Of a DNA stretch of 64,000 nt, positions 1 through 64,000 are shown piece after piece; the first letter of the stretch is position 1, and the number at the start of each line of letters is the position of its first letter. The translations under genes were made by a program, and so were the position numbers. The notes under the pieces were generated by a model. It was not told the origin of the DNA, made no database searches, and saw nothing but the letters and a program-made list of their open reading frames with translations. The stretch spans positions 16,845-80,844 of the forward strand of contig CAYSQB010000001.1 of the NCBI GenBank assembly GCA_964433085.1, in the 5' to 3' direction. The stretch is from an uncultured bacterium. GTDB taxonomy: Bacteria; Fidelibacterota; Marinisomatia; Marinisomatales; AB-629-J13.

Positions 1-401
1 CAGTTCTGGCAAACGTTTTTTCTGATCAAGATATTGCCAGTGCAAACATAACACTCATTTTTGGAAAAGACGAGTTGTTGACACAATTAAAAAAAAAGTA
101 TTTTGGGAAAGACCATCTTACTGATGTGATTGCATTTCGCTTGAATGATAAATCTGAACAACAGATTGATGGAGAAATTTATATAAGTTTTCCCAGAGCA
201 AAAGAAAATGCCCTGAAATTTGATGAACCCTTTAAAAAAGAAATAACAAGACTGATGATTCATGGATCACTTCATCTGATTGGCTACACAGATGACACGT
301 CCAATACAATGAACGAAATGACAAAACTTGAAGACCAATATCTTGAAAACAAGATATGGAAAGATATTCTTCCAGCCGGGGAAAAAATGATAAATGGATA
401 A
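1..401 (+). CDS. ybeY: rRNA maturation endoribonuclease YbeY (5' end off window)
   Basis: The frame is open from nt 3 (VLANVFSDQDIASANITLIFGKDE precedes the ORF-track TTG at 75). It carries TDVIAF and an HGSLHLIGYTDD metal-site motif. It overlaps mazG by 8 nt. Confidence 0.85.
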   Translation, partial: VLANVFSDQDIASANITLIFGKDELLTQLKKKYFGKDHLTDVIAFRLNDKSEQQIDGEIYISFPRAKENALKFDEPFKKEITRLMIHGSLHLIGYTDDTSNTMNEMTKLEDQYLENKIWKDILPAGEKMING

Positions 402-1176
402 CAAAACAACAGAAAAGTCATTTACTAAATTATTAGATATTGTTCGTCAGCTAAGAGGTCCGGAGGGATGCCCTTGGGATAAAGAACAGACCCATGAATC
501 TCTTCTTCCATATTTTCTTGAAGAGGTATATGAAGTAATCGAAGGGGTGGAGTCAGGAGATATCAACTCATTAAAAGAGGAGTTAGGTGATATTCTGCTT
601 CATGTTATTTTTCAGGCAGATATCGCTCAAAATAATGGTGAGTTTACAATTAATGATTCTCTGAATCTTGTGAATGAAAAACTAGTTCGCCGACATCCAC
701 ATGTGTTTGGTGACGATAAAGCCGATGCACCCTTTCATGCCAAACAAAATTGGGAATCAGCTAAGCATAAAGAAAAAAAACGAGAGTCCCGCTTAGATGG
801 TGTTCCTGTATCTCTTCCTGCTTTAACTAGGGCACAGCGCTTACAGGAAAAGGCAAGCTATGCAGGATTTGACTGGGAAAAAACTGAACAGGTATGGGGG
901 AAAATTAATGAAGAGATTCAGGAATTAAAGGAAGCGCAATCTAATGGAATTAAAACACACGTAGAAGAAGAAATTGGTGATGTTATTTTTTCATTTGTAA
1001 ACTTAGCAAGATTTCTAAATATTTCAGCGGAATCTGCATTGAGGAAAACAAACAGAAAGTTTACAACACGGTTTAAGGAAGTAGAAGATGAATTAAAAAG
1101 CAGAGGAAAAACAGTTGAAGATTCTAACTTGGAGGAAATGGATAGTATTTGGAATGAAGTAAAAAAACAACATTAG
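394..1176 (+). CDS. mazG: MazG nucleoside triphosphate pyrophosphohydrolase (tandem MazG domains)
   Basis: LRGPEGCPWDKEQTHESL, EEVYEV...EELGDILLHV and a second EEIGDVIFSFVNLAR repeat; 260 aa. Confidence 0.9.
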   Translation: MDNKTTEKSFTKLLDIVRQLRGPEGCPWDKEQTHESLLPYFLEEVYEVIEGVESGDINSLKEELGDILLHVIFQADIAQNNGEFTINDSLNLVNEKLVRRHPHVFGDDKADAPFHAKQNWESAKHKEKKRESRLDGVPVSLPALTRAQRLQEKASYAGFDWEKTEQVWGKINEEIQELKEAQSNGIKTHVEEEIGDVIFSFVNLARFLNISAESALRKTNRKFTTRFKEVEDELKSRGKTVEDSNLEEMDSIWNEVKKQH

Positions 1177-1652
1177 TCTAAACAATTAAACCAAGGTCCC
1201 GCTTTTAGGTCACCATTAAAGATTTCTTTGTCCTTATTATCAGAAATCAGTTCCCCTGCCTGTTTTGCTTTTTTATACCATACTTTACTCTCACCTTTGT
1301 TTTTTAAAGCTGCATAGGACCTTGCTAAACTTTCATAGGCATAAGCAAGGTCAAAATCTTTCAATTCATATTTTTCTGCCAGCGCTAGAGTGTTTTCAGC
1401 GTGAAATAATGCAGTCTTTCCTTTTTCTAATATAGAAAACACTCTAGAAATCAGCCATTCTCCTCTTTGTTCATTAGCAGGTTGAAAATTTGTTGATTTT
1501 TTCCAATGGTACAGAGAAGATTTGGCAAACATAATCATTCGTAGATCATCCTGTTCTGATCGCTCTTTTTTCATCAACAAATCCCATGTTTGGATATTCA
1601 TTTCGATCCCCATATACTGATGCATTTTTTCGTCATCTGGACATTTGTTCAT
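1173..1652 (-). CDS. hypothetical helical protein
   Basis: Intact 159-aa ORF convergent with mazG (4-nt 3' overlap). I can name no motif. Confidence 0.5.
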   Translation of the reverse strand: MNKCPDDEKMHQYMGIEMNIQTWDLLMKKERSEQDDLRMIMFAKSSLYHWKKSTNFQPANEQRGEWLISRVFSILEKGKTALFHAENTLALAEKYELKDFDLAYAYESLARSYAALKNKGESKVWYKKAKQAGELISDNKDKEIFNGDLKAGPWFNCLD

Positions 1653-1717
1653 TTATTTCCCCTTTTTATGTAACATTGAAAAAATATGGGATCATTATAA
1701 TAATTTTCTGTTCCGTA

Positions 1718-2137
1718 TTATTCCCCATAAACCGTCGCCACCAAATTTCGGCTTCCCCCATGATTGCGGTGTTCACACAGATAAATACCCTGCCAAGTCC
1801 CTAAAGCTAATTTGCCATTTGATATTGGTATAGATAATGAGGTGTCTAAAAGGGATGTTTTTAGATGTGCGGGCATATCGTCAGATCCTTCAAATGTATG
1901 TTTGTAGTAAGGTTGATTTTCCGGAACTATTTGGTTAAAGTGGGATTCAAAGTCAGCCCTGACTGTTGGGTCTGCATCTTCGTTAATTGTGAGAGATGCA
2001 GAAGTGTGTTTGATAAACAGATGCAAAATTCCAATTTTAATATTTTTTATTCCCTCAGTGTTTTTCAAAACATCATCTGTTATGAGATGAAAACCTCTTG
2101 AATGAGAAGAAATTGAAAATGACTTTTGGATCCACAT
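1718..2137 (-). CDS. YjbQ/UPF0047 family protein (secondary thiamine-phosphate synthase-like)
   Basis: HTSASLTINEDADPTVRADFE, DDMPAHLKTSLL and GTWQGIYLCEHR signatures; 139 aa. Confidence 0.85.
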   Translation of the reverse strand: MWIQKSFSISSHSRGFHLITDDVLKNTEGIKNIKIGILHLFIKHTSASLTINEDADPTVRADFESHFNQIVPENQPYYKHTFEGSDDMPAHLKTSLLDTSLSIPISNGKLALGTWQGIYLCEHRNHGGSRNLVATVYGE

Positions 2138-2139
2138 GA

Positions 2140-2574
2140 TTAACCTAATAATTTTTCCATAATGATTCGAGTTTCCAATAGGCTTTCCATTGGTATCTTA
2201 TCTTTAATTAAAAACCCTCTTTTTAATAAAAACTTAATCATGGATTTGTGTTTTTTTCTTGTTTTTATCTGGATGTATGAATAACTATTATCTTTGGCCC
2301 ATGCCTCTTGATAATTAGCCAACTGGTGAGCAACTCCATTTCGTCTATATTTGGGAATAACCCCACCCATCCAACTATAAAAACTCCCATCTTTATAGCG
2401 ATCATAACCAACTTTAAAGCCGACAGGCATGTCATTCATGTTAGCAATGAGGGCAAGATGGTCTATGCCGCAACATCGTTTTTTATATTCATTTATTTCA
2501 TAAGGTGAATCAAGTTCAGGTATTATTTTGGATAGTTTTACACATTGCTCAAAACTCCCCTTTTTTATCTGCAC
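2140..2574 (-). CDS. GNAT family N-acetyltransferase
   Basis: Acetyl-CoA loop KYRRNGVAHQLA; 144 aa. It lies 2 nt from yjbQ-like and overlaps the upstream gene by 1 nt. Confidence 0.75.
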   Translation of the reverse strand: MQIKKGSFEQCVKLSKIIPELDSPYEINEYKKRCCGIDHLALIANMNDMPVGFKVGYDRYKDGSFYSWMGGVIPKYRRNGVAHQLANYQEAWAKDNSYSYIQIKTRKKHKSMIKFLLKRGFLIKDKIPMESLLETRIIMEKLLG

Positions 2575-3827
2575 TATGTTTTCCGTTCTTTTTTGCGTGC
2601 AGCGGGGAACAGAACATTGTTTAATATAAGACGATATCCCGGGGAATTACGGTGAAGTGAAAGATCCGTTGGGGGGTCTCCCACGAAATGGCGATAGTCC
2701 TCAGGATCATGACCTCCCAAAAAAGCGAACGCGCCTTTTCCGAAACTACCGTGAAGATATTTCACCTGGTCTGATGCAGGATCTTCTCCCATGAGGACGA
2801 TATGTTTTTTAATTTTACTTTTATGATATCCAGTTGTTTGTCCCATAAACCCTTTAATAGTAAATACATGATTTTGAGTTAACATGGTTGGAACAGGATC
2901 AAATTTAGCGGAGAACTCAAATAACGAGAAATAATCGGCTTCAGCACCTCTTGTTATGGGATTATTACTTGGAGGGAAATCAATATCTGAATATTCATAT
3001 ACCATGGGATCGGTGATAAGATTAAAATCGGTGAATGCAAGAGATTTGGAGAAGTCAAGACGGATTTGGGAATTTGGGTCTATGGGGGTTCCATCAAACA
3101 CACGGTGAACTGCGTCTATCCCTTCCTCTGCTAAAGCAATATCGTAAGAGTCCGTAGCAGAACACATTGCAAAGAGGAATCCTCCCTGTCCTACATAATT
3201 TTTAATGGTACGAGCTATAGCTTTTTTTTCTTCATGAACAGAGGGGAAACCTAGTTTCATTGCTAGAGCTTCAAACTCCTCCTTTTGTTTTATATACCAA
3301 AATGCGGTATTATAGCTACGATAAAATTTCCCATATTGTCCTGTAAAATCCTCATGATGAAGGTGGAGCCAGTCAATTTTTTCAAAACCACTAACCAACA
3401 CTTCTTCGTCCCAAATTGTTTTATAGGGGACTTCTGCGTAGGTCAATGCAAGCGTGACAGCATCATCCCATGGTTGTTTGTTGGGGGGAGAGTAAATAGC
3501 AACATTTGGTGCTTTTTCCAGTAGAACGACTTCCATATTGTTTTTTTCAATCTCACCATAAATTGATAGAACCGTATTCCCATCAATAGGCTCAAATGTG
3601 ACACCACGAATACGACACTCCTGTACGATAAAAGGGAATTGATCAATCAAAAAAGAGCCCCCTCTGAAATTAAGAAGCCACTCCACATTCACTCGTTCTG
3701 TGAGGACATGATAGGCCACCCCATAAGCTTTTAAATGATCTTTTTGGGTTAAATCCATAGGTATAAGGATTTTTTGTGAAAAAGTAAAAGTTATAAGAAA
3801 GGGAAAAATAAATTTTTTCATCTTCAA
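2574..3827 (-). CDS. conserved secreted protein, possible class-I glutamine-amidotransferase-like fold
   Basis: Signal peptide MKMKKFIFPFLITFTFS. DHLKAYGVAY...WLLNFRGGSF and a GGFLFAMCSATD nucleophile-elbow-like motif. From memory, relatives are annotated asparagine synthetase B-like in the Bacteroidota. The functional call is weak. Confidence 0.6.
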   Translation of the reverse strand: MKMKKFIFPFLITFTFSQKILIPMDLTQKDHLKAYGVAYHVLTERVNVEWLLNFRGGSFLIDQFPFIVQECRIRGVTFEPIDGNTVLSIYGEIEKNNMEVVLLEKAPNVAIYSPPNKQPWDDAVTLALTYAEVPYKTIWDEEVLVSGFEKIDWLHLHHEDFTGQYGKFYRSYNTAFWYIKQKEEFEALAMKLGFPSVHEEKKAIARTIKNYVGQGGFLFAMCSATDSYDIALAEEGIDAVHRVFDGTPIDPNSQIRLDFSKSLAFTDFNLITDPMVYEYSDIDFPPSNNPITRGAEADYFSLFEFSAKFDPVPTMLTQNHVFTIKGFMGQTTGYHKSKIKKHIVLMGEDPASDQVKYLHGSFGKGAFAFLGGHDPEDYRHFVGDPPTDLSLHRNSPGYRLILNNVLFPAARKKERKT

Positions 3828-5705
3828 TTAGCTTTTCGGGTGATCTTTCAATTTGCGGATATGTAACCGGACAGGTTCTATTAAATAGGATTCAGGACAT
3901 TCCTCAAGGACCTTATAATAAAAGTTTAAGGCCTCTTCTGGATTTCCCTTAAATTTCTCTTGAATTTCGCCTAAAAGGGTCCACCCCTTATCCACTAATC
4001 TTGTTTTTGTTAATTGCTCAGCAAGTATTTCTGCTTCAGGTAATTGATTTAGTTTTAACCTAATTAGGGCTTCTCGTAATATTGAAACATCTGATATTGA
4101 GGCACCCGGATAGTTTTCTTGTATAAACGCATAAGATGCTGCGGATTCAGATAGTTTTTTTTGACGAAGATAAAATTCCCCGAATATAAATAGTTCAAAA
4201 GCATGTTTATCGGTATCTGTTCCATCGTGAAAATGTTGTGAAATGAAATTTCTTAATTCTAATAAATCATTAAAATCAGGGGAAATAGGTTGGCTGTTTT
4301 CAATTGTCTGTTCAAGTAAACTGAATGCCGTATCAATTTTTCCTGAGAAGAGTTGGGTCAATATAAACCTATATTGAAACTTAGCACCTCTTTTTTTCAA
4401 TTTGCCAAAATAACGATGAGCTTCATCCAAATCGCCTTTTGACAAATACATTTCACCAATTCTCAGTTGGATATCTTGTCTCAGCTTTGATTTAGTAGCA
4501 GATTTTAGTGCAGCACGATAAGATTTAAGAGCCCCATCAAAATCATTTAACAGACTAAATTGAATTTCACCTAAACGGTGATAGGCAGAGGTGGAGAAAA
4601 ATGAAGATGGCATGGTTGTGAGAAGTGAATCATAAAGCTCAAATGCTGTATCCAAAGATCGAACCGAAATATTTTGTTTATGATAAAACGGATCTTCAAA
4701 AAACAAATTGTCTCCAAAAAATGATACAAATGAAAGACCTTGGCCTTCACTGGGAATAATATTATCCTCAAACGTTTTTCCCAATCCTAATAAAGCCTGA
4801 CCTACAGCTTTAGTAGAGTTTTGAACGTTGGTTTCCCCAAGGATGGTTTTATAGGCTGAAACAGCCATGTCATATTGGGACTCTATTCGCAGTCCATTCG
4901 CAAATTCTAGCCAGCGATTAATATCTTTTTCCGTTGAGAATTTTAATGCCTTGTGTTGAGAAAATGCCTTATCAAAATGTTGAGTTTTGAAATAAAAATC
5001 TGCCAACAAGGGTCTATAGAGCATATCATTTACTTTTATACTGCTGTTAAGAGCATTCACAATAATTTCATGAGCATCTCTATCATCGCTGATTAGCAGG
5101 ATTCGATCGGTGATCATTTTTATTTGTACTGGATGAGAAGATAAATAGTTTAGGTATTCAATCACGGCTATTTTAAAACTTTTACGTGAATAATGGTAAT
5201 TGGCAATTTCCATTGAAAGAATTGATGGGTCGTTGAATTTTTTTCTTGTCCTGAGTATAATAGATTGTACATCATCAGAAAGCCCAAGATTTGTAAAAAG
5301 ATAAAAGAATTTTTTGTATATATCAATATTAGTCCCAAAAACTTCTTCAGCAAGAGACCACTCTTTTCTTGCCAAAGTTTCTTCTTTTAATTTCCAGTAT
5401 GTCTCTCCAAGATCAAGATAGGGCTCTATTTTTTGTGGAAATCGTTTTTTATAAATTATAATTAAGGAAGCAAGCTCATTATATTGTTCCAATCGAGAAT
5501 AAATTTTCTTCAAATTTATATATGCCTTCTGGTTGTGATCTTTTTTCAAAATATCCGAATATATGGAGACAGCACTTTCTGTCTCTCCCCTTTTTTCCAT
5601 TAGCTGAGCGGTTCTTAGCGCTCCAGAATTACTTTGACTTAAAGAAAAGGATAACTGAAAAAGTAAAATGAAGAGTGTAGTGGGTTTAGTCATTTTTTGC
5701 ATCAT
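3828..5705 (-). CDS. secreted TPR-repeat protein (BatC-like role possible)
   Basis: Signal peptide followed by repeated A/Y/L helical pairs along 625 aa. It directly abuts the downstream gene and overlaps the upstream gene by 20 nt. Confidence 0.8.
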   Translation of the reverse strand: MMQKMTKPTTLFILLFQLSFSLSQSNSGALRTAQLMEKRGETESAVSIYSDILKKDHNQKAYINLKKIYSRLEQYNELASLIIIYKKRFPQKIEPYLDLGETYWKLKEETLARKEWSLAEEVFGTNIDIYKKFFYLFTNLGLSDDVQSIILRTRKKFNDPSILSMEIANYHYSRKSFKIAVIEYLNYLSSHPVQIKMITDRILLISDDRDAHEIIVNALNSSIKVNDMLYRPLLADFYFKTQHFDKAFSQHKALKFSTEKDINRWLEFANGLRIESQYDMAVSAYKTILGETNVQNSTKAVGQALLGLGKTFEDNIIPSEGQGLSFVSFFGDNLFFEDPFYHKQNISVRSLDTAFELYDSLLTTMPSSFFSTSAYHRLGEIQFSLLNDFDGALKSYRAALKSATKSKLRQDIQLRIGEMYLSKGDLDEAHRYFGKLKKRGAKFQYRFILTQLFSGKIDTAFSLLEQTIENSQPISPDFNDLLELRNFISQHFHDGTDTDKHAFELFIFGEFYLRQKKLSESAASYAFIQENYPGASISDVSILREALIRLKLNQLPEAEILAEQLTKTRLVDKGWTLLGEIQEKFKGNPEEALNFYYKVLEECPESYLIEPVRLHIRKLKDHPKS

Positions 5706-8700
5706 TTATAATAGGAGATTTGGGGATATCACCGGGAGGGGTTTCTAACAAAGATGATTGATTGAGGGCATTAAAATAACGGCGAATCATGGTTACATAT
5801 TCCTGTGTGTATCCAGCCTGCATAGCTTGGTTCAGGGCTTCTGAGGTGAGGCTATGTCTTTGCCCTAGGTTTTCAGGGAGACCGGATGGTCCTGTCAAAT
5901 TAATAATTTTGGAGGCGGTTTCTGCTAACCGTTCTTCCTTTTTTCCTCTCTGAGTTATGGATTTTTGACTGTCTAACATTCTAGAGAGAATGCGCTGCTG
6001 ACGATCTTGTGTTTTTCTGGTATAGCGCCTTTGTTTTAAGTCTTTGATAACTTCATCTATGTCCTGTCCTATTCCTCCCATATCTCCCATTTTTTTTGAT
6101 CCCGATTGTGCCATTTCCTTCATTAATTCTTGTAGGGATTTTTTCACACCCTGCTGCTGTGAAAGCATCTGTTGTAGCATGGACTGCTGCATCCCTGCAG
6201 CAAGCTGCCCCAAAGCCAGCTGCATCCCCTGGTTGTTTATTCCTTGTTGTTGCCCTGCCATTTGTTCCATTTGTTTTAAAAACTGTTCATAACCACTGGC
6301 AGATCCACCGGATTGCATTTGCTGGATGGATTGATGAATACTGAGAGCGGTTTCATTCAATCCTTCCATTGCTAAATCCTGCCTGTTTTTTGCAGATGTA
6401 GTATGTCGCTCAGCAAGTCGAGAAATAGATTCACTCATTTCAGCAAATGTTTTACCCATTTTTTTCCCCATTTCGGGGGTTACTGCAAATGTTTCCCGAG
6501 ATAGTTCCATCATTGCAGCCATTATTTGTGAAAGTTGATCCTTTAGGATTTGTTGTTGTCCTGCTAAGTCCTTCACCCGTTGCGAATTTCTGGGAGTATT
6601 AGATGTTTCTTGTCTTAGATGTTCCTGAGATTTTGATAACGAAAGAATATTGGACATTATTTCTTGAAATTTTTCAGCCATCTCTTTCGATGTTTCCTGT
6701 TGAAACTGCTGTTGTATATCCATAGCCATGCTGTGTAATTGAGACAGGCCTGATAGCGCAGATTTACTTGATTTTCGAGATGAATTTAGCTGTTGACTGT
6801 TGAGCTGTGATGCTGTGTTATCAATGTGTTTTTCTGTAGATGGTACCAATGTGGATTCTGCCATTTCCTTCATAGCTTCAGAGGTGGACTGGCTGAATTC
6901 ACTTGTTAGCTCAGCTGCTTCCTCCATGGCAGATTGGATATGATTAAATTCTTCCTGAATCCTCAACTCACTTTGTTCATGTTGTAAAAAAGTGGACGGG
7001 TCAGTATCCTTATCCATTTTCCATAAATTTTGATCAAGGTGATCCTGTTGTTCTGTTAATTGTTCAAGCCGCTTGGACACCTCATCAAGTTTTTGTTCTG
7101 CTTGTATTCGTTTCAAAATATCCAGAAACCGGTCTAGTTCTTGTTCAATTTGATTTATATTTTCCGCCATTTCATTAATAGCATTCATCATATCTTTTGG
7201 ATTCATTTGCTCCATAATATCTTCTATGTTCTCAATATTTGATAATAAATCCTCAGAAATAAGTTCATTCATCAATTGATTTAATTCACTGAATTTTTCC
7301 ATAAGCTCAGGAGAAAATAATTGATGTTTTTCTGCTGCCTCCTTTAAGGACTCCATTGCTTCCGCCATTTCCTGTAAAGATGCCATTTTTTCTTTAGTTT
7401 CTTCCAGTATGTTTTTAATATTCTGCTGTTGCTGCCAATCCATGTCTTTGGATTTTATCAAATCAAGTTTAACATCTTCTAATTGATTTTGAATGGTTTC
7501 CATATCGTCAAGATTTATACTCATATCTTCAATGAGTTGCTCTTCTTTTTTTTCAACACCGAGAAATAGATCTTCAAAGGAAGGAAGGCGGGCAACAAAA
7601 TTACCGGACAATGATTTTTTAGGTCCTGATACCTGGTCATTGTCGTAAAGTTCAAAATGATAATGGATTTCATCTTCAGGCATCAACATTAATTCAGATA
7701 AGTTCCAATCTAAGGTAACGGTTTGTTTGGGTTTGTTCGGAATAATTTCAGGGACCTTAAAAACGGAAATAATTGGATCCATCTCTATATAGGCGGGGCG
7801 GCGAATTTCATATGCAATCTGTAAAGTTGAAAACCCAAAATCATCTTCAATGTCAAGGTGCACAGGGATTATTTGGTTATCACCTAATTCGGAAATAGGG
7901 TGCGGTTCATACACGGAAATTTGAGGATATAAATCAGGAATGATTTCAATATAATAAGGGATTGGATCACGATTTGTTATTTCCCGATTATCATAAAGAT
8001 GAATAGTAAAAATACTGTTTTCCTCTAATAATAATTCCCCTTCACCTCTTTTCCCAGATATCTGAAGAGGATATTTGGTATCATTTATTTTTAATAAGGC
8101 CTGTGCTAATTTTCGGTTTGAAGTTAGGTGGACTATCATTTTCGTTCCTTTTAATCCCTGGACATTTGCCTGATTACCAGATTGTATTGTTGGGTCTAAT
8201 CCGGAATAATCAGGTGGAATTAAAGTCAACGTAAAACTTTTTATCGCTGGACGGTCCGTGACCATTATTCTGTATTCGGGTGAACGCACCTCCTTCCAGG
8301 CCTGCCAAAAATGATTTGCCTTAACAAAGGCTCCATATGTATAATCCTGATTGATATCTTTTAGTTTAAAAGCATAATTTCCATTTGTATCAATTTGAGT
8401 TTTCATCAACAACGTTTCAATTTTTTCTAAGTTTTGGTCCACTTGTTTGATGGGCATAATTTCTAGGAATACTGTGTCTGGTGGTAAATGCCTGGCAACT
8501 ATATTAATTTCAGCACTATCACCACCAAGAAGGTGTATGTCACCCGTTTCAGAATGGAGGTAAAAAGGTTTTGGGGCTTCAAATTTCTGGTGAGGGTGAA
8601 ACCATCTATATATAGAATCTCCAGCTGTATGTTTTAATCCTGTACCCCCAACAGCGATAAGCACAAGAAGAGATAATGTGAAGTATTTCCCCTTGGGATT

Positions 8701-9135
8701 AATCGTAAAGATTTCCCTATGGTCAATATGGGAAAGGGAGTCTACTATCTTGGTAATAAAAGCATGACTTAGTCCAGTTGATGAACTTTTTGACATTGTG
8801 TTCTCCAATTGGAGCGCATTAATGACGGAGTCTTTTTTAGTATAGGAAATTTTGCCTAAATATTGTGCAACACGAGACCATCGATACCTTTTTAAAGAAT
8901 TTGTCTGAATTAACATAGTACATATTCCCAATCCGATAATCCAAAAAAGGAAGATAGACAAGAGCGAACCAACCATAAAATATTTTATTTTAGGGGGGAA
9001 ATAAAAAACGCTTTCCAAAACTATCACAGAAATTAAAACAATTAATAGCACAGCATAGGACATCCACAGGGATTGTATGAGATCTTTTTTAATCATTGCG
9101 TGGCGAAAGCGTTTAAGGTGGTCTTTAAAAAGCAT
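5686..9135 (-). CDS. large membrane-anchored coiled-coil envelope protein (DUF4175-like)
   Basis: Two N-terminal TM helices, a beta-rich middle region, and an approximately 600-aa E/Q/M-rich coiled coil; 1149 aa. The architecture and the DUF4159 neighbour match my memory of DUF4175 proteins. Confidence 0.7.
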   Translation of the reverse strand: MLFKDHLKRFRHAMIKKDLIQSLWMSYAVLLIVLISVIVLESVFYFPPKIKYFMVGSLLSIFLFWIIGLGICTMLIQTNSLKRYRWSRVAQYLGKISYTKKDSVINALQLENTMSKSSSTGLSHAFITKIVDSLSHIDHREIFTINPKGKYFTLSLLVLIAVGGTGLKHTAGDSIYRWFHPHQKFEAPKPFYLHSETGDIHLLGGDSAEINIVARHLPPDTVFLEIMPIKQVDQNLEKIETLLMKTQIDTNGNYAFKLKDINQDYTYGAFVKANHFWQAWKEVRSPEYRIMVTDRPAIKSFTLTLIPPDYSGLDPTIQSGNQANVQGLKGTKMIVHLTSNRKLAQALLKINDTKYPLQISGKRGEGELLLEENSIFTIHLYDNREITNRDPIPYYIEIIPDLYPQISVYEPHPISELGDNQIIPVHLDIEDDFGFSTLQIAYEIRRPAYIEMDPIISVFKVPEIIPNKPKQTVTLDWNLSELMLMPEDEIHYHFELYDNDQVSGPKKSLSGNFVARLPSFEDLFLGVEKKEEQLIEDMSINLDDMETIQNQLEDVKLDLIKSKDMDWQQQQNIKNILEETKEKMASLQEMAEAMESLKEAAEKHQLFSPELMEKFSELNQLMNELISEDLLSNIENIEDIMEQMNPKDMMNAINEMAENINQIEQELDRFLDILKRIQAEQKLDEVSKRLEQLTEQQDHLDQNLWKMDKDTDPSTFLQHEQSELRIQEEFNHIQSAMEEAAELTSEFSQSTSEAMKEMAESTLVPSTEKHIDNTASQLNSQQLNSSRKSSKSALSGLSQLHSMAMDIQQQFQQETSKEMAEKFQEIMSNILSLSKSQEHLRQETSNTPRNSQRVKDLAGQQQILKDQLSQIMAAMMELSRETFAVTPEMGKKMGKTFAEMSESISRLAERHTTSAKNRQDLAMEGLNETALSIHQSIQQMQSGGSASGYEQFLKQMEQMAGQQQGINNQGMQLALGQLAAGMQQSMLQQMLSQQQGVKKSLQELMKEMAQSGSKKMGDMGGIGQDIDEVIKDLKQRRYTRKTQDRQQRILSRMLDSQKSITQRGKKEERLAETASKIINLTGPSGLPENLGQRHSLTSEALNQAMQAGYTQEYVTMIRRYFNALNQSSLLETPPGDIPKSPIINDAKND

Positions 9136-9137
9136 GG

Positions 9138-9800
9138 TTATTGTGTCATCGAGTAATAGATAATGTTTACACCCATCTGCAGCGCATTTAGTCGCATTTC
9201 TTCTGGGTCATTATGGACCTCTGGATCTTCCCAACCATCCCCTAAATCACATTCAAAAGTATAAAGAACCATTAATCGATTCTCATCAAACAAACCCAAG
9301 GCCTGTGGGGGGTTCCCATCGTGCTCATGTATTTTGGGCAACCCACTTGGGAAGTCATAGAAAACATGAAACACAGGATGGTCATAGGGCAATTCGACTA
9401 AATCTTTGTTTGGGAATATCCGTTTCATTTCTTCCCTGAATGAAACATCCATTCCATAGTTGTCATCAGCGTGAAGAAAGGCACCACGAAGAAGGGTTTC
9501 CCTCAATTTTGTAATTTCTTCTTCTGAAAACCTCACGTTTCCGTGTCCAGTCAAATAAAGATAGGGATAGTTGAAAAAATTTTGGTCAGCAGGACGAATC
9601 CGCACCTCTTCATCCTCAACAGAAATGTGTGTGTTTTCACTTACGAATTTTAACAGATTTGGGAGACTGCTTGGGTCACTGTACCAATCCCCTCCTCCAC
9701 TGTAATGAATGCGAGCGATGGTAAAATTTTGTCCAAATACCGGAATGGAGAATGAAATTATAAATAATATTTTGAATAAAGTAAGAGCTCTCTTTTTCAT
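9138..9800 (-). CDS. DUF4159 domain protein (GATase1-like, Bat-operon associated)
   Basis: Signal peptide. IHYSGGGDWYSDPSSLPNLL, YPYLYLTGHG and FLHADDNYG motifs. Confidence 0.75.
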   Translation of the reverse strand: MKKRALTLFKILFIISFSIPVFGQNFTIARIHYSGGGDWYSDPSSLPNLLKFVSENTHISVEDEEVRIRPADQNFFNYPYLYLTGHGNVRFSEEEITKLRETLLRGAFLHADDNYGMDVSFREEMKRIFPNKDLVELPYDHPVFHVFYDFPSGLPKIHEHDGNPPQALGLFDENRLMVLYTFECDLGDGWEDPEVHNDPEEMRLNALQMGVNIIYYSMTQ

Positions 9801-9896
9801 TGTTAAATTTTATGGCTTTTATAGACAAAGGTTCCAAATTAAACTGAAAGTAAAAAATAATGATACCATAGGAACATCTAATAATCAATCGTGATA

Positions 9897-11015
9897 TTAA
9901 AGAAGATGCGCGTATCTTATCAGGAATATAACTTCTTGGGCAATCACTTTCATAATTCCTGCAGTGGGGATAGCAAACAGCATCCCCAGGGGGCCCAAAA
10001 CGATCCCACCAATAAAAAGTGCAATCATAACAATCATGGGATGGAGCCCTACACTTTCTCCCACGAGGATTGGTGTAATGAAATTATTATCAATTTGTTG
10101 TACGATAATAAACATAACAATGATATCGAAAACGAAAAACGGAGAAGGAATTATATTGAACATCAAGTGGGACAAAGCCGCCTCACTTCCTAAATTATTC
10201 ATAATAGAAATAAGTACAGCCGGAACCATTCCAACCAGGGGCCCTACCATGGGGATTAGGTTTGAAAGACCTGCAATAATTGAGATAAAAACAATCAAAG
10301 TTATGTTTGCACCATATAGGTTTAGTATCAATAATCCCAAGAATGAAAGTACGGCCACGCTAGAAGCTGCCAAAAACTGTCCGGTTAAATATTTGGACAT
10401 TTGTTTTTCTATATTATGTATTATTCGGAGTCCTACTTCAAAATATTTATTTGGGATCATTGATACCAGAGCACGCCTGAAATGATGGTATTCATTAAGT
10501 AAGATAAATGAAAATACAAGAATCATAGCCGTAAAAAAAATAAAATTCATCCCACTTTTTGCTACAGAAAGAATTTGTTGCATAAAACTGGAGAAAAAAA
10601 CCTGTACTTTTTTTGTAAGTTGTGGTTTTTCAAGGTCATCAATATTAGATGCTCCCGGTATAGATGAGATTGTACGTTGGTATAAGTCATTTAAGTCATT
10701 CACATAATTTTCCTGGGCTAATCTTTGAGAAAAATCAGATGATTGCTGAAACAATCCTGATGCAAATCCAGAAAGAAAGCCAAACAATAAAATCATAACG
10801 CCACCCATGATGAGAAATGTGCTGAATAGGCGACTCTTTATTTTTCTTTCCAAGGCATCTACTCCTGGTAAAAGAATTGTGGTAAAAAGAAAAGCAAAAA
10901 CTAAAATCATTACCATGGAAGAAATATAGGGCCAAATAAAAAACAGCGCCCAGATTGAAATAATTATTAGAACAAGAGTATAAAATCTATCTATTGATTG
11001 ATTTTGAGAGGTCAT
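9897..11015 (-). CDS. AI-2E family transporter (PerM/UPF0118)
   Basis: Multi-TM protein with LSNLIPMVGPLVGMVPAVLI and QQIDNNFITPILVGESVGLHP motifs. Confidence 0.9.
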   Translation of the reverse strand: MTSQNQSIDRFYTLVLIIISIWALFFIWPYISSMVMILVFAFLFTTILLPGVDALERKIKSRLFSTFLIMGGVMILLFGFLSGFASGLFQQSSDFSQRLAQENYVNDLNDLYQRTISSIPGASNIDDLEKPQLTKKVQVFFSSFMQQILSVAKSGMNFIFFTAMILVFSFILLNEYHHFRRALVSMIPNKYFEVGLRIIHNIEKQMSKYLTGQFLAASSVAVLSFLGLLILNLYGANITLIVFISIIAGLSNLIPMVGPLVGMVPAVLISIMNNLGSEAALSHLMFNIIPSPFFVFDIIVMFIIVQQIDNNFITPILVGESVGLHPMIVMIALFIGGIVLGPLGMLFAIPTAGIMKVIAQEVIFLIRYAHLL

Positions 11016-11554
11016 ACTAACTCAGAAGAATTTCCGGACACTTGTTCACTGGTTTTTCTAAGCCGGGCTGCCATAACTTTCGCGAGATTAAAAAGAATTT
11101 TATTTCCGGTCTGTGGGCTTCTTTTTGAAAAAGATTGTAGATCAGGGCGGAGAAAAGCTAACAGGTCACTATCTTCTGTTGCTATTGCTGTTGCACTGCG
11201 AGTATCTGAATCTAGTAGAGAAAGTTCACCAAAAAATTCACCATTATTTAATATGGCTAAGGTTTTTTTATTATCATTATTGTCTTCCGTGAATATTTCA
11301 ATTGCACCTGAAAGTATGATAAACATCCCTTCGCCAGGAGCCAATCTTTTAAATACGGTTTCACCTTGCTTGTATCTTCTTTTGTGACAAAGGTTTTCAA
11401 TTTCATGAATTTGTCTATCAGACAGCTCATGAAAAACGGGGATTTGTTTTAAAACAGCTTTTGTAAGGCTTTCCTGCCTGTTCCAGTTTTTAAAAAGATT
11501 TTCCCACAGGGCTTTCATTATATTATCTCCAAATATAGCGGACAAAATAAACAT
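11012..11554 (-). CDS. stand-alone cyclic-nucleotide-binding domain protein
   Basis: CAP_ED motifs FGELSLLDSDTRSATAIA; 180 aa with no output domain. ATGA overlap with the AI-2E gene. Confidence 0.85.
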   Translation of the reverse strand: MFILSAIFGDNIMKALWENLFKNWNRQESLTKAVLKQIPVFHELSDRQIHEIENLCHKRRYKQGETVFKRLAPGEGMFIILSGAIEIFTEDNNDNKKTLAILNNGEFFGELSLLDSDTRSATAIATEDSDLLAFLRPDLQSFSKRSPQTGNKILFNLAKVMAARLRKTSEQVSGNSSELV

Positions 11555-11656
11555 AAGGATAAAGGAGAGTCAAGATGAGAGGAGAATACATTAAATCCAA
11601 AAATGATTATTTGAATCTCCATTTCTATGGTATAGAATCAATAGGTAATTTCACAG

Positions 11657-12844
11657 ATGTGTCGAAGTGTAAAAAATATTGTTTCGATATTTTTTCTGTT
11701 TTCAATTTCGCTTTCCCAAAGAGATTTTGATGATGAATTAAAATTTAAAACTGAATCTATAGAGACCCTAAAAAAAGAAATCATGGATTTGCAAGGGAAA
11801 ATAAAAAAAACGTCTTCTCGCGAACAATCTGCTACCCAAAAAATAATTACATTAGAAAAAGAGATTTCACTTACGGACAGACTTATTTCCGAATTAACAA
11901 ATGAAGAAAAAATGACAAGGGGATTAATTTTAGAAACTCAAAAAACACTTAGGCAATATGAAAAAGAATTAGATAATTTACGTGGAAGATATAGGGAAAG
12001 GGTTATTTATGCCTATACACATGGGAGACCATCAAATATTGAGAAAATATTTAGTACTGTTTCCTGGAGACAGTCTGTATATAGAAAGGAATACCTAAGG
12101 CTTATTTCATCCTTAGAAAATGATATTAGAAAAAACATAAACACTCTATTCATCAATATAGGTCAGGAAAAATTAAATTTGGAGGTCGGACTAAGGAAGA
12201 ACATATCGCTAAATAGAGAAAAATTAAAACTCAAGAAGTCTATTAAGACAAAAATAACTGGTCATGAAAAAGATTTAACCGCTCTAAGTAAGAATAAAAA
12301 AGAGCTAACAAAATATTTAAAAGAAAAAGACAAGGGGCTTAAAGAATTAGAAAATTTACGAGCCACTATTCTTGAAGATAAAGCAAGATTTGAGAGAGAA
12401 GAAAAAATCCGCAGACAGCAGGAAGCACTTAAATCAAAACAGTTTTCTCAATTAAAAGGACAGCTCCCCTGGCCCATTAATGGAAAGATAGTCACAAAAT
12501 TTGGAAGACAATGGAATCCAAAATTAAAAACAGCAACTGAGTATCCCGGGATTGATATTCAGGGGAAAGCAAATATGCCTGTAAAAACTATTTTAAACGG
12601 TATTGTAGTCACCATTACTTATTTAAGAGGTTATGGGACCACAGTCATTATTGATCATGGCGGTGGGTTTTATACAGTTTATAGTCAGTTGAAATCTTTA
12701 AAAACTCATGTAAATAGTGAAGTCCGTTCTGGAGATATTATTGCCCATCTCTCCGAATCTAACTCAGAAAACAGTACGGTTCTTCATTTTGAAATTTGGG
12801 GTGACGGTGAGAAACTGGACCCTGAAAAATGGTTGGCAAAATAA
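11657..12844 (+). CDS. EnvC-like coiled-coil protein with degenerate M23/LytM domain (murein hydrolase activator)
   Basis: Long coiled coil plus a C-terminal LytM domain. The HxxxD site reads YPGID and the HxH site reads VLH, so it is probably non-catalytic. Confidence 0.85.
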   Translation: MCRSVKNIVSIFFLFSISLSQRDFDDELKFKTESIETLKKEIMDLQGKIKKTSSREQSATQKIITLEKEISLTDRLISELTNEEKMTRGLILETQKTLRQYEKELDNLRGRYRERVIYAYTHGRPSNIEKIFSTVSWRQSVYRKEYLRLISSLENDIRKNINTLFINIGQEKLNLEVGLRKNISLNREKLKLKKSIKTKITGHEKDLTALSKNKKELTKYLKEKDKGLKELENLRATILEDKARFEREEKIRRQQEALKSKQFSQLKGQLPWPINGKIVTKFGRQWNPKLKTATEYPGIDIQGKANMPVKTILNGIVVTITYLRGYGTTVIIDHGGGFYTVYSQLKSLKTHVNSEVRSGDIIAHLSESNSENSTVLHFEIWGDGEKLDPEKWLAK

Positions 12845-13974
12845 TGTTTATAAATACCATAAAAGCGCAACCAGAAGTGTGGGATCAATTAATCTCTATT
12901 TTTAAATCTGATAGAATAGGGACAGCATATTGTTTTACTGGTTCCCCGGGAAGCGGGAAGGAAGGAGTAGCGCTGGCATTTAGTGCCCTCATGAACTGTG
13001 AGGATAGCGATCATTTCCCGGATTGCAATTGTTCTTCCTGTTTGCGATTCAAAAATTTACAGCATGAACATTTAAATCTTGTAGTTCCACTTCCAACTCC
13101 ACCCAAAAAAAGTCCTGATGATATGGATATTAATAGCGTGAATTCTTTTTCAGAAAAATTGGTTAAAAAGATTAATAACCCATTTTATAAGATAAAGGTT
13201 CCAAGAGCAACCCGAATCACTCTGTCAAGTATTCATAAACTAAGGAAAGCCCTTTATTTAAAATCAGCACTTCCGGGAAGGAAAATAGCAGTGATTTTTG
13301 ATGCTGAACTCCTTGGATTTGGTTCAGGAGAATCTGCAAACGCGCTCTTGAAAATATTGGAGGAACCTCCCCCGTTAACCACTTTGATTTTGGTAACAGA
13401 TTTTAAAAATAAGCTTTTTCCAACTGTTATTTCTAGATGTCAACATATTCAATTTCCTGCACTAAAGAAAAAAGTAGTAGAAACAATGTTAGCCGAAAAG
13501 GGAGTTAAACAAGATAAAATTAAATGGATATCCTGTTTATCTCAAGGGAATTTTGTAAGTGCCAGTAAAATTGCAGAAAGGGATAGAAAGGAAATAAAAA
13601 ATATATTTACTTTTATCTCAAACTTTATGTTGTTGAATAACCACAAATTACTTATCAAGTTTGCAAAAGAGTATTCACGTTTATCAAGAATGGATGAGAC
13701 GGAATTTCGTTTTCATTTTTTACTTATTCAACGATGGTTGTTGGGAGTATTACACATAAAAAATGATATCCAAGATGATTTAACGGAAAGTGAATTAAAA
13801 GAAGGGATGGATCGTTTTTTGGCTAGTTATCCCGAAGTAAATATTCGTGCACTTAATTTACTGGTAGAATCTGTAGTAAACGGATTGAATAGGAATGCTA
13901 ACATGAGTTTATTATTAACACATTTTATCATTCAATTGAAAAAGGAAATTAAACAAAAAACGCTCTATGAATAG
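12829..13974 (+). CDS. holB: DNA polymerase III delta' subunit
   Basis: GSPGSGKEGVA, a Cys-rich Zn module (CNCSSC), LLKILEEPP and the ISRCQ sensor motif. The start could instead be the ATG at 12844. Confidence 0.8.
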   Translation: MVGKIMFINTIKAQPEVWDQLISIFKSDRIGTAYCFTGSPGSGKEGVALAFSALMNCEDSDHFPDCNCSSCLRFKNLQHEHLNLVVPLPTPPKKSPDDMDINSVNSFSEKLVKKINNPFYKIKVPRATRITLSSIHKLRKALYLKSALPGRKIAVIFDAELLGFGSGESANALLKILEEPPPLTTLILVTDFKNKLFPTVISRCQHIQFPALKKKVVETMLAEKGVKQDKIKWISCLSQGNFVSASKIAERDRKEIKNIFTFISNFMLLNNHKLLIKFAKEYSRLSRMDETEFRFHFLLIQRWLLGVLHIKNDIQDDLTESELKEGMDRFLASYPEVNIRALNLLVESVVNGLNRNANMSLLLTHFIIQLKKEIKQKTLYE

Positions 13975-15463
13975 TACATCCTTTTATGTAACCACACCCA
14001 TTTATTATGTGAATGACAGACCTCACATTGGTCATGCCTACACGACACTTTTGGCAGATGTTTTAGCGCGATATCATCGCAACTTGGGTCAGGAAACATT
14101 TTTCTTAACTGGATTAGATGAACATGGACAAAAAGTTCAGCAAGCGGCTGAGAGACGTAATGTTGAACCAATGAAGCATTGTGATGAAATGGCACCACGG
14201 TTTATTGAACTTTGGGAGAAACTTCATATTTCCTATGATGATTTTATCCGAACAACGGAGACGCGACATAAGAAAGTGGTGCAGAAAATTCTTCAGAATG
14301 TGTATAATTCCGATGACATTTACGAAAACGAATATGAAGGACTATACTCTGTTTCTGAAGAACGATTTATTACAAGGAAAGAAGCGGAAAGTGGCGCATT
14401 TCAGGACATCAAGGAATTAAAGGAAAAAAACTATTTTTTCAGAATGGGGAAATATCAGGAAGCCCTCATTAATCATATTAAAACAAATCCCAAATTCATT
14501 CAACCTGAACATCGGAAAAATGAGGTGCTTGGATTTTTAAAACAACCACTGAATGATCTGTGTATTTCCCGTCCGAAATCACGACTGAATTGGGGGATTG
14601 AACTACCCTTTGACTCTGATTATGTGACCTATGTCTGGTTTGATGCTCTCATTAATTACATTACCGCACCTGGGTTTATGAGCGATGATGATTCATTTCA
14701 AAAATGGTGGCCCGCATCCTATCATTTAATTGGGAAGGATATTTTAACAACACATGCGGTTTATTGGCCAACCATTTTAATGTCTGCTAATATTGAGCTG
14801 CCAAAATCAATTTTTGCACATGGATGGTGGCTTATGGCCGAGTCTAAAATAAGTAAATCTGTTGGTAACGTAGTTGATCCAATAAGTCTTATTGATGATT
14901 ATGGTGTGGATCCTGTACGTTATTATCTCATGCGAGAAATGATATTAGGGCAGGATGCTAATTTTACAATTGAATCTTTCATAAAGCGATACAATAGTGA
15001 TTTGGCAAATGATTTTGGGAATTTATTGAGTAGGGTATCAACCCTTATGAAAAAAAATTATGATGGAAAAATCCCAGAATCGGGGGAACTTACAGATGCA
15101 GAACTAAAAATTAAATCCAGAGGGGAATCACTTGGAAAATCAGTAAAGGATATGATCGAAGAAATGCGTATTAATGATGCCATCGAAGAAACCATGCAGT
15201 ATATCAGAAGTGTGAACAAATATATGGAAGAAAGTGCCCCCTGGAGATTGGTGAAGGAAGATAAAGAAGCAGCTGGGCGAGTGCTTTATACAGCGGGAGA
15301 GGCCTTGAGAATAGGTGCTGTTTTATTGTCTCCGGTTATGCCTAACCGGACGGAAATTTTATTGGAGACACTTAATGCAAGGGGTGGGGATTTGAATTGG
15401 GGCCGATTAAAATCTGGCAGTAATCTAAAAGATCATAAACCGCTGTTTCCCAGAGTTAAATAA
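13967..15463 (+). CDS. metG: methionyl-tRNA synthetase (short form)
   Basis: TTPIYYVNDRPHIGH (HIGH) and KISKSVGN (KMSKS). Overlaps holB by 8 nt. Confidence 0.95.
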   Translation: MNSTSFYVTTPIYYVNDRPHIGHAYTTLLADVLARYHRNLGQETFFLTGLDEHGQKVQQAAERRNVEPMKHCDEMAPRFIELWEKLHISYDDFIRTTETRHKKVVQKILQNVYNSDDIYENEYEGLYSVSEERFITRKEAESGAFQDIKELKEKNYFFRMGKYQEALINHIKTNPKFIQPEHRKNEVLGFLKQPLNDLCISRPKSRLNWGIELPFDSDYVTYVWFDALINYITAPGFMSDDDSFQKWWPASYHLIGKDILTTHAVYWPTILMSANIELPKSIFAHGWWLMAESKISKSVGNVVDPISLIDDYGVDPVRYYLMREMILGQDANFTIESFIKRYNSDLANDFGNLLSRVSTLMKKNYDGKIPESGELTDAELKIKSRGESLGKSVKDMIEEMRINDAIEETMQYIRSVNKYMEESAPWRLVKEDKEAAGRVLYTAGEALRIGAVLLSPVMPNRTEILLETLNARGGDLNWGRLKSGSNLKDHKPLFPRVK

Positions 15464-15682
15464 ATTCACTCCAAAATAAATAATAAGATAGAAAAGAGAA
15501 TAAAGGTGTTCTCTTAAAACTCTTTAAGCTTTGTGGATTATAATATTTTAAAACGATCATTGTTCTAAAGTTACCCACTATCCCACAAACAAAGTCCTCT
15601 TCGATTTACCCCGGTCCCATTTATTTACAAAGAGTTGGGGTTCTACCAATATTTACCCAGAGGAATCAATTTAGGCTAGGAA

Positions 15683-17311
15683 TCACTCACTCCTTAAAAT
15701 GATATTACCTGAATTATTTGCCCGTACCCAGTAACCTCTTCCCGGATAGATAACATCAGCATTAAAATAACTTCCATCATAACCATATATCTCCCCTGTA
15801 AAAACCAACTCTGAGCTGTAGAGCACATCTGCATCTACCGGTGTGGAGATTCCAGAAATGAGATTCCAGCCCTCTGTAAGTGATAGTGTGAGTTCATTGA
15901 TTGGTTGACCTGAAAAATCGGTTGTACCATCAGAAGAAAGTCGCAACAAGTACCCTGTCCCTGGAATGAGCATTGTTTCTGACTGGTATGCATCATCATA
16001 CAAAAACAGCGTACCTGTGTAGGCTTCGGGAAAGAGAGTCTGGTAGTGTATATTGCCAACATCCAGCGCAAGACCAACCATGTTCCAACCTAAGGAATAA
16101 TCTACAGCTACCTGCTGTGGGAGAGTCGGCGATTGTTTACTAAATGACAGTTCACGGGCGCCGAAGGTGCAGGGCGGAGTGAATGGATATTTGTCTGTTA
16201 TGTAGTAACCGTAATCTCCGTTCACATCGTAGGCACCATTGCACTCATCAAGATTTCCCGTACCAGCGAAATACCAGTCCTCTTCATAACGCCCCATTTC
16301 GAGTCCAAAGTCGCAGTCGAAATCATCGGGATTGTTCGCGATATCCCAAGGGGTAGGTGGGGTGCCGTGTAAAGCAGTTTCTATTGGTGTGCGTGAATTG
16401 CCTGTATAGGTTTCGTAACCGGATTCAGCTCTCACCAGTTGGTTGTTAGCGTTGATGAACCAATGCCCATAGATCGGAAAGCCATCTGGTGCGAATCCGA
16501 TAACAGGGGAAGCATCGCCGTTGGAAGGCGGCTGCGTTTGATCCGTATCTTCCTGCAGAGGATGGGTTAACGCATGGTAGTGGTAAGTGCCTTCATACCC
16601 ATGTGCAAAATAACTGTCAAACACGGCAGCCATATATTCTGCATCTGGTTGCCAAATCGTATACGCCGGTAACTCAAACCACGAATTTTGCGGACCGCAC
16701 CCCGAGGTATTGCAGGCCTCATTTGACTGCAGATATGGTGGTCCCGTGGTCACGCCCGGGTTATAGCAGAAACCGGAATCCATGGAAATGCCAACTCCAT
16801 TCAATAAAATACCATCAAAGTCGTAGGTAGGCGGATTTCTTGGAGTGTCTGTTTCTATATCAGTTCGGATTGGATCTACAGGAATATAGGTCACTTCTAT
16901 ATCCGAATGATCGATTGGATGTATCCAGCCATCACCATTAGGGCCGGTGACTTCCACACCGAAGTTATGATTCGGGATCATATTAGAAATAATTCTGCAA
17001 TGAGTCGCAAGCTCCGGCTCATTGGTAAACGTCACGTTGTCATAGTCATAGGCACTGGCATTCCAGCTACTTGCTATGACCAAATCAATATGCACATCGC
17101 TAACGGCGTTGTTGATGTCATTCGACATGTCCAAAATCTGATACGATCCGTAATCACCATCGTTTGCGTCCGTCGCGTAGGCTCTGCAGTCCGGGTTTCT
17201 GTTTATAAGTACCGCATCAAAAAATTGCCCATTCATATCCGGATTAGAGCTGTATATTAACGTGTCGGGCTGACTCCGTCCAAAACTCATCAATAAGAAG
17301 AACGTTAACAA
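15683..17311 (-). CDS. secreted YHYH-domain protein with tandem C-terminal GWN...GxGYxxR repeats
   Basis: GTYHYHALTHP plus GFAPDGFPIYG (YHYH domain), with a hydrophobic N-terminus. GC is clearly higher than in the flanking genes. The start may be ATA at 17332-17330 (see findings). Confidence 0.75.
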   Translation of the reverse strand: MLTFFLLMSFGRSQPDTLIYSSNPDMNGQFFDAVLINRNPDCRAYATDANDGDYGSYQILDMSNDINNAVSDVHIDLVIASSWNASAYDYDNVTFTNEPELATHCRIISNMIPNHNFGVEVTGPNGDGWIHPIDHSDIEVTYIPVDPIRTDIETDTPRNPPTYDFDGILLNGVGISMDSGFCYNPGVTTGPPYLQSNEACNTSGCGPQNSWFELPAYTIWQPDAEYMAAVFDSYFAHGYEGTYHYHALTHPLQEDTDQTQPPSNGDASPVIGFAPDGFPIYGHWFINANNQLVRAESGYETYTGNSRTPIETALHGTPPTPWDIANNPDDFDCDFGLEMGRYEEDWYFAGTGNLDECNGAYDVNGDYGYYITDKYPFTPPCTFGARELSFSKQSPTLPQQVAVDYSLGWNMVGLALDVGNIHYQTLFPEAYTGTLFLYDDAYQSETMLIPGTGYLLRLSSDGTTDFSGQPINELTLSLTEGWNLISGISTPVDADVLYSSELVFTGEIYGYDGSYFNADVIYPGRGYWVRANNSGNIILRSE

Positions 17312-17338
17312 TATTATTAGAATATTTTTTATGATGTA

Positions 17339-17343
17339 CTCCT
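17339..17343 (-). promoter_or_regulatory. Shine-Dalgarno-like AGGAG 6 nt upstream of a candidate ATA start of the YHYH gene
   Basis: The minus strand reads cAGGAGtacatcATAaaaaat. The downstream frame encodes KNILIILLTFFLLMSFG, a better signal peptide than the TTG-initiated form. Confidence 0.4.
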
Positions 17344-17510
17344 GATTCAGTTAAAAGGTCTAATAGATAATACATCTTGATGCAGAAAATGTCAATGATA
17401 GATATCACAGCCTAATTCCACCTGTTTTGTGTGAGAGATGGTTATATCTAAAACACAGGGGATTCCCCCAATGTGTGGATGAGGGGGGCTGTATTTAATT
17501 TTTATTCTAT

Positions 17511-18746
17511 TTATGTTTCCGTTTTGATAAAATATATAGAAATGGCCAAAGATATAAACAAATATAACGCTACTAAAATGGAGATTGATGGACCTGAACC
17601 AAACCAAGTTAAGTCATTTATGCCTAAGCATATTAATCCCACAGTGAGCTTAACGCATTCGATATATATTGCATATTTGTTATTGTCCAAAAGAGAGGTA
17701 TATGCAAAAACGTGAACAACCAAAAATAATGCATAAAGCAGCGCAGAAGGAGTGCTAACAGATGAGCTGAGGACCAAAAGGTGAAACATAAGCGCTACCC
17801 CAACGGACATTTGTATGCACGACCAGTAAATTAAAGAGATAGAATTTTCAGTTTTATATTTAACCTGTTCAGAGGGGTCTTCTATGGTTTTAACAGAATG
17901 TTTTAGCTTAACATCGTCCGGCCTCCACCCTGTTGGCATGAACCAAATCCTTATCTTGTCCCACACCCTTTCAGTGCGTACAGCATCCTTTATCAATTGC
18001 CAAATATGTTTAAAATTGATAACAACAGGGTTCCATGTTTTTGCAGGACGGAGTATCCCGTAAACCGGTTTTACATCCGGCAATTCAGACTGGAACGAAC
18101 CGAACATCTTATCCCAGATAATAAAGATCTGACTGTAGTTCTTATCAAGATACTCTGGGTTGATGGCATGGTGAACGCGATGGTGAGAGGGGGTAACAAT
18201 TATATTTTCCAGCCACCCCAGTTTATCTATGAGCCGTGTGTGGTACCAAAACTGCATAAATAAATGAATGGGACCGATGACAACAAAAATGTATGCCGGT
18301 ATTCCTAGAAAGGCAGCGGGGACCATAAATATTGCCCCAAATCTTACTGTATCTGAGATTGACTGACGAAGGGCACAGGAGAGGTTAAACTCTTCACTGC
18401 TGTGGTGAACAACATGTCGGTTCCAAAAAACGTTTATACGGTGATCCATTCGGTGTATCCAGTAACCTGAAAAATCTTTAACAATAAATGCTATGACCAC
18501 CGCCACCCAGACTGGCTCAAGTTTGTACACCGTTAATTTGTCCACGAGCCAGGAATAGCTAATGAGAATAAATCCAAAATTTATTCCGTCACGAACTGTA
18601 TTTGTTACCCCTGAACTTAGGCTCGATATAATATCTGCAGGACGGTTGACTCTAATTCCCATTCGCCCTGCCGCCACCGCTTCGATTCCTATCAATATGA
18701 GAAAGATCGGTATAGCAAACATTAAAGATGTAACGTAAAAACTCAT
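17511..18746 (-). CDS. fatty acid hydroxylase/sterol desaturase family membrane protein with extra C-terminal 4-TM module
   Basis: His boxes HRMDH, HVVHH and HHRVHH, plus NYSQIFIIWDKMFGS. About 130 extra hydrophobic residues at the C-terminus. Confidence 0.85.
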   Translation of the reverse strand: MSFYVTSLMFAIPIFLILIGIEAVAAGRMGIRVNRPADIISSLSSGVTNTVRDGINFGFILISYSWLVDKLTVYKLEPVWVAVVIAFIVKDFSGYWIHRMDHRINVFWNRHVVHHSSEEFNLSCALRQSISDTVRFGAIFMVPAAFLGIPAYIFVVIGPIHLFMQFWYHTRLIDKLGWLENIIVTPSHHRVHHAINPEYLDKNYSQIFIIWDKMFGSFQSELPDVKPVYGILRPAKTWNPVVINFKHIWQLIKDAVRTERVWDKIRIWFMPTGWRPDDVKLKHSVKTIEDPSEQVKYKTENSISLIYWSCIQMSVGVALMFHLLVLSSSVSTPSALLYALFLVVHVFAYTSLLDNNKYAIYIECVKLTVGLICLGINDLTWFGSGPSISILVALYLFISLAISIYFIKTET

Positions 18747-18762
18747 TTCTGGATGCTATCTG

Positions 18763-19641
18763 TTATACAGCAGGTTGGCAAAATAAATTTTTCCCTTCAA
18801 ATTTTTTTGTACCATTGATATAGCTGTAGTATTTCCTGCATTCACAGGAAAGATATTCAATATCAATTGGTGTGAATTTTCGCTTGGCTTCCGGCCAATA
18901 AACAGACTGAAACTCAATCATTCTCTCTGCAACCTCTTGATGGTTGGAGCAGTGGAGGTGTTGCTGCAATAGATTAAGGTAGGGCTCTGCACCAATGCCA
19001 GTTGGAACTGGGCTATCAGGGCTAATCAAGTCTGGTCTAAATAGGGCTAGATCAACCAAAGCCATAAAAATAGGAAATTCATTTGTCATATTGAGTTGTG
19101 CATTGATCTTACGGTTGGCAATCATTACATCTCCCCCAGAATCAAGAATACTTTTTTCTATGAAACCAATAGATCTGGGGAACATTTCTATGCACGCTTC
19201 AATCCTGTTGAAAACTCTACCATCCCATTTGGCTGGAACAACCGGGTATACGTCTGATTGCCACGGAACTTGAACTCCCTCTATCAGAGCTTTCCTGAGT
19301 ACAGAAGGTGATTTCAAAATATCAGGTTCAAGGGCATTCAATGTGGTGTCACGATTGCACCATCGGGCAAAAAACAGTGCGTGAATCAAATCGCTCTGTG
19401 TTTCTGTTTTGTCTGCAAAACGCAAGACCGCTTTTGTGCCTTTATCGTCTTCACGAAAAACATTTAGAAATCGGCCTTTTTGAAAAACGGGATCTGAGGT
19501 CCAGGGAAACGAGTCTCCAGCTTTTCGTTTTATTCGAATACTTTCTCTTTCAATGCACCAAGTAAAAAAAGATTGAACAGGGTCGGAGATATTCAGGCCA
19601 TCCAAAGCATTTTGATATGGATGTTTGCTCTTTGTATTCAT
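18763..19641 (-). CDS. hypothetical; resembles phage-type thymidine-hypermodification family (aGPT-pyrophosphorylase / 5-hmdU kinase helical domain-like)
   Basis: WCIERESIRIKRKAGDSFPWTSDPVFQKGRFLNVFREDDKGT, ...PTGIGAEP... and C-terminal IDIEYLSCECRKY match my recollection of that family. Not verified. Confidence 0.45.
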   Translation of the reverse strand: MNTKSKHPYQNALDGLNISDPVQSFFTWCIERESIRIKRKAGDSFPWTSDPVFQKGRFLNVFREDDKGTKAVLRFADKTETQSDLIHALFFARWCNRDTTLNALEPDILKSPSVLRKALIEGVQVPWQSDVYPVVPAKWDGRVFNRIEACIEMFPRSIGFIEKSILDSGGDVMIANRKINAQLNMTNEFPIFMALVDLALFRPDLISPDSPVPTGIGAEPYLNLLQQHLHCSNHQEVAERMIEFQSVYWPEAKRKFTPIDIEYLSCECRKYYSYINGTKKFEGKNLFCQPAV

Positions 19642-19647
19642 TTTTTA

Positions 19648-21354
19648 TTAAGGCAATTGTCCCACATGAAAATTAAGTTGTAATTCCTGTCCAAAGTCTG
19701 GTTTGAATTCATGTAAAATATCACCGTTCATAGCTGTAAATTTTATTTCACCGTTTATTCCCACTTTTTCTGGAGCACTGTTTCTGTACCACCAGTGTTT
19801 GGAAATACCGTCTTCTAAATCATCTTTTAATAAAAATTGGTAGAAACCCTTTTTAAGGTCAATCTGAAAATTATATTTGGTTGAATCACTAAAAACATCT
19901 TCGGTATAAAATACAGTTCCGTTTATATCTGAAAGTGTAAATGAGTTTTCTTGTGCCCGATTTATATTATTTGTTTTTATGGATAAGGTGAATTCTTTAG
20001 GAAATACTTTTGGTAGAAGAACAGTGGTAGTAAGAAAATTATTGTAAGTATTTTCATCTTTTTGATGATTGGGGTTTTTTGTCTCAACCACAAAAGATTG
20101 ATTTTTTCTCAAACCTCTCCAGCTTGGGAGAGGGAGCACAACCTCTTCCTCCTCAAGAAACACTAAATCTCCTGACCACTGGTAAACAGATTTTCTGTTG
20201 TGTTTAAGCCCATAACGCACTTCAACAGTTTTTAGATTATATTTACCGGAATTTTTAATGATAATTCTCGGGTTGGACAAAGTAGGGTTCATTCGGCTGT
20301 GCTTGTTTTGACTGCTGGGTGTAATGATATCTATCAACTCAACATCATTTTTAAAGTTGGGTTTGCCATAACTGATAAGTTGGTGGGACATTCGAAGGGT
20401 GCCATTTTTTTCTCCATCATCGAAATATTTTTGAATACTGTAATTTAAATTGATTGAATCCTTTGGATTAACAAATGGGGTCAGCTCAAAATCGTATTCA
20501 TCAACCTTAGTACCAGGGCACCAACCCGCTCGATCAAAAGGCCAAGTCCCTCCCTGTGGATAGATGGGGTTATTTCCACAGTCCTTCCACACGTTCCACC
20601 TAAACAACTCCCATCCGTTCATGTACCATGTATGGGTTTTACTGTCCCATTCACAGCAGTTTCTGGGGCCCTCATGCCCGTGACCTGAGATCACAGACTT
20701 CAATTTGTATCCCCGAGCATTTGGGATTAAAGCAATTTTTTTATTTGTTAGAATGGAGTCATCAGCGAGCTCCCCATATTTAAAATTTCCATATGGGTAA
20801 ACATTTTCCACCTTTAAAATATTTCGTGGTGGGGTTCCTTTTATAAAATGAAATTTTATATCTAATAGTTCTTGGTTATTTCCAACAATGAGTTCACGAT
20901 TTCCTCTGAGAATAGGTGAATAATCTGTCATATCGTAGGTCCATTCCCATCCCTCTTCTCCACCAAGAAAAAGTCGTTTCCCATAGGGTGTAACAAAGCT
21001 GCCGATACTAAATGTCTCTGTGGTATCTCCACGGGGTACCTTAACAAAAGTATTCCAAATATAATCCCATTCTCCACAGGGATATTTATCTCCTTTTGTT
21101 AATGAATCACATTTTAGGGTTTGTACCATGATAATCTTTGCCCACAGTTCATCTATTTCCGGAAAATGGGCAAATGTTTTGTATGGGGCATTCCATCCCT
21201 CAGGGCTTGGAGTTTTAAAAGTGATTGGATTGATGGTAAGGGTGTCCCCCACATCCATGCCGGACAGAGCAATCGATTTTGATAGAAAACAAAATATAGG
21301 GAGAAAATATATTACGTTAAGAAATAAAATATGTGAATTTCGTTTTTTTGTCAT
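19648..21354 (-). CDS. secreted PNGase-F-like domain protein
   Basis: Signal peptide. SGHGHEGPRNCCEWDSKTHTWYMNG and FDRAGWCPG resemble the peptide-N-glycosidase F C-terminal domain, followed by additional beta-rich C-terminal domains. Confidence 0.5.
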   Translation of the reverse strand: MTKKRNSHILFLNVIYFLPIFCFLSKSIALSGMDVGDTLTINPITFKTPSPEGWNAPYKTFAHFPEIDELWAKIIMVQTLKCDSLTKGDKYPCGEWDYIWNTFVKVPRGDTTETFSIGSFVTPYGKRLFLGGEEGWEWTYDMTDYSPILRGNRELIVGNNQELLDIKFHFIKGTPPRNILKVENVYPYGNFKYGELADDSILTNKKIALIPNARGYKLKSVISGHGHEGPRNCCEWDSKTHTWYMNGWELFRWNVWKDCGNNPIYPQGGTWPFDRAGWCPGTKVDEYDFELTPFVNPKDSINLNYSIQKYFDDGEKNGTLRMSHQLISYGKPNFKNDVELIDIITPSSQNKHSRMNPTLSNPRIIIKNSGKYNLKTVEVRYGLKHNRKSVYQWSGDLVFLEEEEVVLPLPSWRGLRKNQSFVVETKNPNHQKDENTYNNFLTTTVLLPKVFPKEFTLSIKTNNINRAQENSFTLSDINGTVFYTEDVFSDSTKYNFQIDLKKGFYQFLLKDDLEDGISKHWWYRNSAPEKVGINGEIKFTAMNGDILHEFKPDFGQELQLNFHVGQLP

Positions 21355-21411
21355 ATTCTGAAGTTAAAACAAATTACTTTTACCATCAATTTTATAACCA
21401 TTTGTATAATA

Positions 21412-22176
21412 ATGCTAACAGATACACATTGTCACCTTTACTATGATTCCATAAAAAAAGATATCCAGGCGGTTTTAGCCCGAGCTGAGGAGCAGGGGGT
21501 TAGCAGATTTATTTGTGTAGGAACAAATCTGGATGATTCTAAGGAATGTCAAATTCTATCTGAAAAACACGAGAACATTTTTTTCTCAGCAGGGATTCAT
21601 CCCCATGACTCAAAGAATGTATCTAAAAAATATTTACAACACATCAGAGATTTTGTTCAATATGATAAAATGATTGCTGTTGGAGAAATGGGCTTGGATT
21701 ATTTCAGAGATTTTTCTCCAAAAGGTTTGCAAATAAAAATATTTCGTGAACAATTGGGGTTAGCTCAGGAGCTAAATAAACCTGTAATATTTCATAACCG
21801 TGATGCAGATGAAGATGTAATTAAAATTCTATCTGAATTTCCAGAGGTTATAGGTGTCGCACACTGTTTTTCAAGCAATTTGGATACAGCAAGAGTGTTT
21901 TTAGAAATGGGGTTTTATATCTCATTTTCTGGAAATCTTACATTTAAAAACAGTCTTCTTCCTGAGGTTGCAAAGGAGATTCCTTTAAATAAGATTATGG
22001 TAGAAACTGACTCACCGTTTCTCAGCCCTGTTCCTTTTAGAGGGAAGCCAAATGAACCCGGAAGAACCTTGTTTGTTGCAAAAAAACTGGCAGAAATACA
22101 TGAACTTACTTTGGAGGAGATTGCAGAGAAAACCTCAGAAAATGCTGCCAAGTTATTTAATCTTCCAAAATTATAA
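21412..22176 (+). CDS. tatD: TatD family metal-dependent hydrolase
   Basis: DTHCHL, GEMGLDY, FHNRDA and VETDSPFL motifs. Confidence 0.9.
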   Translation: MLTDTHCHLYYDSIKKDIQAVLARAEEQGVSRFICVGTNLDDSKECQILSEKHENIFFSAGIHPHDSKNVSKKYLQHIRDFVQYDKMIAVGEMGLDYFRDFSPKGLQIKIFREQLGLAQELNKPVIFHNRDADEDVIKILSEFPEVIGVAHCFSSNLDTARVFLEMGFYISFSGNLTFKNSLLPEVAKEIPLNKIMVETDSPFLSPVPFRGKPNEPGRTLFVAKKLAEIHELTLEEIAEKTSENAAKLFNLPKL

Positions 22177-22215
22177 TGGTAACTTGATAAAATCGGGGAT
22201 TAAATAATCCATATC

Positions 22216-22983
22216 ATGAATAAAAAATACACACACCCGTTCCGAAAAAAATGGGGACAAAATTTTCTTGCGGATAAAAATCTTCTAGAGAAGATTGTCA
22301 AAATGGTAGGTCCTAAAAAAGGGGATTCAATATTGGAAATTGGACCTGGAGAGGGTGCGCTGACAGAAAAAATTTTTCCCAAAGTGAAAGAAATGGCATC
22401 TGTTGAGATTGACCCGATGCTTGTGACAAAGTTAAATAGCAACTCATTTTTGAAAAAATTAAAACTCATTCATGGTGATATCCTCCTACAGGATATTAAT
22501 GATCTACCCATCTCAAATCCTGTTCGTGTGTTAGGGAATATACCTTATAATATAACCTCACCTATTGTTTTTTGGTTGATTGAGCAGTTAGACTATTGGG
22601 AGGACGCATTTATTTTGATGCAGAGAGAGGTAGCAAAACGGTTTTCTGCTCAACCTGGAAACAAGGATTACGGAAGGCTTACTGTTGTAACAGGGGCCTA
22701 TTTAAACGCTGATTATTGTTTCACAATACCACCGGATGTTTTTATTCCAAAACCAAAGGTGTATTCAGCATTTATTCATTTTACAAAGAGAGATAAACAG
22801 TTAGTTCCCGATGAAAAATATGTAAAGTTTAATAAATTGGTACGGACTGCGTTCTCCCAGCGACGAAAAATGCTGAAGAACACCTTAAAAAGTTTTGGTA
22901 TTAACCAAGGTGATTGCCCACACATTGATTTAAATAGGAGACCGGAAACGTTAACTATTGAGGAATTTGTATCCATTATTTAA
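22216..22983 (+). CDS. rsmA: 16S rRNA (adenine1518/1519-N6)-dimethyltransferase
   Basis: KKWGQNFL, EIGPGEGALT and GNIPYNITS motifs. Confidence 0.92.
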   Translation: MNKKYTHPFRKKWGQNFLADKNLLEKIVKMVGPKKGDSILEIGPGEGALTEKIFPKVKEMASVEIDPMLVTKLNSNSFLKKLKLIHGDILLQDINDLPISNPVRVLGNIPYNITSPIVFWLIEQLDYWEDAFILMQREVAKRFSAQPGNKDYGRLTVVTGAYLNADYCFTIPPDVFIPKPKVYSAFIHFTKRDKQLVPDEKYVKFNKLVRTAFSQRRKMLKNTLKSFGINQGDCPHIDLNRRPETLTIEEFVSII

Positions 22984-23071
22984 TTTTTTTATTTATTTGA
23001 ATCATTTTGCTATTTTAATGAAAATATCTTAAACTTCCCGGCTTTACTTTAAGAAGAAATAAAAGGATATT

Positions 23072-23926
23072 ATGGCAAAAGCTAGCAAGGCAATAAATGA
23101 ATCAAACCGTAGTTTGAGCCGTTATCTCGAGGAGATAGGAAAATTCGAACCCCTTCATCCAGATCGAGAAGTAGAACTGGCACAAAAGATAAAGAAAAAT
23201 GATCGTCGTGCTTTAAAAGAATTGGTAACGGCAAACCTTCGTTTTGTTGTTTCGGTAGCAAAAGACTACCAGGGACAAGGGTTACCCCTAACTGATTTAA
23301 TTAACGAAGGGAATTTAGGTTTAATCAAAGCAGCCGGAAGATTTGATGAAACAAGAGGGTTTAAATTTATTTCATATGCTGTTTGGTGGATCAGACAATC
23401 CATTTTGCAGGCCTTAGCAGAGCACTCCAGAATTGTTCGTCTTCCGTTAAATCGTGTAGGGACAATCAGTAAAATAACAAAGACAGCACAAAAAATAGAA
23501 GCAGAGATAGAACGAACACCTAATGAAGAGGAACTGGGAAGACAACTAGAAATGACACCTGAAGAAATTTTAGATGCCATGAGAATTTCCAGGCGTCATC
23601 AATCATTGAATGCTCCATTTCGTGACGGAGAAAAAAACGCCCTTCTTGATGTCATTGAAGATGAAAATCAATTATCTCCAGACACCAATCTAATGGGTGA
23701 ATCTTTAAAGGATGAAATCCGTCAATCGCTGACCACACTACAAAAAAGAGAGAGGGATGTAATAAGAATGTATTTTGGGATAGATATGGATTACGCACTT
23801 ACTCTCAATGAAATAGGCGAGGAATTTAATCTTACCCGAGAGCGTGTTCGGCAAATAAAAGAAAAAGCGATTCGCAGACTCAGGCATCGATCCAGAAGTA
23901 AAATATTGAGAACATATCTTGGTTAA
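23072..23926 (+). CDS. rpoD: primary-type RNA polymerase sigma-70 factor (short RpoD form)
   Basis: YLEEIG, regions 2-4 ([47 protein letters not shown]); 284 aa. Confidence 0.9.
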
Positions 23927-23932
23927 AGGAGG
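23927..23932 (+). promoter_or_regulatory. Shine-Dalgarno AGGAGG for rpsU
   Basis: AGGAGG lies 8 nt upstream of the TTG start at 23941. Confidence 0.6.
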
Positions 23933-23940
23933 AAAAATAA

Positions 23941-24126
23941 TTGATTGAAGTAACTTTAAAAGAAGGCGAACAAATAGAACATGCCTTGAGGCGTTTTAAA
24001 AAAAAGTGGGAAAGAGCGGGTGTTTTAAGGGAATTAAGAAAAAAAGCATTTTATATTAAACCCAGCGATATCAGGCGCGTTGAGAAAGAAAAAACAATGC
24101 GTAGGGTTATAAGATTGTCACGTTAG
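23941..24126 (+). CDS. rpsU: 30S ribosomal protein S21
   Basis: EHALRRFKKKWERAGVLRELRKKAFYIKPS; 61 aa; TTG start. Confidence 0.9.
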   Translation: MIEVTLKEGEQIEHALRRFKKKWERAGVLRELRKKAFYIKPSDIRRVEKEKTMRRVIRLSR

Positions 24127-24146
24127 TTTATTGAAAAACAATTAAT

Positions 24147-24185
24147 AAAAAGGCTCGGTGACCCAACCGAGCCTTTTTAATTTTT
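24147..24185 (+). terminator. rho-independent terminator after rpsU
   Basis: GGCTCGGT (24152-24159) pairs with ACCGAGCC (24166-24173) across a 6-nt loop, followed by TTTTTAATTTTT. Confidence 0.75.
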
Positions 24186-24189
24186 AGCC

Positions 24190-25530
24190 ATGATTATTGA
24201 AAGCATTTCAGGTGTAAGGGGAGTTACACCTTCTTTTCTCACTCCAGAAACTGTCCGAAATTATGCAGCCGCTTTTCACCAACATTGCCCCTCTGGGGTT
24301 TTGTTTATAGGTAGGGACTCTCGCTCAACAGGTGATGAACTACAGGACATTGTTGTGGAGGAGCTTTCATTGTGTGGCAGAGATGTATTCGTTTGTGGAA
24401 TTGTACCTACTCCAACAATTCAATTCATGGTAGAAAATACAGAAGCAGCAGGGGGCATTGTAATTACCGCAAGTCATAATCCATCGGAATGGAATGGACT
24501 TAAATTTATACGTTCTGATGGTGTATTTCTGCACCCTGATGAATGTAAATCTTTGTATAGTTCATCCAAATTAAATCCCAAATTAAGATCAGAAACATTG
24601 GGGATGATTTTGCAGGATTCTAATGCGATACAGAAACATGTTATCCATCAAACATGCTTAAGCTGTATTGATTTAAATTCCATCCGCAATAGAAAATTCA
24701 AGGTTGTCGTGGATGCCTGCAATGGCGCTGGTTCTGAGGCACTTCCAGAAATGTTGGAAGCTTTGGGATGCGATGTAGTTACCATTCATTGCGATCCGCA
24801 AAAAGAGTTTCCCCGGGGAACAGAGCCACTTCCCGAAAACCTTAATTTGCTTTGTGAGGCCGTTAGGGAAAATGATGCAGATGTGGGTTTTGCTACAGAT
24901 CCGGATGCAGATAGATTGGCAGTAGTCTCAGAAAAGGGATTCCCATTGGGCGAAGAATATACGTTGGTTCTTTCTGCTGAAGGATTTTTAAAATCTGGAG
25001 TTGAAACAGGCAATATATTTATTGTCAATTTGTCTACATCCATTGCGCTGGAGAAAATGGTAAAACCATACGGAATAAAAGTTCATTATACACCTGTAGG
25101 TGAGGTGAATGTCGTTCAAAAAATGCTTAAAAGTGGGGCTCTCCTAGGTGGAGAAGGGAATGGAGGTATTATTTTGAAAGAGAGCCATTTAGGAAGAGAT
25201 TCATTGACCGGGGCAACATTGGTGTTGAACAGAATGTCTCAATCCAAACATTCATTGGGTAAAATTTTTTATACTCTCCCTCAGTTTTCGATTGTCAAAG
25301 ATAAAATTAGATTCGGAGGAGGGGAAATATTATCATTGAAAAATAACTTAAAAAAGCAGTTCCACGATAGCAAAATCAATGAGTTGGATGGTATTAAATT
25401 TATATGGGATAATTCATGGATTCACTTCCGAAAATCTAACACAGAACCTATACTGAGGATTTATGCTGAAGCACAAAATGAGTCTGTTGCCAATGAGCTT
25501 ATACAAAAAGCAAAAAAAGCCATTGAATAA
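24190..25530 (+). CDS. alpha-D-phosphohexomutase family enzyme, probable phosphopentomutase by context
   Basis: Active-site TASHNPSEWNGLKF, metal loop FATDPDADR and GEGNGG. Its stop directly abuts the deoC ATG. Confidence 0.85.
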   Translation: MIIESISGVRGVTPSFLTPETVRNYAAAFHQHCPSGVLFIGRDSRSTGDELQDIVVEELSLCGRDVFVCGIVPTPTIQFMVENTEAAGGIVITASHNPSEWNGLKFIRSDGVFLHPDECKSLYSSSKLNPKLRSETLGMILQDSNAIQKHVIHQTCLSCIDLNSIRNRKFKVVVDACNGAGSEALPEMLEALGCDVVTIHCDPQKEFPRGTEPLPENLNLLCEAVRENDADVGFATDPDADRLAVVSEKGFPLGEEYTLVLSAEGFLKSGVETGNIFIVNLSTSIALEKMVKPYGIKVHYTPVGEVNVVQKMLKSGALLGGEGNGGIILKESHLGRDSLTGATLVLNRMSQSKHSLGKIFYTLPQFSIVKDKIRFGGGEILSLKNNLKKQFHDSKINELDGIKFIWDNSWIHFRKSNTEPILRIYAEAQNESVANELIQKAKKAIE

Positions 25531-26430
25531 ATGACGATAAACACAAAAGATATTATTGGTACTGTTAACCAAATTGGTGCGGAGGAAAGGGTAAAAAGAC
25601 TGTTCTCAAGGAGCATCAAAAAAGAATCAAAAGTGAAGGCTTTACATTTGGTACTATCCATGTTAGATTTAACAACTCTTGAAGGAAAAGATTCTCCAGG
25701 AAAAGTTCGACAGCTATGCTATAAGGCCGCCCATCTTCATGACCGCTATCCTGATATCCCTCAAGTAGCTGCAGTTTGTGTGTATCCTAATTTAGTTAGA
25801 GTTGCGAAGGAATCTTTATTTGGAACACCCATTAGTGTTGCATCTGTTGCTACAGGATTTCCAAGCGGAATGAGTTCAATGAATGAAAAACTAGCTGAAG
25901 TTAGAAAAGTTGTGAAGGATGGAGCTGATGAAGTAGATATGGTTCTGTCAAGGGGAGAGTTTTTACGGGGGAATTTAGAATATGTTTGTGAAGAGATAGC
26001 CCAAGTCAAAAATGCCTGTGAAAGTGCCCATTTAAAAGTGATTTTGGAGACAGGGGAACTGGAGACTTTGGATAACGTGAGAAAGGCAAGTCTTTTAGCG
26101 ATGGAATCTGGAGCAGATTTTATCAAAACAAGCACTGGTAAAATTTCTCCAGCGGCAGTTCCTGTTGTTGTATTAACCATGCTGGAGGCTATCAGAGATT
26201 ACTTTCATAAAACTGGAAGGCGCGTTGGGATGAAGCCTGCAGGAGGAATTAGTAGGGCAAAGCAAAGTATTCAATATCTGGTTATGCTGAAAGAGACATT
26301 AGGTATATCTTGGTTGACTTCAGACCTGTTTCGTTTTGGTGCAAGTTCTCTAGCCAATGATGTCCTTATGCAAATAGTAAAACAAAGTGATGGTGTATAC
26401 CAATCGCTGGATTATTTTTCACTGGACTAA
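25531..26430 (+). CDS. deoC: deoxyribose-phosphate aldolase (long form)
   Basis: LDLTTLEG, VCVYP, DEVDMV, ADFIKTSTGK (Schiff-base Lys) and KPAGGI. Confidence 0.9.
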   Translation: MTINTKDIIGTVNQIGAEERVKRLFSRSIKKESKVKALHLVLSMLDLTTLEGKDSPGKVRQLCYKAAHLHDRYPDIPQVAAVCVYPNLVRVAKESLFGTPISVASVATGFPSGMSSMNEKLAEVRKVVKDGADEVDMVLSRGEFLRGNLEYVCEEIAQVKNACESAHLKVILETGELETLDNVRKASLLAMESGADFIKTSTGKISPAAVPVVVLTMLEAIRDYFHKTGRRVGMKPAGGISRAKQSIQYLVMLKETLGISWLTSDLFRFGASSLANDVLMQIVKQSDGVYQSLDYFSLD

Positions 26431-26445
26431 TTAAATGATTAATGA

Positions 26446-27912
26446 ATGAATGATGTAGTTAAAGATCCTGATAATAAATTATGGGATTATTCTCCTGCAC
26501 CGGAAAGCATGGATCATATCCATTTGGAGGAGCACTATGACCTCTTTATAAATGGGAGATTCTCCCCTCCTACATCAGGGAAATATTTTAATACTATTAA
26601 TCCCGCTACCGAAGAGGTGATAGCCAAGGTTGCCTATGCATCTAAAAAAGATGTGGATAAAGCGGTGTCCTCAGCACAAACTGCTTATGAAAAGTATTGG
26701 TCTAAATTAGACCATTCAGAACGGGGAAAATACATTTTTAGAATTGCCCGTCTTATATCTGAGAAAGCGAGAGAATTTGCTGTTATTGAATCTGTGGATG
26801 GAGGAAAACCCATTCGAGAATCGAAAGGGATTGATGTTCCATTGGCAGCAGCTCATTTTTTTTACTATGCTGGATGGGCAGATAAACTAAAATTTGCCTT
26901 TCATGGTAGGGAGCATAGTTCACTAGGTGTTGCGGGTCAAATTATTCCTTGGAACTTTCCCTTGCTCATGGCTGCGTGGAAAATTGCCCCTGCCCTTGCC
27001 ACTGGGAATACTGTTGTATTAAAACCTGCAGAAACAACCCCCCTTACAGCCCTTAAGCTTTCTGAATTAATTCAAGAGGCAGATCTACCGCCAGGCGTTG
27101 TCAATATTATTTCAGGAGATGGTGATACAGGTAAATATTTGGTGCAACATCCAGGAGTGGATAAAATTGCATTCACTGGCTCTACTGAGGTAGGAAAATT
27201 TATTCAAAAATCTTTAGCTGGTTCTTCGGTGAGATACACACTTGAGTTAGGGGGGAAAGCTGCTAATATTATTTTTGAGGATGCATCAATTGATCAAGCC
27301 GTTGAAGGAATAATTAATAGTATTTTTTTCAATCAGGGTCATGTGTGTTGTGCTGGGAGCCGACTTTTTGTACAGGAAGGAATTGCTGCTGAAATTATTG
27401 AAAAATTAAAATACAGAATGGAATCCTTGATTTTAGGGAATCCGCTAGATAAAAATACAGATATCGGAGCCATTAATTCAAAAACTCAACTGGAAAGAAT
27501 AAATGATTATGTTGATTCTGGGAAGAAAGAGGGGGGGGGGATATTTCAGACATCTTGTACTATTCCAGAAAAGGGTTTTTGGCATCGGCCTACATTATTT
27601 ACTGATATCTCACAATCTCATAAAATTGTTCAGGAAGAAATATTTGGTCCGGTATTAGCCATTCAAACTTTCCGCACTCCAAGTGAAGTGATCGAAAAAG
27701 CAAATAATACTCCCTATGGTCTATCCGGTGGAGTATGGACTGACAAGGGGTCAAAAATTTTCAAAATAACTAATGAAATTAAAGCGGGAGTTGTATGGGC
27801 TAATACTTTTAATAAATTTGATCCAACATCTCCCTTTGGTGGCTATAAAGAAAGTGGAATAGGACGTGAAGGTGGTCTTGACGGTCTGTTATCCTATGTT
27901 AATTTAATTTAA
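26446..27912 (+). CDS. NAD(P)-dependent aldehyde dehydrogenase
   Basis: FTGSTEVGK, LELGGKA (general base) and GHVCCAGSR (catalytic Cys); 488 aa. Confidence 0.92.
   Translation: MNDVVKDPDNKLWDYSPAPESMDHIHLEEHYDLFINGRFSPPTSGKYFNTINPATEEVIAKVAYASKKDVDKAVSSAQTAYEKYWSKLDHSERGKYIFRIARLISEKAREFAVIESVDGGKPIRESKGIDVPLAAAHFFYYAGWADKLKFAFHGREHSSLGVAGQIIPWNFPLLMAAWKIAPALATGNTVVLKPAETTPLTALKLSELIQEADLPPGVVNIISGDGDTGKYLVQHPGVDKIAFTGSTEVGKFIQKSLAGSSVRYTLELGGKAANIIFEDASIDQAVEGIINSIFFNQGHVCCAGSRLFVQEGIAAEIIEKLKYRMESLILGNPLDKNTDIGAINSKTQLERINDYVDSGKKEGGGIFQTSCTIPEKGFWHRPTLFTDISQSHKIVQEEIFGPVLAIQTFRTPSEVIEKANNTPYGLSGGVWTDKGSKIFKITNEIKAGVVWANTFNKFDPTSPFGGYKESGIGREGGLDGLLSYVNLI
27531..27540 (+). repeat. G10 homopolymer inside ALDH coding sequence
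   Basis: Ten consecutive G encoding E-G-G-G in frame, in a genome where G/C runs are otherwise rare. Confidence 0.95.
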
Positions 27913-27915
27913 ATC

Positions 27916-28779
27916 ATGAAATTTCGATTAAATATTCGGAAAACACGAAAACTATTTATAAATGGAGCATTTCCTAGGTCAGAATCGGAAAGATATATCA
28001 AGTGGACGTCATCTGATGGTAAAGAAACCATAAATATCTCCCGTGCATCTAGAAAAGATTTCCGAAATTCTGTAAGAGCAGCAAGAAAAGCTGTGGATAG
28101 TTGGAAAAATAAAACTGCATATAATCGAGGGCAGATACTCTACCGTATGGGAGAAATGCTAGAAGGTAGAAAAAAACAGCTGACTCAGGAACTTTGTTTG
28201 GAAGGAGCACAAAAAAAACAGGCTGAATTTGAAGTTAATTCAGCAATTGATTTATTTATTTACTATGCCGGGTGGGCAGATAAGTATCAGCAGGTATTTA
28301 GTAGGGTGAATCCTGTGGCACAACCCTATTTTTCTTTTACAATAGCTGAGCCTACAGGGGTTGTTAGTGTTCTATGCCCAGATAATTATCCACTTAAAAA
28401 TGCTGTTTCTATTCTCTGCTCAGCGATTGTCTCTGGGAATACAACTGTTGTACTTTATTCAGAATCAAGTCCGCTTACGGCAATGACGTTAGCCGAAATT
28501 GTTCACACTTCGGATGTCCCGAATGGGGTTATTAATATTTTGACCGGTTATCGTAAAGAATTACTGACACAATTCGCGTCACATATGGATGTGAATGCCA
28601 TCATTTATTGTGGTGAGAAACTGGAAGAGCTTAAAGAGGTTCAGGAACTTTCATCCTTAAATTTAAAGCGTTGTATCATTTTGGATGATGAAAAATTAGA
28701 TTGCTCTTTTCAAGAAGGGCCATATACTATCCTTCGTACGATAGAGATGAAGACCACTTGGCACCCCGTGGGAGTCTGA
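27916..28779 (+). CDS. ALDH-like protein lacking the catalytic domain (non-catalytic paralog)
   Basis: The N-terminal ~230 aa parallels the ALDH NAD-binding domain (FINGAF, YYAGWADK, EPTGVV). There is no ELGGK Glu or catalytic Cys motif. The ALDH-like C-terminal strand is retained; 287 aa. Confidence 0.7.
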   Translation: MKFRLNIRKTRKLFINGAFPRSESERYIKWTSSDGKETINISRASRKDFRNSVRAARKAVDSWKNKTAYNRGQILYRMGEMLEGRKKQLTQELCLEGAQKKQAEFEVNSAIDLFIYYAGWADKYQQVFSRVNPVAQPYFSFTIAEPTGVVSVLCPDNYPLKNAVSILCSAIVSGNTTVVLYSESSPLTAMTLAEIVHTSDVPNGVINILTGYRKELLTQFASHMDVNAIIYCGEKLEELKEVQELSSLNLKRCIILDDEKLDCSFQEGPYTILRTIEMKTTWHPVGV

Positions 28780-28787
28780 CCTAACTC

Positions 28788-30176
28788 ATGGTGAAGAAGG
28801 GGGAGACATTAAACCTCAAGATTGGTTCGCTAGCCTATGGAGGCAGAGGGGTAGCACGCCATGATAATTGTGTTATTTTTGTTGATAAAGCGTTACCCGA
28901 TCAGGAGGTCAGCGCATTTATTTACAAAAAACGCAGTGGATATGGAGAAGCAAAAATCCTTGATATTCTGAAGGAATCTAATAAAAGAACGGACCCTATG
29001 TGTGAACATTTTTTGCACTGTGGAGGATGCGCTCATCAGAATTTGGATTATACCGAACAAATAGAACAAAAGAAAAAACAGGTTGAAGATATTTTTTCTC
29101 GTCAGGCAGGAATAAAGGATTTCCAGGTTTCAGCTATTATCCCTGCAGAAGATATTTATCATTACCGTAATAAGATGGAGTTCACATTCTCTAGCCAGAG
29201 GTGGATATTGTCGGATGAAAAGAAAGGGGTCGAATCAGATTTTGCTCTGGGCCTCCATGTACCACGGAGATGGGATAAAATCTTGAATATTAACGATTGT
29301 CATTTACAACAAATAGTCGGCAATGAAATTATTAATTTTGTTAGGATGGAATCAAAAAGGCTTGGGCTAAAGCCTTATAATCAAAAAACACATAATGGAT
29401 TTCTCAGGCATCTCGTACTTCGATTTGGAATTAATACTGGGGATATTATGGTTAACTTTGTCACATCTTATGAAAAGACTGAGTTGTTGGTGCCACTTGT
29501 TGACAGTCTTGTATATCGACACCCTGAGATAACATCTATATTGAACAATGTAAATCGCAAAAAAGCTGATACAGCTTATGGTGAATGGGAGAATAGTCTT
29601 CATGGCACTTCATATATTGAAGAAAACATTAATGATTTAACATTTGAGATTTCTTCCAATTCATTTTTTCAGACTAATACACGACAGGCAGAAAAATTAT
29701 ATGCCGAGATTCTAAAAGCGGCAAAACTCACTGGGGGGGAAATTGTATTTGATTTGTACTGTGGCACAGGAACAATAGCACTTTATTTAGCACGACAGGC
29801 AAAGGAAGTTATTGGGTTTGAAGTAGTTGAAGTGGCAGTGGAAGATGCTATAAGAAATTCTGTGAGAAATGGAATTGGGAATGTTCAGTTTATACATACT
29901 AATTTGGAGAAGTATAGCCCCGATAATTCTTTGCCAGTACCTGATGTGGTTGTTGTGGACCCTCCCAGAGCAGGGCTTCTGGGTTCTGCAGTAAAAAGTG
30001 TTTTATCTTTTGGAGCAAAAAAAATTATATATGTTTCCTGCAATCCTTCTACTCAAGCGAGGGATACTTTGGCATTTTTGCAGAGTGGATATCAATTAAA
30101 ATCTATGATTTTAATTGATATGTTTCCCCATACACCACATGTGGAGACCATTGGTGTTTTTCAACTTGGGTCTTAA
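28788..30176 (+). CDS. rlmD: 23S rRNA (uracil-5-)-methyltransferase RlmD/RumA family
   Basis: TRAM domain, CEHFLHCGGCAHQ Fe-S Cys cluster, FFQTN, DLYCGTGT and catalytic SCNPST. Confidence 0.88.
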   Translation: MVKKGETLNLKIGSLAYGGRGVARHDNCVIFVDKALPDQEVSAFIYKKRSGYGEAKILDILKESNKRTDPMCEHFLHCGGCAHQNLDYTEQIEQKKKQVEDIFSRQAGIKDFQVSAIIPAEDIYHYRNKMEFTFSSQRWILSDEKKGVESDFALGLHVPRRWDKILNINDCHLQQIVGNEIINFVRMESKRLGLKPYNQKTHNGFLRHLVLRFGINTGDIMVNFVTSYEKTELLVPLVDSLVYRHPEITSILNNVNRKKADTAYGEWENSLHGTSYIEENINDLTFEISSNSFFQTNTRQAEKLYAEILKAAKLTGGEIVFDLYCGTGTIALYLARQAKEVIGFEVVEVAVEDAIRNSVRNGIGNVQFIHTNLEKYSPDNSLPVPDVVVVDPPRAGLLGSAVKSVLSFGAKKIIYVSCNPSTQARDTLAFLQSGYQLKSMILIDMFPHTPHVETIGVFQLGS

Positions 30177-30323
30177 CTATTCTTGTTCTGTTAAAATTAT
30201 TTTAAAAATAGTTAATTTTATGCAATGTATTTAACTGTAGAAACATCGTTGTAAGCTAAATGATTCAGTTTTTCAGTTAGATTTATTTAAACATGAAAAT
30301 GATAAAGCTATAAATATTTTCTA

Positions 30324-32963
30324 ATGACAGAACTAGATAAGGTGTTTTCACCGGGAGTTGTGGAAAAGCGGTGGTATGACCACTGGCAAGAAAAGGGATA
30401 CTTTCATGCAGAACCAGATTCCGGGAAACAACCATACACGATTGTTATCCCTCCACCAAATGTTACTGGTATCCTTACTATGGGGCATGTATTAAATAAT
30501 ACGATTCAAGATGTTTTGATTAGAAAGGCACGAATGGAGGGATTTGAGGCTTGTTGGATACCCGGAACTGACCATGCATCTATTGCTACGGAATCCAAAG
30601 TGATGCAGATGCTGCAGGACAAAAATATTGAAAAAGATACTCTTTCAAGAGAAGAGTTTTTAAAATATTCATGGGATTGGAAAGAAAAGTATGGTGGAAT
30701 CATCATCCAACAGTTAAAAAAACTTGGATGTTCCTGTGACTGGGAAAGAGAAAAATTTACTATGGATGATAGATATTCCAATGCCGTGCTGGAAGCATTT
30801 GTTCGGCTTCATAAAAAAGGGCTGGTTTACCGGGGATATCGTCTTGTAAACTGGTGTCCTGCATCACAATCCGCCATTAGTGATGAGGAAGTCATTCATA
30901 GAGAAGTTCAGGGATCTCTATGGACACTCAGCTATCCTTTAAAGGATAAAAGCGGAACCATCGAAGTGGCGACAACCCGTCCTGAAACGATGCTGGGTGA
31001 TACCGCTGTGGCAGTTCATCCTAAAGATGATAGGTATAGAAAATATATAGGGCAGAAAATCGAACTCCCTTTAACCGGAAGAATCATCCCTATTGTAGGA
31101 GATGAATTTGTAGATCCAGATTTTGGAACGGGATGTGTCAAAGTAACCCCCGCACATGACCCCAATGATTTCGAAATAGGGAAACGCCATGATTTAGATT
31201 TTATAAACATCATGAACCCTGATGCATCTTTAAATGATAGTGTACCGGAACAATTTAAAGGATTAACTCGGGAAAATGCGAGAAAACAGGTTATAGAAAG
31301 ATTAAAATCCTTCAAGTTAATTTCAAATGAAAAATCCTATACTCATAGTGTGGGATTCTCAGAACGGGGAGGTATCCCCATTGAATATTATCTATCTGAA
31401 CAGTGGTATTTAAAGATGGAGGCATTGGCAGAACCAGCCATAAAGGCGATTAAGGATGGGGATATTAAATTTCATCCTCCTCACTGGGTAAAAACATATG
31501 ATCATTGGATGGAAAATATAAAGGACTGGTGCATAAGTAGACAATTATGGTGGGGACATCAAATTCCTGTTTGGTATAAAAAAGGAGAAGATTCTTCTTT
31601 AAAAGAAAATATTCATGTATCTGTGGTCGGGCCAAAAGACCCTGAAAACTGGAGACAAGATAAGGACGTTTTGGACACCTGGGCAAGTTCTTGGATATGG
31701 CCTTTTGGGGTGCATGATTGGCCAGAGAGTTCAGAGGATTTAGACTCTTTTTATCCTACAAACACCTTGGTAACTGGCCCAGACATTATTTTCTTTTGGG
31801 TGGCACGGATGATCATGGCAGGATGTGAATTTATGGAGGACCTTCCATTTAAAGATGTGTATTTCACAAGTATATTGAGAGATGACAAAGGAAGGAAACT
31901 GAGTAAATCACTGGGAAACTCTCCTGATCCTCTGGACTTGATTGAACAATATGGTGCTGATGCAGTTCGTTTCAGTATATTGTTAATCTCGCCACAGGGA
32001 GTAGATGTTTTATTTTCTCCTGACCGAATGGAACTTGGGAGAAATTTTATGAATAAACTTTGGAACGCGGCACGTTTTGTAATAATAAATACGCCCTCCC
32101 CGGAATTATTACCTGAAATTGATGAAGTAAGATCTGAGTTTAAATTACCTGAAAAATGGATTATTAGCAGATTGAATAATACAATAAGGGAAGTAAACAG
32201 GCGATTGAACAAATTTCAATTTAATGAGGCAGTAAAAGTTATTTATGATTTTACTTGGAGTGATTACTGTGATTGGATGATTGAAATATCAAAGATTTCG
32301 TTCTATGGTGAAGATAAAAAACGAAAAAAATACCTTCAGGTGGTTGCAGTTTCTGTTTTAAAACAAGTGTTGTGTTTGTTACATCCGTTTGTTCCGTTTA
32401 TTACGGAAGAGCTCTGGCATCAATTTTGCAATGAAAATGAGGGAGACATTATTCTTTCGAAATGGCCTGATTATAATAAAAGCGAAGTAGATGAAGAAGC
32501 AGAACAGATGATGGATATTCTTAAGGAAATTATTACCTCTGTACGATCAGTTCGTAATAGGATGGGTGTTCCACCTTCAAAAAAAGCAAACCTTATCATC
32601 CGAACTGAAAATATAGAGCTCTTTGAAAATTATCAGCAGATAATTCAAACGTTGGGAAGTATTGATATCATTACTATGGGTTTAAATCTTGAGAAACCGC
32701 CCCATTCTGCTACGATCGTTGTGAGAGGTATGGAAATTTTTATTCCACTGGAGGGATTAATTAATTTTGACCTTGAAAGAACACGATTAAAAAGGAGGAA
32801 AGAGGAATTGACCGGACATTATAAGTCAGCATTAAAGACTATAAATAGCAAATCATTTTTAGAAAAAGCTCCAGTGTCTGTGGTGGAGAATAAAAAGAAA
32901 AAGCTAAATGAAATGAATATAGAATTAGAGAAACTCATATCAAATTTGGAGATGCTAAATTGA
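30324..32963 (+). CDS. valS: valyl-tRNA synthetase
   Basis: PPPNVTGILTMGH, KLSKSLGN and a C-terminal coiled coil; 879 aa. Confidence 0.97.
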   Translation: MTELDKVFSPGVVEKRWYDHWQEKGYFHAEPDSGKQPYTIVIPPPNVTGILTMGHVLNNTIQDVLIRKARMEGFEACWIPGTDHASIATESKVMQMLQDKNIEKDTLSREEFLKYSWDWKEKYGGIIIQQLKKLGCSCDWEREKFTMDDRYSNAVLEAFVRLHKKGLVYRGYRLVNWCPASQSAISDEEVIHREVQGSLWTLSYPLKDKSGTIEVATTRPETMLGDTAVAVHPKDDRYRKYIGQKIELPLTGRIIPIVGDEFVDPDFGTGCVKVTPAHDPNDFEIGKRHDLDFINIMNPDASLNDSVPEQFKGLTRENARKQVIERLKSFKLISNEKSYTHSVGFSERGGIPIEYYLSEQWYLKMEALAEPAIKAIKDGDIKFHPPHWVKTYDHWMENIKDWCISRQLWWGHQIPVWYKKGEDSSLKENIHVSVVGPKDPENWRQDKDVLDTWASSWIWPFGVHDWPESSEDLDSFYPTNTLVTGPDIIFFWVARMIMAGCEFMEDLPFKDVYFTSILRDDKGRKLSKSLGNSPDPLDLIEQYGADAVRFSILLISPQGVDVLFSPDRMELGRNFMNKLWNAARFVIINTPSPELLPEIDEVRSEFKLPEKWIISRLNNTIREVNRRLNKFQFNEAVKVIYDFTWSDYCDWMIEISKISFYGEDKKRKKYLQVVAVSVLKQVLCLLHPFVPFITEELWHQFCNENEGDIILSKWPDYNKSEVDEEAEQMMDILKEIITSVRSVRNRMGVPPSKKANLIIRTENIELFENYQQIIQTLGSIDIITMGLNLEKPPHSATIVVRGMEIFIPLEGLINFDLERTRLKRRKEELTGHYKSALKTINSKSFLEKAPVSVVENKKKKLNEMNIELEKLISNLEMLN

Positions 32964-34315
32964 AAAATATATTTTTGTTATTGTTAACAATGTGCCTGCT
33001 TAATGGACAAAGTATGAATGCCAATTTGACTTTGTATAAAAATGGATATACAATAGTAAAACAACCTGCTTTTTGGAATGTTGAAAAGGGGAAAACACAA
33101 ATAACTTATTCTTTAATTCCTAACCAATTATTTCCGGAAACACCGTTTTTATCTATAACAGATGGTGCAGAAATAACATCTCAGAGGCTGAACAGAAACA
33201 TTTTTTCAAGTGATTCTTATTTCAGATCTAAGCTTGGAAACATGGTAGAAGCTTTTCCAAAAGATGCAAAATCAGTGTATGGGCAATTAATAGAGTTCAA
33301 TGGGAAATCGATTACTATCCAGAGTAAATCTTGGGTGAAAATGATCCCACGAGATGAATTAACATTGCTTGCAATTAAAGAAAAGATAGAAGATGTTCAG
33401 TTTAGACCTAAATTAGAGTGGGGTATTACAGTCACCCAATCTGGACACATAAATGGTACTATTTTATACATGACCGGAGGGATTGAATGGAAGTCAGTTT
33501 ACCGCCTCATTACAGGTCAAAATGAAGAGTCTGCTGAGCTAGTTTCTGAAGCACTTATTTTCAATAACACTGATTTGAATTTTGAGGAGTCCCAATTGAA
33601 ACTAATTGAAGGGGATTTACATAAAGCATCATCACATCGTCCTATTGGGCTTGGTCCCCAAATGATCCAGTCCATGAGAAAACAGGGTGAATCTTTGACA
33701 CAACAGAAAACGGAAGAAGCTCCATTGGGGGATTATTATGTTTACTCCATAGAAAACAATGTTTCCCTAATGCCAGGAGAGACAGTAACACTCACTCTAT
33801 ATTCTCCCAGAGATGTTTTATTCAATAAGACATATGTTTTTGAAAACCGCGAACGACAGAAAAAAGAAGAACCTTTAACAGTTGAACTGGAAATTGCAAA
33901 TACGAAGGAAAATAATTTATCCATACCCTTACCAGCAGGGAAAGTTGAAATATATCTTGAGACATCGGAAGGAAATATTGAATTTATTGGTGAAGATAAT
34001 ATTAATCAGGTTCCAAAAGGAGAAAATGCAAAACTAACGGCAGGGAAAGCCTTTGATGTAATTGGAAAACGGAAAATTGTGAATTTTGATAGACAGAGAA
34101 AAAGTGAAGAGGCTTCTATTGAAATAGAAATTCTAAATAAAAAGAATCAGTCAGCTTCGGTAAAAATAATTGAACACATAAACGGTGACTGGGTGATTAA
34201 AGATTCAAATAAACAGTGGATTAAAGAAGATGCCTCTACACTTTATTTTCCCTTAGTAATTCCCCCAGGCGGATCAGATATAATTATGTATACATATAAA
34301 AAGGAGTGGAAATAG
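32960..34315 (+). CDS. secreted hypothetical protein (DUF4139-like)
   Basis: Signal peptide, LTLYKNGYTIVKQ opening and beta-rich sequence typical of DUF4139 as I recall it. The TTG start overlaps the valS TGA. Confidence 0.5.
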   Translation: MKNIFLLLLTMCLLNGQSMNANLTLYKNGYTIVKQPAFWNVEKGKTQITYSLIPNQLFPETPFLSITDGAEITSQRLNRNIFSSDSYFRSKLGNMVEAFPKDAKSVYGQLIEFNGKSITIQSKSWVKMIPRDELTLLAIKEKIEDVQFRPKLEWGITVTQSGHINGTILYMTGGIEWKSVYRLITGQNEESAELVSEALIFNNTDLNFEESQLKLIEGDLHKASSHRPIGLGPQMIQSMRKQGESLTQQKTEEAPLGDYYVYSIENNVSLMPGETVTLTLYSPRDVLFNKTYVFENRERQKKEEPLTVELEIANTKENNLSIPLPAGKVEIYLETSEGNIEFIGEDNINQVPKGENAKLTAGKAFDVIGKRKIVNFDRQRKSEEASIEIEILNKKNQSASVKIIEHINGDWVIKDSNKQWIKEDASTLYFPLVIPPGGSDIIMYTYKKEWK

Positions 34316-34415
34316 TCATCATATGGCTTGTATTTTTTGATATAGAAACATTATTTTATAATTATCAGTTCATTTAGTAAAAAATATAATCTATAAATTC
34401 ACGGAGAAGAATTGA

Positions 34416-36497
34416 ATGAGCCTTTTAACGCTATCTTCTTCATTAAAATATATCAAGGGGCTTGGCCCTGTCCGTACGAAGGTGTTATCTGAGATGAATA
34501 TCAAAACGGTTGGAGATTTGCTATATTATTTTCCCCGCAAACATTTAGATAGAACAACCGTAACCTCTATTCTTCATTTAGAACGGGACAAATATTGTAC
34601 TATTGTCGGAGCTGTACAGAAAATTATGGTTCGAAAAATGGGCAGAAAATCACTTTTTGAAGCAGTTTTGTACGATGGGACAGGGCGACTTTCATTGGTA
34701 TGGTTTCATGCTATTCCCATTTTAACAAAAATGATAAAAGAGGGAGATAAACTAGCAGTTACAGGTAAGGTTGGTTTTTACAAAGGGTTTCAGATTACTC
34801 ATCCAGAATGGGATAAGCTTGGCAAAGATGAAGATCCAGTAAATACACAGGCAATCATTCCACTCTATCCCCTTACTCAAGAGTTGAGGGAGTCTGGGTT
34901 AGAACACAGACGCCTGAGAAAGGTCATTTCCAGGATGCTAGACTCTATAAGTGAAATTGAGGATCATTTCCCAGATTGGATGCTGAAAAAATATAGTTTA
35001 TTTTCTTTATCGAATTCATTAAAAGAAATTCATTTCCCATCCCGAGAAAAAGGACTCAATCGATCGGTTAACAGGTTAAAATTCGATGAACATTTTTTTC
35101 TTCAGCTTCTTATGGCACTAAGAAAAGCTTCTTTTGAAGAAACCGCATCCAAGCCATTGGGGATTAAGAGTGACAATGTGATATCTATTTATAACAATCT
35201 CGATTTTGTTCTCACATCAGCTCAGAAAAAAGTAATCAAGGAAATTTGTGATGATTTGAACAAATCAACAGCTATGAATCGTCTTTTACAGGGGGATGTG
35301 GGCTCAGGAAAAACAGTTGTAGCGGTCCTTGCCTCTGCCGTTGCAGTGGACAGTGGAGTTCAATGTGCTATCATGGCACCGACAGAAATTCTGGCCGTCC
35401 AACATTTTGATTCATTTAAAAGGTTTTCTGAGAAATCCCTTCTGTCCTGTGAGTTATTAATTGGGAAAACGCCGAAAAAAGAAAGAGCAGTCATTTTACA
35501 AAAACTGAAGGAAAATACGATTGATATCATTATTGGGACCCATGCACTGATTCAAAAGGATGTACAATTCAAATCGCTAGGATTGGTTATAGTGGACGAA
35601 CAACACCGTTTTGGTGTTGTCCAGCGGGGAAACCTTATTTCAAAGGGATATAACCCCCATTTTCTAGCCATGACTGCTACACCTATTCCTAGAACTCTCA
35701 CAATTACATATCATGGTGATATGGAATGCTCTATTTTAGATGAAATGCCAAGAAACCGAAAGCCTGTAAAAACCCGAGTGATACAACCAAAAAAACTAGA
35801 AAAAGTATATCAATATATGAAATCTGAGATGGACGAAGGAAAACAATGCATGATTGTCTATCCTTTGATAGAGGAGACGGAAAAATCTGATTTAAAAGCT
35901 GCAGAAAAAGCTTTCACAGATTTGTCTTTGGGGGATTTTTCAGATTTTTCCATAGGGCTTTTGCATGGGCGAATGAAAAAAGATGAGAAAAATGACATAA
36001 TGGTAAAGTTTTTTAAAAATGAGATTAATCTATTGATCTCTACAACAGTTATTGAAGTAGGAATAGACGTCCCAAATGCTACGGTTATGGTGGTTGAACA
36101 CGCTGATCGTTTTGGATTAACTCAGCTCCATCAGTTAAGAGGGCGTGTAGGTAGAGGGACTGAAAAGAGTGTTTGTGTATTGGTTCAAAGAAAGTTTACA
36201 GAGCTAGGTTTAAAGCGTTTGCAGATTATGGAGGAAACCAATGACGGGTTTAAAATTGCAGATGAAGATTTACTAATGCGGGGTCCGGGCGCATTTTTTT
36301 CATCAAAACAAAGTGGGTTTTTAAAATATAGAATAGCAGACCTGGTTCGAGATAAGGCCATTATCAGAGAGGCAAGAAAGGCCGCTTTTGATCTTATTGG
36401 AAAAGACCCTCACTTACGAAAACCAGATCATGAAGGGGTTAGAAATAAATTCATTCAGGAGTATCGATCCTTACTTCAAGATATAAAGATTAACTGA
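34416..36497 (+). CDS. recG: ATP-dependent DNA helicase RecG
   Basis: Wedge domain, GDVGSGKT, DEQHRFGV and QLRGRVGRG. Confidence 0.95.
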   Translation: MSLLTLSSSLKYIKGLGPVRTKVLSEMNIKTVGDLLYYFPRKHLDRTTVTSILHLERDKYCTIVGAVQKIMVRKMGRKSLFEAVLYDGTGRLSLVWFHAIPILTKMIKEGDKLAVTGKVGFYKGFQITHPEWDKLGKDEDPVNTQAIIPLYPLTQELRESGLEHRRLRKVISRMLDSISEIEDHFPDWMLKKYSLFSLSNSLKEIHFPSREKGLNRSVNRLKFDEHFFLQLLMALRKASFEETASKPLGIKSDNVISIYNNLDFVLTSAQKKVIKEICDDLNKSTAMNRLLQGDVGSGKTVVAVLASAVAVDSGVQCAIMAPTEILAVQHFDSFKRFSEKSLLSCELLIGKTPKKERAVILQKLKENTIDIIIGTHALIQKDVQFKSLGLVIVDEQHRFGVVQRGNLISKGYNPHFLAMTATPIPRTLTITYHGDMECSILDEMPRNRKPVKTRVIQPKKLEKVYQYMKSEMDEGKQCMIVYPLIEETEKSDLKAAEKAFTDLSLGDFSDFSIGLLHGRMKKDEKNDIMVKFFKNEINLLISTTVIEVGIDVPNATVMVVEHADRFGLTQLHQLRGRVGRGTEKSVCVLVQRKFTELGLKRLQIMEETNDGFKIADEDLLMRGPGAFFSSKQSGFLKYRIADLVRDKAIIREARKAAFDLIGKDPHLRKPDHEGVRNKFIQEYRSLLQDIKIN

Positions 36498-36518
36498 GTT
36501 ATTTTTACTTTTATATAA

Positions 36519-37769
36519 TTAATCAAAACGCAAAGATTCGATTGGATCCAGGTTCGCCGCCTTCCAGGCTGGATAAATGCCAAATCCAATTCCAATTATG
36601 GAGCAGATCGCTAATCCGATGAACGCCCAATCCACAGGAATAACTGCAGGAATATTGAATATGTAAGAAACAATATTTCCTCCAGCAACACCCAATATTA
36701 TTCCAGCTACACCTCCGAATTCACTTAAGAAAATCGCCTCTATAAGAAACTGCGTCAGTATATCTTTTTTTGTTGCACCAATTGCCTTACGAATACCGAT
36801 CTCTTTAATTCGCTCAGTGACCGAGACCAACATGATGTTCATTATCCCTATACCTGCCACAACAAGAGCGATCACACTTACAGACAAGGCAAATAGCTTA
36901 ATCCCGCTCGTGAAACCAGAAAATTGTTCTATCATTTCCGTGTTTGTTACAATTTCAAAATCATTATCCTGTTTTGGCAATACTTTTCGAATTGATCTCA
37001 GATGACCGACCACCTCATCCATTGTTTTATTGTAAAGTTCTTCGGAAGGAGATTCAACGTGAATTCTTAGACTACTCCAATTGTTTGAAAATTTTTCTAG
37101 AAAAGTAGAAATAGGTATAACAATAAAATTATCCTTACTAGCCCCAAACGCTTCTCCCTGCCTCTCAGTAATTCCAATTACAAAATAATCAAGACCATTG
37201 ATCTTAATTTTTTTCCCCAGGGGGTCTTCAAAAGGAAATAATCGATCCACAATATCCATTCCAAGAATACAGACATTTCTAGAATAGTGAACATCATCAG
37301 GGATGAAGTTCCTTCCATCAGCAAGAAAGGTGTTATAAAATCTAATTGTGCCATCATCACCACCAGCAAGCTGAACGGAATTTTTAACTTCCTTATCCCT
37401 GTATTTTATATTTCGGACCATTGTCAAATCAGCGGCACTGACTAATAGAGGCAAGCTTGCTCTTTCCTTAAGCTTTTTATACTGATCGATCTTAATATTC
37501 TTTCTGTTCCGATATTTTCTATCTCCATGCCCACCAAACTCTATTTCAGGATACTTCTGTATAACAAAAGTATTTGCTGCAAACACATTCAGACCTGATT
37601 CAACAGAGGATTCAAGTGTACGGATAGCTGTCATGACACCAATCACAGAAAAAACCCCTATACTGATACCCAAAAGTGTAAGCGTAGACCGCAGCTTGTT
37701 TTTTTGAATAGCATCGATGGCCATCCAAAAACTCTCTTTTAACACATTTTTTAAATTTCTTGCGCCCAT
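36519..37769 (-). CDS. MacB/FtsX-type ABC efflux permease
   Basis: N-terminal TM, large periplasmic domain and a C-terminal 3-TM FtsX module with KEIGIRKAIGATK. Confidence 0.9.
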   Translation of the reverse strand: MGARNLKNVLKESFWMAIDAIQKNKLRSTLTLLGISIGVFSVIGVMTAIRTLESSVESGLNVFAANTFVIQKYPEIEFGGHGDRKYRNRKNIKIDQYKKLKERASLPLLVSAADLTMVRNIKYRDKEVKNSVQLAGGDDGTIRFYNTFLADGRNFIPDDVHYSRNVCILGMDIVDRLFPFEDPLGKKIKINGLDYFVIGITERQGEAFGASKDNFIVIPISTFLEKFSNNWSSLRIHVESPSEELYNKTMDEVVGHLRSIRKVLPKQDNDFEIVTNTEMIEQFSGFTSGIKLFALSVSVIALVVAGIGIMNIMLVSVTERIKEIGIRKAIGATKKDILTQFLIEAIFLSEFGGVAGIILGVAGGNIVSYIFNIPAVIPVDWAFIGLAICSIIGIGFGIYPAWKAANLDPIESLRFD

Positions 37770-37772
37770 TTT

Positions 37773-38984
37773 CTATTCATACCTGAGAGAGTCAATAGGA
37801 TCAAGGTTTGCAGCGCGGTATGATGGAATCATACCAGAGATAACCCCAACAATCATACTGAGTAACACTGCAGATATTGATAAGCCTACAGGGAGCGTAG
37901 ATGGAAATATTTTATTGATGAAAATACTACTGATATAAGCAAAAAACAGACCAATCAGACCCGCAATGAGGCATATGGTCACGGCTTCCATTAAAAATTG
38001 GCCCATAATCATTCCTTTTGTTGCACCAATGGCTTTCCGTACGCCAATCTCTCGGGTACGTTCCTTAACCGAAACAAACATGATATTCATGATCCCTATC
38101 CCGCCTACTACCAGAGATAAAAGTGTTATAAAAACTCCAGTTCCGCCGATAGCTGTCTTTAAGGTACCATATTGTTTTTCAAAAATTTTTGTTTGGTTGA
38201 TAGCAAAATCGTTTTTTTCACTAGGTTTTAAACCACGAATGTGACGCATTACAGAATAAATTTCGTCAATACTCTCATCAATTTTATCTTCTGGGACCTT
38301 AACGCTCAGTCTCATCCAACCTCGTCTGGAAAAAATTCGTTTGTAGGCACCAAAAGGTAAAATAGCCTGTTTGTCAACACTGAATAGACCCAAAAACTTA
38401 CCCTGTTTTTCTAAAACACCTATGACTCTGAACTTAACATCGTCGATTTTTATATATTGTCCTATAGGATCCTGTTTACCAAAAAAAGCTTCCTTGATCC
38501 CATCTCCGATCACCGTTACCCTTGAACCCGATCGATCTTCATTTCGCGTAAAAAATCTTCCTTGTGCAATATTAGTATTGATGGTCTCCATATATTCCTC
38601 ATTGGTTCCAAAGATCTCAGTTCGAGTGTCCTTTTCTGCATAAGCGAGAGATGCCCCTCGCTGCATCACGGGAGCTACCGCTAATGCATATTCTGATCTT
38701 TCCATGATTTTTTCAACATAGTCTGGGAGCATCCGTGGCCTGTTTTTAACCTCCCACCATTCCATATCACTAAACCATTCATAACGACTAATATGCAGGA
38801 TATCCTTACCCAGCCAGGACATACTGCTCTCAAATGACTTGTCCAGTCCTGAAATAAGAGTTCCCATTAGCGTCACTGATAATACACCGATAATTATCCC
38901 CAGGGCAGTGAGCGCAGATCGTGTCTTATTTGCAAAAACGGCAGATAACGATATTCTAAAATTCTCAATAAAAAGAGCAAACAT
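37773..38984 (-). CDS. MacB/FtsX-type ABC efflux permease (paralog)
   Basis: Same architecture as its neighbour, with REIGVRKAIGATK. Confidence 0.9.
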   Translation of the reverse strand: MFALFIENFRISLSAVFANKTRSALTALGIIIGVLSVTLMGTLISGLDKSFESSMSWLGKDILHISRYEWFSDMEWWEVKNRPRMLPDYVEKIMERSEYALAVAPVMQRGASLAYAEKDTRTEIFGTNEEYMETINTNIAQGRFFTRNEDRSGSRVTVIGDGIKEAFFGKQDPIGQYIKIDDVKFRVIGVLEKQGKFLGLFSVDKQAILPFGAYKRIFSRRGWMRLSVKVPEDKIDESIDEIYSVMRHIRGLKPSEKNDFAINQTKIFEKQYGTLKTAIGGTGVFITLLSLVVGGIGIMNIMFVSVKERTREIGVRKAIGATKGMIMGQFLMEAVTICLIAGLIGLFFAYISSIFINKIFPSTLPVGLSISAVLLSMIVGVISGMIPSYRAANLDPIDSLRYE

Positions 38985-39682
38985 TAATAGTCCCGACCAA
39001 TATCTTCGGTAATTTTACCGTCAAACAATCGAATCATACGATGAGCGTGTTTTGCAATACCATCTTCGTGGGTCACCAAAATAATGGTGTTCCCCTTCTT
39101 ATGAAGCAGATCAAGGATTTCCATTATCTCATTGCCGCTTTTTGAATCAAGATTCCCTGTTGGTTCATCTGCAAGTAGTATGGATGGATTATTCACTAAA
39201 GCTCTAGCTATAGAAACCCGTTGACGCTGTCCGCCTGACAATTCATTAGGCTTGTGATGCATTCGATCGGCCAACCCTACACTTTCAAGAGCATCTGATG
39301 CCATCTTCATCCTTTCATCCTTTCTAATATTTGCATATACCAGAGGGATCTCTACATTATGATGTGCAGTTGCTTTTGGCAGCAGATTGAAGGTTTGAAA
39401 GACAAATCCAATCTTACGGTTTCGGATGGATGCCAGTTGGGCATCATCCATTACCTGAACCATTTCCCCTTCAAATTCATATACACCGTCTGTAGGGGTA
39501 TCCAGGCACCCAATCATATTCATTAACGTCGATTTTCCGGAACCGGAAGGGCCCATAATGGCTAAATATTCATTCTCTCTGATTTCCAGGTCTATGCCAT
39601 CCAATGCCCTAACTTCCTCTCCGCCTACATGATATATCTTATAAATATCTTTGAGTGAGATAAGAGTCAAATCTGAATCCAA
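38984..39682 (-). CDS. ABC transporter ATP-binding protein (MacB/LolD-like)
   Basis: [24 protein letters not shown] and [11 protein letters not shown]. Confidence 0.93.
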
Positions 39683-39691
39683 GAAGGTTTG

Positions 39692-41008
39692 TTAGTCTCC
39701 AACCCCATCTTTAATACCTTCACGATTTTTGTCAGATTTTTCATTATCTTTTCTTGGATATATCTTAACGGAAACAAAAGTACCATGATTCAATTCTTTA
39801 CTTAAAACCCTGTAGCCTCCGGTGACAACCATCTCATTTTCTGAGACTCCTGACTTTACTGCATAATGGTTCTCGCTGGAGATACCAACAGTGACAGGTC
39901 TTACCAAAGCATATTTCCCCCCCTCTGGAGCAGTTTTTCCATCAAATTTGTCTTCTAAAATAAATACAACGTCAATTGTATTCTTTTTGGATAGGAAACT
40001 ATTATTTTCTTTTTCATCATCTTTTTCGCCTCTGTTTTCCTTACCATTTTTATTATCGTTTTCGATCTCATTATACTTTTCCGGTCTAGAAGTCAGGGAC
40101 TGGATAGGAATTGATATTGTATTTTTAATGGTTTCAGAGATGATATTGACTGTACTACTCATGCCGGGCCTTATTTTATCTGGGGGATCAATCATCCTCA
40201 CTTTCACTTTAAAATTAGTGACCTGTTGCTGACTACCCATGTTTAATGATTGCGCTGTGTGGGCTATTTCACTGACAACTCCATAAAATACTGTATCCGT
40301 TAAGGCATCGATCTCAATTTCAGAGGTATCACCTATATCAATATTTACCACATCATTTTCATTTACATCCACCTCAACTTCCATCCTACTAAGATCAGCA
40401 ACAGTCATGAGGACTCCCGGATTAAACATCCCGCCCACAGCCATTTCTCCCACCTCCTTTGTTAAGCTCGTAACAATACCATATTTGGGAGCCATTATTC
40501 GGGTCTTGGAAAGTTCATCTTCTGCAGATAATAAATTTGCTTTTGCTTGTTCTGACTGGCTGACAGCCATTTGGTAGGATGCTTCAATTTGCTCCAGTTC
40601 CTGTTCGGAAATTAATTTTTGAGAAAAAAGCGTTTTTGTGCGGTTTAGCTGGGAGTGAACCTTCAGGAGATTTGCTTCTGAAGATTTAACTTGAGATAAA
40701 GCTTGATTGTATCGTGGGCGGTATTGTTTTTCATCAATGCTGATTAAGTGCTGACCGGGATGAACGGTATCACCCTCTAAAACTGTAATTTCGGTAATCC
40801 ATCCTGTGATTGTGGATGTAATTTGAACTTCTTGCTCTGGTTGGATCCTGCCGCTTGCATTCACTTTGTGTATAATATCTGTCCGTTTTACTGTTTCAGC
40901 TTCCACGATGATTGCTTCATCCCTTGAACGGCTGAGAAATCCTGCTATTATAAGAACAATTAAAACTAGGGGTATCCATACCTTTTTTTTCTTTAAAACT
41001 GATAGCAT
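39692..41008 (-). CDS. efflux periplasmic adaptor (HlyD/MacA family)
   Basis: Signal anchor, coiled-coil hairpin and barrel-sandwich motifs. A D/E/K/N low-complexity insert spans aa 308-343 (nt 39980-40087). Confidence 0.85.
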   Translation of the reverse strand: MLSVLKKKKVWIPLVLIVLIIAGFLSRSRDEAIIVEAETVKRTDIIHKVNASGRIQPEQEVQITSTITGWITEITVLEGDTVHPGQHLISIDEKQYRPRYNQALSQVKSSEANLLKVHSQLNRTKTLFSQKLISEQELEQIEASYQMAVSQSEQAKANLLSAEDELSKTRIMAPKYGIVTSLTKEVGEMAVGGMFNPGVLMTVADLSRMEVEVDVNENDVVNIDIGDTSEIEIDALTDTVFYGVVSEIAHTAQSLNMGSQQQVTNFKVKVRMIDPPDKIRPGMSSTVNIISETIKNTISIPIQSLTSRPEKYNEIENDNKNGKENRGEKDDEKENNSFLSKKNTIDVVFILEDKFDGKTAPEGGKYALVRPVTVGISSENHYAVKSGVSENEMVVTGGYRVLSKELNHGTFVSVKIYPRKDNEKSDKNREGIKDGVGD

Positions 41009-41017
41009 AATGTTTCC

Positions 41018-42304
41018 TTATTTCATTCCAAAATCTGTGTTTAGCTCACCCGTTAATGCCTTTAGAGAAGTTGCTGATATCCAAAAATCAAATTTCATAT
41101 TCACCCATATTGTCTTGGCTAGGTTTAGGGATACCTGTGCATCCAGAACCTCTAAAATGGTTGCGGCTCCCAAAGAATATCTTTCCTGAACAAGGATTAA
41201 ATCCTCCTGAGCAGATTCTACAACTTGAGACTGAATTGGTAGGATATCCGTATATTGATTTAGAATTTCTAATAGGTCAAGTGCTCGAACATTGAGGTTT
41301 TCTTTTAAGGAGGTATAATCATCTGTTGTCTGGTTCCACTCAATTCTTTTCTGTTCTATTTGTGTAGACAAACTATTTCCTGTGTAGATGGGTACAGATA
41401 TAGAAATATTTACCCCAAGATTCCAATCTTCTTTAAAGTTCTCCATCCACTCCTTTGAATTTTCACCTACAACGGAGTAATTTAATCCTGCATCTATAGA
41501 GGGGAGCCTCATTCCTCTGGAAATCATATAATTGAGTTTTGCCGATTGTATTTGAGATTGCTGACTTAGAAGATCAGGGTTTTTTTCTTCAATTATAATT
41601 AATATTTTTTCTTTTTCTGGTAATTGATATGTTAGGATGTCTTTTGTGAAGTGCATGAATTGCTCCCTACCATCGGCAATACCCATGGTGTGAAAGAAAC
41701 TTCGTCTTGCGCTACGAAGAGCCTGATCAGAGCGAAGGAATTCCGATTGAGCCTGCCCCCTGGTTACTTCCCCTTTCAGGAGATCCGTTTTTTTTACTGC
41801 CCCCAGGCCAAATTTAGCTTTCACCAGATCCAATTGCTTTTCTGATAAAGACAGATTTTGGCCTGCGACTTCCTTCAATTCATTCGCCTTTAAGAATTCA
41901 AAATAGCCATGGATTATATCCCGAATAATTCTTAATCGGGTAGATTGATAACTAAGACTTGCGATTTGAAAAAATGATTTTGCTTGCTTTACTTGGTTTA
42001 TTGTTTGTCCTCCATCGTACACTTTTTGAGTGACTTGAATTCCACCAGACATTGTCTGAGAATAGGTAGAAGGGGATATGTTCGTTTTAGGGAAATAGGT
42101 TCGGTTCACATTTCCGGAAAAACCAACTGATGGTAACAGATTACTAAATGAGGTTTTTACAGATTTTTCAGCAACTAATTTTCCGGACGACGCTGATTTA
42201 AGGGTGCTCTTGTTATTGAGTCCGATTTGGATGCAATCTTTCAAGGACAATTCCTGAGAAAGTGCAATAACGAGAAAAAGAAAAAATAAAATTATTGGTT
42301 TCAT
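41018..42304 (-). CDS. TolC family outer-membrane efflux protein
   Basis: Signal peptide and two TolC-type helical/beta repeats; 428 aa; heads the efflux operon. Confidence 0.85.
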   Translation of the reverse strand: MKPIILFFLFLVIALSQELSLKDCIQIGLNNKSTLKSASSGKLVAEKSVKTSFSNLLPSVGFSGNVNRTYFPKTNISPSTYSQTMSGGIQVTQKVYDGGQTINQVKQAKSFFQIASLSYQSTRLRIIRDIIHGYFEFLKANELKEVAGQNLSLSEKQLDLVKAKFGLGAVKKTDLLKGEVTRGQAQSEFLRSDQALRSARRSFFHTMGIADGREQFMHFTKDILTYQLPEKEKILIIIEEKNPDLLSQQSQIQSAKLNYMISRGMRLPSIDAGLNYSVVGENSKEWMENFKEDWNLGVNISISVPIYTGNSLSTQIEQKRIEWNQTTDDYTSLKENLNVRALDLLEILNQYTDILPIQSQVVESAQEDLILVQERYSLGAATILEVLDAQVSLNLAKTIWVNMKFDFWISATSLKALTGELNTDFGMK

Positions 42305-42378
42305 TGGAGAAGCGAATGACTAATTGTTATACAATTCAAAGTATATAGTTCCTAAGAATATTAATGAAATGACATGAG

Positions 42379-43794
42379 TTAAAAAAATAAATTTTTATTT
42401 TTCACAAGAAACTCTTTTGCATCATCATAGTTATTTCCTATATCTCCGCTCAAGATTGCTTCCTCAATTGCTGATTTAATTTCGCCGACTTTTTTTCCGG
42501 GTTTTATTCCAAACATTACCATGATTTCCTTCCCTCTAACAGGTGACTGAAAGGCTGCCATTTCATCCAGCTCTTTCACGTTCTGCATTCGTTCTTCTAC
42601 CCGTTCAAAGTTTCCCATATATTTTTTTACAAGCCGTGGGTTTTTCGTTGTGATATCTGCCCGGCAAAGGACCATTAGTTCATGGATGTCCTCTCCTGCA
42701 GCAACCATAAGTCGTCGAACTGCAGAGTCTGTTACCTTCTCTTTGGCAATTGCAATGGGACGTAAATGAAGCGCAGTCATTTTTTGCAGATAAGTATTTA
42801 GCTCATTGGGTAATTTCATACGCTTGGCAACTTTCTGAACAATTTTGGAGCCAAAAAAATCATGACCGTAAAATGTGTATCCTTTTTTCTTGTGAATGCG
42901 CCGTGTTTTAGGTTTAGCAATATCATGTACCAATGCGGCAAACCTCACTCTCATTTCGTCGGTTAATTCAGCGGCGTTATCCACCACTTGAAGTGTATGA
43001 GCAAAAATATCCTTGTGGTGCCATTCGCTGGTTTGCTCTAAACCCCACATGGCATCAATTTCAGGAAACACATGTTTCATCAATCCAGTGTGCTGCAGCA
43101 GCTTTAGACCGATGGAGGGCTTAGAACAGGAAAGAATTTTTAAGAATTCTGCGGTGATTCGCTCCCACGATACAATTTTAATACGGGCCGCTTGGTGATT
43201 CATAGATTCCCTAATTTTAGAGTCCACCCGCATATCCAGTTTAGAGCAAAAATATGCGGCTCTCATCATCCTTAAAGGGTCGTCTGAAAAAGTTTTATTA
43301 GGGTCCAGAGGTGTAACCAGTTGTTTTGCCTGCAAATCTAGGATACCTTTAAATGGATCTGACAGATTCCCAAATCGTTTTGGGTGCAGATCAATTGCCA
43401 TGGCATTGATAGTGAAATCTCTTCGAAGCAGATCTCCCTTTAAATCTGTGTATTGAATTTTATTAGGATTCCGAGAAGAGATATCGTAGGACTCTGTTCG
43501 GGCCGAAGCAACCTCAAGCGGAATCTTTTTATATGGAATCCGAGCGGTTGAAAACCGTTGAAATGGAACAATTCTATCTACTTTCAATTCGTCAGCCAGC
43601 AACCGGGCAAATTTTATTCCATCGCCCACCACCATAAAATCAATTTCCTTTATATTGCGTTCTAAAAAGAGGTCTCGGACATACCCGCCTACCACATACA
43701 CTCCCTGTTTATACTTAGCACCTAATTCTCCTGCTAATTGTAATATACTAGAACCGATGATATTTTCTTCAATTAAATGTCGGATATTTGCCAT
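42379..43794 (-). CDS. cca: CCA tRNA nucleotidyltransferase / poly(A) polymerase family with HD domain
   Basis: GGYVRD, RRDFTINA, and HD motifs HHKDIFAH and VHDIAKP. Confidence 0.85.
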   Translation of the reverse strand: MANIRHLIEENIIGSSILQLAGELGAKYKQGVYVVGGYVRDLFLERNIKEIDFMVVGDGIKFARLLADELKVDRIVPFQRFSTARIPYKKIPLEVASARTESYDISSRNPNKIQYTDLKGDLLRRDFTINAMAIDLHPKRFGNLSDPFKGILDLQAKQLVTPLDPNKTFSDDPLRMMRAAYFCSKLDMRVDSKIRESMNHQAARIKIVSWERITAEFLKILSCSKPSIGLKLLQHTGLMKHVFPEIDAMWGLEQTSEWHHKDIFAHTLQVVDNAAELTDEMRVRFAALVHDIAKPKTRRIHKKKGYTFYGHDFFGSKIVQKVAKRMKLPNELNTYLQKMTALHLRPIAIAKEKVTDSAVRRLMVAAGEDIHELMVLCRADITTKNPRLVKKYMGNFERVEERMQNVKELDEMAAFQSPVRGKEIMVMFGIKPGKKVGEIKSAIEEAILSGDIGNNYDDAKEFLVKNKNLFF

Positions 43795-43852
43795 GGGTAA
43801 AATTAACCTGATGTGTCTATTCTTTTTAGCAGGAAAAATGAGTTTGCTATAT

Positions 43853-45331
43853 TTATTTTTCCTTTAACGACAGGGAATAATTTAGTTTTTTTCTTGGTTT
43901 TATTCCAGCTACAGTCAGTGCTTTTTCCCAAGTATCTAATTTTACTTTTCTCTGATTAGCAGTCATTTTTGGGAAATATTTTTCCTGAAAAGAATTTATG
44001 ATCTCAGGAAATTCACCAAATTGTTTTTTAAATAATAGTTGAAACACTCCCAATGCTGTCTTATCTTTTAGTTTTGGCCGTTTTACTGGAACATCTAATA
44101 AATCTGCAATAAACTGGAGCAATGGTTTTCTGGCACCACCACCACCAGACTGAACGGATGTAATATCTAAACCATCTTTTTTGAGAGTTTGTATAATATC
44201 ATGAACGAAAAACCCTATAGATTCCATTCCAGCTCTAATTATTTCATCATCCGTTGCATTATTCAAATTATAGAATACTGTTTTTTTTGGCTGAGCCCAG
44301 TACGGTGATGCAATTCCGGTAAAATCAGGGACAAGAACTCCTCTGGTTTTTGTTTTTTCACATCGCTCATCCCATTTCATTTGTTTATGGGGAATATTCA
44401 AATGGTCTTCCAACCAGTAAAACAATGAATTGCAAGCATTAATGGTTCCTTCCATAAGAAAATAATATTTATGGTTTGAAGACCAAAGTAAATTTGATAA
44501 AAGCCCATTTATGAACATTTGATTATCGTTTGTACAGTATTGGACAGAACCAGATGTCCCCAAATTTATTGAAACCATTCCGGGACTTGAAAAGCCCTGT
44601 CCCATCAATGCTGATTGCTGATCTCCTATGATACAAAGGAGCGGAATATTTTTTTCATCTATTTTAACTTTTCCAAAATTGTGGAGTGTGGGTACCAGCG
44701 GTGGAAGACAAGATAAATTCACATTGAATAATTCACATAATGTATCATCCCAATTCAAAGAATCAAGGGAAAACAATTGTGATCTTCCTGCGATGGAATG
44801 ATCTACTACAGCAGTTCCGGATAATACATGGCTTAAATATGAACTTAGGGGCCCAAAAAAGGTTTTCCCTGATTTAAGTTTTTTCACAAGTTCAGGATAT
44901 TCTTTGATGAAGTGAATATATTTCAATGCACCAAAATGACCGCTGAGCGGAGTCCCTGTTTTTCTGTAAATAAGTTTTTTATGCTCATTGAATTTACCAA
45001 TGAGGTGATGTGCTCTGTTATCCTGCCAACTCAAGGCCGGAGTTAAAGGTTGAATAGATTCTTTGTCCCAGAACAAAAAGGTTGACCTCTGCACTGCTAT
45101 CCCTAAAGAGAGAATCATACCTTTTTTTTCATTCGCCCAATTTATAGCGGAAGTGATTAATAAATTTACCACGTCAGCAATTTTTTGAGCGTCACACTCA
45201 ACATGAAGTGGTTTAGGACGATCCAGAAAATGCTTAAATTTTTCACTGAAACACACCTCGCCTTTTTCATTGAAAATAAAAGACTTAGTCCCGCTTGTTC
45301 CTTGATCAATAATTAGAAAATAACGTTCCAT
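43853..45331 (-). CDS. FGGY-family carbohydrate kinase
   Basis: DQGTSGTKS N-terminal motif and GGGARK; 492 aa. Confidence 0.85.
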   Translation of the reverse strand: MERYFLIIDQGTSGTKSFIFNEKGEVCFSEKFKHFLDRPKPLHVECDAQKIADVVNLLITSAINWANEKKGMILSLGIAVQRSTFLFWDKESIQPLTPALSWQDNRAHHLIGKFNEHKKLIYRKTGTPLSGHFGALKYIHFIKEYPELVKKLKSGKTFFGPLSSYLSHVLSGTAVVDHSIAGRSQLFSLDSLNWDDTLCELFNVNLSCLPPLVPTLHNFGKVKIDEKNIPLLCIIGDQQSALMGQGFSSPGMVSINLGTSGSVQYCTNDNQMFINGLLSNLLWSSNHKYYFLMEGTINACNSLFYWLEDHLNIPHKQMKWDERCEKTKTRGVLVPDFTGIASPYWAQPKKTVFYNLNNATDDEIIRAGMESIGFFVHDIIQTLKKDGLDITSVQSGGGGARKPLLQFIADLLDVPVKRPKLKDKTALGVFQLLFKKQFGEFPEIINSFQEKYFPKMTANQRKVKLDTWEKALTVAGIKPRKKLNYSLSLKEK

Positions 45332-45334
45332 TCT

Positions 45335-46531
45335 TCACTTGAAATTCTGAATATCACTTTTAAAAAATCCGATCAATCCTGTAAGTGTTCCCCCAATACC
45401 AAAAACAAAGAACACAATATGAATGGAGATAATTTCTGCCATCATTCCCACCAAAGCCGTTGAAATTGCTGTCATACCAGAAACAGCTAAATGAACCATT
45501 GCAAATAGTCTTCCATGGTACCTATTGGGGGCATATTTTTGGAGAATTGTTGTTCGGGAAATTGTAATAATTGGAATTCCCATCCCGTGAAATATGATAA
45601 TGCACAGTGCCAATGGAACTGATTGCACCCAAAAGAAAAGAGCATAGGTCAATCCATCCCAGAGCATCCCCAATAGTAGTAGAAATCCATTTTTGAAGTG
45701 TTTGGAAAAACGGTACATAAAAAATGTACCTGTTAACATTCCCAAAGCCATACCAGCTTCCACAAAAGCAAAGTCAGATGCAGAGCCATGCAAGTAATGT
45801 TTGATCATGATAGGTAGACCTACGATGGCAGGACCCATAATGAAAATATTGTTAATTATTGTCAGTATAATAAGAAGTCCAATTGAGTTGTTTGTTTTAA
45901 GGTAATTAAAACCGGACCTCAGCTCCTGTAATCGAGAACCATTAACTGATTCTTTGAATTTATCAGTATAACGGATTGTCAGCAGTACTATTGCAGCAAG
46001 CAAGAAAGAAAATGCATCCCAAACAAACAGAATTTCAATTGACATTATGTTTAACAGAATGCCTGCTATTACTGGACCTGTAAAATAGGCAAATTGCCCG
46101 CTAGTAGCTATCAGTGAATTTATTTTTACTAATTTATCTTTGGGAAAGATCTCTGGTAAAAAGGCGTTTATTGCTGGTGGGAACAAAGAACCAAAAGCAG
46201 CACGAAGAAAAGCTAGGATTCCAATGATTAGTCCTGTTTTAATATTTATGAATAGAAGCATTGGAATAATTGCAACTACAGCTGCCTGAGAGAAATTTGA
46301 AAAAAGCATTAACTTCATTCTGTTATGTTGGTCTACCAACACACCGGCGAAGACCCCAAAAATGATAGCTGGTAAATAAGCACTCATAGCGACCAGACCA
46401 GTTACAAAGGGGGATTCAGTTATATCCAGAATTATCCAAACTAGAGCTAACTGATATACAGCATCACCGGTTGCCGAAATGGTTTGAGCTGTCCAGAGTT
46501 TTAATATGTTATGTTTGATTTGGGAACGAAT
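45335..46531 (-). CDS. MFS transporter (EntS/MFS_3-like); start inferred at a non-canonical ATT/ATC
   Basis: The ORF track starts at ATG 46387, but the frame stays open to TGA at 46549-46547. The extension encodes a conserved TM1 (NILKLWTAQTISATGDAVYQLALVWIIL) with no ATG/GTG/TTG. The exact start is uncertain. Confidence 0.85.
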   Translation of the reverse strand: MRSQIKHNILKLWTAQTISATGDAVYQLALVWIILDITESPFVTGLVAMSAYLPAIIFGVFAGVLVDQHNRMKLMLFSNFSQAAVVAIIPMLLFINIKTGLIIGILAFLRAAFGSLFPPAINAFLPEIFPKDKLVKINSLIATSGQFAYFTGPVIAGILLNIMSIEILFVWDAFSFLLAAIVLLTIRYTDKFKESVNGSRLQELRSGFNYLKTNNSIGLLIILTIINNIFIMGPAIVGLPIMIKHYLHGSASDFAFVEAGMALGMLTGTFFMYRFSKHFKNGFLLLLGMLWDGLTYALFFWVQSVPLALCIIIFHGMGIPIITISRTTILQKYAPNRYHGRLFAMVHLAVSGMTAISTALVGMMAEIISIHIVFFVFGIGGTLTGLIGFFKSDIQNFK

Positions 46532-46740
46532 GATAAAAATCGAGAATCAAATATTATTTATTAAGGTACTGAACTATCTTAAAAAGAGTTATCTTTTTAT
46601 ATTTTTTGTTATTATATAGTTTTATCGATCAGAATATTGGTTTTAATACTATAATGTATAAGGAGCAAATTTATTACCTAAAATACTTTTTCCCATGTAG
46701 AAATCCTCTTTAATTTTCGAAACAATTTTGGAGAAAAAAA

Positions 46741-47043
46741 ATGACATATATAATAGCTGAACCATGTGTTAGTACCTGTGATACTGCCTGTGTTGAAGTA
46801 TGCCCCGTAGATTGTATCCATGGTCCAGAAGACAAAACCGGAGCAGGAGAAGAGGCAAAGGAAGCAGGGTTTGATCCTGAAGGAAAACAATTATATATTG
46901 ATCCGGAAGAGTGTATTGACTGTGGTGCATGTGAACCAGAGTGCCCTGTTGAAGCAATATTTGAAGAGAGTGAAGTTCCGGAAGAATGGGACAAATATAT
47001 TAAGATCAATTACGAGTGGTTTGGCCAAGAATACACAGGTTAA
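46741..47043 (+). CDS. ferredoxin (7Fe-like, two cluster motifs)
   Basis: CVSTCDTACVEVCP and CIDCGACEPECP motifs. GGAG lies 7 nt upstream of the ATG. Confidence 0.9.
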   Translation: MTYIIAEPCVSTCDTACVEVCPVDCIHGPEDKTGAGEEAKEAGFDPEGKQLYIDPEECIDCGACEPECPVEAIFEESEVPEEWDKYIKINYEWFGQEYTG

Positions 47044-47065
47044 TTATTTTTCACCACTAAATATT

Positions 47066-47096
47066 AAACGGCTTTTTTAAAAAGCCGTTTTTTTCT
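47066..47096 (+). terminator. rho-independent terminator after ferredoxin (palindromic, potentially bidirectional)
   Basis: AAACGGCTTTT pairs with AAAAGCCGTTT across a 3-nt loop and runs into a T-tract. Confidence 0.8.
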
Positions 47097-47111
47097 TTAT
47101 CTAATTTCTAA

Positions 47112-48236
47112 ATGACAAAAGACCAAGTTTTAAAGATATTATCTCAAATTAATTATCCGGGATTTAGCCGTGATATTGTATCATTTGGGCTGATTGATGA
47201 TATTTCAGTGAGCGATGAAAATGTCCGGGTCACATTGAAACTTTCCGCTGAAAAATCCAAACAAGAAGAAATGCATAAGAGGGTTCGTGATGAATTAGAA
47301 TCACTTGGGAAATTTAAGAATGTGGACGTTGTGATGACTGGAGCAGCTCAGCCAATGGACAACATCGCTCAGTCTATGAAACCGGAAAAGGTAAAGAATA
47401 TCATTGCAGTTGCCAGCGGGAAAGGTGGTGTTGGCAAATCTACAGTGGCAGCCAATATTGCCTGTTCATTTTCCCGGAAAGGATATAAGGTTGGACTTCT
47501 GGACCTTGATATTTATGGCCCATCTCTACCAATTATTCTGGGGATAAATGAATCCCCTAAACTCACCCAAGATAAAAAACTAGTTCCTTTGAACTGGAAA
47601 GGATTAAAAGTACTTAGTTTTGGATTTATTAGTGGTAATGATTCTCCGGCAATCTGGCGTGGTCCTCTGGTTGCACGGATGACTGAGCAGTTTTTCCGTG
47701 ATGTTTTATGGGGAGATTTAGATTATCTTATTTTGGATCTTCCACCAGGGACTGGAGATGTTCAGCTAACACTCACACAAAAAATTCAAATTAGCGGGGC
47801 GGTTATTGTAACGACACCACAGGATATTGCACTTTCTGATGTAAGAAAAGGCGCGGATATGTTTCGTAAAGTTAATACTCCAGTTTTAGGTGTGATTGAA
47901 AATATGTCTGGATTAACTTTACTTGGGACAGTATTTGACTCAGAAAACAATCCCCTGAAAAGCGGTACAATTAAAATGGATAATAAAGAAAGCACCCATA
48001 TATATATAGATGATAAAGGAGCATTTACTGTGACCATTGACTTGTTTAAAAAAGGAGGGGGAGAGAGAGAAAGTCAGCGTCTTGGAGTACCCTTGTTGGG
48101 AAAGATTCCTTTGTCCCAAGCTATCATGGACTCAACAGATTCAGGTGCACCAATCACATTTAGCTTACCTGACACATCTGCTTCAAAAATATTTTCAGAT
48201 ATTGTATTACAAATTGAAAATAAACTTATATCTTAA
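47112..48236 (+). CDS. Mrp/NBP35 (ApbC) family P-loop ATPase with N-terminal DUF59 domain; lacks CXXC
   Basis: Deviant Walker A ASGKGGVGKST, DLPPGTGD and IENMS. The expected CXXC is replaced by a Cys-free insert of about 44 aa. Confidence 0.85.
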   Translation: MTKDQVLKILSQINYPGFSRDIVSFGLIDDISVSDENVRVTLKLSAEKSKQEEMHKRVRDELESLGKFKNVDVVMTGAAQPMDNIAQSMKPEKVKNIIAVASGKGGVGKSTVAANIACSFSRKGYKVGLLDLDIYGPSLPIILGINESPKLTQDKKLVPLNWKGLKVLSFGFISGNDSPAIWRGPLVARMTEQFFRDVLWGDLDYLILDLPPGTGDVQLTLTQKIQISGAVIVTTPQDIALSDVRKGADMFRKVNTPVLGVIENMSGLTLLGTVFDSENNPLKSGTIKMDNKESTHIYIDDKGAFTVTIDLFKKGGGERESQRLGVPLLGKIPLSQAIMDSTDSGAPITFSLPDTSASKIFSDIVLQIENKLIS

Positions 48237-48393
48237 CTATAATGATTATTGAAATTGAATGTTTATTGAATAATGAAACTGATTTTAATATTTTGAAGGG
48301 AACAGAACTTCCTAAACTACATAGAAGAAGTAAAATGTCAACTTATATTCTCCAATTTTATATGGGATTTGTCCAATCAGTTTAAAAAAAAAC

Positions 48394-49125
48394 ATTCTAA
48401 AGCAAAAAAGCATACCTAAGCATATTGCAATTATCATGGACGGGAATGGTCGTTGGGCAAAGGAGCGTTCAATGTCTCGGCTATCAGGTCACCATGAGGG
48501 GATAAATTCAGTTAGGGAGATTACTAGGGTCTGCGGCGAAATTGAAGTAGATTATTTAACTTTGTATACATTTTCTACTGAAAACTGGAGAAGGCCAAAA
48601 AGAGAGGTGTCCGCTCTAATGAGGTTATTACTTCACACTATCCGGGATGAGATTAAAAACCTTCATGAAAACAAGGTGAAATTGACAACAATAGGAGATT
48701 TAAGTGCATTGCCAAAATCAGCACGAGAAAATATCCAGGAAGGAATAAAAATAACTAAAAATAACAATGGACTGAATCTCATATTAGCATTAAACTATGG
48801 AGCTAGACAAGAGATAACCCGATCAGTGAAGAAACTGATAGATCAAATTATGTCAGGGAAAACTGTGCCAGAAGCCATTACTGAACAAAAAATTTCTGAA
48901 AATTTATATACAAATATGATCAGGGATCCAGATTTGCTTATTAGAACTGGAGGAGAAAGACGAATTAGTAATTTTCTATTATGGCAATTGGCTTATTCAG
49001 AATTATATATGACCGATATCCATTGGCCAGCATTCAGGGAAGAACAGCTTTTAACAGCTGTTCAGGATTTTCAAAAAAGAGAGCGACGATTCGGAAAAAT
49101 AAGTAAGCAGCTAAAACCTTCATGA
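48394..49125 (+). CDS. uppS: undecaprenyl-diphosphate synthase; start inferred at ATT
   Basis: DGNGRWA, GHHEG, FSTENWRRP and RTGGERRISNFLLWQ. The conserved IPKHIAII lies upstream of the first ATG (48436), in an open frame with no canonical start. Confidence 0.9.
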   Translation: MLKQKSIPKHIAIIMDGNGRWAKERSMSRLSGHHEGINSVREITRVCGEIEVDYLTLYTFSTENWRRPKREVSALMRLLLHTIRDEIKNLHENKVKLTTIGDLSALPKSARENIQEGIKITKNNNGLNLILALNYGARQEITRSVKKLIDQIMSGKTVPEAITEQKISENLYTNMIRDPDLLIRTGGERRISNFLLWQLAYSELYMTDIHWPAFREEQLLTAVQDFQKRERRFGKISKQLKPS

Positions 49126-51521
49126 GGAATATATTTTATAATCTTTTTTTACTCTTTTGTTTTTTCTGTGTATTTACACAGGCTCAATCTAAAATAAAGA
49201 TTCTTGATGTGGGGATTGAGGGGAATGTTGTTACAACTGATAGGATGATTCGATATACAGCTTCATTAAAAATTGGGAATGAAATCAATCCAGGAGATTT
49301 CTCAAAGGCGGTGAAGCGATTATGGAGATTAGGGATGTTTTCGGATATTCAAATTCGGCTTGACGAGGAAACGGATGAGGGTATTAAAATTACTATTATT
49401 GTTGAAGAAACTCCCATTCTCGGGAAAATCTTTTTTAAAGGTAATAAGAAAATTAAAGATTCTCAATTGGAAGAAAAATTGATGCTTGTCTCTGGGCAGC
49501 GGCTTAAACTGAATACTGTTCATGAAAAAATCCAGGAATTAAAAACAATATATGCAGAAGAAGGATTTTTGTTAGTAGACATAGAAAGTGAGCTGTCTCA
49601 GGCAAAAACTGTTCGGTCAAATGACCCAAAAATCCTGAATATCACAAAAGATTTAACATTTAATATAAAAGAGAACCGTAAAGTAAGAATTGGGGCTATT
49701 AAATTTGATGGGAACAAATCTTTCTCTGATTGGCGGCTCAGGAGAGTGATAAAAAACACAAAACAACAAAGGTGGTATCTATTTTGGCGGTCTCATTTTG
49801 ATACGGAGAAATTTGAAGAAGATATTGAGTCGCTTACCGCATTTTACAAAAATAAGGGATACCGGGACTTTATGTTTCTTTCAGACTCAATAGAGTACAG
49901 TAATGATAACAAAAAAATGAACGTTTATATAAAATTTACAGAGGGAGAAAAGTATAAATTTAGAAATTTCACTTGGGAAGGTAATACTTTATATGATGGA
50001 GAAACTCTAGGCCGCGCATTGGGACTAAAAAGTGGTGATACATACAATGAAGAAGATTTTAATAAAGCCATTTATGAACGTATGCAAAGTCTTTACATGG
50101 ATAGAGGATATATTTATAGCCGAGTTGAACCTTTGGTAACCCCCGTTGGAATAGACTCTCTGGATGTTCATTTCCGAATATTGGAAAACCACAAAGTCTT
50201 TGTAAGAAATATTATGATTGGTGGTAATACCAAAACAAGGGAAAATGTGATTCGACGTGAATTAAGGATTTTCCCTGGAGATGTGTTTAGTAGGGAAAAA
50301 TTAATTCGTAGTCAACAGGCTGCCTGGATGCTAAACTATTTTTCTAATGTAGTCCCAGATATGGTACCAGTAGATGAAGACCAGGTGGATTTAGACATAG
50401 TGGTTGAAGAAAAATCTGCTGACCGGGCAAATGCTAATATCGGGTTTACCGGTGAATATGGGATGACCGGTGGTGGTGGGCTCGAGTTTAATAATTTCAG
50501 AGGTCTAGGTCAGCGATTAATGTTCAGTTTTAATACAGGGACCAATTATTCAATTTATACTACCAGTACTCCCGCAAAATACCAATCAATAAGTCTCAGT
50601 TTTACTGATCCCATGGTGTACGATACACCAAATTTAATAGGATTTTCAATCTATTATTCATTCAGAGGTGCATCAACAAATTATTATTTTCCTCTAGACT
50701 TTACTGCAAAAGGCGGATCTGTTACATGGGGAAGACGTTTTCGCTGGCCCGATGATTATTTTAGAGGAAACTGGGCCTTGCGAGGCGTTGAAAAAGAATA
50801 TAGTGGAAATCAGGCTGATCTTGATCGATATGTGAAAGGATTAAATGTTTCCAGAGGAATAAATCTGACGCAAATAATCAGCAGAGACAGCAGAAATCGG
50901 CCTGAGTTTCCCACATTGGGGTCCCTGTTTTCCTTGGAAACCACACTATCTGGTGGCCCTTTAGGAGGGAATGAAGACTTTCATAAACATGTTTTGAAGT
51001 TAGAGTGGTATACACCTACATTCTGGAAATTTGTTTTGAAAAGTTCTTTTAATTTGGGAATGATAGAATCTCTGCCTTCGGAGAAAGACGAACTTTCTAT
51101 CATTCCATTTGATGAACGATTCATTATGGGTGGGAATGGAATCCCTTATGGGAATATGCTTAGAGGATATCCAGATAACTCCATTGGACCTGTTACCTCA
51201 GGCGGTAGCCCAATTGGGGGAAATGCTATGATAAAATTCAATACAGAATTCAGGTTTCCCTTTTCAGAAAATCCAGTTGTTTATGGTTTGATTTTTGGTG
51301 AGATGGGGAATGTCTGGAATTCATATCATATGAATGAACCATTTAATATATCCCGAGGCGGTGCATTGACATTAAGAAAATCAGCAGGGGTCGGCATTCG
51401 GTTTTTTATGCCGATGATAGGCATGCTGGGATTTGATTTAGGTTATGGATTTGATGATATAACCGGATCAGGCACTCCACAAGGATGGACGACGACCATA
51501 ATATTTGGACAACCATTTTAA
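49122..51521 (+). CDS. bamA: outer membrane protein assembly factor BamA
   Basis: Signal peptide, POTRA repeats and an Omp85 barrel ending IIFGQPF. ATGA overlap with uppS. Confidence 0.93.
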   Translation: MRNIFYNLFLLFCFFCVFTQAQSKIKILDVGIEGNVVTTDRMIRYTASLKIGNEINPGDFSKAVKRLWRLGMFSDIQIRLDEETDEGIKITIIVEETPILGKIFFKGNKKIKDSQLEEKLMLVSGQRLKLNTVHEKIQELKTIYAEEGFLLVDIESELSQAKTVRSNDPKILNITKDLTFNIKENRKVRIGAIKFDGNKSFSDWRLRRVIKNTKQQRWYLFWRSHFDTEKFEEDIESLTAFYKNKGYRDFMFLSDSIEYSNDNKKMNVYIKFTEGEKYKFRNFTWEGNTLYDGETLGRALGLKSGDTYNEEDFNKAIYERMQSLYMDRGYIYSRVEPLVTPVGIDSLDVHFRILENHKVFVRNIMIGGNTKTRENVIRRELRIFPGDVFSREKLIRSQQAAWMLNYFSNVVPDMVPVDEDQVDLDIVVEEKSADRANANIGFTGEYGMTGGGGLEFNNFRGLGQRLMFSFNTGTNYSIYTTSTPAKYQSISLSFTDPMVYDTPNLIGFSIYYSFRGASTNYYFPLDFTAKGGSVTWGRRFRWPDDYFRGNWALRGVEKEYSGNQADLDRYVKGLNVSRGINLTQIISRDSRNRPEFPTLGSLFSLETTLSGGPLGGNEDFHKHVLKLEWYTPTFWKFVLKSSFNLGMIESLPSEKDELSIIPFDERFIMGGNGIPYGNMLRGYPDNSIGPVTSGGSPIGGNAMIKFNTEFRFPFSENPVVYGLIFGEMGNVWNSYHMNEPFNISRGGALTLRKSAGVGIRFFMPMIGMLGFDLGYGFDDITGSGTPQGWTTTIIFGQPF

Positions 51522-51543
51522 TTAATATATTAGGAGAAAAAAA

Positions 51544-52080
51544 GTGAATAAAAATACAAAATATATATTTACACTTATAAGCATAGTTTTATTTCCGATG
51601 ATACTTTTTGGTCAGTTAAAAGTGGGATATGTTGCTTCAGACAGAATTCGATTGGAATATGAGGAGTTCAAAGAATCAGAGTCTCAATTGCAATTGGATT
51701 TTCAAAAGATTCAATTTGAATATCAGGAGATGGTGAAAGAATTAGATAGTTTAAAACAGGCATTTGATACTCAGCGATTGATGAGTTCTCCTGAATGGCG
51801 GCGGGAAAAAGAACAGAATATTAAAGATAAAGAAACGGCAATTCAGAACTTTCAGGCAAAAAAAGTTGGGCCTGAAGGTGATTTAGTAAAAAAACAATCT
51901 CAAATGGAATATGAATTACTCTCCAAGGTAAAAAAGGCAGTTGATAATGTTGCTATAGAAAAAGGGTATGATTTTATTTTTGATGGATCTATATCTCTGC
52001 TATATGGAAAACCCACTCATGATTTAACCGATGATGTGTTGCATGAATTGAGAAAAGTCAGTAGTAATACACCTAAATAG
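51544..52080 (+). CDS. skp: OmpH/Skp family periplasmic chaperone
   Basis: Signal peptide and a coiled-coil-rich 178-aa protein in the conserved position between bamA and lpxD. GTG start. Confidence 0.8.
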   Translation: MNKNTKYIFTLISIVLFPMILFGQLKVGYVASDRIRLEYEEFKESESQLQLDFQKIQFEYQEMVKELDSLKQAFDTQRLMSSPEWRREKEQNIKDKETAIQNFQAKKVGPEGDLVKKQSQMEYELLSKVKKAVDNVAIEKGYDFIFDGSISLLYGKPTHDLTDDVLHELRKVSSNTPK

Positions 52081-52088
52081 GTATTTAT

Positions 52089-53090
52089 TTGCCAACATTG
52101 GAGCAATTGGCAGAATTAGTAGGAGGGGAACCAGTTGGTCAATCTGACTTGATTGTTTCTGGTGTATCTGAGATACAAGATGGGGAACAGGGGACAATAT
52201 CTTTTTTAGCAAATCCTATGTATAAAAAATATGTAGAGTCCACGAAAGCTTCGGCAGTAGTTGTTTCAGATTCTTCACTGTTAAATGGACAAAACGGAAT
52301 TGTAGTTCGAAACCCTCAGCTTGCATTTTCAAAAATTCTAGGTGAATTCAGCCCAAGATATACAACACAAAAAGGTATTCATCCCACTGCTGTTGTTGAT
52401 CCGTCTGTGCACTTAGGGGATGCTGTTTCTGTAGGAGCCAATGCTGTAATCCAAGAAAATGTAACTATTGGAGAAGGGACCAGGGTCGAAGCCAACTCAG
52501 TGATAGGTTGTAATACTGTAATTGGAAAAGAATGTAGAATCCATCCTCGTGTCACAATTTATCATGATTGCACCATTGGAGATCGTGTTGTTATTTTCAG
52601 CGGAACTGTGATAGGATGCGATGGTTTCGGATTTGTAACGGAACAGAATACCCACTATAAGATTCCTCAAATTGGCAAAGTGATTATTGGAAGTGATGTA
52701 GAAATAGGTGCAAATTGTGCAATTGACCGAGCTACTATAGGAGAAACAATCATAGGAAAGATGACCAAATTAGACAATCTCATTCATATTGCTCATAATG
52801 TTAAGATAGGGGTGGGATGTCTCCTTGCTGCAGGCGTAGGTATTGCAGGAAGTGTGACCATCGAAGATTATTGTATATTAGCTGGACAATCAGGTGTTGT
52901 TCCTCATGTTACTATTGGGACTAAATCTATTATTGCAGTCAAATCAGGAGTAACAAAATCTCTAAAGGGTGGAGAGATATATTCAGGGATGCCAGCTAGG
53001 AAAATTCGTGAACAGAATAAAAAAGATGCCATATTATCATCGGTTTCCCTGTTGAAAAACCGAATAGAAAAATTAGAAAAATCACTTTAA
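52089..53090 (+). CDS. lpxD: UDP-3-O-acylglucosamine N-acyltransferase
   Basis: N-terminal LpxD domain (ISFLANPMYKKY) and hexapeptide repeats. TTG start. Confidence 0.92.
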   Translation: MPTLEQLAELVGGEPVGQSDLIVSGVSEIQDGEQGTISFLANPMYKKYVESTKASAVVVSDSSLLNGQNGIVVRNPQLAFSKILGEFSPRYTTQKGIHPTAVVDPSVHLGDAVSVGANAVIQENVTIGEGTRVEANSVIGCNTVIGKECRIHPRVTIYHDCTIGDRVVIFSGTVIGCDGFGFVTEQNTHYKIPQIGKVIIGSDVEIGANCAIDRATIGETIIGKMTKLDNLIHIAHNVKIGVGCLLAAGVGIAGSVTIEDYCILAGQSGVVPHVTIGTKSIIAVKSGVTKSLKGGEIYSGMPARKIREQNKKDAILSSVSLLKNRIEKLEKSL

Positions 53091-53093
53091 AAA

Positions 53094-54029
53094 ATGACAC
53101 TTCAACATAGGTTCCAGCGCACTATTTCAAAGCCAGTTTCCTGTACAGGAGTTGGACTACATACGGGACTTGAAAGCACAATTACATTCAGGCCTGCTCC
53201 TGAAGATTTTGGCATACATTTTATACGGCAGGACATAAAAAATTGTCCCGAAATTATGGCAGACATAGATCATGTTGTGGATATTTCCAGAGGGACTACT
53301 ATCGAACAAAACGGGGTCAAAATTTTTACTGTTGAACATGCACTTGCGGCGGTTTCGGGCTTGCGAATTGACAATGTGTTAATTGAATTGAGCGCAAAAG
53401 AACCTCCAGTTATGGATGGTAGTTCAAAGGACTTTGTTGAAGTGCTGCAAAATGCAAATATTTTGGAACAGAAAAAACCTCGAAGAGTGTTGGAAATATC
53501 TGAACCGGTTTCCTATTCAGATCCAAAAAGAGGCGTAGATATTCACGTTGTCCCTTCTGACCAATTTAGAGTCACCTTTATGATTGATTATAAACTTCCA
53601 TCCCTAGGCTCTCAATATACTGCTGTTTACAATATGCAGGAGGATTTTGCACGAGAGGTTGCACCTGCAAGGACATTCTGTTTCTTAAGTGAGATTGAAG
53701 AACTCAAAGAAGCTGGCCTAATTAAAGGGGGAGGTTTAGATAACGCCGTAGTTATTGTTGATAAAGAAATTAACTATTATGAGGTGAACAAGCTCAAATC
53801 GCTTTTTGGGATAGAGGAAGAAATTATAATGGGCGCTAATGGTATTTTGAATGGAAAGAGGTTAAGGTATAAAAATGAGCCGGTTCGCCATAAAACTCTG
53901 GATCTAATTGGAGATATGGCCTTGCTTGGATACCCAATTAAAGGCCATGTTACTGCTGCAAGAAGTGGGCACGCTAGCAATGTAGAATTTGTTAAAATGA
54001 TTCGCAGTACTTATTCAGAATTTTTTTAG
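53094..54029 (+). CDS. lpxC: UDP-3-O-acyl-N-acetylglucosamine deacetylase
   Basis: GVGLHTG, TVEHALAA, EPPVMDGS and HKTLDLIGD. Confidence 0.93.
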   Translation: MTLQHRFQRTISKPVSCTGVGLHTGLESTITFRPAPEDFGIHFIRQDIKNCPEIMADIDHVVDISRGTTIEQNGVKIFTVEHALAAVSGLRIDNVLIELSAKEPPVMDGSSKDFVEVLQNANILEQKKPRRVLEISEPVSYSDPKRGVDIHVVPSDQFRVTFMIDYKLPSLGSQYTAVYNMQEDFAREVAPARTFCFLSEIEELKEAGLIKGGGLDNAVVIVDKEINYYEVNKLKSLFGIEEEIIMGANGILNGKRLRYKNEPVRHKTLDLIGDMALLGYPIKGHVTAARSGHASNVEFVKMIRSTYSEFF

Positions 54030-54038
54030 TAGTTACCC

Positions 54039-54485
54039 ATGCCAAAGCCTTCCTTTTTAATCGAGGACATATTAAAGATTGTCCCACATCGTTATCCGTT
54101 TATACTTATTGATCGTATTATAAATTATAATCCTGGGGATAAATTAACGGCAATTAAAAATGTAACCATAAACGAGAATTTTTTTCAAGGTCATTTTCCT
54201 AATCAACCCGTAATGCCAGGAGTACTGATTTTGGAAGCTATGGCACAGGCAGGAGCATTTTTGGTTCTAAATACAGTTGATAATCCATTGGAAAAGAATA
54301 TGTTTTTTACAGGTATTTCTAATTCAAAATTTAGAGCACCTGTAACTCCAGGGGATCAATTACGTTTGGAAATAAAATTAATTAAAATTAAGCTAACTGC
54401 GGTGCGGTTGCAGGGAGAAGCCTATGTGGAAGATAAACTAGTTGCCCAGGCGCTCATTATGGCCAATATTGTTAATAGAGCATAA
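54039..54485 (+). CDS. fabZ: 3-hydroxyacyl-ACP dehydratase FabZ
   Basis: HRYPFILIDRI and FFQGHFPNQPVMPGVL. Confidence 0.95.
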   Translation: MPKPSFLIEDILKIVPHRYPFILIDRIINYNPGDKLTAIKNVTINENFFQGHFPNQPVMPGVLILEAMAQAGAFLVLNTVDNPLEKNMFFTGISNSKFRAPVTPGDQLRLEIKLIKIKLTAVRLQGEAYVEDKLVAQALIMANIVNRA

Positions 54486-54490
54486 GGGAG
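54485..54490 (+). promoter_or_regulatory. Shine-Dalgarno-like AGGGAG 6 nt upstream of proposed ATT start of lpxA
   Basis: The sequence reads ...TAAGGGAGaaattaATTtctacc.... SD-like motifs are sporadic in this window, so its placement is notable. Confidence 0.55.
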
Positions 54491-54496
54491 AAATTA

Positions 54497-55270
54497 ATTT
54501 CTACCTCCATTCATCCTACAGCCATAGTACACAAAGGAGCTGATTTAGGCGAAAACGTAAGCATAGGTCCTTTTGTATATATTGCAAATGGTGTAACAAT
54601 TGGTTCAGGAACAAAAGTTGAAAATTTTGCAGTTATTAAATCCAATACATTTATCGGAGAAAATTGTAGAATATTTCAAGGATCTGTCATTGGGGAAATT
54701 CCACAAGATTTAAAGTTTGCCGGTGAAAAGACAGAAACAAGGGTTGGTGATAATACCACCATTAGGGAATTCGTGACCATAAACAGAGGGACCTCAGCTT
54801 TAGGATATACTGAAGTTGGGGAAAATGTTTTATTGATGGCCTATTGCCACATTGCCCATGATTGTATAGTAGGAGATAATGTTATCATGGCGAATATGGC
54901 AACATTGGGAGGTCATGTAGAGCTTGGAAATTGGGCATTTTTGGGGGGTGGTGTTTTGGTACATCAATTTTGTAAAGTTGGGGAACATTCTTTAATCGCT
55001 GCCGGATTCAGGGCAGTACAGGACGTTCCTCCTTTTATATGGGCCTCAGGTGAGCCGATTCAATACAGTGGTATAAATAATGTGGGTTTAAAAAGAAGAG
55101 GATTTTCGTCTGAAGAAAGGCGATTAATAAAGCAGATTTACATGTTATATTTTCGCTCAAAACTTCCCAGAGTGAAAGCACTGAATAAGATTAAAATTCA
55201 ATTTTCAAAGAATCCTTTGGGAAAAACAATTGTAGATTTTATTGAAAAAAGTAACCGGGGAATTATATAA
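54497..55270 (+). CDS. lpxA: acyl-ACP--UDP-N-acetylglucosamine O-acyltransferase; ATT start inferred
   Basis: The frame is open from 54479. It encodes (I)STSIHPTAIVHKGADLGENVSIGPF...PQDLKFAGE...TINRGT, continuous with the ORF-track fragment (54773-55270). The product is 257 aa. There is no ATG/GTG/TTG before 54773. Confidence 0.9.
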   Translation: MSTSIHPTAIVHKGADLGENVSIGPFVYIANGVTIGSGTKVENFAVIKSNTFIGENCRIFQGSVIGEIPQDLKFAGEKTETRVGDNTTIREFVTINRGTSALGYTEVGENVLLMAYCHIAHDCIVGDNVIMANMATLGGHVELGNWAFLGGGVLVHQFCKVGEHSLIAAGFRAVQDVPPFIWASGEPIQYSGINNVGLKRRGFSSEERRLIKQIYMLYFRSKLPRVKALNKIKIQFSKNPLGKTIVDFIEKSNRGII

Positions 55271-55335
55271 GCAAGTATTATTATTGTGTCCTAATTGATA
55301 ACAAAATTTTCTCAAATAAAAAATTAGGTTTATTA

Positions 55336-56145
55336 ATGCAAATTTACTTTAGAACTCCCTTTTTTCTCATGAATCACAACTCTCATTTTTTATATTCAAT
55401 ATCCAATGAATCAAACCAATTCAATCGAAAAAAACTTAGCACAACAGGTAGGTGGGGTTTATTACTTGTATTTTTCACTTTTGGTTTTTCTCAATGGGCT
55501 GAAGTTGATGTCAGAGATTCATTTACGTCTACTGACATAAAAACATTTGTTGAAAGCACAACTTTTGGATTATCACCAAATCCTTCACTAAATTCCTTTT
55601 CTAAAAAGAGAGTTTATGTTGGAGTAGGACTATCAAACAATATATTCCTTAATCCCAGTATTTATCAAAATCAACTTTCTGGCTGGGTACCAAAATTCTC
55701 CGCAGATATTTTTATAACAAACAATCTTTACTTCATGGGCCGTCTCAGTCAGTTTTATTCTGGTAAAGATATTGTCCAATCTCACAATTATGGAATTGCA
55801 TTGGTATCTGGAGGATATTCAACCTACCCATGGCAAACCTCCGTTGTGTTTTGTAGCTTAAAGGGCCCCCAAGATTTTGCATTGAGAGACATTTCTTTAT
55901 CCATGGCAACACTAGTACAAGTAGCTGACCATCAGATTCAGGTTGGAGTGGGGAAAGAAATGTATTCTGCTAGGTTTTTTTTTGAAGATGCAAACATACT
56001 CTTCCCCAATGGAATGAAAGGTGAGATAAATTATATATTGCTGGGGATGCATTTAAATAGAAACTCAATCAGGATTACTCCTCAGATTCGATTTAACCCT
56101 GGATTGATAAAGGCATCTATTAGAATGGCTTGGGGGATAGGCTGA
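55336..56145 (+). CDS. hypothetical, possibly outer-membrane beta-barrel protein
   Basis: Hydrophobic signal-like segment GRWGLLLVFFTFGFSQWA at aa 39-56, then alternating beta-strand-like pattern. The start is uncertain. Confidence 0.5.
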   Translation: MQIYFRTPFFLMNHNSHFLYSISNESNQFNRKKLSTTGRWGLLLVFFTFGFSQWAEVDVRDSFTSTDIKTFVESTTFGLSPNPSLNSFSKKRVYVGVGLSNNIFLNPSIYQNQLSGWVPKFSADIFITNNLYFMGRLSQFYSGKDIVQSHNYGIALVSGGYSTYPWQTSVVFCSLKGPQDFALRDISLSMATLVQVADHQIQVGVGKEMYSARFFFEDANILFPNGMKGEINYILLGMHLNRNSIRITPQIRFNPGLIKASIRMAWGIG

Positions 56146-56149
56146 AAAT

Positions 56150-57298
56150 ATGAAGAGACTCTCCATTTTGGGCTCAACTGGATCAATTGGTGTTAGTACG
56201 TTAAATGTAGTACGAAACCTAGAAGAGAAAATTTTAATTAAATATCTTACGGCGCATTCAAATAGTGAATTGTTAATCAAACAGGCAATAGAATTTCGTC
56301 CTGAAACTGTCGTAATAGTGAATAAAGGGAAAGTCAATATAGTAAAAGAATCTGTAGAAAAATTTGGAATAGATGTTATGGTTGGGCGAGAGGGCCTTAT
56401 AGAATGTGCTAAAGATTCAGATGTGGATATTCTTTTGAATGGGTTGGTGGGTTCGGCCGGTATGGAGCCCACATTTCAGGCCGTAAAATCTGGAGTGGAT
56501 GTTGCATTGAGTAATAAAGAGAGTTTGGTAATGGCTGGTGAATTAATTAATCATGAAAAAGGAGTTTCTGGCTCAAAAATTATTCCGGTAGACAGTGAAC
56601 ATTCTGCTATTTGGCAGTGCCTAACAGGTGAATCTATAAACGATGTAAGCCGATTAATTCTTACGGGGAGTGGCGGACCATTCCGCAATAAAAATAAAAA
56701 TTATTTTGGTAAAATTACTCCTGAGGAAGCCCTAAATCATCCCAATTGGGATATGGGGAATAAAATCACAATAGATTCAGCTACAATGATGAACAAGGGA
56801 CTGGAAATTATTGAGGCCCATTGGCTTTTTGATATGGAACCAAATGAGATTGACATCGTAGTACATCCTCAATCTATCATTCACTCAATGGTTGAATTCA
56901 AAGATCGATCAGTAAAAGCACAATTGGGAATTCCGGATATGAAAATTCCTATCCAGTATGCATTGACCTATCCGAAGCATATTGATTCAGAGTGGGAATC
57001 CCTCGATCTTGCTTCCATAGGTTCTCTTACCTTTGAATATCCGGATTTTGACAAATTCCCCTGTATTAGGCTCGCGTATGATGCTTTAAAAACTGGTGGC
57101 TCAACCCCTGCCGTGTTAAATGTGGTAAATGAATATGCTGTGTATAAATTTTTAAATAATGAGATTAAATTTACGGATATTCCCAAAATAATTGAGAAAG
57201 CTTGCGAAAGTCACAATTGGATAGAACACCTTGATTTTGAGACCTTGCTTGAGTTAGAAACTTGGTCAATCGAATTTGTAAATTCATTCCAATCATGA
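56150..57298 (+). CDS. dxr: 1-deoxy-D-xylulose-5-phosphate reductoisomerase
   Basis: ILGSTGSIGVSTL, VDSEHSAI and MNKGLEIIEAHWLF. Confidence 0.95.
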   Translation: MKRLSILGSTGSIGVSTLNVVRNLEEKILIKYLTAHSNSELLIKQAIEFRPETVVIVNKGKVNIVKESVEKFGIDVMVGREGLIECAKDSDVDILLNGLVGSAGMEPTFQAVKSGVDVALSNKESLVMAGELINHEKGVSGSKIIPVDSEHSAIWQCLTGESINDVSRLILTGSGGPFRNKNKNYFGKITPEEALNHPNWDMGNKITIDSATMMNKGLEIIEAHWLFDMEPNEIDIVVHPQSIIHSMVEFKDRSVKAQLGIPDMKIPIQYALTYPKHIDSEWESLDLASIGSLTFEYPDFDKFPCIRLAYDALKTGGSTPAVLNVVNEYAVYKFLNNEIKFTDIPKIIEKACESHNWIEHLDFETLLELETWSIEFVNSFQS

Positions 57299-57316
57299 TT
57301 ATAATTAATAAATAAT

Positions 57317-58486
57317 ATGACGTCACTTTGGGCTTTCATATTTGTAATTGGGGTGTTAGTCTTTGTTCATGAATTAGGGCATTACCTTGCAGCACGCTCT
57401 GTCGGAATTAGAGTTGAAAGGTTTTCAGTTGGATTTCCACCAAGATTATTTACGTTTACTTCGGAAGATGAAGGTTGGTTAATTCAAATGTATTTTTTTT
57501 CTCGATCATCGGTAGGGAAGTGGGAGTGGCAGTCTGTTTGGGAGAAAAAAGTATCGGTATCAGGAAAAGCAGGGACCGGTACTGAATATTGTTTAGCATT
57601 AATTCCGTTAGGTGGCTATGTAAAAATGGCTGGGATAATCGATGAAAGCATGGATACAAGCATTACCAGTGCACCTGATGAATTTATGAGTAAATCTATT
57701 TTGTCACAGATATTTGTCATGAGCGCAGGTGTGATTATGAATATTCTTTTTGCATTTTTTGTTTATACAGGTCTCTCATATCATTTTGGAAAACCGGTTG
57801 AAAATCCTCCTGCAATTGTCTCTCAACTTGTGGATGAAATGCCTGCAAAAGAGGCAGGAATGCTTCCTGGTGATAAAATAATTTCTATCAATGGGGAACC
57901 GGTTGATAATTGGAATGACATGGCGCTGAAGATACAAAGTATTCCTGTAAAAAAGATTACATTAGAGATTGACCGTGATGGGATACACCTCACAAAACAA
58001 TTCACAACTTCATTCAGATTAGACAGAGCAGGTGTGGACACAGTGGGATCAATTGGGATTTACCCAAAGATGTATTATGTTGATGTTAATCTTTTACAGG
58101 CCGGAGTATTAGGATTCAATGTAACAGTGGAAGGTTTTCGTATAATTGTTTTGTCAATTAAAATGTTGATTACCGGTGAAGCTTCTTTGAAGGAATTAGG
58201 GGGTCCTATAATGATTGCCCAATTAGCAGGAAAAACGGCAGAAGCTGGAATCCCTACACTACTGTCATTCATGGCACTTATTAGTATTAATCTAGCATTT
58301 TTGAATATTCTTCCTGTTCCCGGACTAGATGGGGGGCATATTTTTTTATCAATTATTCAGGTCATAATCCGCAGGCCGTTAAGTGTCAAAACGCGAATGA
58401 TTTTTCAGCAGATTGGGATGGCATTCCTTTTACTGCTCATGGTTATCGTTTTTTATAATGATATTGGTAGACTGTTCATAAACTGA
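57317..58486 (+). CDS. rseP: RIP metalloprotease RseP (M50 site-2 protease)
   Basis: HELGHY, a PDZ domain and NILPVPGLDGGH. Confidence 0.9.
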   Translation: MTSLWAFIFVIGVLVFVHELGHYLAARSVGIRVERFSVGFPPRLFTFTSEDEGWLIQMYFFSRSSVGKWEWQSVWEKKVSVSGKAGTGTEYCLALIPLGGYVKMAGIIDESMDTSITSAPDEFMSKSILSQIFVMSAGVIMNILFAFFVYTGLSYHFGKPVENPPAIVSQLVDEMPAKEAGMLPGDKIISINGEPVDNWNDMALKIQSIPVKKITLEIDRDGIHLTKQFTTSFRLDRAGVDTVGSIGIYPKMYYVDVNLLQAGVLGFNVTVEGFRIIVLSIKMLITGEASLKELGGPIMIAQLAGKTAEAGIPTLLSFMALISINLAFLNILPVPGLDGGHIFLSIIQVIIRRPLSVKTRMIFQQIGMAFLLLLMVIVFYNDIGRLFIN

Positions 58487-59207
58487 ACGACTTTAGTTTT
58501 AACTTCATTGTTCCATATTTTAGTTTTACCAAGATTTGTACTGGAATCCTTCGGGCATCATCGCTGAACCAAATAGTCATATCCCCTTCATTTTTCAGGA
58601 GGGTTTTTCCATTTTTGAATGGATTGATAACCAGACATTTAAATTTCCCAGCAGGACCAGACAGCGATTCCTTTTTGTCCACCTGTAGTTGAAATTCTGT
58701 GAATGATCCGTTATCAAAAGTGACCATATTTAGGGTCTCTCCAAGGATAAGGGGAATGGTTCTTAAATAATAAAATAGGGAATAGGGGTCAAACACTGTA
58801 TCGGATATAGGTATGGTGTCATTATTTACAATCGCAAAAGAATCAGCATAAAAAAGTTTTGTGCTAGATTTTTTTCTATAGTCTCCTTGTCTTATTGTCT
58901 TTATTTGGCGGTGAATAAATAGACCTTTTTCATCAATCCAGGAATCCACCTTGTCCCTGATCTTAAATAACCTATCACCAAGGGAACCGGTACGCGCAGA
59001 ATATTGAATATGAAATGAAGGGATATTGTCAACTGTATCCAGTGAAACAATTTTTAGTTTAGCTGTCCCCGCTGGAATAAAATTAAATTTAGCTGTATAA
59101 TTAAAGGTTTCTCCAACCCTAAAAGGGAAACTGTTCCCATGAACCTTTAGGGAAAAACAAATTAATATTACGATGATTAATAGTTCTGATTTATTTCCCC
59201 ATTTCAT
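58476..59207 (-). CDS. DUF3108-like secreted protein
   Basis: Signal peptide plus FRVGETFNYTAKFNFIPAGTAKLKI, a pattern I associate with DUF3108. Overlaps rseP convergently by 11 nt. Confidence 0.6.
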   Translation of the reverse strand: MKWGNKSELLIIVILICFSLKVHGNSFPFRVGETFNYTAKFNFIPAGTAKLKIVSLDTVDNIPSFHIQYSARTGSLGDRLFKIRDKVDSWIDEKGLFIHRQIKTIRQGDYRKKSSTKLFYADSFAIVNNDTIPISDTVFDPYSLFYYLRTIPLILGETLNMVTFDNGSFTEFQLQVDKKESLSGPAGKFKCLVINPFKNGKTLLKNEGDMTIWFSDDARRIPVQILVKLKYGTMKLKLKSFSL

Positions 59208-59812
59208 CTAAATCTCCTCAATTTTTTATCAATAAGTTTATAAATAGTTGATCCATGTGAAGGAGGAAGAGGGCCTTCATCTACCATCAAATCAATTTTA
59301 TCTTCAAATTGTTTCATGATATCATCAGGATCATTTAATGGTGGGTGTCCGGTATGATTGACGCTGGTAGTTGTGATAGGGTGATTTAGCCTATGAACAA
59401 GATTTTTCCCAAAATAATGACCCGGCATTCGGATTCCTATCGAATGGTTTGGTCCAAAAATTTCAGGGCACAGGACTCTCTTTTTACCAGGAACAATGAT
59501 AGTGTTTGTCCCACCAAGATTTTTCGATAGAATATTTTTTTCTTCTTCAGATAAGTTGGAGATTTCAAATGCCATGGTAATATTGCTGACTAAAACACTT
59601 ATTGGGCCACGGCGTTTTTTGATATTATAAATTTTATTGATGACGGTGCTATTGGTGGCATCTCCACCAAATCCATATAAAGTGTCCGTAGGATACACGA
59701 TTATTCCACCAGATTTTATGGTTTTTTCAGCTAAGGAATTGACATTCGTAGATTGTGAGGAAATTCGCTGACTCATTTTCCTGGTGGAGGAGTTTTCCAT
59801 CGGTTGTGCCAC
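59204..59812 (-). CDS. tsaC: L-threonylcarbamoyladenylate synthase (TsaC/YrdC)
   Basis: GGIIVYPTDTLYGFGGDA and SVN.TG motifs. The true start is probably the ATG at 59776 (MSQRISS...), immediately after the upstream stop. Confidence 0.85.
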   Translation of the reverse strand: MAQPMENSSTRKMSQRISSQSTNVNSLAEKTIKSGGIIVYPTDTLYGFGGDATNSTVINKIYNIKKRRGPISVLVSNITMAFEISNLSEEEKNILSKNLGGTNTIIVPGKKRVLCPEIFGPNHSIGIRMPGHYFGKNLVHRLNHPITTTSVNHTGHPPLNDPDDIMKQFEDKIDLMVDEGPLPPSHGSTIYKLIDKKLRRFR

Positions 59813-60636
59813 CAGAAATATTGTTCGGGATGGATGCGAATCTCATTTTCTAGTAGTTGGGTATATGCTTGGGTGAATGTCTCAGTATCTGACCAAGATT
59901 CTTTGGGGATATCCTTAAGTTTAATAAAAAATTGATTATGTCCTTCTTTACTGCACACACCAAATATAGGGATGGAGCCTTTATGTTGATAAAATCGTGC
60001 TGCTCCTTTTGGGGTTGAAGAAAGGATATTAAAAAAATGTACAAACGCTCCTCTGTTTTTAGCATCCTGGTCGCTTATTAATCCCAAAATACCACCATCA
60101 TCCAAGACCTTGTTCATTTTTTCTAAAGAATCTTTTCTGAAAATGTGTTTAATCCCACTCCATTCTCTCTTTTTTCTAAAAAACTGATGGGCCCCTTTAT
60201 TTTTTTGTTTTTGCGCAACCCCCGTAAGAGGATAATTTTGTTTTCCAAGCCAGGCAATGTTACATTCCCAAAATCCAAAATGCCCTGTTATGTATAGCAC
60301 CCCTTTTTTTTGTTTTAATGCATCATCAATTAAATTTTTATTTTTTACCTGAATATTTGTTTGACCATAGGATTCTGGGAATCCAAAAAAAAGCAGAAAC
60401 TGTTCCATGAAAAAAGAATAGGATTTTTTAAGAATTCGAGTTTTCCATTGATCAGATTTATTGGGAAAAGCTTTATCAATATTTTTTAATGCCAGATATT
60501 TTCTTGTTGGAATATTCCGGTAGACAAATCCCCCAATTTTTTGTGCCAAAACTACCCTTCTATGTGCGTTTAATCTACATGCGAAACGGGAAAGGCAATC
60601 AAGAAAAAAAATCAATATACGTTCATTTAGTTTCAT
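59773..60636 (-). CDS. lipid A biosynthesis (LpxL/HtrB-type) lysophospholipid acyltransferase
   Basis: ITGHFGFWE (HX4E) and PEQYFWWHNRWK. Confidence 0.8.
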   Translation of the reverse strand: MKLNERILIFFLDCLSRFACRLNAHRRVVLAQKIGGFVYRNIPTRKYLALKNIDKAFPNKSDQWKTRILKKSYSFFMEQFLLFFGFPESYGQTNIQVKNKNLIDDALKQKKGVLYITGHFGFWECNIAWLGKQNYPLTGVAQKQKNKGAHQFFRKKREWSGIKHIFRKDSLEKMNKVLDDGGILGLISDQDAKNRGAFVHFFNILSSTPKGAARFYQHKGSIPIFGVCSKEGHNQFFIKLKDIPKESWSDTETFTQAYTQLLENEIRIHPEQYFWWHNRWKTPPPGK

Positions 60637-60706
60637 TGTGGTGTCGTAAATTATTAGAATCTAAGTTAAATTCCTTCATTGTAATATTTCTTTTAAGAAC
60701 AACTTT

Positions 60707-62071
60707 ATGTACATCAAATTTGTAAAATATTTTCTTTCAATTTTCACAATGGTATCAGTTTCTATTGCCAAAGTAGTATATGTTGTTCCTATTCAGGGGA
60801 CGATTGACCTAGGCCTGCCACCGTTTATTGAACGAGTAATTTCTACTGCAGAAAATAATAATGCGGACGGTGTTATTTTTGATATAGACACATTTGGTGG
60901 TCGTGTAGATGCTGCCACTCAAATAAAAGATGCTCTTTTAGGTGCAAATTTAATGACGGTTGCATTTGTTAACCGTCGTGCAATTTCTGCTGGAGCATTG
61001 ATATCTCTTTCCTGTGAAAAAATATTTATGACCGGAGGTGGCACAATTGGAGCAGCAACAGCGGTGGATATGTCTGGGAAAAAAGGTTCTGAGAAAGTTA
61101 TAAGTTATATGAGAGAAGAGATGGCATCTACTGCTGAAAAAAGAGAAAGAAATGTAGACATTGCTAAAGGAATGGTAGATGAAGACCTATCTTTTACCCA
61201 TTTAGTTGTGGAGGGTGATTCCATTCCTGTTGATGATCTGGAAGGCAGGAAAGAAGGGAAACTCATTACCCTCACTACAGAACAGGCTATTAAATATAAT
61301 ATGGCAGATGGTGAAGTTGAGACACTGGAAGAAGTATTAAAAACACTTGATTTAGAAGATGCGGAAATAAGAAATGCATCTATAAATTGGTCCGAAAATA
61401 TTGTACGTTTTTTAACTGATCCTGTGGTAGCCTCATTACTCATGACATTTGGTTTTTTGGGGATTCTTTTTGAGCTTCAAAGCCCGGGATGGGGAATCCC
61501 CGGCACCTTTGGTGCCATTTGCCTCGTACTATCATTGGGGGCATCCGCCATTGCGGAGCTTGCAACAATGACTGATTTACTGATTATTATTGTAGGTTTG
61601 ACCTTACTGTTTATTGAAGGATTTTTTATTCCTGGCTTTGGGATTGCGGGCATTTCAGGAATTGTGGTTTTGTTATGGGGACTTTATGAACTGTTAATTC
61701 CAGATATACCGGTTTCTCATGATATCTATTCTCGTGCATTGGATGGCCTCACCATTGGTATTTTGGGAGGAATAATTGGTCTGGTTTTACTTTTTAGGTT
61801 AATGATCAAAACCAAGTTTTGGACGAAGCTCACCTCTCCCGGAGTGGAAAGCAAAAAGGCCGGATATACAATTTCCATGGGTCTAGAAGATTGTGTGGGA
61901 AAATCGGGAGAAACTGTTACAGACCTGCGTCCTTCAGGATGGATAAATGTAGAAAATCAAAAAATATTTGTAGTGACAGAAGGAGAATTTGTAGAAAAGG
62001 ATCAACCGGTAAGAATTTTATCTGTTGACGGAAATCGGGTGGTTGTCAGAATTAAATTAAATGTAAAATAG
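60707..62071 (+). CDS. nfeD: NfeD family membrane protease (ClpP-class domain + TM + OB domain)
   Basis: FDIDTFGGRVDAA...AISAGALISL, central TM helices and a C-terminal NfeD OB fold. Confidence 0.85.
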   Translation: MYIKFVKYFLSIFTMVSVSIAKVVYVVPIQGTIDLGLPPFIERVISTAENNNADGVIFDIDTFGGRVDAATQIKDALLGANLMTVAFVNRRAISAGALISLSCEKIFMTGGGTIGAATAVDMSGKKGSEKVISYMREEMASTAEKRERNVDIAKGMVDEDLSFTHLVVEGDSIPVDDLEGRKEGKLITLTTEQAIKYNMADGEVETLEEVLKTLDLEDAEIRNASINWSENIVRFLTDPVVASLLMTFGFLGILFELQSPGWGIPGTFGAICLVLSLGASAIAELATMTDLLIIIVGLTLLFIEGFFIPGFGIAGISGIVVLLWGLYELLIPDIPVSHDIYSRALDGLTIGILGGIIGLVLLFRLMIKTKFWTKLTSPGVESKKAGYTISMGLEDCVGKSGETVTDLRPSGWINVENQKIFVVTEGEFVEKDQPVRILSVDGNRVVVRIKLNVK

Positions 62072-62080
62072 GAGTTTGTC

Positions 62081-63091
62081 ATGGTTTCATATGTAATGCT
62101 TGTTTCGATAGTTTTATTTGTTTTCATAATTTTTTATTTTGTTCCTTTAGGGCTTTGGGTTCAGTCTGTTGTCAGTCTTGGTTTAGGTCGTATTACTATC
62201 ATTGATCTTATCCGTATGCGGTTACGAAAAATACCTCCCCGTCTTGTTGTCGATGGAATTATCAATCTTCACAAAGCTGGATTGGAACATATTTCTACCA
62301 GCATGCTGGAGACACATTATCTTGCGGGAGGAAACGTTGCAAATGTAACATTTTCAATGATTGCAGCGAATAAGGCAAACATCCCACTGGAATTTGAAGC
62401 CTCCACAGCTATTGACCTAGCAGGTCGTGATATCAAAACCGCTGTTGAAACATCTGTATATCCAAAAGTGATTGATGCCCCCGCTTCTGGTACACTGGCA
62501 GCAGTTGCTAAAGATGGTATTGAAGTTAAAGCTCGCGCACGTGTTACAGTGCGAACCAATATCCCCGGTCTTGTTGGAGGTGCCACTGATGAAACGATTA
62601 TTGCCAGAGTCGGAGAGGGGATTGTTAGTGCAATTGGGTCGTCTGACTCATATAAAAATGTACTTGAAAATCCAGATTCGATATCAAAGTTTGTGCTGGG
62701 GAAAGGGCTGGATGCAGGGACTGCTTTTGAAATATTAAGTATTGATATTGCAGATGTGGATTTGGGGAAAAATATAGGCGCACATTTACAGGCAGATCAG
62801 GCAGAGGCAGACCTTCGTGTGGCTCAGGCACGGGCAGAGACTCGTCGAGCTATGGCAGTTGCAGAGGAACAAGAAATGAAAGCAAGAACACAGGAAATGC
62901 GTGCCAAGGTGGTTTCATCTGAAGCTGAAGTACCATTAGCAATGTCGCAGGCTTTTCGCGAAGGGAAGTTGGGGGTTTTTGATTATGTGAATATGCGTAA
63001 CATTCAATCTGATACAGATATGCGGGAGTCAATATCGGGTAATAAAGATATAAAATCCACAGAAGCCCCAGAGTCGAGGGATGACGATTAG
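62081..63091 (+). CDS. floA: flotillin-like protein FloA (SPFH domain, UPF0365)
   Basis: Near-continuous similarity to my recollection of B. subtilis FloA: [59 protein letters not shown] and QADQAEAD. Confidence 0.92.
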
Positions 63092-63592
63092 ATGGATGGT
63101 ATTGGATATTGGTTAATAATTGCAGCGTTTTACCTGCTGTCATCGTTGATGAAACAACGAAAACAGAAGGCTGCTCGTCAAGCGTTGGAACAGGAAGACG
63201 TGATTTCAGATTCTGAAAAAGATACCCCCCCTACTCAACCAGAATTTTTACAGAATCTGTTTGGTGATTTTTGGAATGTGGTTGAAGAAATTGGAAAAGA
63301 AGAGAATAAAACTGAGGATGATTTTCCTGTTATTGAATCAGATGAACAAATGGCATCTGAAACGGAACCAATTAATATTGAGCCAGATTCCGACAAACAT
63401 GAGAAATCTGATTTTACACATCTTCCAGAAAAAACTCGAAAATTAACTAGCACGGGACCGCGATATTGGCAGAAAAAAACTACAATAATTCAAAACCATT
63501 TTAGTACAGTGTTAAAAAATGATTTCAAAACTGCTTTTGTACTTAAAGAAATTTTGGATAAACCGAGGGCAATGAAAAGAACAATTCGTTAG
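63092..63592 (+). CDS. hypothetical single-TM acidic protein (yqfB-position gene)
   Basis: N-terminal TM, D/E-rich linker and basic C-terminus. Its ATG directly abuts the floA stop. Confidence 0.5.
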   Translation: MDGIGYWLIIAAFYLLSSLMKQRKQKAARQALEQEDVISDSEKDTPPTQPEFLQNLFGDFWNVVEEIGKEENKTEDDFPVIESDEQMASETEPINIEPDSDKHEKSDFTHLPEKTRKLTSTGPRYWQKKTTIIQNHFSTVLKNDFKTAFVLKEILDKPRAMKRTIR

Positions 63593-64000
63593 ACCAGTCG
63601 GTCAAATATCTTTTTTACCTGTGATTTAAGATCTTTTTCTGTTGTATCATTGTGGATAACGAAATCTGCCATTCGTACTTTTGTTTCGCAAGGCCACTGC
63701 AAATCAATTCGTCTTAAAATATCTTCCCTAGGGATATTTCCTTTTTTAAAGGCTCTTTCCATACGAATAGAGAGCTTCGCTGTTACAACAATAATGTAGT
63801 CTAGGTGGCTATCTAGTCCGGATTCATAAATTAATGCACCGTCCACCATGAAAAAAGATGCTTTACTTTTGGTAGATATCTTTTGGTAATCCTCATCTAT
63901 TTTTTCAAATATATGAGGATGAATTATAGAGTTCAAAGTGCTTTGATGGTATTCATCCTGAAAACTCACATTAGCCAATTTTCCTCGGTTTATTTTCCCG
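63589..64000 (-). CDS. coaE: dephospho-CoA kinase (5' end off window)
   Basis: LNSIIHPHI and VDGALIYESGL motifs. The frame continues open past the ORF-track TTG to the window edge (...RENKPRKIG-ANVSF). Confidence 0.85.
   Translation of the reverse strand, partial: GKINRGKLANVSFQDEYHQSTLNSIIHPHIFEKIDEDYQKISTKSKASFFMVDGALIYESGLDSHLDYIIVVTAKLSIRMERAFKKGNIPREDILRRIDLQWPCETKVRMADFVIHNDTTEKDLKSQVKKIFDRLV

What the first reader, a model, noticed from the sequence alone, without database searches (positions are those of the whole stretch)
18763..19641. Cellular homolog of a phage thymidine-hypermodification-type enzyme in a non-phage operon
The 292-aa protein starts with ...FFTWCIERESIRIKRKAGDSFPWTSDPVFQKGRFLNVFREDDKGTKAV. 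Later it has ...FMALVDLALFRPDLISPDSPVPTGIGAEPYL... and ends with ...FTPIDIEYLSCECRKYYSY.

From memory, the pattern W.ER..I...K..G.p.PWT.D.i....rF.NVfRE.D..T plus a late GxGa.. and a C-terminal LCE..KY characterises an all-helical family. That family was described in phage DNA base-hypermodification clusters, as alpha-glutamyl/putrescinyl-thymine pyrophosphorylase or the 5-hmdU DNA kinase helical domain, and NCBI often names its members putative DNA base hypermodification protein.

Here there is no phage context. The gene sits 6 nt after a secreted PNGase-F-like gene and 16 nt before a membrane hydroxylase. Either the family has an unrecognised cellular role, acting on a nucleotide or phosphorylated small-molecule substrate, or this is a lone remnant.
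Basis: partly seen in the sequence, partly recalled or inferred. Interest (0 to 1): 0.55.

Follow-up and report, generated by a model that had tools for sequence, protein, structure and literature searches.

The report
Cellular relative of phage thymine-modifying enzymes
This marine bacterium carries an intact, strongly conserved gene related to enzymes that phages use to modify thymine in their DNA. Here it belongs to a purely bacterial, stand-alone branch of unknown function that probably acts on altered thymine or uracil bases in the cell's own DNA.

Summary
Window 18763-19641 (-) encodes a 292-aa protein that scores 69 bits on Pfam PF18723 (HMUDK_hel, also called aGPT-Pplase clade 1; cutoff 25). 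Its AlphaFold model (pLDDT 93) matches phage family members at Foldseek probability 1.0.

The family name misleads. The proven 5-hmdU DNA kinase is a separate P-loop protein. Clade 1 has no demonstrated activity and was dispensable in vitro.

The gene belongs to a tight, strictly cellular group of orthologs. Members are 55-70% identical across about ten phyla and sit on contigs up to 3 Mb. None was found in 2.9 million viral contigs. dN/dS is about 0.1.

It is not a remnant, and it has no functional tie to its operon. Twenty-eight related loci have the PNGase-like and hydroxylase genes adjacent without it, so it is a lineage-specific insertion.

Across 84 loci (44 independent contexts) no partner recurs, and none of the phage hypermodification genes is nearby. 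A minority clade carries a dedicated AAA_28 kinase, fused or adjacent. Three contexts have DNA-damage-related genes nearby.

The catalytic Glu/Cys motif of the solved paralog PUGT is conserved (E262, C266).

Best reading, at moderate confidence: an autonomous DNA-base-processing enzyme that acts on 5-substituted uracil.

The parts
18763..19641 (-). Gene for a 292-aa stand-alone PF18723 protein (HMUDK_hel, also called aGPT-Pplase clade 1). Predicted cytoplasmic and all-helical.
   Evidence: ORF. Pfam 69 bits against a cutoff of 25. AF2 pLDDT 93.1. BFVD fold matches at probability 1.0. dN/dS about 0.1.
19426..19569 (-). N-terminal family signature, residues 25-72: FF.WC.ERE.IR.KR..G...PWT.DP...GRFLNVFREDD.GT. 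It holds the family-wide invariant residues R32, N60, R63 and D66, and the near-invariant P46, W47, D50 and F58.
   Evidence: Alignments A1 and A2. This is the best-scoring Pfam stretch, residues 22-107. D50-P51 matches Asp24-Pro25 of PUGT by motif. That match is an inference.
18982..19011 (-). Helix-hairpin-helix-like hairpin PVPTGIGAEP, residues 211-220. G217 is invariant and G215 near-invariant across clade 1. Putative DNA-backbone contact.
   Evidence: A2 invariant columns. The HhH nature of the superfamily is stated in PMC13458397 and PMC5889632. Reading this particular motif as an HhH hairpin is my inference.
18820..18870 (-). Predicted catalytic motif P-I-D-I-E262-Y-L-S-C266-E267-C-R-K270-Y-Y-S-Y, residues 258-274. 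It corresponds to E243-T-I-L-C247-K-W-K of the solved transferase PUGT.
   Evidence: C266, E267 and K270 are invariant and E262 near-invariant across clade 1. The only profile-profile hit between clade 1 and clade 2 aligns E262 to E243, C266 to C247 and R254 to R235 (E 0.0067). The Cys and the proximal Glu are essential in clade 2 (PMC8989533 section 17; PMC11472151 section 14).
19648..21354 (-). Upstream neighbour, probably co-transcribed: a 568-aa secreted protein with a PNGase-F C-terminal-like domain. Not functionally linked to the finding.
   Evidence: Pfam PF09113. In 28 related loci this gene directly abuts the hydroxylase with no helical gene between them.
17511..18746 (-). Downstream neighbour, probably co-transcribed: a 411-aa membrane protein of the fatty-acid hydroxylase / sterol desaturase family. 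Not functionally linked to the finding.
   Evidence: Pfam PF04116. Sub-threshold OlsE-like NCBIfam hit. Synteny without the helical gene. A terminator-like hairpin follows at 17456-17470.

Best explanation
SHOWN.
- The gene encodes an intact, selected, cytoplasmic stand-alone member of Pfam PF18723 (aGPT-Pplase clade 1, 'HMUDK_hel'). It has no P-loop, so it is not a kinase.
- It belongs to a discrete, strictly cellular group of orthologs that is 55-70% identical across about ten bacterial phyla.
- That group behaves as an autonomous single-gene module. It occupies 44 different neighbourhoods and has no recurring partner.
- In the window's lineage the gene was inserted into an unrelated PNGase-like/hydroxylase operon.
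- A minority sub-clade carries a dedicated AAA_28-type P-loop kinase, fused at the C-terminus or encoded immediately downstream.

INFERRED mechanism.
- Like its solved paralog, the amino-acid:DNA transferase PUGT/AADT, the protein binds duplex DNA through helix-hairpin-helix-type elements and flips out a 5-substituted uracil.
- The likely substrate is 5-hydroxymethyluracil, or its phosphate ester where the kinase is present.
- Cys266 attacks C6 of the base, assisted by Glu262 and a metal. The 5-substituent's leaving group is expelled, giving an exocyclic 5-methylene intermediate.
- The intermediate is then resolved by a hydride or another nucleophile. The glycine-binding Trp and Lys of the transferase are absent, so the co-substrate differs.

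INFERRED role.
- Maintenance or repair of the cell's own DNA. This would mean processing 5-hmU that arises from thymine oxidation or from incorporation of scavenged 5-hmdU.
- The closest analogy is the still-unassigned polymer-level '5-hmdU to thymine' step of hypermodifying phages.
For: Family and fold:
- Pfam and PHROG hits.
- BFVD fold matches at probability 1.0.
- Full-length hhalign to phage clade-1 gp50 at probability 95.5%.

Cellular group of orthologs:
- 1516 homologs, with contigs up to 2.97 Mb.
- 179 genome loci in Neomarinimicrobiota, Verrucomicrobiota, Kiritimatiellae, Planctomycetota, Chloroflexota, Myxococcota, Ca. Actinomarina and others.
- A single 50%-identity representative scores 503 bits; the next full-length relative scores about 130 bits.
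- 0 hits in IMG/VR.
- At most 24% identity in isolated phages.
- dN/dS 0.09-0.12.

Autonomy:
- 44 independent contexts.
- In a Pfam census of 188 de-duplicated neighbours, no family occurs in more than 3.
- Insertion into a pre-existing operon.

Kinase coupling:
- AAA_28 fusions or split pairs in L038, L039, L042, L047, L057, L070 and L086-L089.
- The same logic holds elsewhere in clade 1: SP10 gp186 is a fusion, PaMx11 gp49 and gp50 are adjacent, and the NTTI P-loop is adjacent.

Catalytic residues:
- C266 is invariant and E262 near-invariant, and they align with C247 and E243 of PUGT.
- Both residues are essential in clade 2, and borohydride traps the intermediate as thymidine (PMC8989533).

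DNA-damage-related neighbours, in three independent contexts:
- umuD-like/umuC followed by the gene, with a conserved palindromic operator, in 9 Ca. Actinomarina loci.
- An AlkD-type DNA_alkylation glycosylase gene upstream in L086/L087.
- DinB_2 upstream in Planctomycetota.

Solitary genes in variable contexts are typical of DNA glycosylase and repair genes (general knowledge).
Against: - There is no biochemical evidence for any clade-1 protein. M6 gp55 was dispensable in the in-vitro reconstitution (PMC8989533).
- The clade-1 to clade-2 residue mapping rests on a weak local hhalign hit (E 0.0067, probability 5.7%) plus motif inspection.
- The proteins are mildly acidic, median pI 5.6. PUGT is too.
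- DNA-repair neighbours appear in only 3 of about 46 contexts.
- Other contexts hint at nucleotide metabolism: NUDIX, a pyrF operon and APH kinases.
- Most loci (all but 6 of the 84 surveyed) have no kinase within +/-8 kb. If phosphorylation is required, its source is unknown.
- No hydride donor or cofactor motif is evident in the sequence.
Confidence: 0.4

Rival explanations
1. Nucleotide-pool or small-molecule pyrimidine enzyme. The helical protein uses the same Cys-at-C6 chemistry on a free 5-hydroxymethyl-pyrimidine nucleotide or nucleoside rather than on DNA. Candidates are 5-hmdUMP scavenged from hmU-rich environmental DNA, or an HMP-like thiamine precursor. Where present, the AAA_28 domain phosphorylates the nucleoside.
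For: - Relatives of the AAA_28 domain also hit deoxynucleoside-kinase models (PF01712).
- Neighbours include NUDIX, pyrF / DHO-dehydrogenase-like / PRTase-like genes in 5 Ca. Actinomarina loci, and APH small-molecule kinases.
- carAB and pyrB lie nearby in Krumholzibacteria.
- The proteins are acidic.
- Thiaminase II (TenA) uses analogous Cys-at-C6 addition-elimination chemistry (general knowledge).
Against: - Every characterised relative acts on polymeric DNA (PMC8989533; PMC11472151).
- The HhH-like GxG hairpin is invariant across clade 1.
- Each nucleotide-metabolism neighbour is confined to one lineage.
- No thiamine genes were seen in any neighbourhood.
Confidence: 0.2
2. Anti-phage defence. 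The protein recognises or derivatises 5-hmdU-containing DNA of invading phages, such as the marine pelagiphages that carry TS plus PPlase1. This would resemble the PF18723 component of the validated E. coli NTTI/DS-4 system.
For: - A cellular PF18723 protein is part of an experimentally validated defence operon made of a TS-like gene, a P-loop, PF18723, TIR and Nmad2 (PMC13092281 supplement).
- The taxonomic distribution is patchy and shows signs of horizontal transfer. The window protein is closer to Verrucomicrobia (69%) than to other Neomarinimicrobiota (at most 61%).
- hmU-type phages are abundant in the ocean (PMC9599517).
Against: - No PADLOC model matches.
- No TIR, Nmad, TS or other defence genes occur among 188 neighbour clusters.
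- The neighbourhoods are housekeeping genes rather than defence islands.
- 55-70% identity across phyla and dN/dS of about 0.1 are atypical of fast-evolving defence genes.
- The NTTI protein scores only 31 bits on the profile built from this group of orthologs.
Confidence: 0.12
3. Chromosomal thymine hypermodification. The enzyme installs a low-level epigenetic 5-substituted-uracil mark in the bacterium's own genome.
For: - It is homologous to enzymes that build hypermodified thymines.
- The catalytic dyad is retained.
- A dedicated kinase is present in a sub-clade.
- NCBI names it 'putative DNA base hypermodification protein'.
Against: - No source of 5-hmdU (dUMP hydroxymethylase or TET/JBP-type dioxygenase) and no tailoring enzymes (PLP, radical SAM, FAD) occur in any of the 44 contexts.
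- The amino-acid-binding Trp146 and Lys150 of clade 2 have no counterpart.
- No cognate restriction or reader gene is linked.
Confidence: 0.1
4. The gene works together with its operon neighbours, the secreted PNGase-F-like protein and the membrane hydroxylase, in a glycan or lipid pathway. Alternatively, it is a decaying remnant of a phage gene.
For: Spacers of 6 nt and 16 nt imply co-transcription. Promoter-like and terminator-like sites bracket the three genes.
Against: - 28 related loci keep the PNGase-like and hydroxylase genes directly adjacent without this gene. Only the closest relatives (86-97% identical) have it inserted.
- No PNGase or hydroxylase neighbour occurs in any other lineage.
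- The protein has no signal peptide or transmembrane segment (sequence).
- Against the remnant idea: the ORF is intact, dN/dS is about 0.1, and the alignment has 80 invariant columns.
Confidence: 0.03

Closest known systems
Phage aGPT-Pplase clade 1 / HMUDK_hel proteins (PF18723): PaMx11 gp50, M6 gp55, ViI gp160, PhiW-14 gp72, and the C-terminal half of SP10 gp186
   Same: - Same Pfam family. The alignment is full-length (hhalign probability 95.5% to gp50) and the fold is the same (TM 0.57-0.71).
- The invariant residues are shared: R32, N60, R63, D66, R93, N96, D197, G217, C266, E267, K270.
- There is a recurrent physical association with a P-loop kinase.
   Different: - Only about 20-25% identical.
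- The phage proteins sit in hypermodification clusters next to a dUMP hydroxymethylase, the HMUDK P-loop and an AADT. The cellular group has none of these.
- When a kinase partner is present it is AAA_28, not the HMUDK/AAA_33 type, and it is fused in the opposite order.
- The function of the phage proteins is itself unknown. They were dispensable in vitro (PMC8989533).
Amino-acid:DNA transferases (AADT, aGPT-Pplase clade 2, PF18724): PaMx11 gp46 (PUGT), M6 gp51, ViI gp247, YuA and 15599 Pplase2
   Same: - Related fold: BFVD AADT-domain hits at probability 1.0, TM 0.5-0.58.
- Shared C-terminal catalytic motif with the essential Glu and Cys (PMC8989533; PMC11472151).
- An Asp-Pro motif near the N-terminus, seen by motif comparison.
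- This is the best mechanistic model: base flipping, attack by Cys on C6, then an exocyclic methylene intermediate.
   Different: - It does not reach the PF18724 model, and global profile alignment fails.
- It lacks the glycine-binding Trp146 and Lys150, which are invariant in clade 2.
- By motif positions, the stretch between the Asp-Pro motif and the conserved RWC/YWC helix is about 20 residues longer than in gp46. That stretch holds the RFxNxxRExD motif.
- Clade 2 is found on phage-sized contigs of at most 95 kb.
[quoted passage not shown]
   Same: Only the name. Pfam calls PF18723 the 'helical domain' of this kinase because the two are fused in SP10-type proteins.
   Different: - The window protein has no Walker A motif or P-loop domain.
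- The kinase activity resides in the P-loop protein and survives deletion of the helical part (PMC8989533).
- No homolog of either kind of P-loop partner occurs in the 64-kb window.
NTTI / DS-4 anti-phage system of E. coli (DefensePredictor, PMC13092281)
   Same: It contains a stand-alone cellular PF18723 protein (WP_087900470.1, 340 aa, 'putative DNA base hypermodification protein'). That protein has the same E...C-E-x-x-K motif and lies next to a small P-loop kinase.
   Different: - NTTI is a five-gene operon with a thymidylate-synthase-like gene, TIR and Nmad2. None of these is near the gene in any locus surveyed.
- The NTTI protein is a distant clade-1 member: 139 bits on the broad profile but 31 bits on the profile built from this group of orthologs.
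Helix-hairpin-helix DNA glycosylases, and the queuine-salvage glycosylase Qng1/DUF2419
   Same: - All-helical architecture with a GxG hairpin.
- The literature describes the superfamily as glycosylase-like (PMC5889632, PMC13458397, PMC11472151).
- Qng1 is the only non-trivial Foldseek hit in the PDB (probability 0.2-0.35, TM 0.3).
- Like glycosylase genes, the gene is solitary and sits in variable contexts.
   Different: - There is no significant structural or sequence match.
- The conserved catalytic candidates are Cys and Glu, not the Asp or Lys of HhH-GPD enzymes.

Membership tests
Pfam PF18723 (HMUDK_hel, also called aGPT-Pplase clade 1) | Scores above the curated gathering threshold of the family HMM | tested here: met
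   69 bits against a cutoff of 25, E 5.7e-19. PHROG 2396, E 1.2e-20.
Pfam PF18723 (HMUDK_hel, also called aGPT-Pplase clade 1) | Full-length all-alpha fold shared with phage members | tested here: met
   The AF2 model (pLDDT 93.1) has 13 helices. Foldseek against BFVD gives probability 1.0 to proteins of SP10, phiRSL1, PhiW-14 and Lucky3, with TM 0.57-0.71. hhalign to PaMx11 gp50 covers 246 columns at probability 95.5%.
Pfam PF18723 (HMUDK_hel, also called aGPT-Pplase clade 1) | Signature residues: ER...PWT.D...RF.N..RE.D, R..N, D, GxGA, E...CE..KY | tested here: met
   All family-wide invariant columns of alignment A2 are present in the window protein.
Phage thymidine-hypermodification gene cluster | Linkage to a dUMP hydroxymethylase (TS-like), the 5-HMUDK P-loop kinase, an AADT, and PLP, radical-SAM or FAD tailoring enzymes | tested here: not met
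   None of these families occurs among 188 de-duplicated +/-2 neighbours in 84 loci, nor next to the gene in the window. No P-loop partner is in the window. There are no viral contigs.
5-hmdU DNA kinase (the enzyme) | P-loop (Walker A) nucleotide-kinase domain | tested here: not met
   Only PF18723 is detected, and the 292 residues contain no Walker A motif. The literature places the activity in the separate P-loop protein (PMC8989533).
Amino-acid:DNA transferase (PF18724, clade 2) | Match to the AADT model or profile | tested here: not met
   No PF18724 hit. hhalign of A1 against gp46 finds nothing. A2 against the clade-2 profile A5 gives only a 40-column local hit, E 0.0067.
Amino-acid:DNA transferase (PF18724, clade 2) | Catalytic Cys plus proximal metal-binding Glu | tested here: inconclusive
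   E262 and C266 align with E243 and C247 in the only profile-profile hit and are (near-)invariant. The alignment is statistically weak, and no structural superposition was possible.
Amino-acid:DNA transferase (PF18724, clade 2) | Amino-acid-binding Trp146 and Lys150 | tested here: inconclusive
   These residues are invariant in clade 2. No conserved Trp or Lys occurs in the presumed equivalent helix NDFPIFMALVDLA. The equivalence is by motif only.
NTTI/DS-4 defence system | Operon of a TS-like gene, a P-loop kinase, PF18723, TIR and Nmad2 | tested here: not met
   No TIR, Nmad2 or TS gene is near any member of this group of orthologs. No PADLOC hit. The NTTI protein scores only 31 bits on the profile built from this group.
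Any of the above | Enzymatic activity on 5-hmdU or 5-PmdU in DNA | not testable with these tools
   This needs biochemistry. No clade-1 protein has a demonstrated activity (PMC8989533).

The most novel reading that the evidence does not exclude
The group of orthologs is a previously unrecognised chromosomal DNA-maintenance enzyme of abundant marine bacteria (SAR406, Ca. Actinomarina, PVC and others). It would directly reverse or re-derivatise 5-hydroxymethyluracil in duplex DNA by thymidylate-synthase-like covalent catalysis, in some lineages after phosphorylation of the base by a dedicated AAA_28 'DNA-base kinase'. This would be a new direct-reversal repair pathway. It would also identify the long-missing enzyme class behind polymer-level '5-hmdU to thymine' conversion in hypermodifying phages. 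A variant of this reading is that these bacteria carry a so-far undetected thymine modification in their own genomes.
Probability: 0.2. Interest if true: 0.85.

Novelty: new variant of a known kind. Interest (0 to 1): 0.55.

Why it matters
PF18723 is one of the two universally conserved 'glycosylase-like' components of phage thymidine-hypermodification systems. It still has no assigned activity.

This finding identifies a clean, strictly cellular, extremely conserved branch of that family. The branch is stripped of every phage partner gene and is occasionally welded to its own kinase.

That gives experimenters a simple one- or two-protein system in which to discover what clade 1 does.

If it acts on 5-hmU in chromosomal DNA, it would add a new DNA-repair or modification chemistry to some of the most abundant uncultured ocean bacteria. 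It would probably also explain the unassigned 5-hmdU-to-T step in phages.

At minimum, the work corrects two misleading annotations. [quoted passage not shown] The operon context is an insertion artefact.

Tried and rejected
1. PDB sequence searches with the protein and with profile A1 gave no meaningful hits.
3. hhalign of the shallow profile A1 against gp46 failed. Broad clade-1 against clade-2 profiles gave only the catalytic-motif hit.
4. A search for a universal operon partner found none. The best neighbour cluster occurs in 10 of 66 loci, and all of those are lineage-specific.
5. No trans-encoded AAA_28 partner is in the window. In the database search the kinase is rare, and in every case examined it is attached to the helical gene. 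It cannot be a general partner acting in trans.
6. The fused AAA_28 domain was compared with the phage kinase gp49. They share only the Walker A motif, so the two kinase associations are independent. The AAA_28 domain has no sequence relative in the PDB.
7. PADLOC defence models gave no hit.
8. Net charge and pI were tried as a DNA-binding discriminator. This was uninformative, because PUGT is equally acidic.
9. APH-kinase enrichment: 3 of 306 near genes against 0 of 613 far genes, but only 2 independent contexts. This is suggestive, not significant.
10. P0453, a ThyX joined to a partial AAA_28 domain on an 847-bp contig, was rejected as a probable chimeric assembly.
11. A four-Cys metal-cluster idea (C29, C95, C266, C268) could not be tested without model coordinates.
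12. Iyer et al. 2013, the original family description, is not in the held library.
Full report
OBSERVATION. The ORF is real. It runs from ATG to stop at 18763..19641 on the minus strand and encodes 292 aa containing all the quoted peptides. The upstream PNGase-F-like gene (19648..21354) ends 6 nt before its start. The downstream fatty-acid-hydroxylase-family gene (17511..18746) begins 16 nt after its stop. Promoter-like sites precede the PNGase-like gene and a terminator-like hairpin (17456-17470) follows the hydroxylase, so the three genes look co-transcribed. These are consensus matches only. The window is from a Candidatus Neomarinimicrobiota (SAR406) genome; locus L001 is 97% identical.

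FAMILY MEMBERSHIP. Pfam gives a single hit, PF18723 'HMUDK_hel', at 69 bits against a cutoff of 25. PHROGs gives phrog_2396, of unknown function. NCBIfam gives nothing. An AlphaFold2 model built on a 34-sequence alignment is confident (pLDDT 93.1, pTM 0.89) and all-helical. Foldseek against predicted viral structures returns the SP10 5-hmdU DNA kinase (probability 1.0, TM 0.71). Next come phiRSL1, PhiW-14 and Lucky3 'helical domain' proteins, and at lower scores the amino-acid:DNA-transferase-domain proteins. A profile comparison aligns the protein over its full length with PaMx11 gp50, a stand-alone phage PF18723 protein (probability 95.5%).

WHAT THE FAMILY NAME MEANS. The literature shows that the 5-hmdU DNA kinase activity belongs to a separate P-loop protein: M6 gp54, PaMx11 gp49, or the N-terminal half of SP10 gp186. 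It persists when the C-terminal part of SP10 gp186 is deleted (PMC8989533). By the 2018 domain table (PMC5889632), that deleted part is the clade-1 helical domain.

PF18723 is the former 'aGPT-Pplase clade 1'. It is the paralog of clade 2 (PF18724), which is the proven amino-acid:DNA transferase.

The M6 protein gp55 was dispensable in the in-vitro reconstitution. By synteny with PaMx11 gp50 it is the clade-1 member, although the 2018 and 2021 papers label gp51 and gp55 differently. So clade 1 has no demonstrated activity even in phages.

The clade-2 mechanism is established. An essential Cys, with a proximal Glu and a metal, attacks C6 of flipped-out 5-phosphomethyl-dU. Phosphate leaves, and an exocyclic 5-methylene intermediate is captured by an amino acid. 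With borohydride the product is thymidine (PMC8989533 section 17; PMC11472151 section 14; PMC13458397).

These phages also convert the remaining 5-hmdU to canonical thymine before packaging. I found no enzyme assigned to that step in that paper.

A DISCRETE CELLULAR GROUP OF ORTHOLOGS. The large protein database holds 1516 relatives. After the SAR406 self-cluster, the best hits are 57-70% identical proteins of about 290 aa. They come from Verrucomicrobiota, Kiritimatiellae, Chloroflexota, Anaerolineae, Krumholzibacteria and others, on contigs up to 2.97 Mb.

A scan of one genome per species found 179 loci. These add Planctomycetota, Victivallales, Gemmatimonadota, Bacteroidota, Nitrospina, Myxococcota/'Deltaproteobacteria' and many Ca. 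Actinomarina single-cell genomes. Almost all are aquatic or marine.

In a 34-sequence alignment spanning phyla, 80 columns are invariant. In the library clustered at 50% identity the whole group collapses to one stand-alone representative (503 bits) plus two kinase-fused ones. The next full-length relatives score about 130 bits or less, out of about 2958 family representatives.

No member was found in 2.9 million viral contigs using motifs specific to this group. Isolated phages hold only relatives that are at most 24% identical. dN/dS against relatives 97% and 89% identical is 0.09 and 0.12.

The window protein is closer to Verrucomicrobia (69%) than to most other Neomarinimicrobiota (at most 61%). 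This indicates horizontal transfer.

GENOMIC CONTEXT. The operon in the window is incidental. A metagenome scan with the hydroxylase returned 80 related loci. In 28 of them the PNGase-like gene directly abuts the hydroxylase with no helical gene between them (gap 5-103 nt in 26), inside the same tatD...metG synteny. Only the closest relatives have PNGase-like, then the helical gene, then the hydroxylase; their helical genes are 86-97% identical to the window's. The gene is thus a lineage-specific insertion of about 0.9 kb into a pre-existing operon.

More widely, 84 loci fall into 44 independent neighbourhoods. In a Pfam census of 188 de-duplicated +/-2 neighbours, no family occurs in more than three. 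None of the following appears: thymidylate-synthase-like hydroxymethylase, HMUDK P-loop, AADT, PLP or radical-SAM enzymes, TIR or Nmad. Tight lineage-specific couplings exist with many unrelated genes, including LptF/G, a teichoic-type glycerophosphotransferase, an Old-Yellow-Enzyme reductase and a pyrF operon.

Two recurrent themes stand out.

(i) Kinases. In a sub-clade from Myxococcota and related lineages, the protein is fused at its C-terminus to an AAA_28 P-loop domain (L039, L042, L047, L057, L070; representatives P0122 and P0123). In other loci that domain is encoded immediately downstream (L038, L086/L087, L088, L089). A database search with the kinase domain found only about 60 close orthologs. 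Every one examined is attached to a helical gene of this group. It is therefore a dedicated but optional partner. It is unrelated, beyond the Walker A motif, to the phage kinase (AAA_33, Zeta or HMUDK_HMUD1 type), and it is fused in the opposite order to SP10. An AAA_18-like P-loop (L015/L084, L011) and APH-type kinases (L006, L074/L078) are adjacent in further contexts.

(ii) DNA damage. In nine Ca. Actinomarina loci the gene follows umuC after a conserved 34-nt spacer. A divergent umuD-like gene and a conserved imperfect palindrome lie at the promoter. In L086/L087 an AlkD-type DNA_alkylation repair gene lies upstream. In Planctomycetota a DinB_2 gene lies two genes upstream. These are three of about 46 contexts, which is suggestive only.

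RESIDUE-LEVEL INFERENCE. Across clade 1, phage members included, the invariant residues in window-protein numbering are R32, N60, R63, D66, R93, N96, D197, G217, C266, E267 and K270. E262, W47, D50, G215 and Y271 are nearly invariant.

The only profile-profile hit between clade 1 and a 28-sequence clade-2 profile is weak (E 0.0067) but lands exactly on the catalytic motif. It pairs E262 with E243, C266 with C247, R254 with R235, and N276-G277 with N254-G255.

The PTGIGA hairpin (residues 213-218) looks like a helix-hairpin-helix DNA-backbone motif. That reading is my inference; the HhH nature of the superfamily comes from PMC13458397 and PMC5889632.

The glycine-binding Trp146 and Lys150 of clade 2 have no evident counterpart, so the co-substrate should differ.

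EXPLANATIONS. The best-supported reading (confidence about 0.4 for the mechanistic part, above 0.9 for family and cellular-group membership) is an autonomous, HhH-type, base-flipping enzyme. It would use Cys266 and Glu262 for covalent catalysis on a 5-substituted uracil in the cell's own DNA. The most plausible substrate is 5-hmU, phosphorylated first where the AAA_28 kinase is present. This would be a repair or maintenance function.

Its solitary, context-free, strongly conserved and patchily distributed gene behaviour resembles that of accessory DNA glycosylases.

Rivals:
- An enzyme of the nucleotide pool or of small-molecule pyrimidines (0.2). Support comes from NUDIX, pyr and APH neighbours and from the similarity of AAA_28 relatives to deoxynucleoside kinases.
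- Anti-phage defence (0.12). The precedent is the NTTI/DS-4 system of E. coli, which contains a distant PF18723 protein. Against it: there is no PADLOC hit, no defence-gene neighbours, and very slow evolution.
- Chromosomal thymine hypermodification (0.1). Against it: no 5-hmdU source or tailoring genes are linked.
- Functional linkage to the operon, or a phage remnant (0.03). The synteny and selection tests refute both.

COMPARISON AND NOVELTY. By sequence, fold and signature residues the protein is a member of PF18723. It is not a kinase and not an AADT. It is not part of a phage hypermodification cluster or of an NTTI-type system.

Cellular homologs of the family have been mentioned before (PMC5889632; PMC9599517 Fig. 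S4) and are auto-named by NCBI. I found no description of this group of orthologs, its extreme conservation, its independence from all known partners, or its dedicated AAA_28 kinase. I therefore rate it a new variant of a known kind, with moderate interest (0.55).

Existence alone is unsurprising to a specialist. But the group offers a minimal system for solving the function of clade 1. It might also reveal a new DNA-repair or modification chemistry in abundant marine bacteria.

Noticed in passing
window 15683-17311 (-), with the promoter-like site at 17367-17395: The YHYH-domain gene (542 aa, TTG start) has GC 0.47-0.495 against about 0.37 for the window. It has its own strong promoter-like site (11 of 12). 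It is absent from related loci, where metG lies 21-572 nt (in 8 loci) or about 1.4-2.5 kb (in 14 loci) from the hydroxylase and no YHYH homolog is detected. It is probably a second, separate acquisition next to the finding.
   Followed up: partly
window 17511-18746 (-), compared with L090 and L091: In contigs whose helical, PNGase-like and metG genes are 93-97% identical to the window, the hydroxylase is only 77% identical. This suggests a recombination breakpoint near the junction between the helical gene and the hydroxylase. The hydroxylase also has a long multi-transmembrane C-terminal extension and only a sub-threshold OlsE-like hit.
   Followed up: partly
L060, L065, L069, L071-L073, L075, L079 (Ca. 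Actinomarina), intergenic region between the umuD-like gene and umuC: A conserved imperfect palindrome, GAATAGTGTACAGTATTC, lies between the divergent S24-peptidase (umuD-like) gene and umuC. The helical gene follows umuC after a conserved 34-nt spacer. This may be an SOS-type operator. It does not match the classical LexA boxes I know.
   Followed up: partly
L039, L042, L047, L057, L070 (fusions); L038, L086-L089 (split pairs): A dedicated AAA_28 P-loop kinase sub-family is found only fused to, or immediately downstream of, the helical gene. The kinase-linked sub-clade has the signature PWCNVxAYPVEPV where stand-alone members have PWxSEVYPVVPA.
   Followed up: yes
P0453 (847-bp metagenome contig): This protein joins a ThyX (PF02511) N-terminus to the middle of the AAA_28 partner domain and has no Walker A motif. 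It is probably a chimeric assembly. If real, it would link the module to flavin-dependent thymidylate synthesis.
   Followed up: no
P0408 (Cymbomonas tetramitiformis assembly): A close ortholog of the AAA_28 partner kinase is deposited as a green-alga protein. It is probably bacterial contamination of the algal assembly.
   Followed up: no
L081 (Pseudomonas phage PaMx11, NC_028770), record positions 39217-39786 and 41734-42330: RefSeq annotates gp49, the biochemically proven 5-hmdU DNA kinase, as 'terminase small subunit'. It also attaches the gene name thyA to an HD-domain protein. In addition, Lee 2018 Table 3 and Lee 2021 Table 1 give opposite clade labels to M6 gp51 and gp55.
   Followed up: no
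window 18763-19641 (-), residues C29, C95, C266 and C268: Three Cys (C29, C95, C266) are invariant and a fourth (C268) is nearly invariant in this group of orthologs. C95 sits in an RWC motif resembling the invariant YWC (C49) of clade 2. This could be a redox relay or a metal site near the active centre. It could not be tested without model coordinates.
   Followed up: no
L082 (Puniceicoccales CK1056), L083, L059/L063/L068/L076: Reductase-type genes are adjacent in several unrelated contexts. An Old-Yellow-Enzyme ene-reductase overlaps the start of the gene by 8-17 nt in four SAR406 loci. An aldo-keto reductase lies upstream in L082. A nitroreductase is convergent in L083. This could be coincidence, or a hint at a reductive step.
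   Followed up: no

Follow-up and report, generated by a model that had tools for sequence, protein, structure and literature searches.

Three genes without a canonical start codon in a Marinimicrobia genome segment: a putative, clade-wide AUU start at lpxA and two younger events

In E. coli, AUU starts are described for infC and pcnB, and AUH codons (AUU, AUC or AUA) initiate at 0.1-3% of the level of AUG (10.1101/063800). Preceded by a Shine-Dalgarno (SD) sequence, AUU is 6-8 fold below AUG, and half of the initiation at the infC junction is reinitiation (PMC3592434). The AUU of infC (AUA in some lineages) has been conserved over long evolutionary distances and stands a few nucleotides after the thrS stop (UAA GGU AUU in E. 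coli), with an SD ahead of it; because the stop is nearby and an SD is present, reinitiation is combined with de novo initiation (PMC3592434, PMC2830850). Because IF3 discriminates against the weak infC codon, this codon serves as a sensor in an autoregulatory loop. In Deinococcus, dnaA has a conserved ATC start that related species have in common together with the conserved N-terminus (PMC2830850). Like E. coli pcnB (AUU), this gene (AUC) and ebpA of Enterococcus faecalis (ATT) show AUH-limited expression and were first mis-called by pipelines (PMC2830850, PMC4447247, 10.1101/063800).

A weak, yet canonical, start is found at the E. coli fabZ-lpxA junction (GGGAGG..TGA TAC GTG), where an SD inside the 3' end of fabZ is followed by the stop, a 3-nt gap and the lpxA GTG, a codon that every gene caller takes; fabZ itself starts at TTG. 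The junction is similar in our outgroup contigs L153, L155 and L156 (lpxA GTG) and L157 (TTG). AUU is weaker than GTG in E. coli, by a factor of roughly ten or more.

Here we compare a stretch of DNA of 64,000 nucleotides (the window) with a set of about 90 related contigs. Its source is a Marinimicrobia (SAR406) genome; the closest relatives of its LpxA and BamA come from MAGs of 'Candidatus Neomarinimicrobiota' and from contigs of marine metagenomes, in which the gene order is the same. As the initial annotation had stated, the conserved N-termini of three of the 56 genes, namely lpxA, uppS and an MFS transporter gene (Table 1), are unreachable from any in-frame ATG, GTG or TTG, and open frames and family profiles confirm this count for the window. 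All three ORFs are intact and full length, and match their family profiles end to end. The genome-wide interpretation given to them was only partly right, because our comparison separates three events of different age. Sister genomes, which the initial annotation had proposed to consult, share the anomaly at lpxA, where ATH is clade-wide; at the MFS gene only the sister species does, and at uppS the ATT is private to the window species. The explanation that we favor, and consider likely as a whole, is that the startless genes go back to three independent events rather than to a single genome-wide property. Nothing in the window shows a genome-wide change of translation initiation.

Table 1. 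Features of the window discussed in the text (positions are those of the window)
Feature	Coordinates	Strand	Remarks
YHYH-domain protein	15683..17332 (frame 15683-17350)	-	possible ATA start 17332-17330
MFS open frame	45335-46546	-	first canonical codon ATG 46387, codon 54
MFS transporter (MFS_3/EntS-like), full N-terminus	45335..46540	-	candidate starts ATT 46540, ATC 46534, ATT 46531
TTG upstream of MFS	46548..46550	-	in-frame start in L084, L085; out of frame (+1) in window and sister species
47-codon ORF between mrp and uppS	48242..48385	+	probably not a gene; called in L161-L168
uppS open frame	48334-49125	+	first canonical codon ATG 48436, the Met of the IIMDGNGRWA motif
uppS CDS as proposed	48367..49125	+	ATT 48367-48369 as putative initiation codon; 252 codons plus stop
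Truncated 229-aa 'uppS' of gene callers	48436..49125	+	starts at the Met of IIMDGNGRWA
fabZ	54039..54485	+	stop TAA 54483-54485, 11 nt before lpxA ATT; translational-coupling layout
lpxA open frame	54479-55270	+	first in-frame ATG/GTG/TTG is GTG 54773, codon 99
Shine-Dalgarno GGGAG	54486..54490	+	6 nt upstream of lpxA ATT; read directly
lpxA CDS as proposed	54497..55270	+	ATT 54497-54499 as putative initiation codon; 257 codons plus stop
Truncated 165-aa 'lpxA' of gene callers	54773..55270	+	start GTG 54773

At lpxA, residues 9-263 of the open frame match positions 4-259 of NCBIfam NF003657; alignments with this profile and TIGR01852 begin at residues 9-11, and those with PDB LpxA chains at query residues 3-5. 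The start column of 56 Marinimicrobia-like loci reads ATT in 46, ATC in 5, ATC offset by an insertion in 2, ATA in 2 and TTG in 1, which places an AUH codon at the orthologous position directly in 53 loci and with an offset in 2 more; the control and outgroup loci have ATG, GTG or TTG in 77 of 77. More than 50 independent contigs carry the ATT, and with LpxA identity within the ATT clade going down to ~47%, the start would appear to have been held clade-wide for a very long time. This clade of Marinimicrobia is the one with lpxC and fabZ as separate genes. The initial annotation had proposed that an SD and coupling to fabZ compensate for the codon, and both elements are indeed in place in the window (Table 1). 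Across 48 distinct orthologous fabZ-lpxA junctions, an SD-like 4-mer at -17..-4 is seen in 42, and the AUH codon sits 5-9 nt past the motif; in the clade it follows the fabZ stop at a distance of 1-12 nt. We looked for a conserved RNA structure at the junction and found none, the region being unstructured.

None of the 48 distinct lpxA sequences has Val, Leu or Met in the start column, while one of these residues turns up in at least one of the 48 at 17 of LpxA's 18 other conserved Ile columns. ATT also makes up 85% of the Ile codons in the start column versus 57% at internal conserved Ile codons, by a statistic that ignores the phylogenetic non-independence of the sequences. Because none of these three residues ever takes the place of the start codon and ATT is over-represented among the Ile codons of that column, the lpxA ATT looks like a weak start under selection rather than a product of erosion.

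In uppS, the alignment with NF011405 begins at residue 19 of the open frame and that with Pfam PF01255 at residue 34. Counted from the ATT, the protein aligns end to end with the 253-aa E. coli UppS (query residue 18 corresponding to chain residue 19), and its length agrees with solved UppS structures. The position of the ATT is occupied by ATG in the sister species L081, L082 and L086 and also in L149 and L084, and the start is ATG in every relative, including a sister species at 91% nucleotide identity. The ATT, not conserved because it is private to the window species, was found in 8 independent assemblies with 96.8-99.9% identity to the window, including strains up to 3% divergent, suggesting a recent ATG-to-ATT change fixed in this species only. 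There is no SD upstream of it. Coupling to an upstream 'uORF' (ATG 48335 to TAA 48385), as initially suggested, does not hold: this element is the 3' part of the 47-codon ORF and is not conserved, with stop codons breaking the ORF in L084 and L085 and the ATG missing in L081.

For the MFS transporter, alignments with TIGR00900 and PF05977 start at residue 16, so that the first transmembrane helix (TM1) would be lost if translation began at the first canonical codon. The second and third candidate codons are ATH in the sister species too, and only there. The upstream TTG lies 21 nt from a conserved CAA in L084 versus 28 nt in the window and L081, and its out-of-frame form is common to the window and sister species only. 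Codons 8-53, ahead of Met54, differ from L081 by 6 synonymous and 5 nonsynonymous changes, and from L084 by 12 and 5 with a third-position bias; this is divergence of the coding type, the signal versus the sister species consisting of 11 changed codons only. No SD was found upstream of the candidate starts. For both uppS and the MFS gene, the exact AUH codon is a candidate, and a truncated or non-functional product is, strictly speaking, still conceivable.

A start at ATA is possible for a fourth gene, that of the YHYH-domain protein. The motif AGGAG (17343-17339) ends 6 nt ahead of the ATA, from which a protein with a good signal peptide (MKNILIILL...) would be made; an in-frame TTG (codon 14) and ATG (codon 21) are present, with a poor signal peptide from either. 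Comparison does not decide this start, because the N-termini of the homologues are unrelated. Canonical starts fit the genes for TatD, YjbQ, CCA-adding enzyme, GNAT, MetRS, MacB-like protein and LpxL, all of which have room upstream of the first canonical start.

The initial annotation had explained the startless genes by AT-biased erosion of ATG to ATH across a streamlined genome, tolerated through relaxed proofreading by IF3 or the initiator tRNA, with about 5% of genes using AUH. It is true that three cases among 56 genes all fall inside 10 kb, that two of them (uppS and MFS) are young, that YHYH is possibly a fourth, and that the GC content is low (34-40% over most of the window). Sporadic cases in the window species (2 in ~72 genes) are also nominally above the control rate (3/876, p = 0.049), for which reason AUH tolerance may be mildly raised in this species, although the comparison is post hoc because the window was selected for holding these cases. 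Beyond the window, however, the frequency of AUH is not raised: startless non-lpxA gene instances number 5/851 in related genomes versus 3/876 in controls (Fisher p = 0.35), with controls mostly from Bacteroidota and the sample confined to the region syntenic with the window, and none of 17 extra genes flanking the window in the window species is startless. Start usage in the window is dominated by ATG, the first canonical start of ~85% of genes, and Bacteroidota MAGs have sporadic ATA cases of a comparable kind. The window and the retrieved loci contained neither infC nor tRNA-fMet. Erosion describes uppS, where ATG became ATT in one species, and loosely the MFS gene, which carries a net +1 indel, but not lpxA, whose ATT is ancient, conserved across a deep clade and never ATG; as a genome-wide account it is unlikely.

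It is still less likely that lpxA begins at a canonical codon, with Ile-Ser being ordinary coding or untranslated sequence. An in-frame TTG lies 7-8 codons upstream, within fabZ, in 13 of the 56 loci, where it could serve as an alternative start (in L170, a 2.14-Mb genome, a TTG overlaps the SD), and gene callers do pick such codons (P0011, P0077). Yet 41 of the 56 loci lack any canonical codon ahead of the HPT motif, and the first internal one ranges from codon ~13 to 131, so that starting there would remove as many as 98 residues from the left-handed beta-helix domain. The upstream TTG is a consequence of the conserved FabZ C-terminus, seen only in one relative frame; the SD sits between it and the ATT, and neither Val nor Leu ever appears in the start column. 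There is very little probability that the ATH codons are assembly or consensus errors, or that the three genes are pseudogenes, even though the source is a metagenome-type assembly and the uppS start differs from that of the sister species by a single base. The same alleles recur in independent assemblies from other samples, and so are not sequencing errors: the uppS allele in the 8 assemblies of different projects, the MFS 5' region, which is identical in 3 assemblies, and the lpxA ATT as noted above. Decay is at odds with the intact ORFs. In diderm bacteria, lpxA and uppS are normally essential. Recoding, either as a FabZ-LpxA fusion made by programmed frameshifting or readthrough or as an MFS protein made from the out-of-frame TTG with a frameshift, is just as improbable. 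It is true that fabZ and lpxA abut or overlap, and that the window clade has kept the TTG in its DNA; against this, fabZ stop identity (TAA, TAG or TGA), stop-to-ATT spacing (-1 to 12 nt, mostly 1-2 nt in relatives) and relative frame all vary between loci. We found neither a conserved slippery heptamer at the fabZ-lpxA junction across loci nor a slippery site between the TTG and the MFS frame shared by the window and L081.

Under the favored explanation of three separate events, lpxA would be translated from AUU in the window and throughout the clade. The initiator tRNA would read this codon with a third-position mismatch, and the SD together with ribosomes terminating on fabZ would make up for its weakness, presumably by termination-reinitiation as at thrS-infC. 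Selection may keep the codon weak and so limit the output of LpxA relative to that of FabZ, its rival for the same hydroxyacyl-ACP. The AUU would in this way extend the weak-start design of E. coli (GTG) and the outgroups (GTG or TTG). In the MFS gene, the net +1 indel would have removed the in-frame TTG in the common ancestor of the window and sister species, and translation may now begin within a group of two or three adjacent AUH codons. The single change in uppS would leave low-level translation from AUU, which may be tolerable for a low-abundance enzyme.

Compared with the systems described above, lpxA appears to be an AUH-start gene of the infC/pcnB class. A canonical start for the conserved N-terminus is absent from lpxA (also in the 41 relatives), uppS and the MFS gene alike. 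A conserved AUH position and an SD at 5-9 nt and/or coupling are found together at lpxA; uppS has neither, and the MFS gene has only an AUH position shared with the sister species. The lpxA AUU is conserved in one clade of one phylum, whereas that of infC is found in most bacteria, and no autoregulatory loop like that of infC is known for lpxA. While pcnB, dnaA and ebpA are backed by protein or reporter evidence, the lpxA start is proposed from comparative sequence; its conservation is taxonomically deeper than theirs. One could speculate that the lpxA AUU is an infC-like, IF3-sensitive valve that ties lipid A and thereby outer-membrane synthesis to initiation capacity or growth state at the FabZ/LpxA branch point, in a species unusually tolerant of AUH, but we regard this as rather unlikely. 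The absence of ATG from the lpxA start position in the 48 distinct sequences is the only hint, and an indirect one, of IF3-sensed regulation.

Gene callers restricted to ATG, GTG and TTG (Prodigal-type) mis-call all three genes. The truncation foreseen in the initial annotation is plain in the JGI, ENA and NCBI gene calls, where LpxA is 165 aa long, UppS 229 aa and the MFS protein 350 aa. The identical 229-aa UppS is called on 8 contigs from all three sources; the 165-aa LpxA (product P0017) is also the JGI call in L181 (1682-2179), with a 288-nt gap left after fabZ, and predicted LpxA lengths across the clade run from 165 to 284 aa. Two NCBI MAG records (GCA_030751535.1 and GCA_002730315.1) already annotate LpxA from the ATT.

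In an abundant uncultured ocean lineage, LpxA calls hence lack up to 98 residues or extend into fabZ, and in the window species UppS is called without its first beta-strand and the MFS transporter without TM1. Such calls may pass for pseudogenes or for incomplete LPS or peptidoglycan-carrier pathways in metabolic reconstructions, and the mis-called proteins pollute protein clusters. The rates found here also give a rough baseline, with ~0.3-0.6% of gene instances in MAG data lacking a canonical start for sporadic reasons. As for lpxA, it would be a well-conserved addition to the very few non-canonical starts listed for bacteria, and the weak start at the fabZ-lpxA junction, GTG in E. coli and putatively ATT here, hints at a conserved design principle by which the FabZ:LpxA ratio is set at the level of translation.

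In the window lineage, a member of the Marinimicrobia (SAR406), lpxA apparently carries a clade-wide AUU start codon that is under selection, and beside it sequence comparison identifies two recent, sporadic losses of a canonical start, in uppS and in an EntS-like MFS transporter (MFS_3). The assignment to Marinimicrobia follows from the closest LpxA among species-representative genomes, found in two 'Candidatus Neomarinimicrobiota' MAGs at 61% identity and followed by Bacteroidota and others at ~50%, and from 80 marine metagenomic contigs with BamA matches graded from 98% to ~40% identity, most of which share the gene order of the window (glpK, MFS, ferredoxin, mrp, uppS, bamA, skp, lpxD, lpxC, fabZ, lpxA, dxr). 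The window is AT-rich, with a GC content of 34-40% over most of its length. The initial annotation had counted three genes in about 56 without a usable ATG, GTG or TTG, and this count proved correct when stop-to-stop frames were listed and their translations scanned against NCBIfam and Pfam (table). Canonical starts suit the other window genes that have upstream room, namely TatD, YjbQ, the CCA-adding enzyme, GNAT, MetRS, the MacB-like permease and LpxL. A candidate fourth case is YHYH, where AGGAG lies 6 nt upstream of ATA 17332 and a start at this ATA would give a textbook signal peptide; a homologue search to fix its N-terminus returned only unrelated N-termini.

Reading frames and sites discussed, in window positions unless a fetched contig locus (L-handle) is named
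Feature	Position	Strand	Remark
lpxA open frame	54479-55270	+	First canonical codon GTG 54773 (codon 99); equivalog model LpxA from residue 9
uppS open frame	48334-49125	+	No canonical codon before codon 35, the Met in IIMDGNGRWA; models from residues 19-27
MFS open frame	45335-46546	-	First canonical codon is codon 54; models from residue 16
47-aa ORF ('uORF') in mrp-uppS gap	48242-48385	+	Reported by gene callers
A-run in uppS 5' coding region	48384-48392	+	Nine A's (codons AAA AAA AAC)
Additional genes between mrp and uppS	L170 and L171, 2690-3810		Compared with window 48237-48366
skp/ompH	51544-52080	+	
tsaC/Sua5-family frame overlapping lpxL 3' end	59773-59842	-	Overlap of ~70 nt
Ferruginibacter ABC ATPase (control)	L006, 2756-3433	+	ATA; ATG in orthologues
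Flavobacteriaceae small protein (control)	L010, 12344-12754	+	ATA; ATG in orthologues
Outgroup lpxC(-fabZ) (control)	L155, 14078-15598	+	First canonical codon at residue 117

The evidence for lpxA comes from 56 Marinimicrobia-like loci in which the junction is intact, compared at the position four codons before I-H-P-T. The codon there is ATT in 46 loci, ATC in 5, ATA in 2 and, after a switch, TTG in one; the remaining two have an ATC that a two-codon insertion has shifted. In 41/56 loci the frame holds no ATG, GTG or TTG at all from the upstream stop to the HPT motif. An in-frame TTG does occur 7-8 codons upstream of the ATT in 13/56, as a side effect of the C-terminus conserved in fabZ (…AATATTGTTGAC…); it is present in one relative frame only, and the Shine-Dalgarno (SD) motif sits between it and the ATT. 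Control loci have a canonical lpxA start in 77/77 cases, being ATG in Bacteroidota, Calditrichota, WOR-3 and others and GTG or TTG in the four most distant BamA hits. Across the DNA alignment, the 'AT' of the start codon never varies. Val, Leu and Met are absent from the start column, while such replacements occur in some sequences at 17 of LpxA's 18 other conserved Ile columns. Of the Ile codons, 85% are ATT at the start column versus 57% at internal conserved Ile columns (uncorrected for phylogeny). The missing Val, Leu and Met together with the ATT enrichment argue that selection keeps the triplet for its role as a start signal and not for isoleucine. Moreover, ATG is found in none of 48 distinct clade sequences though it is a single change from ATT, and thus the weak start appears to be maintained.

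The start lies mostly 1-2 nt behind the fabZ stop, and otherwise 9-12 nt behind it or in a one-base overlap. An SD-like 4-mer is present at -17 to -4 in 42/48 distinct sequences, and no conserved RNA structure was found at the fabZ-lpxA junction by RNAalifold. Read from the ATT, the window LpxA has 257 aa and aligns with solved LpxA structures from residues 3-5 onward; its predicted N-terminal peptide would be (M)STSIHPTAIVHK. The E. coli fabZ-lpxA junction has a similar layout but a weak canonical GTG (GGGAGG, TGA, TAC, GTG), and E. coli fabZ itself starts with TTG. Lineages with separate lpxC and fabZ (window, L001-L002, L081-L152) start lpxA with ATT; Marinimicrobia-like lineages in which the two are fused (L173 and L174; fusion of 467 aa) use ATG, and because of these the ATT trait is assigned on sequence grounds to a large clade and not to the whole phylum. 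Fusion state and start codon may have changed jointly. Weak but canonical starts occur often in this envelope operon: in most Marinimicrobia loci (L081-L160), skp/ompH begins with GTG or TTG after a strong AAGGAGG, and the window lpxD begins with TTG 52089, likewise after a strong SD.

Clade LpxA predictions in the protein collection have scattered N-termini (165, 225, 241, 254 and 257-284 aa), and JGI calls leave a 288-nt gap downstream of fabZ. Our look-up found no record for the window species of a 257-aa LpxA with Met at the ATT. In two NCBI records, GCA_030751535.1 and GCA_002730315.1, the annotated LpxA has 257 aa and ATT as its first codon, so the call has already been made implicitly by one pipeline. 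Literature searches returned no paper joining lpxA, AUU and start codon, and nothing relevant on start codons in Marinimicrobia. AUU precedents are infC and pcnB, and AUU, AUA and AUC (AUH) reach 0.1-3% of AUG in E. coli (10.1101/063800); with a good SD, AUU is 6-8 fold below AUG, and about half of initiation at the infC junction is reinitiation (PMC3592434). Other precedents are the ATC start of Deinococcus dnaA (PMC2830850) and the ATT start of E. faecalis ebpA (PMC2830850, PMC4447247, 10.1101/063800).

For uppS, all relatives have an ATG 17-21 codons upstream of IIMDGNGRWA. The site is GAG ATG TGT CCA ATC in three loci of a sister species (L081, L082 and L086; 91% nucleotide identity) and GGG ATT TGT CCA ATC in the window, identifying by comparison a young ATG-to-ATT point mutation. 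UppS from ATT 48367 has 252 aa, its residue 18 aligning with residue 19 of the 253-aa E. coli protein. A start at the canonical Met would remove the conserved HIAII just before the catalytic DGNGRW, a stretch that is presumably the first beta-strand of the E. coli UppS fold. No SD is present at the uppS start. The A-run in the 5' coding region is a homopolymer that may be prone to slippage; it is identical in 8/8 assemblies, and the sister species has AAAAAACAA at this site. An indel in the run as a rescue of the upstream ATG fails because the out-of-frame ORF ends at the TAA with which the run begins. Coupling to the 47-aa ORF, as suggested by the initial annotation, was discarded since the ORF is not conserved: it is interrupted by stops in two further relatives (L084 and L085), lacks its ATG in L081, and is probably a spurious call enabled by the truncated uppS. 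A DNA motif, GGTAATTTCGCCCGCTTTTT(T/C), lies 10-40 nt 5' of the uppS ATG in L096, L097, L098, L104, L108, L088 and others; it is conserved in several reading frames at many loci, is not present in the window, and may be an upstream gene end or terminator. The two additional mrp-uppS genes of other Marinimicrobia (~263 and ~100 aa) have no Pfam match and are missing in the window clade.

The MFS transporter has lost its canonical start in both the window and the sister species. A start at codon 54 would delete TM1, and divergence in the 46 codons before Met54 is coding-like, with 6 synonymous and 5 nonsynonymous changes against the sister species and 12 and 5, with third-position bias, against L084. 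An in-frame TTG is present in L084 (82% amino acid identity) and L085 (71%), and farther relatives have ATG. The window clade keeps this TTG out of frame, as it lies 28 nt instead of 21 nt from the conserved CAA, which points to a clade-level indel. The likeliest start is one of the ATH codons at 46534 and 46531, both common to window and sister species.

To obtain the rate of such cases, 5,219 stop-to-stop ORFs, drawn from 160 loci as well as the window itself, were compared all-versus-all; the best-supported non-overlapping frames were chosen, and frames with an N-terminus conserved upstream of the first canonical start were flagged and inspected by hand. The 85 Marinimicrobia and 20 control ORFs initially flagged were mostly artefacts: shadow ORFs on the antisense strand near the ends of loci; skp frames (true starts GTG, TTG or ATG) in which the bamA 3' end and SD are read in frame; uppS in six loci with conserved DNA upstream of a normal ATG; and tsaC, where the conserved DNA is the LpxL C-terminal motif PEQYFW.HRRWK in a second frame and not a regulatory element. 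Among instances with informative N-termini, the screen flagged 35 of 56 for lpxA, and 41 of the 56 have no in-frame canonical codon. All other Marinimicrobia genes gave 5 real cases in 851 (MFS in 4 loci, uppS in 1) and the control set 3 in 876 (Fisher p = 0.35). The control cases suggest a background of ~0.3% sporadic cases in MAG data. The window species alone has 2/72 sporadic cases against 3/876 (p = 0.049), a post hoc comparison in a window chosen for these cases; none of the 17 genes gained when the sequence of this species was extended by 5.3 kb and 10 kb is affected. ATG accounts for ~85% of first canonical starts in the window, and no general change in start-codon use is evident from the window start codons or the locus screen. 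Searches across the window and all fetched loci found no infC or tRNA-fMet of this lineage. The initial annotation was right in its observation, and its interpretation is borne out only in part.

Several other explanations were weighed for the missing starts. Sequencing error is rejected, as the 229-aa UppS product occurs on eight contigs (96.8-99.9% identity to the window) from JGI, NCBI and ENA/Tara samples, and ATT in 8/8 identifies a fixed allele of a single species. Frameshift and fusion models fit neither the variation in frame, spacing and stop codon nor the lack of a slippery site or structure, and are discarded. Reassignment of a stop codon is incompatible with the three different upstream stops (TAG, TAA and TGA), and a pseudogene reading of the three genes was likewise rejected.

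We favor initiation at the AUH codons themselves. The lpxA AUU, conserved, preceded by an SD, adjacent to the fabZ stop in an unstructured junction and with no alternative start, would be decoded by fMet-tRNA, and discrimination by IF3 would be offset by SD pairing and by ribosomes terminating on fabZ. uppS and MFS would have persisted on low-level AUH initiation since their canonical starts were lost. At lpxA, the weak codon would presumably serve to hold LpxA low relative to FabZ.

Follow-up and report, generated by a model that had tools for sequence, protein, structure and literature searches.

An AUU codon behind the fabZ stop is the probable start of lpxA in a Marinimicrobia genome and in most of its relatives

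The lpxA gene of the Marinimicrobia (SAR406 or Neomarinimicrobiota) genome analysed here is very probably intact and starts at an AUU codon (ATT, positions 54497–54499, + strand), which gives a product of 257 residues. The AUU is presumably decoded as methionine by the initiator tRNA. The window, i.e., the whole 64-kb stretch of DNA that was analysed, places this codon shortly downstream of the stop of fabZ. The case for the ATT start rests mainly on its conservation across lineages, the Shine-Dalgarno (SD) argument being weaker. Comparison of related loci indicates that the AUU start is old, having probably been fixed before the sampled Marinimicrobia lineages split and retained in most of them. 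An ATT-type lpxA start is, as far as the aligned loci tell, common to most of the phylum and not a feature of this genome only.

The fabZ gene (54039–54485, + strand, 148 residues) matches the NCBIfam FabZ model NF000582 with 182.6 bits (cut-off 113). The next entry in the list of open reading frames is lpxA, which is found there only as a 165-residue protein (54773–55270, + strand) starting at an internal GTG (Val93, 54773–54775). This is the codon taken as start by gene callers restricted to ATG, GTG and TTG. The original prediction held that the lpxA frame is open further upstream, up to a TAG, and lacks any such codon in this interval. Both points were confirmed by a codon walk. The frame is closed on the 5′ side by two adjacent stops (TAA 54473–54475 and TAG 54476–54478), and none of the 98 codons between positions 54479 and 54772 is ATG, GTG or TTG. 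Moreover, retranslation of the region upstream of 54773 returned the same string that had been obtained by hand. The predicted layout of the junction was also correct at every coordinate. The ATT is located 6 nt past AGGGAG, an SD-like purine run (54485–54490, + strand), is separated by 11 nt from the fabZ stop (TAA, 54483–54485), and opens a coding sequence of 257 codons plus the stop (54497–55270, + strand). In-frame ATG, GTG and TTG codons have a frequency of 5.6% in window genes, and a start-free stretch of 98 codons has a P value of 0.0035. Since four comparable start-free runs occur inside other window genes, the run found in lpxA is by itself unremarkable. It is notable because the conserved N-terminal third of LpxA falls within it.

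By homology, the ATT-started product is a full-length LpxA, made of left-handed beta-helix hexapeptide repeats followed by a C-terminal helical domain, and is predicted to be active. It matches the LpxA equivalog model NF003657 of NCBIfam with 335.1 bits (cut-off 226; profile positions 4–259 of 264) and TIGR01852 with 326.1 bits (cut-off 231; positions 1–253 of 254). With the ATT start, the LpxA models are covered from their first residues, and the upstream translation is thus LpxA-like, as had been claimed. In contrast, the 165-residue call scores 199.3 bits against NF003657, under the cut-off of 226, and covers profile positions 95–259 only. Pfam searches revealed Hexapep repeats in five stretches of the ATT-started protein and an Acetyltransf_11 domain at residues 176–257. 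Residues 3–257 align with residues 6–261 of the E. coli LpxA structure (PDB 1LXA), and the protein also aligns with 15 other solved LpxA sequences. The gene order skp-lpxD-lpxC-fabZ-lpxA is the same in the window and in its relatives.

We compared the start region in 35 Marinimicrobia loci, the LpxA products of which are 58–100% identical to the window protein. Loci were anchored on the conserved His of the IHPTA motif, which places the column of 54497 at codon −5. DNA of intermediate Marinimicrobia relatives was retrieved protein by protein; pattern scans of genome and metagenome contigs returned mostly Bacteroidota, which were kept as a control set with canonical starts. The start column is occupied by a near-cognate codon in 31 of the 35 Marinimicrobia loci (ATT in 28, ATA in two, ATC in one), and in 25 of these 31 the stretch from the upstream stop of that frame to the HP anchor is free of canonical codons. 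One locus, L173, has an ATG exactly in the same column. The remaining three start canonically at −2, three codons downstream of the ATT column. Two of them were read (L182 and L183); both have an ATG at −2, and the codon in the old ATT column has changed to ACC, as expected if the ATT had been the start codon until an ATG arose nearby. Marinimicrobia LpxA proteins started in the 54497 column are 256–257 residues long in all 20 distinct products. In the controls from outside Marinimicrobia (~140 loci, most of them from Bacteroidota), a canonical start is invariably found 2–5 codons before the anchor. ATT accounts for 17 of the 19 Ile-type codons in the start column, compared with 64% in the pooled invariant internal Ile columns, although two internal columns are equally skewed (e.g., 17/20), so that ATT is not clearly better kept in the start column than in these two.

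The pattern is most easily followed in the close clade, formed by L084, L164, L165/166, L167, L168/169 and L170 (74–97% identity), in which six lineages have ATT in the 54497 column and one has ATC. No canonical start is found in the clade from the in-frame stop to an internal GTG at codon 33. Residues encoded before the ATT are not conserved (SIREKL, GGRL, GRGP, KDKGGKL and GRKH are found at this place), and conservation begins at ISTSIHP. L084, L165 and L170 have just four open codons upstream of the ATT or ATC, none of which is near-cognate. All seven close-clade lineages carry a GGGAG, GGAGG or GGGGG run 6–8 nt upstream of the start column. Comparison of orthologous fabZ-lpxA junctions had been proposed as a check on the ATT start, and its outcome is favourable: most relatives carry ATT, ATC or ATA in the 54497 column, and no ortholog starting at the equivalent of 54773 was found among the relatives compared.

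A single G-to-T difference would be enough to turn a true ATG at 54497 into the ATT of the window, and the original prediction had left room for such an assembly or consensus error. This explanation is extremely improbable. A 165-residue call identical to that of the window is present on contigs of the NCBI metagenome-assembled genome GCA_035092285.1, of one ENA assembly and of one TARA assembly, and at the fabZ-lpxA junction the three match the window at every base, ATT included. The ATT also occurs in a JGI contig of 97% identity, and persists in lineages whose protein is as little as 58% identical. Sequencing error is thus ruled out as the source of the ATT, both by the independent assemblies and by the depth of its conservation. 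A start at another near-cognate codon is less remote but still improbable. Two such codons are in frame, ATA 54482, which overlaps the fabZ stop (ATAA), and ATT 54509, the Ile codon of IHPTAIV. Position 1 of the TIGR01852 profile aligns with this Ile, which is residue 5 of the ATT-started LpxA. However, L084, L165 and L170 have an in-frame stop that shuts off ATA 54482, which is thereby excluded as a shared start. ATT 54509 is disfavoured as it is 18 nt away from the SD-like run and is replaced by Leu (TTA) or Ala (GCA) codons in several lineages. Because of this variability, the 54497 column is the only one that is consistently near-cognate. The ATG of L173 falls in the same column, which is also the one picked by NCBI annotation in a homolog described below.

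Other explanations dispense with an initiation codon at the head of lpxA. As fabZ and lpxA abut, and the stop of fabZ falls in the lpxA frame in L084, L165 and L170, LpxA might be made as a FabZ-LpxA fusion via frameshifting or stop-codon readthrough. This is very unlikely, as the frame relation between the two genes varies (gaps of −1, +1, +2, +3, +11 and +12 nt are found), so that no one recoding event suits all loci. In addition, a conserved slippery sequence is absent, and L173 uses a plain ATG; the fusion is rejected on the variable frame relation. The absence of a canonical start before codon 93 might alternatively mean that lpxA is decaying, or is expressed solely as the 165-residue C-terminal fragment. 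We regard this as hardly credible. Within the close clade, in which synonymous differences amount to 0.5–0.8 per site and are near saturation, dN/dS is 0.04–0.16 for codons 2–92 and 0.07–0.12 for codons 93–257. The N-terminal 91 codons, with a dN/dS of ~0.1, are therefore constrained as the C-terminal part, which rules out a pseudogene. Stops and frameshifts are absent from the N-terminal part of lpxA in 20 diverged lineages. The substitution pattern indicates that the N-terminal third of lpxA is translated and is under purifying selection equal to that acting on the remainder of the gene. Furthermore, the 165-residue product is under the LpxA family cut-off, and the 64-kb window showed no further copy of lpxA. 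The preferred reading and its alternatives differ in the peptides expected. A start at ATT 54497 would yield the N-terminal peptides (M)STSIHPTAIVHK or MSTSIHPTAIVHK, the latter formylated or not, while a start upstream of 54497, or a fusion, would yield peptides such as LISTSIHPTAIVHK.

The lpxA start is misplaced in most public annotations of these organisms. Public Marinimicrobia lpxA calls are either truncated (144, 165, 225 or 241 residues) or over-extended (264–278 residues). For instance, the ATT of L184 is located 1 nt after the fabZ TAA, and the corresponding public call of 278 residues is an over-extension into fabZ. The ten protein clusters closest to the window LpxA (75–96% identity) are all called at 225 or 231 residues, and another at 165 residues. 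As all the closest clusters are shortened, truncation is a property of the whole clade. The 165-residue call identical to that of the window forms a public cluster of 29 members, and the exact 257-residue product of the window, with either M or I as first residue, was not found in a collection of 15 billion proteins. The expectation that standard callers truncate this gene is accordingly borne out by the public calls of 144, 165, 225 and 241 residues, but does not hold throughout, as one homolog is annotated by NCBI from an ATT. This homolog is a Marinimicrobia protein 61% identical to that of the window (P0023: MBU36712.1, MDP6275715.1 and HJL75518.1; 257 residues, MATLVHPTALV...), the initial M of which falls on an ATT in the DNA (L171/L172). 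The same cluster also holds a truncated call of 144 residues, found on 166 contigs. The ATT start at the homologous codon is therefore already implicitly known to NCBI annotation. Full-text literature searches returned nothing that describes lpxA starting at a non-canonical codon, or which start codons Marinimicrobia use.

The spacing of fabZ and lpxA, from stop to start, varies by lineage, being −1, +1 (in most distant lineages), +2, +3, +11 (in the window) or +12 nt. The −1 gap corresponds to the sequence TAATT in L167 and L168. A purine-rich SD-like run is found 5–8 nt upstream of the start in most Marinimicrobia lineages. The original prediction relied on an SD sequence preceding the ATT. 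The AGGGAG at 6 nt is real and is kept in the close clade, but the argument drawn from it loses strength, as SD-like motifs are rare upstream of other window genes, and SD pairing may be little used by the ribosome of this organism. Folding of the region 54450–54540 (z = −1.32) suggested a possible small hairpin (54485–54506, + strand), weak and speculative, in which the SD-like run would pair with codons 2–4 and the ATT would be at the top. Comparable start-site hairpins were predicted in the seven lineages of the close clade (z between −1.0 and −3.1) and were not found in the distant lineages folded. An Rfam scan of the whole window gave zero matches.

Since the lpxA start is always located between −1 and +12 nt from the fabZ stop, and an SD-like run is present in most lineages, ribosomes terminating on fabZ would be the likely route by which lpxA is reached. 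fabZ and lpxA are on the same strand, and in the window stop and start are only 11 nt apart, as in translationally coupled pairs. After terminating on fabZ, ribosomes could reinitiate at the lpxA AUU, either by termination-reinitiation or through unfolding of the local hairpin, possibly assisted by the SD-like run. The result would be a low LpxA output locked to that of FabZ. FabZ and LpxA draw on one pool of R-3-hydroxyacyl-ACP. Because both enzymes use this substrate, an LpxA output tied to that of FabZ is plausible. Coupling, together with the FabZ:LpxA stoichiometry that would justify it, is put forward as a tentative reading of the gene layout, and we consider it rather doubtful.

The window was also screened for genes with a long open stretch before the first canonical start. 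uppS probably starts at an ATT (48367–49125, + strand). Its first canonical codon, ATG 48436, encodes the methionine in the HIAIIMDGNGRWA motif, which is conserved, and relatives are 252 residues long and start exactly at the codon that in the window is ATT 48367. In a sister lineage (95% identity) this codon is ATG, while four more assemblies share the ATT of the window (five altogether). As the uppS ATT has neither an SD nor an adjoining upstream stop, ATT initiation in this organism may not need coupling. The second gene encodes an MFS transporter (45335–46546, − strand). Its first canonical start is codon 54 (ATG 46387), well inside the region of homology, which, like the first transmembrane segment, begins at about codons 11–16. 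Candidate starts are ATT 46540, ATC 46534, ATT 46531, ATC 46519 and ATA 46507 (− strand). Relatives at 81–94% identity are likewise truncated in public calls, at 350 residues, and other relatives (72–84% identity) feature full N-termini, with lengths of 396–402 residues. Eleven other window genes with at least six open codons before the first canonical start were compared with NCBIfam. Eight fit a canonical start, and three matched no NCBIfam family. Most remaining window genes have an in-frame stop 0–5 codons before the start.

Window genes without a canonical start are therefore three (lpxA, uppS and the MFS transporter) out of ~52. This greatly exceeds the ~0.05% of annotated starts that are non-canonical elsewhere, the share of ATG, GTG and TTG being 99.95% in a set of 79 well-annotated bacterial genomes (bioRxiv 10.1101/063800). 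The excess could reflect a relaxed selection of start codons throughout the lineage, due, for example, to altered IF3 or initiator-tRNA discrimination or to SD-independent initiation. The lpxA ATT would then be one of many neutral or near-neutral cases and not a regulatory device specific to lpxA. This reading contests why lpxA has an ATT, not where lpxA starts. It is a serious possibility, although on balance we lean against it. The three genes found among ~52 speak for it, as do the recent change from ATG to ATT in uppS, fixed in five assemblies, and the truncated public calls of the MFS relatives. However, the sample is limited to 64 kb, and the 11 other genes checked comprise eight that fit canonical starts and three without a family match. 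Moreover, the ATT of lpxA greatly exceeds that of uppS in age and conservation, which suggests maintenance over drift. That Marinimicrobia, or at least this lineage, start unusually many genes on AUU or AUH codons (~6% in the window, including lpxA and uppS, both essential genes of the envelope) is an idea that we advance with some scepticism. What is new here is that uppS and the MFS transporter also lack a canonical start in the same window, which hints at a lineage-wide tolerance of ATT.

Mis-calling of lpxA can make the essential lipid A step that it encodes seem missing or defective when the metabolism of this abundant ocean phylum is reconstructed. To our knowledge, bacterial AUU starts conserved over deep divergence have rarely been reported, infC aside. 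The fabZ-lpxA junction, with an AUU retained for so long right after a stop, lends itself to studying how weak starts and reinitiation set enzyme ratios. It also bears on whether SD-poor bacteria of the FCB group police start codons less strictly, a question that two more ATT-type starts within 64 kb make directly testable. AUU/AUH-rich initiation, if true, would imply weakened start-codon proofreading and a systematic mis-annotation of N-termini in a globally abundant, uncultured phylum of the ocean. Of the present results, the wider pattern of ATT starts in the lineage most deserves further work.

The window protein is like other members of the LpxA family (NF003657/TIGR01852; PDB 1LXA) in its full-length match, domains and lpxD-lpxC-fabZ-lpxA context, and the gene departs from the family in its start codon only. 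As for the junction, stop/start spacings listed in a review of translational coupling include −4, −1 and +3 nt, and closely spaced pairs are the classical substrate of coupling (PMC12548453). The Marinimicrobia genes share with pairs coupled by termination-reinitiation their co-orientation and a close spacing (−1 to +12 nt), and the TAATT of L167 and L168 mirrors the classical TAATG. They differ from classical coupled pairs in that the downstream start is near-cognate, coupling being suggested here by layout.

In E. coli, the only genes confirmed to be initiated at AUU are infC, which encodes IF3, and pcnB, and in reporter assays AUU, AUA and AUC initiate at ~0.1–3% of the level of AUG (bioRxiv 10.1101/063800). 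Like infC and pcnB, lpxA here is a conserved housekeeping gene very probably initiated at AUU; unlike them, it has its AUU immediately after the stop codon of another gene. The AUU of infC is the sensor of the IF3 autoregulatory loop, whereas nothing suggests that the lpxA AUU senses IF3. The closest parallel to the junction is found in E. coli itself, in which fabZ and lpxA occur in the same order, the lpxA GTG is located 3 nt after the fabZ TGA, and a GGGAGG is found inside the end of fabZ. In contrast to the E. coli GUG, which is a canonical alternative to AUG, the AUU, AUA and AUC codons of Marinimicrobia are one step weaker and are invisible to gene callers that accept only ATG, GTG and TTG.

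Besides lpxA, uppS (48334-49125, + strand) lacks a canonical start codon (ATG, GTG or TTG) at the expected N-terminus. Its first canonical start, ATG 48436, encodes the Met of the conserved HIAIIMDGNGRWA motif. The ATG start of uppS in a 95%-identical sister lineage aligns with ATT 48367 of the window, and the same ATT is found in four other assemblies. This pattern suggests that the start codon of this essential gene mutated recently from ATG to ATT and that the change became fixed. An MFS transporter gene (45335-46546, - strand) similarly features its first ATG, GTG or TTG at codon 54 (ATG 46387), while homology and the first transmembrane helix begin at about codon 11-16, ahead of this ATG. 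Candidate starts are ATT 46540, ATC 46534, ATT 46531, ATC 46519 and ATA 46507. Public calls for several relatives of the transporter are likewise shortened, to 350 aa.

Both confident ATT-start genes, uppS and lpxA, are held in a conserved envelope-biogenesis supercluster (48334-58486), ordered uppS, bamA (799-aa product), skp/ompH, lpxD, lpxC, fabZ, lpxA, a gene for an unknown 269-aa protein, dxr and rseP. The 269-aa ORF located 3' of lpxA (55255-56145, + strand) has 27 open codons ahead of its ATG and matches no NCBIfam family. The position of this ORF is kept in relatives, in which the products range from 221 to 269 aa and have no Pfam match.

SD-like tetramers are rare in the regions upstream of the start codons of approximately 52 window genes: about a dozen carry one within 20 nt of the start, and the spacing is optimal in few. 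This rarity suggests that initiation in this organism is largely SD-independent, as in other FCB-group bacteria. The SD-like run preceding lpxA lies in a near-palindrome, AGGGAGAAATT/AATTTCTACCTCC (54485-54506), and could pair with lpxA codons 2-4, within which ACC TCC resembles the anti-SD CCUCC. Hairpins of this kind are confined to the seven close lineages, and their statistical support is weak. An Rfam scan of the whole window (1-64000) revealed no family at gathering score, and no tRNA, rRNA or riboswitch.

Public Marinimicrobia lpxA calls of 264-284 aa (e.g., locus L184, 1201-2037, and proteins P0011, P0013, P0015, P0016 and similar) appear to be over-extensions. When no in-frame stop intervenes, gene callers extend lpxA back to an ATG or TTG within the 3' end of fabZ, as confirmed in the DNA of L184 and of a second locus, L087. 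The 234-aa LpxA sequence P0038, which has an aberrant end, differs from the clade in its N-terminal half and is near-identical to it in its C-terminal half; it is probably a chimeric assembly.

The window supercluster is similar to the E. coli region spanning uppS to rseP-bamA-skp-lpxD-fabZ-lpxA. In one Marinimicrobia lineage (locus L173), the one whose lpxA starts with ATG, lpxC and fabZ form one fused gene of 467 aa (94-1497), an arrangement shared with Bacteroidota. In the window and its other relatives, lpxC and fabZ are separate genes.
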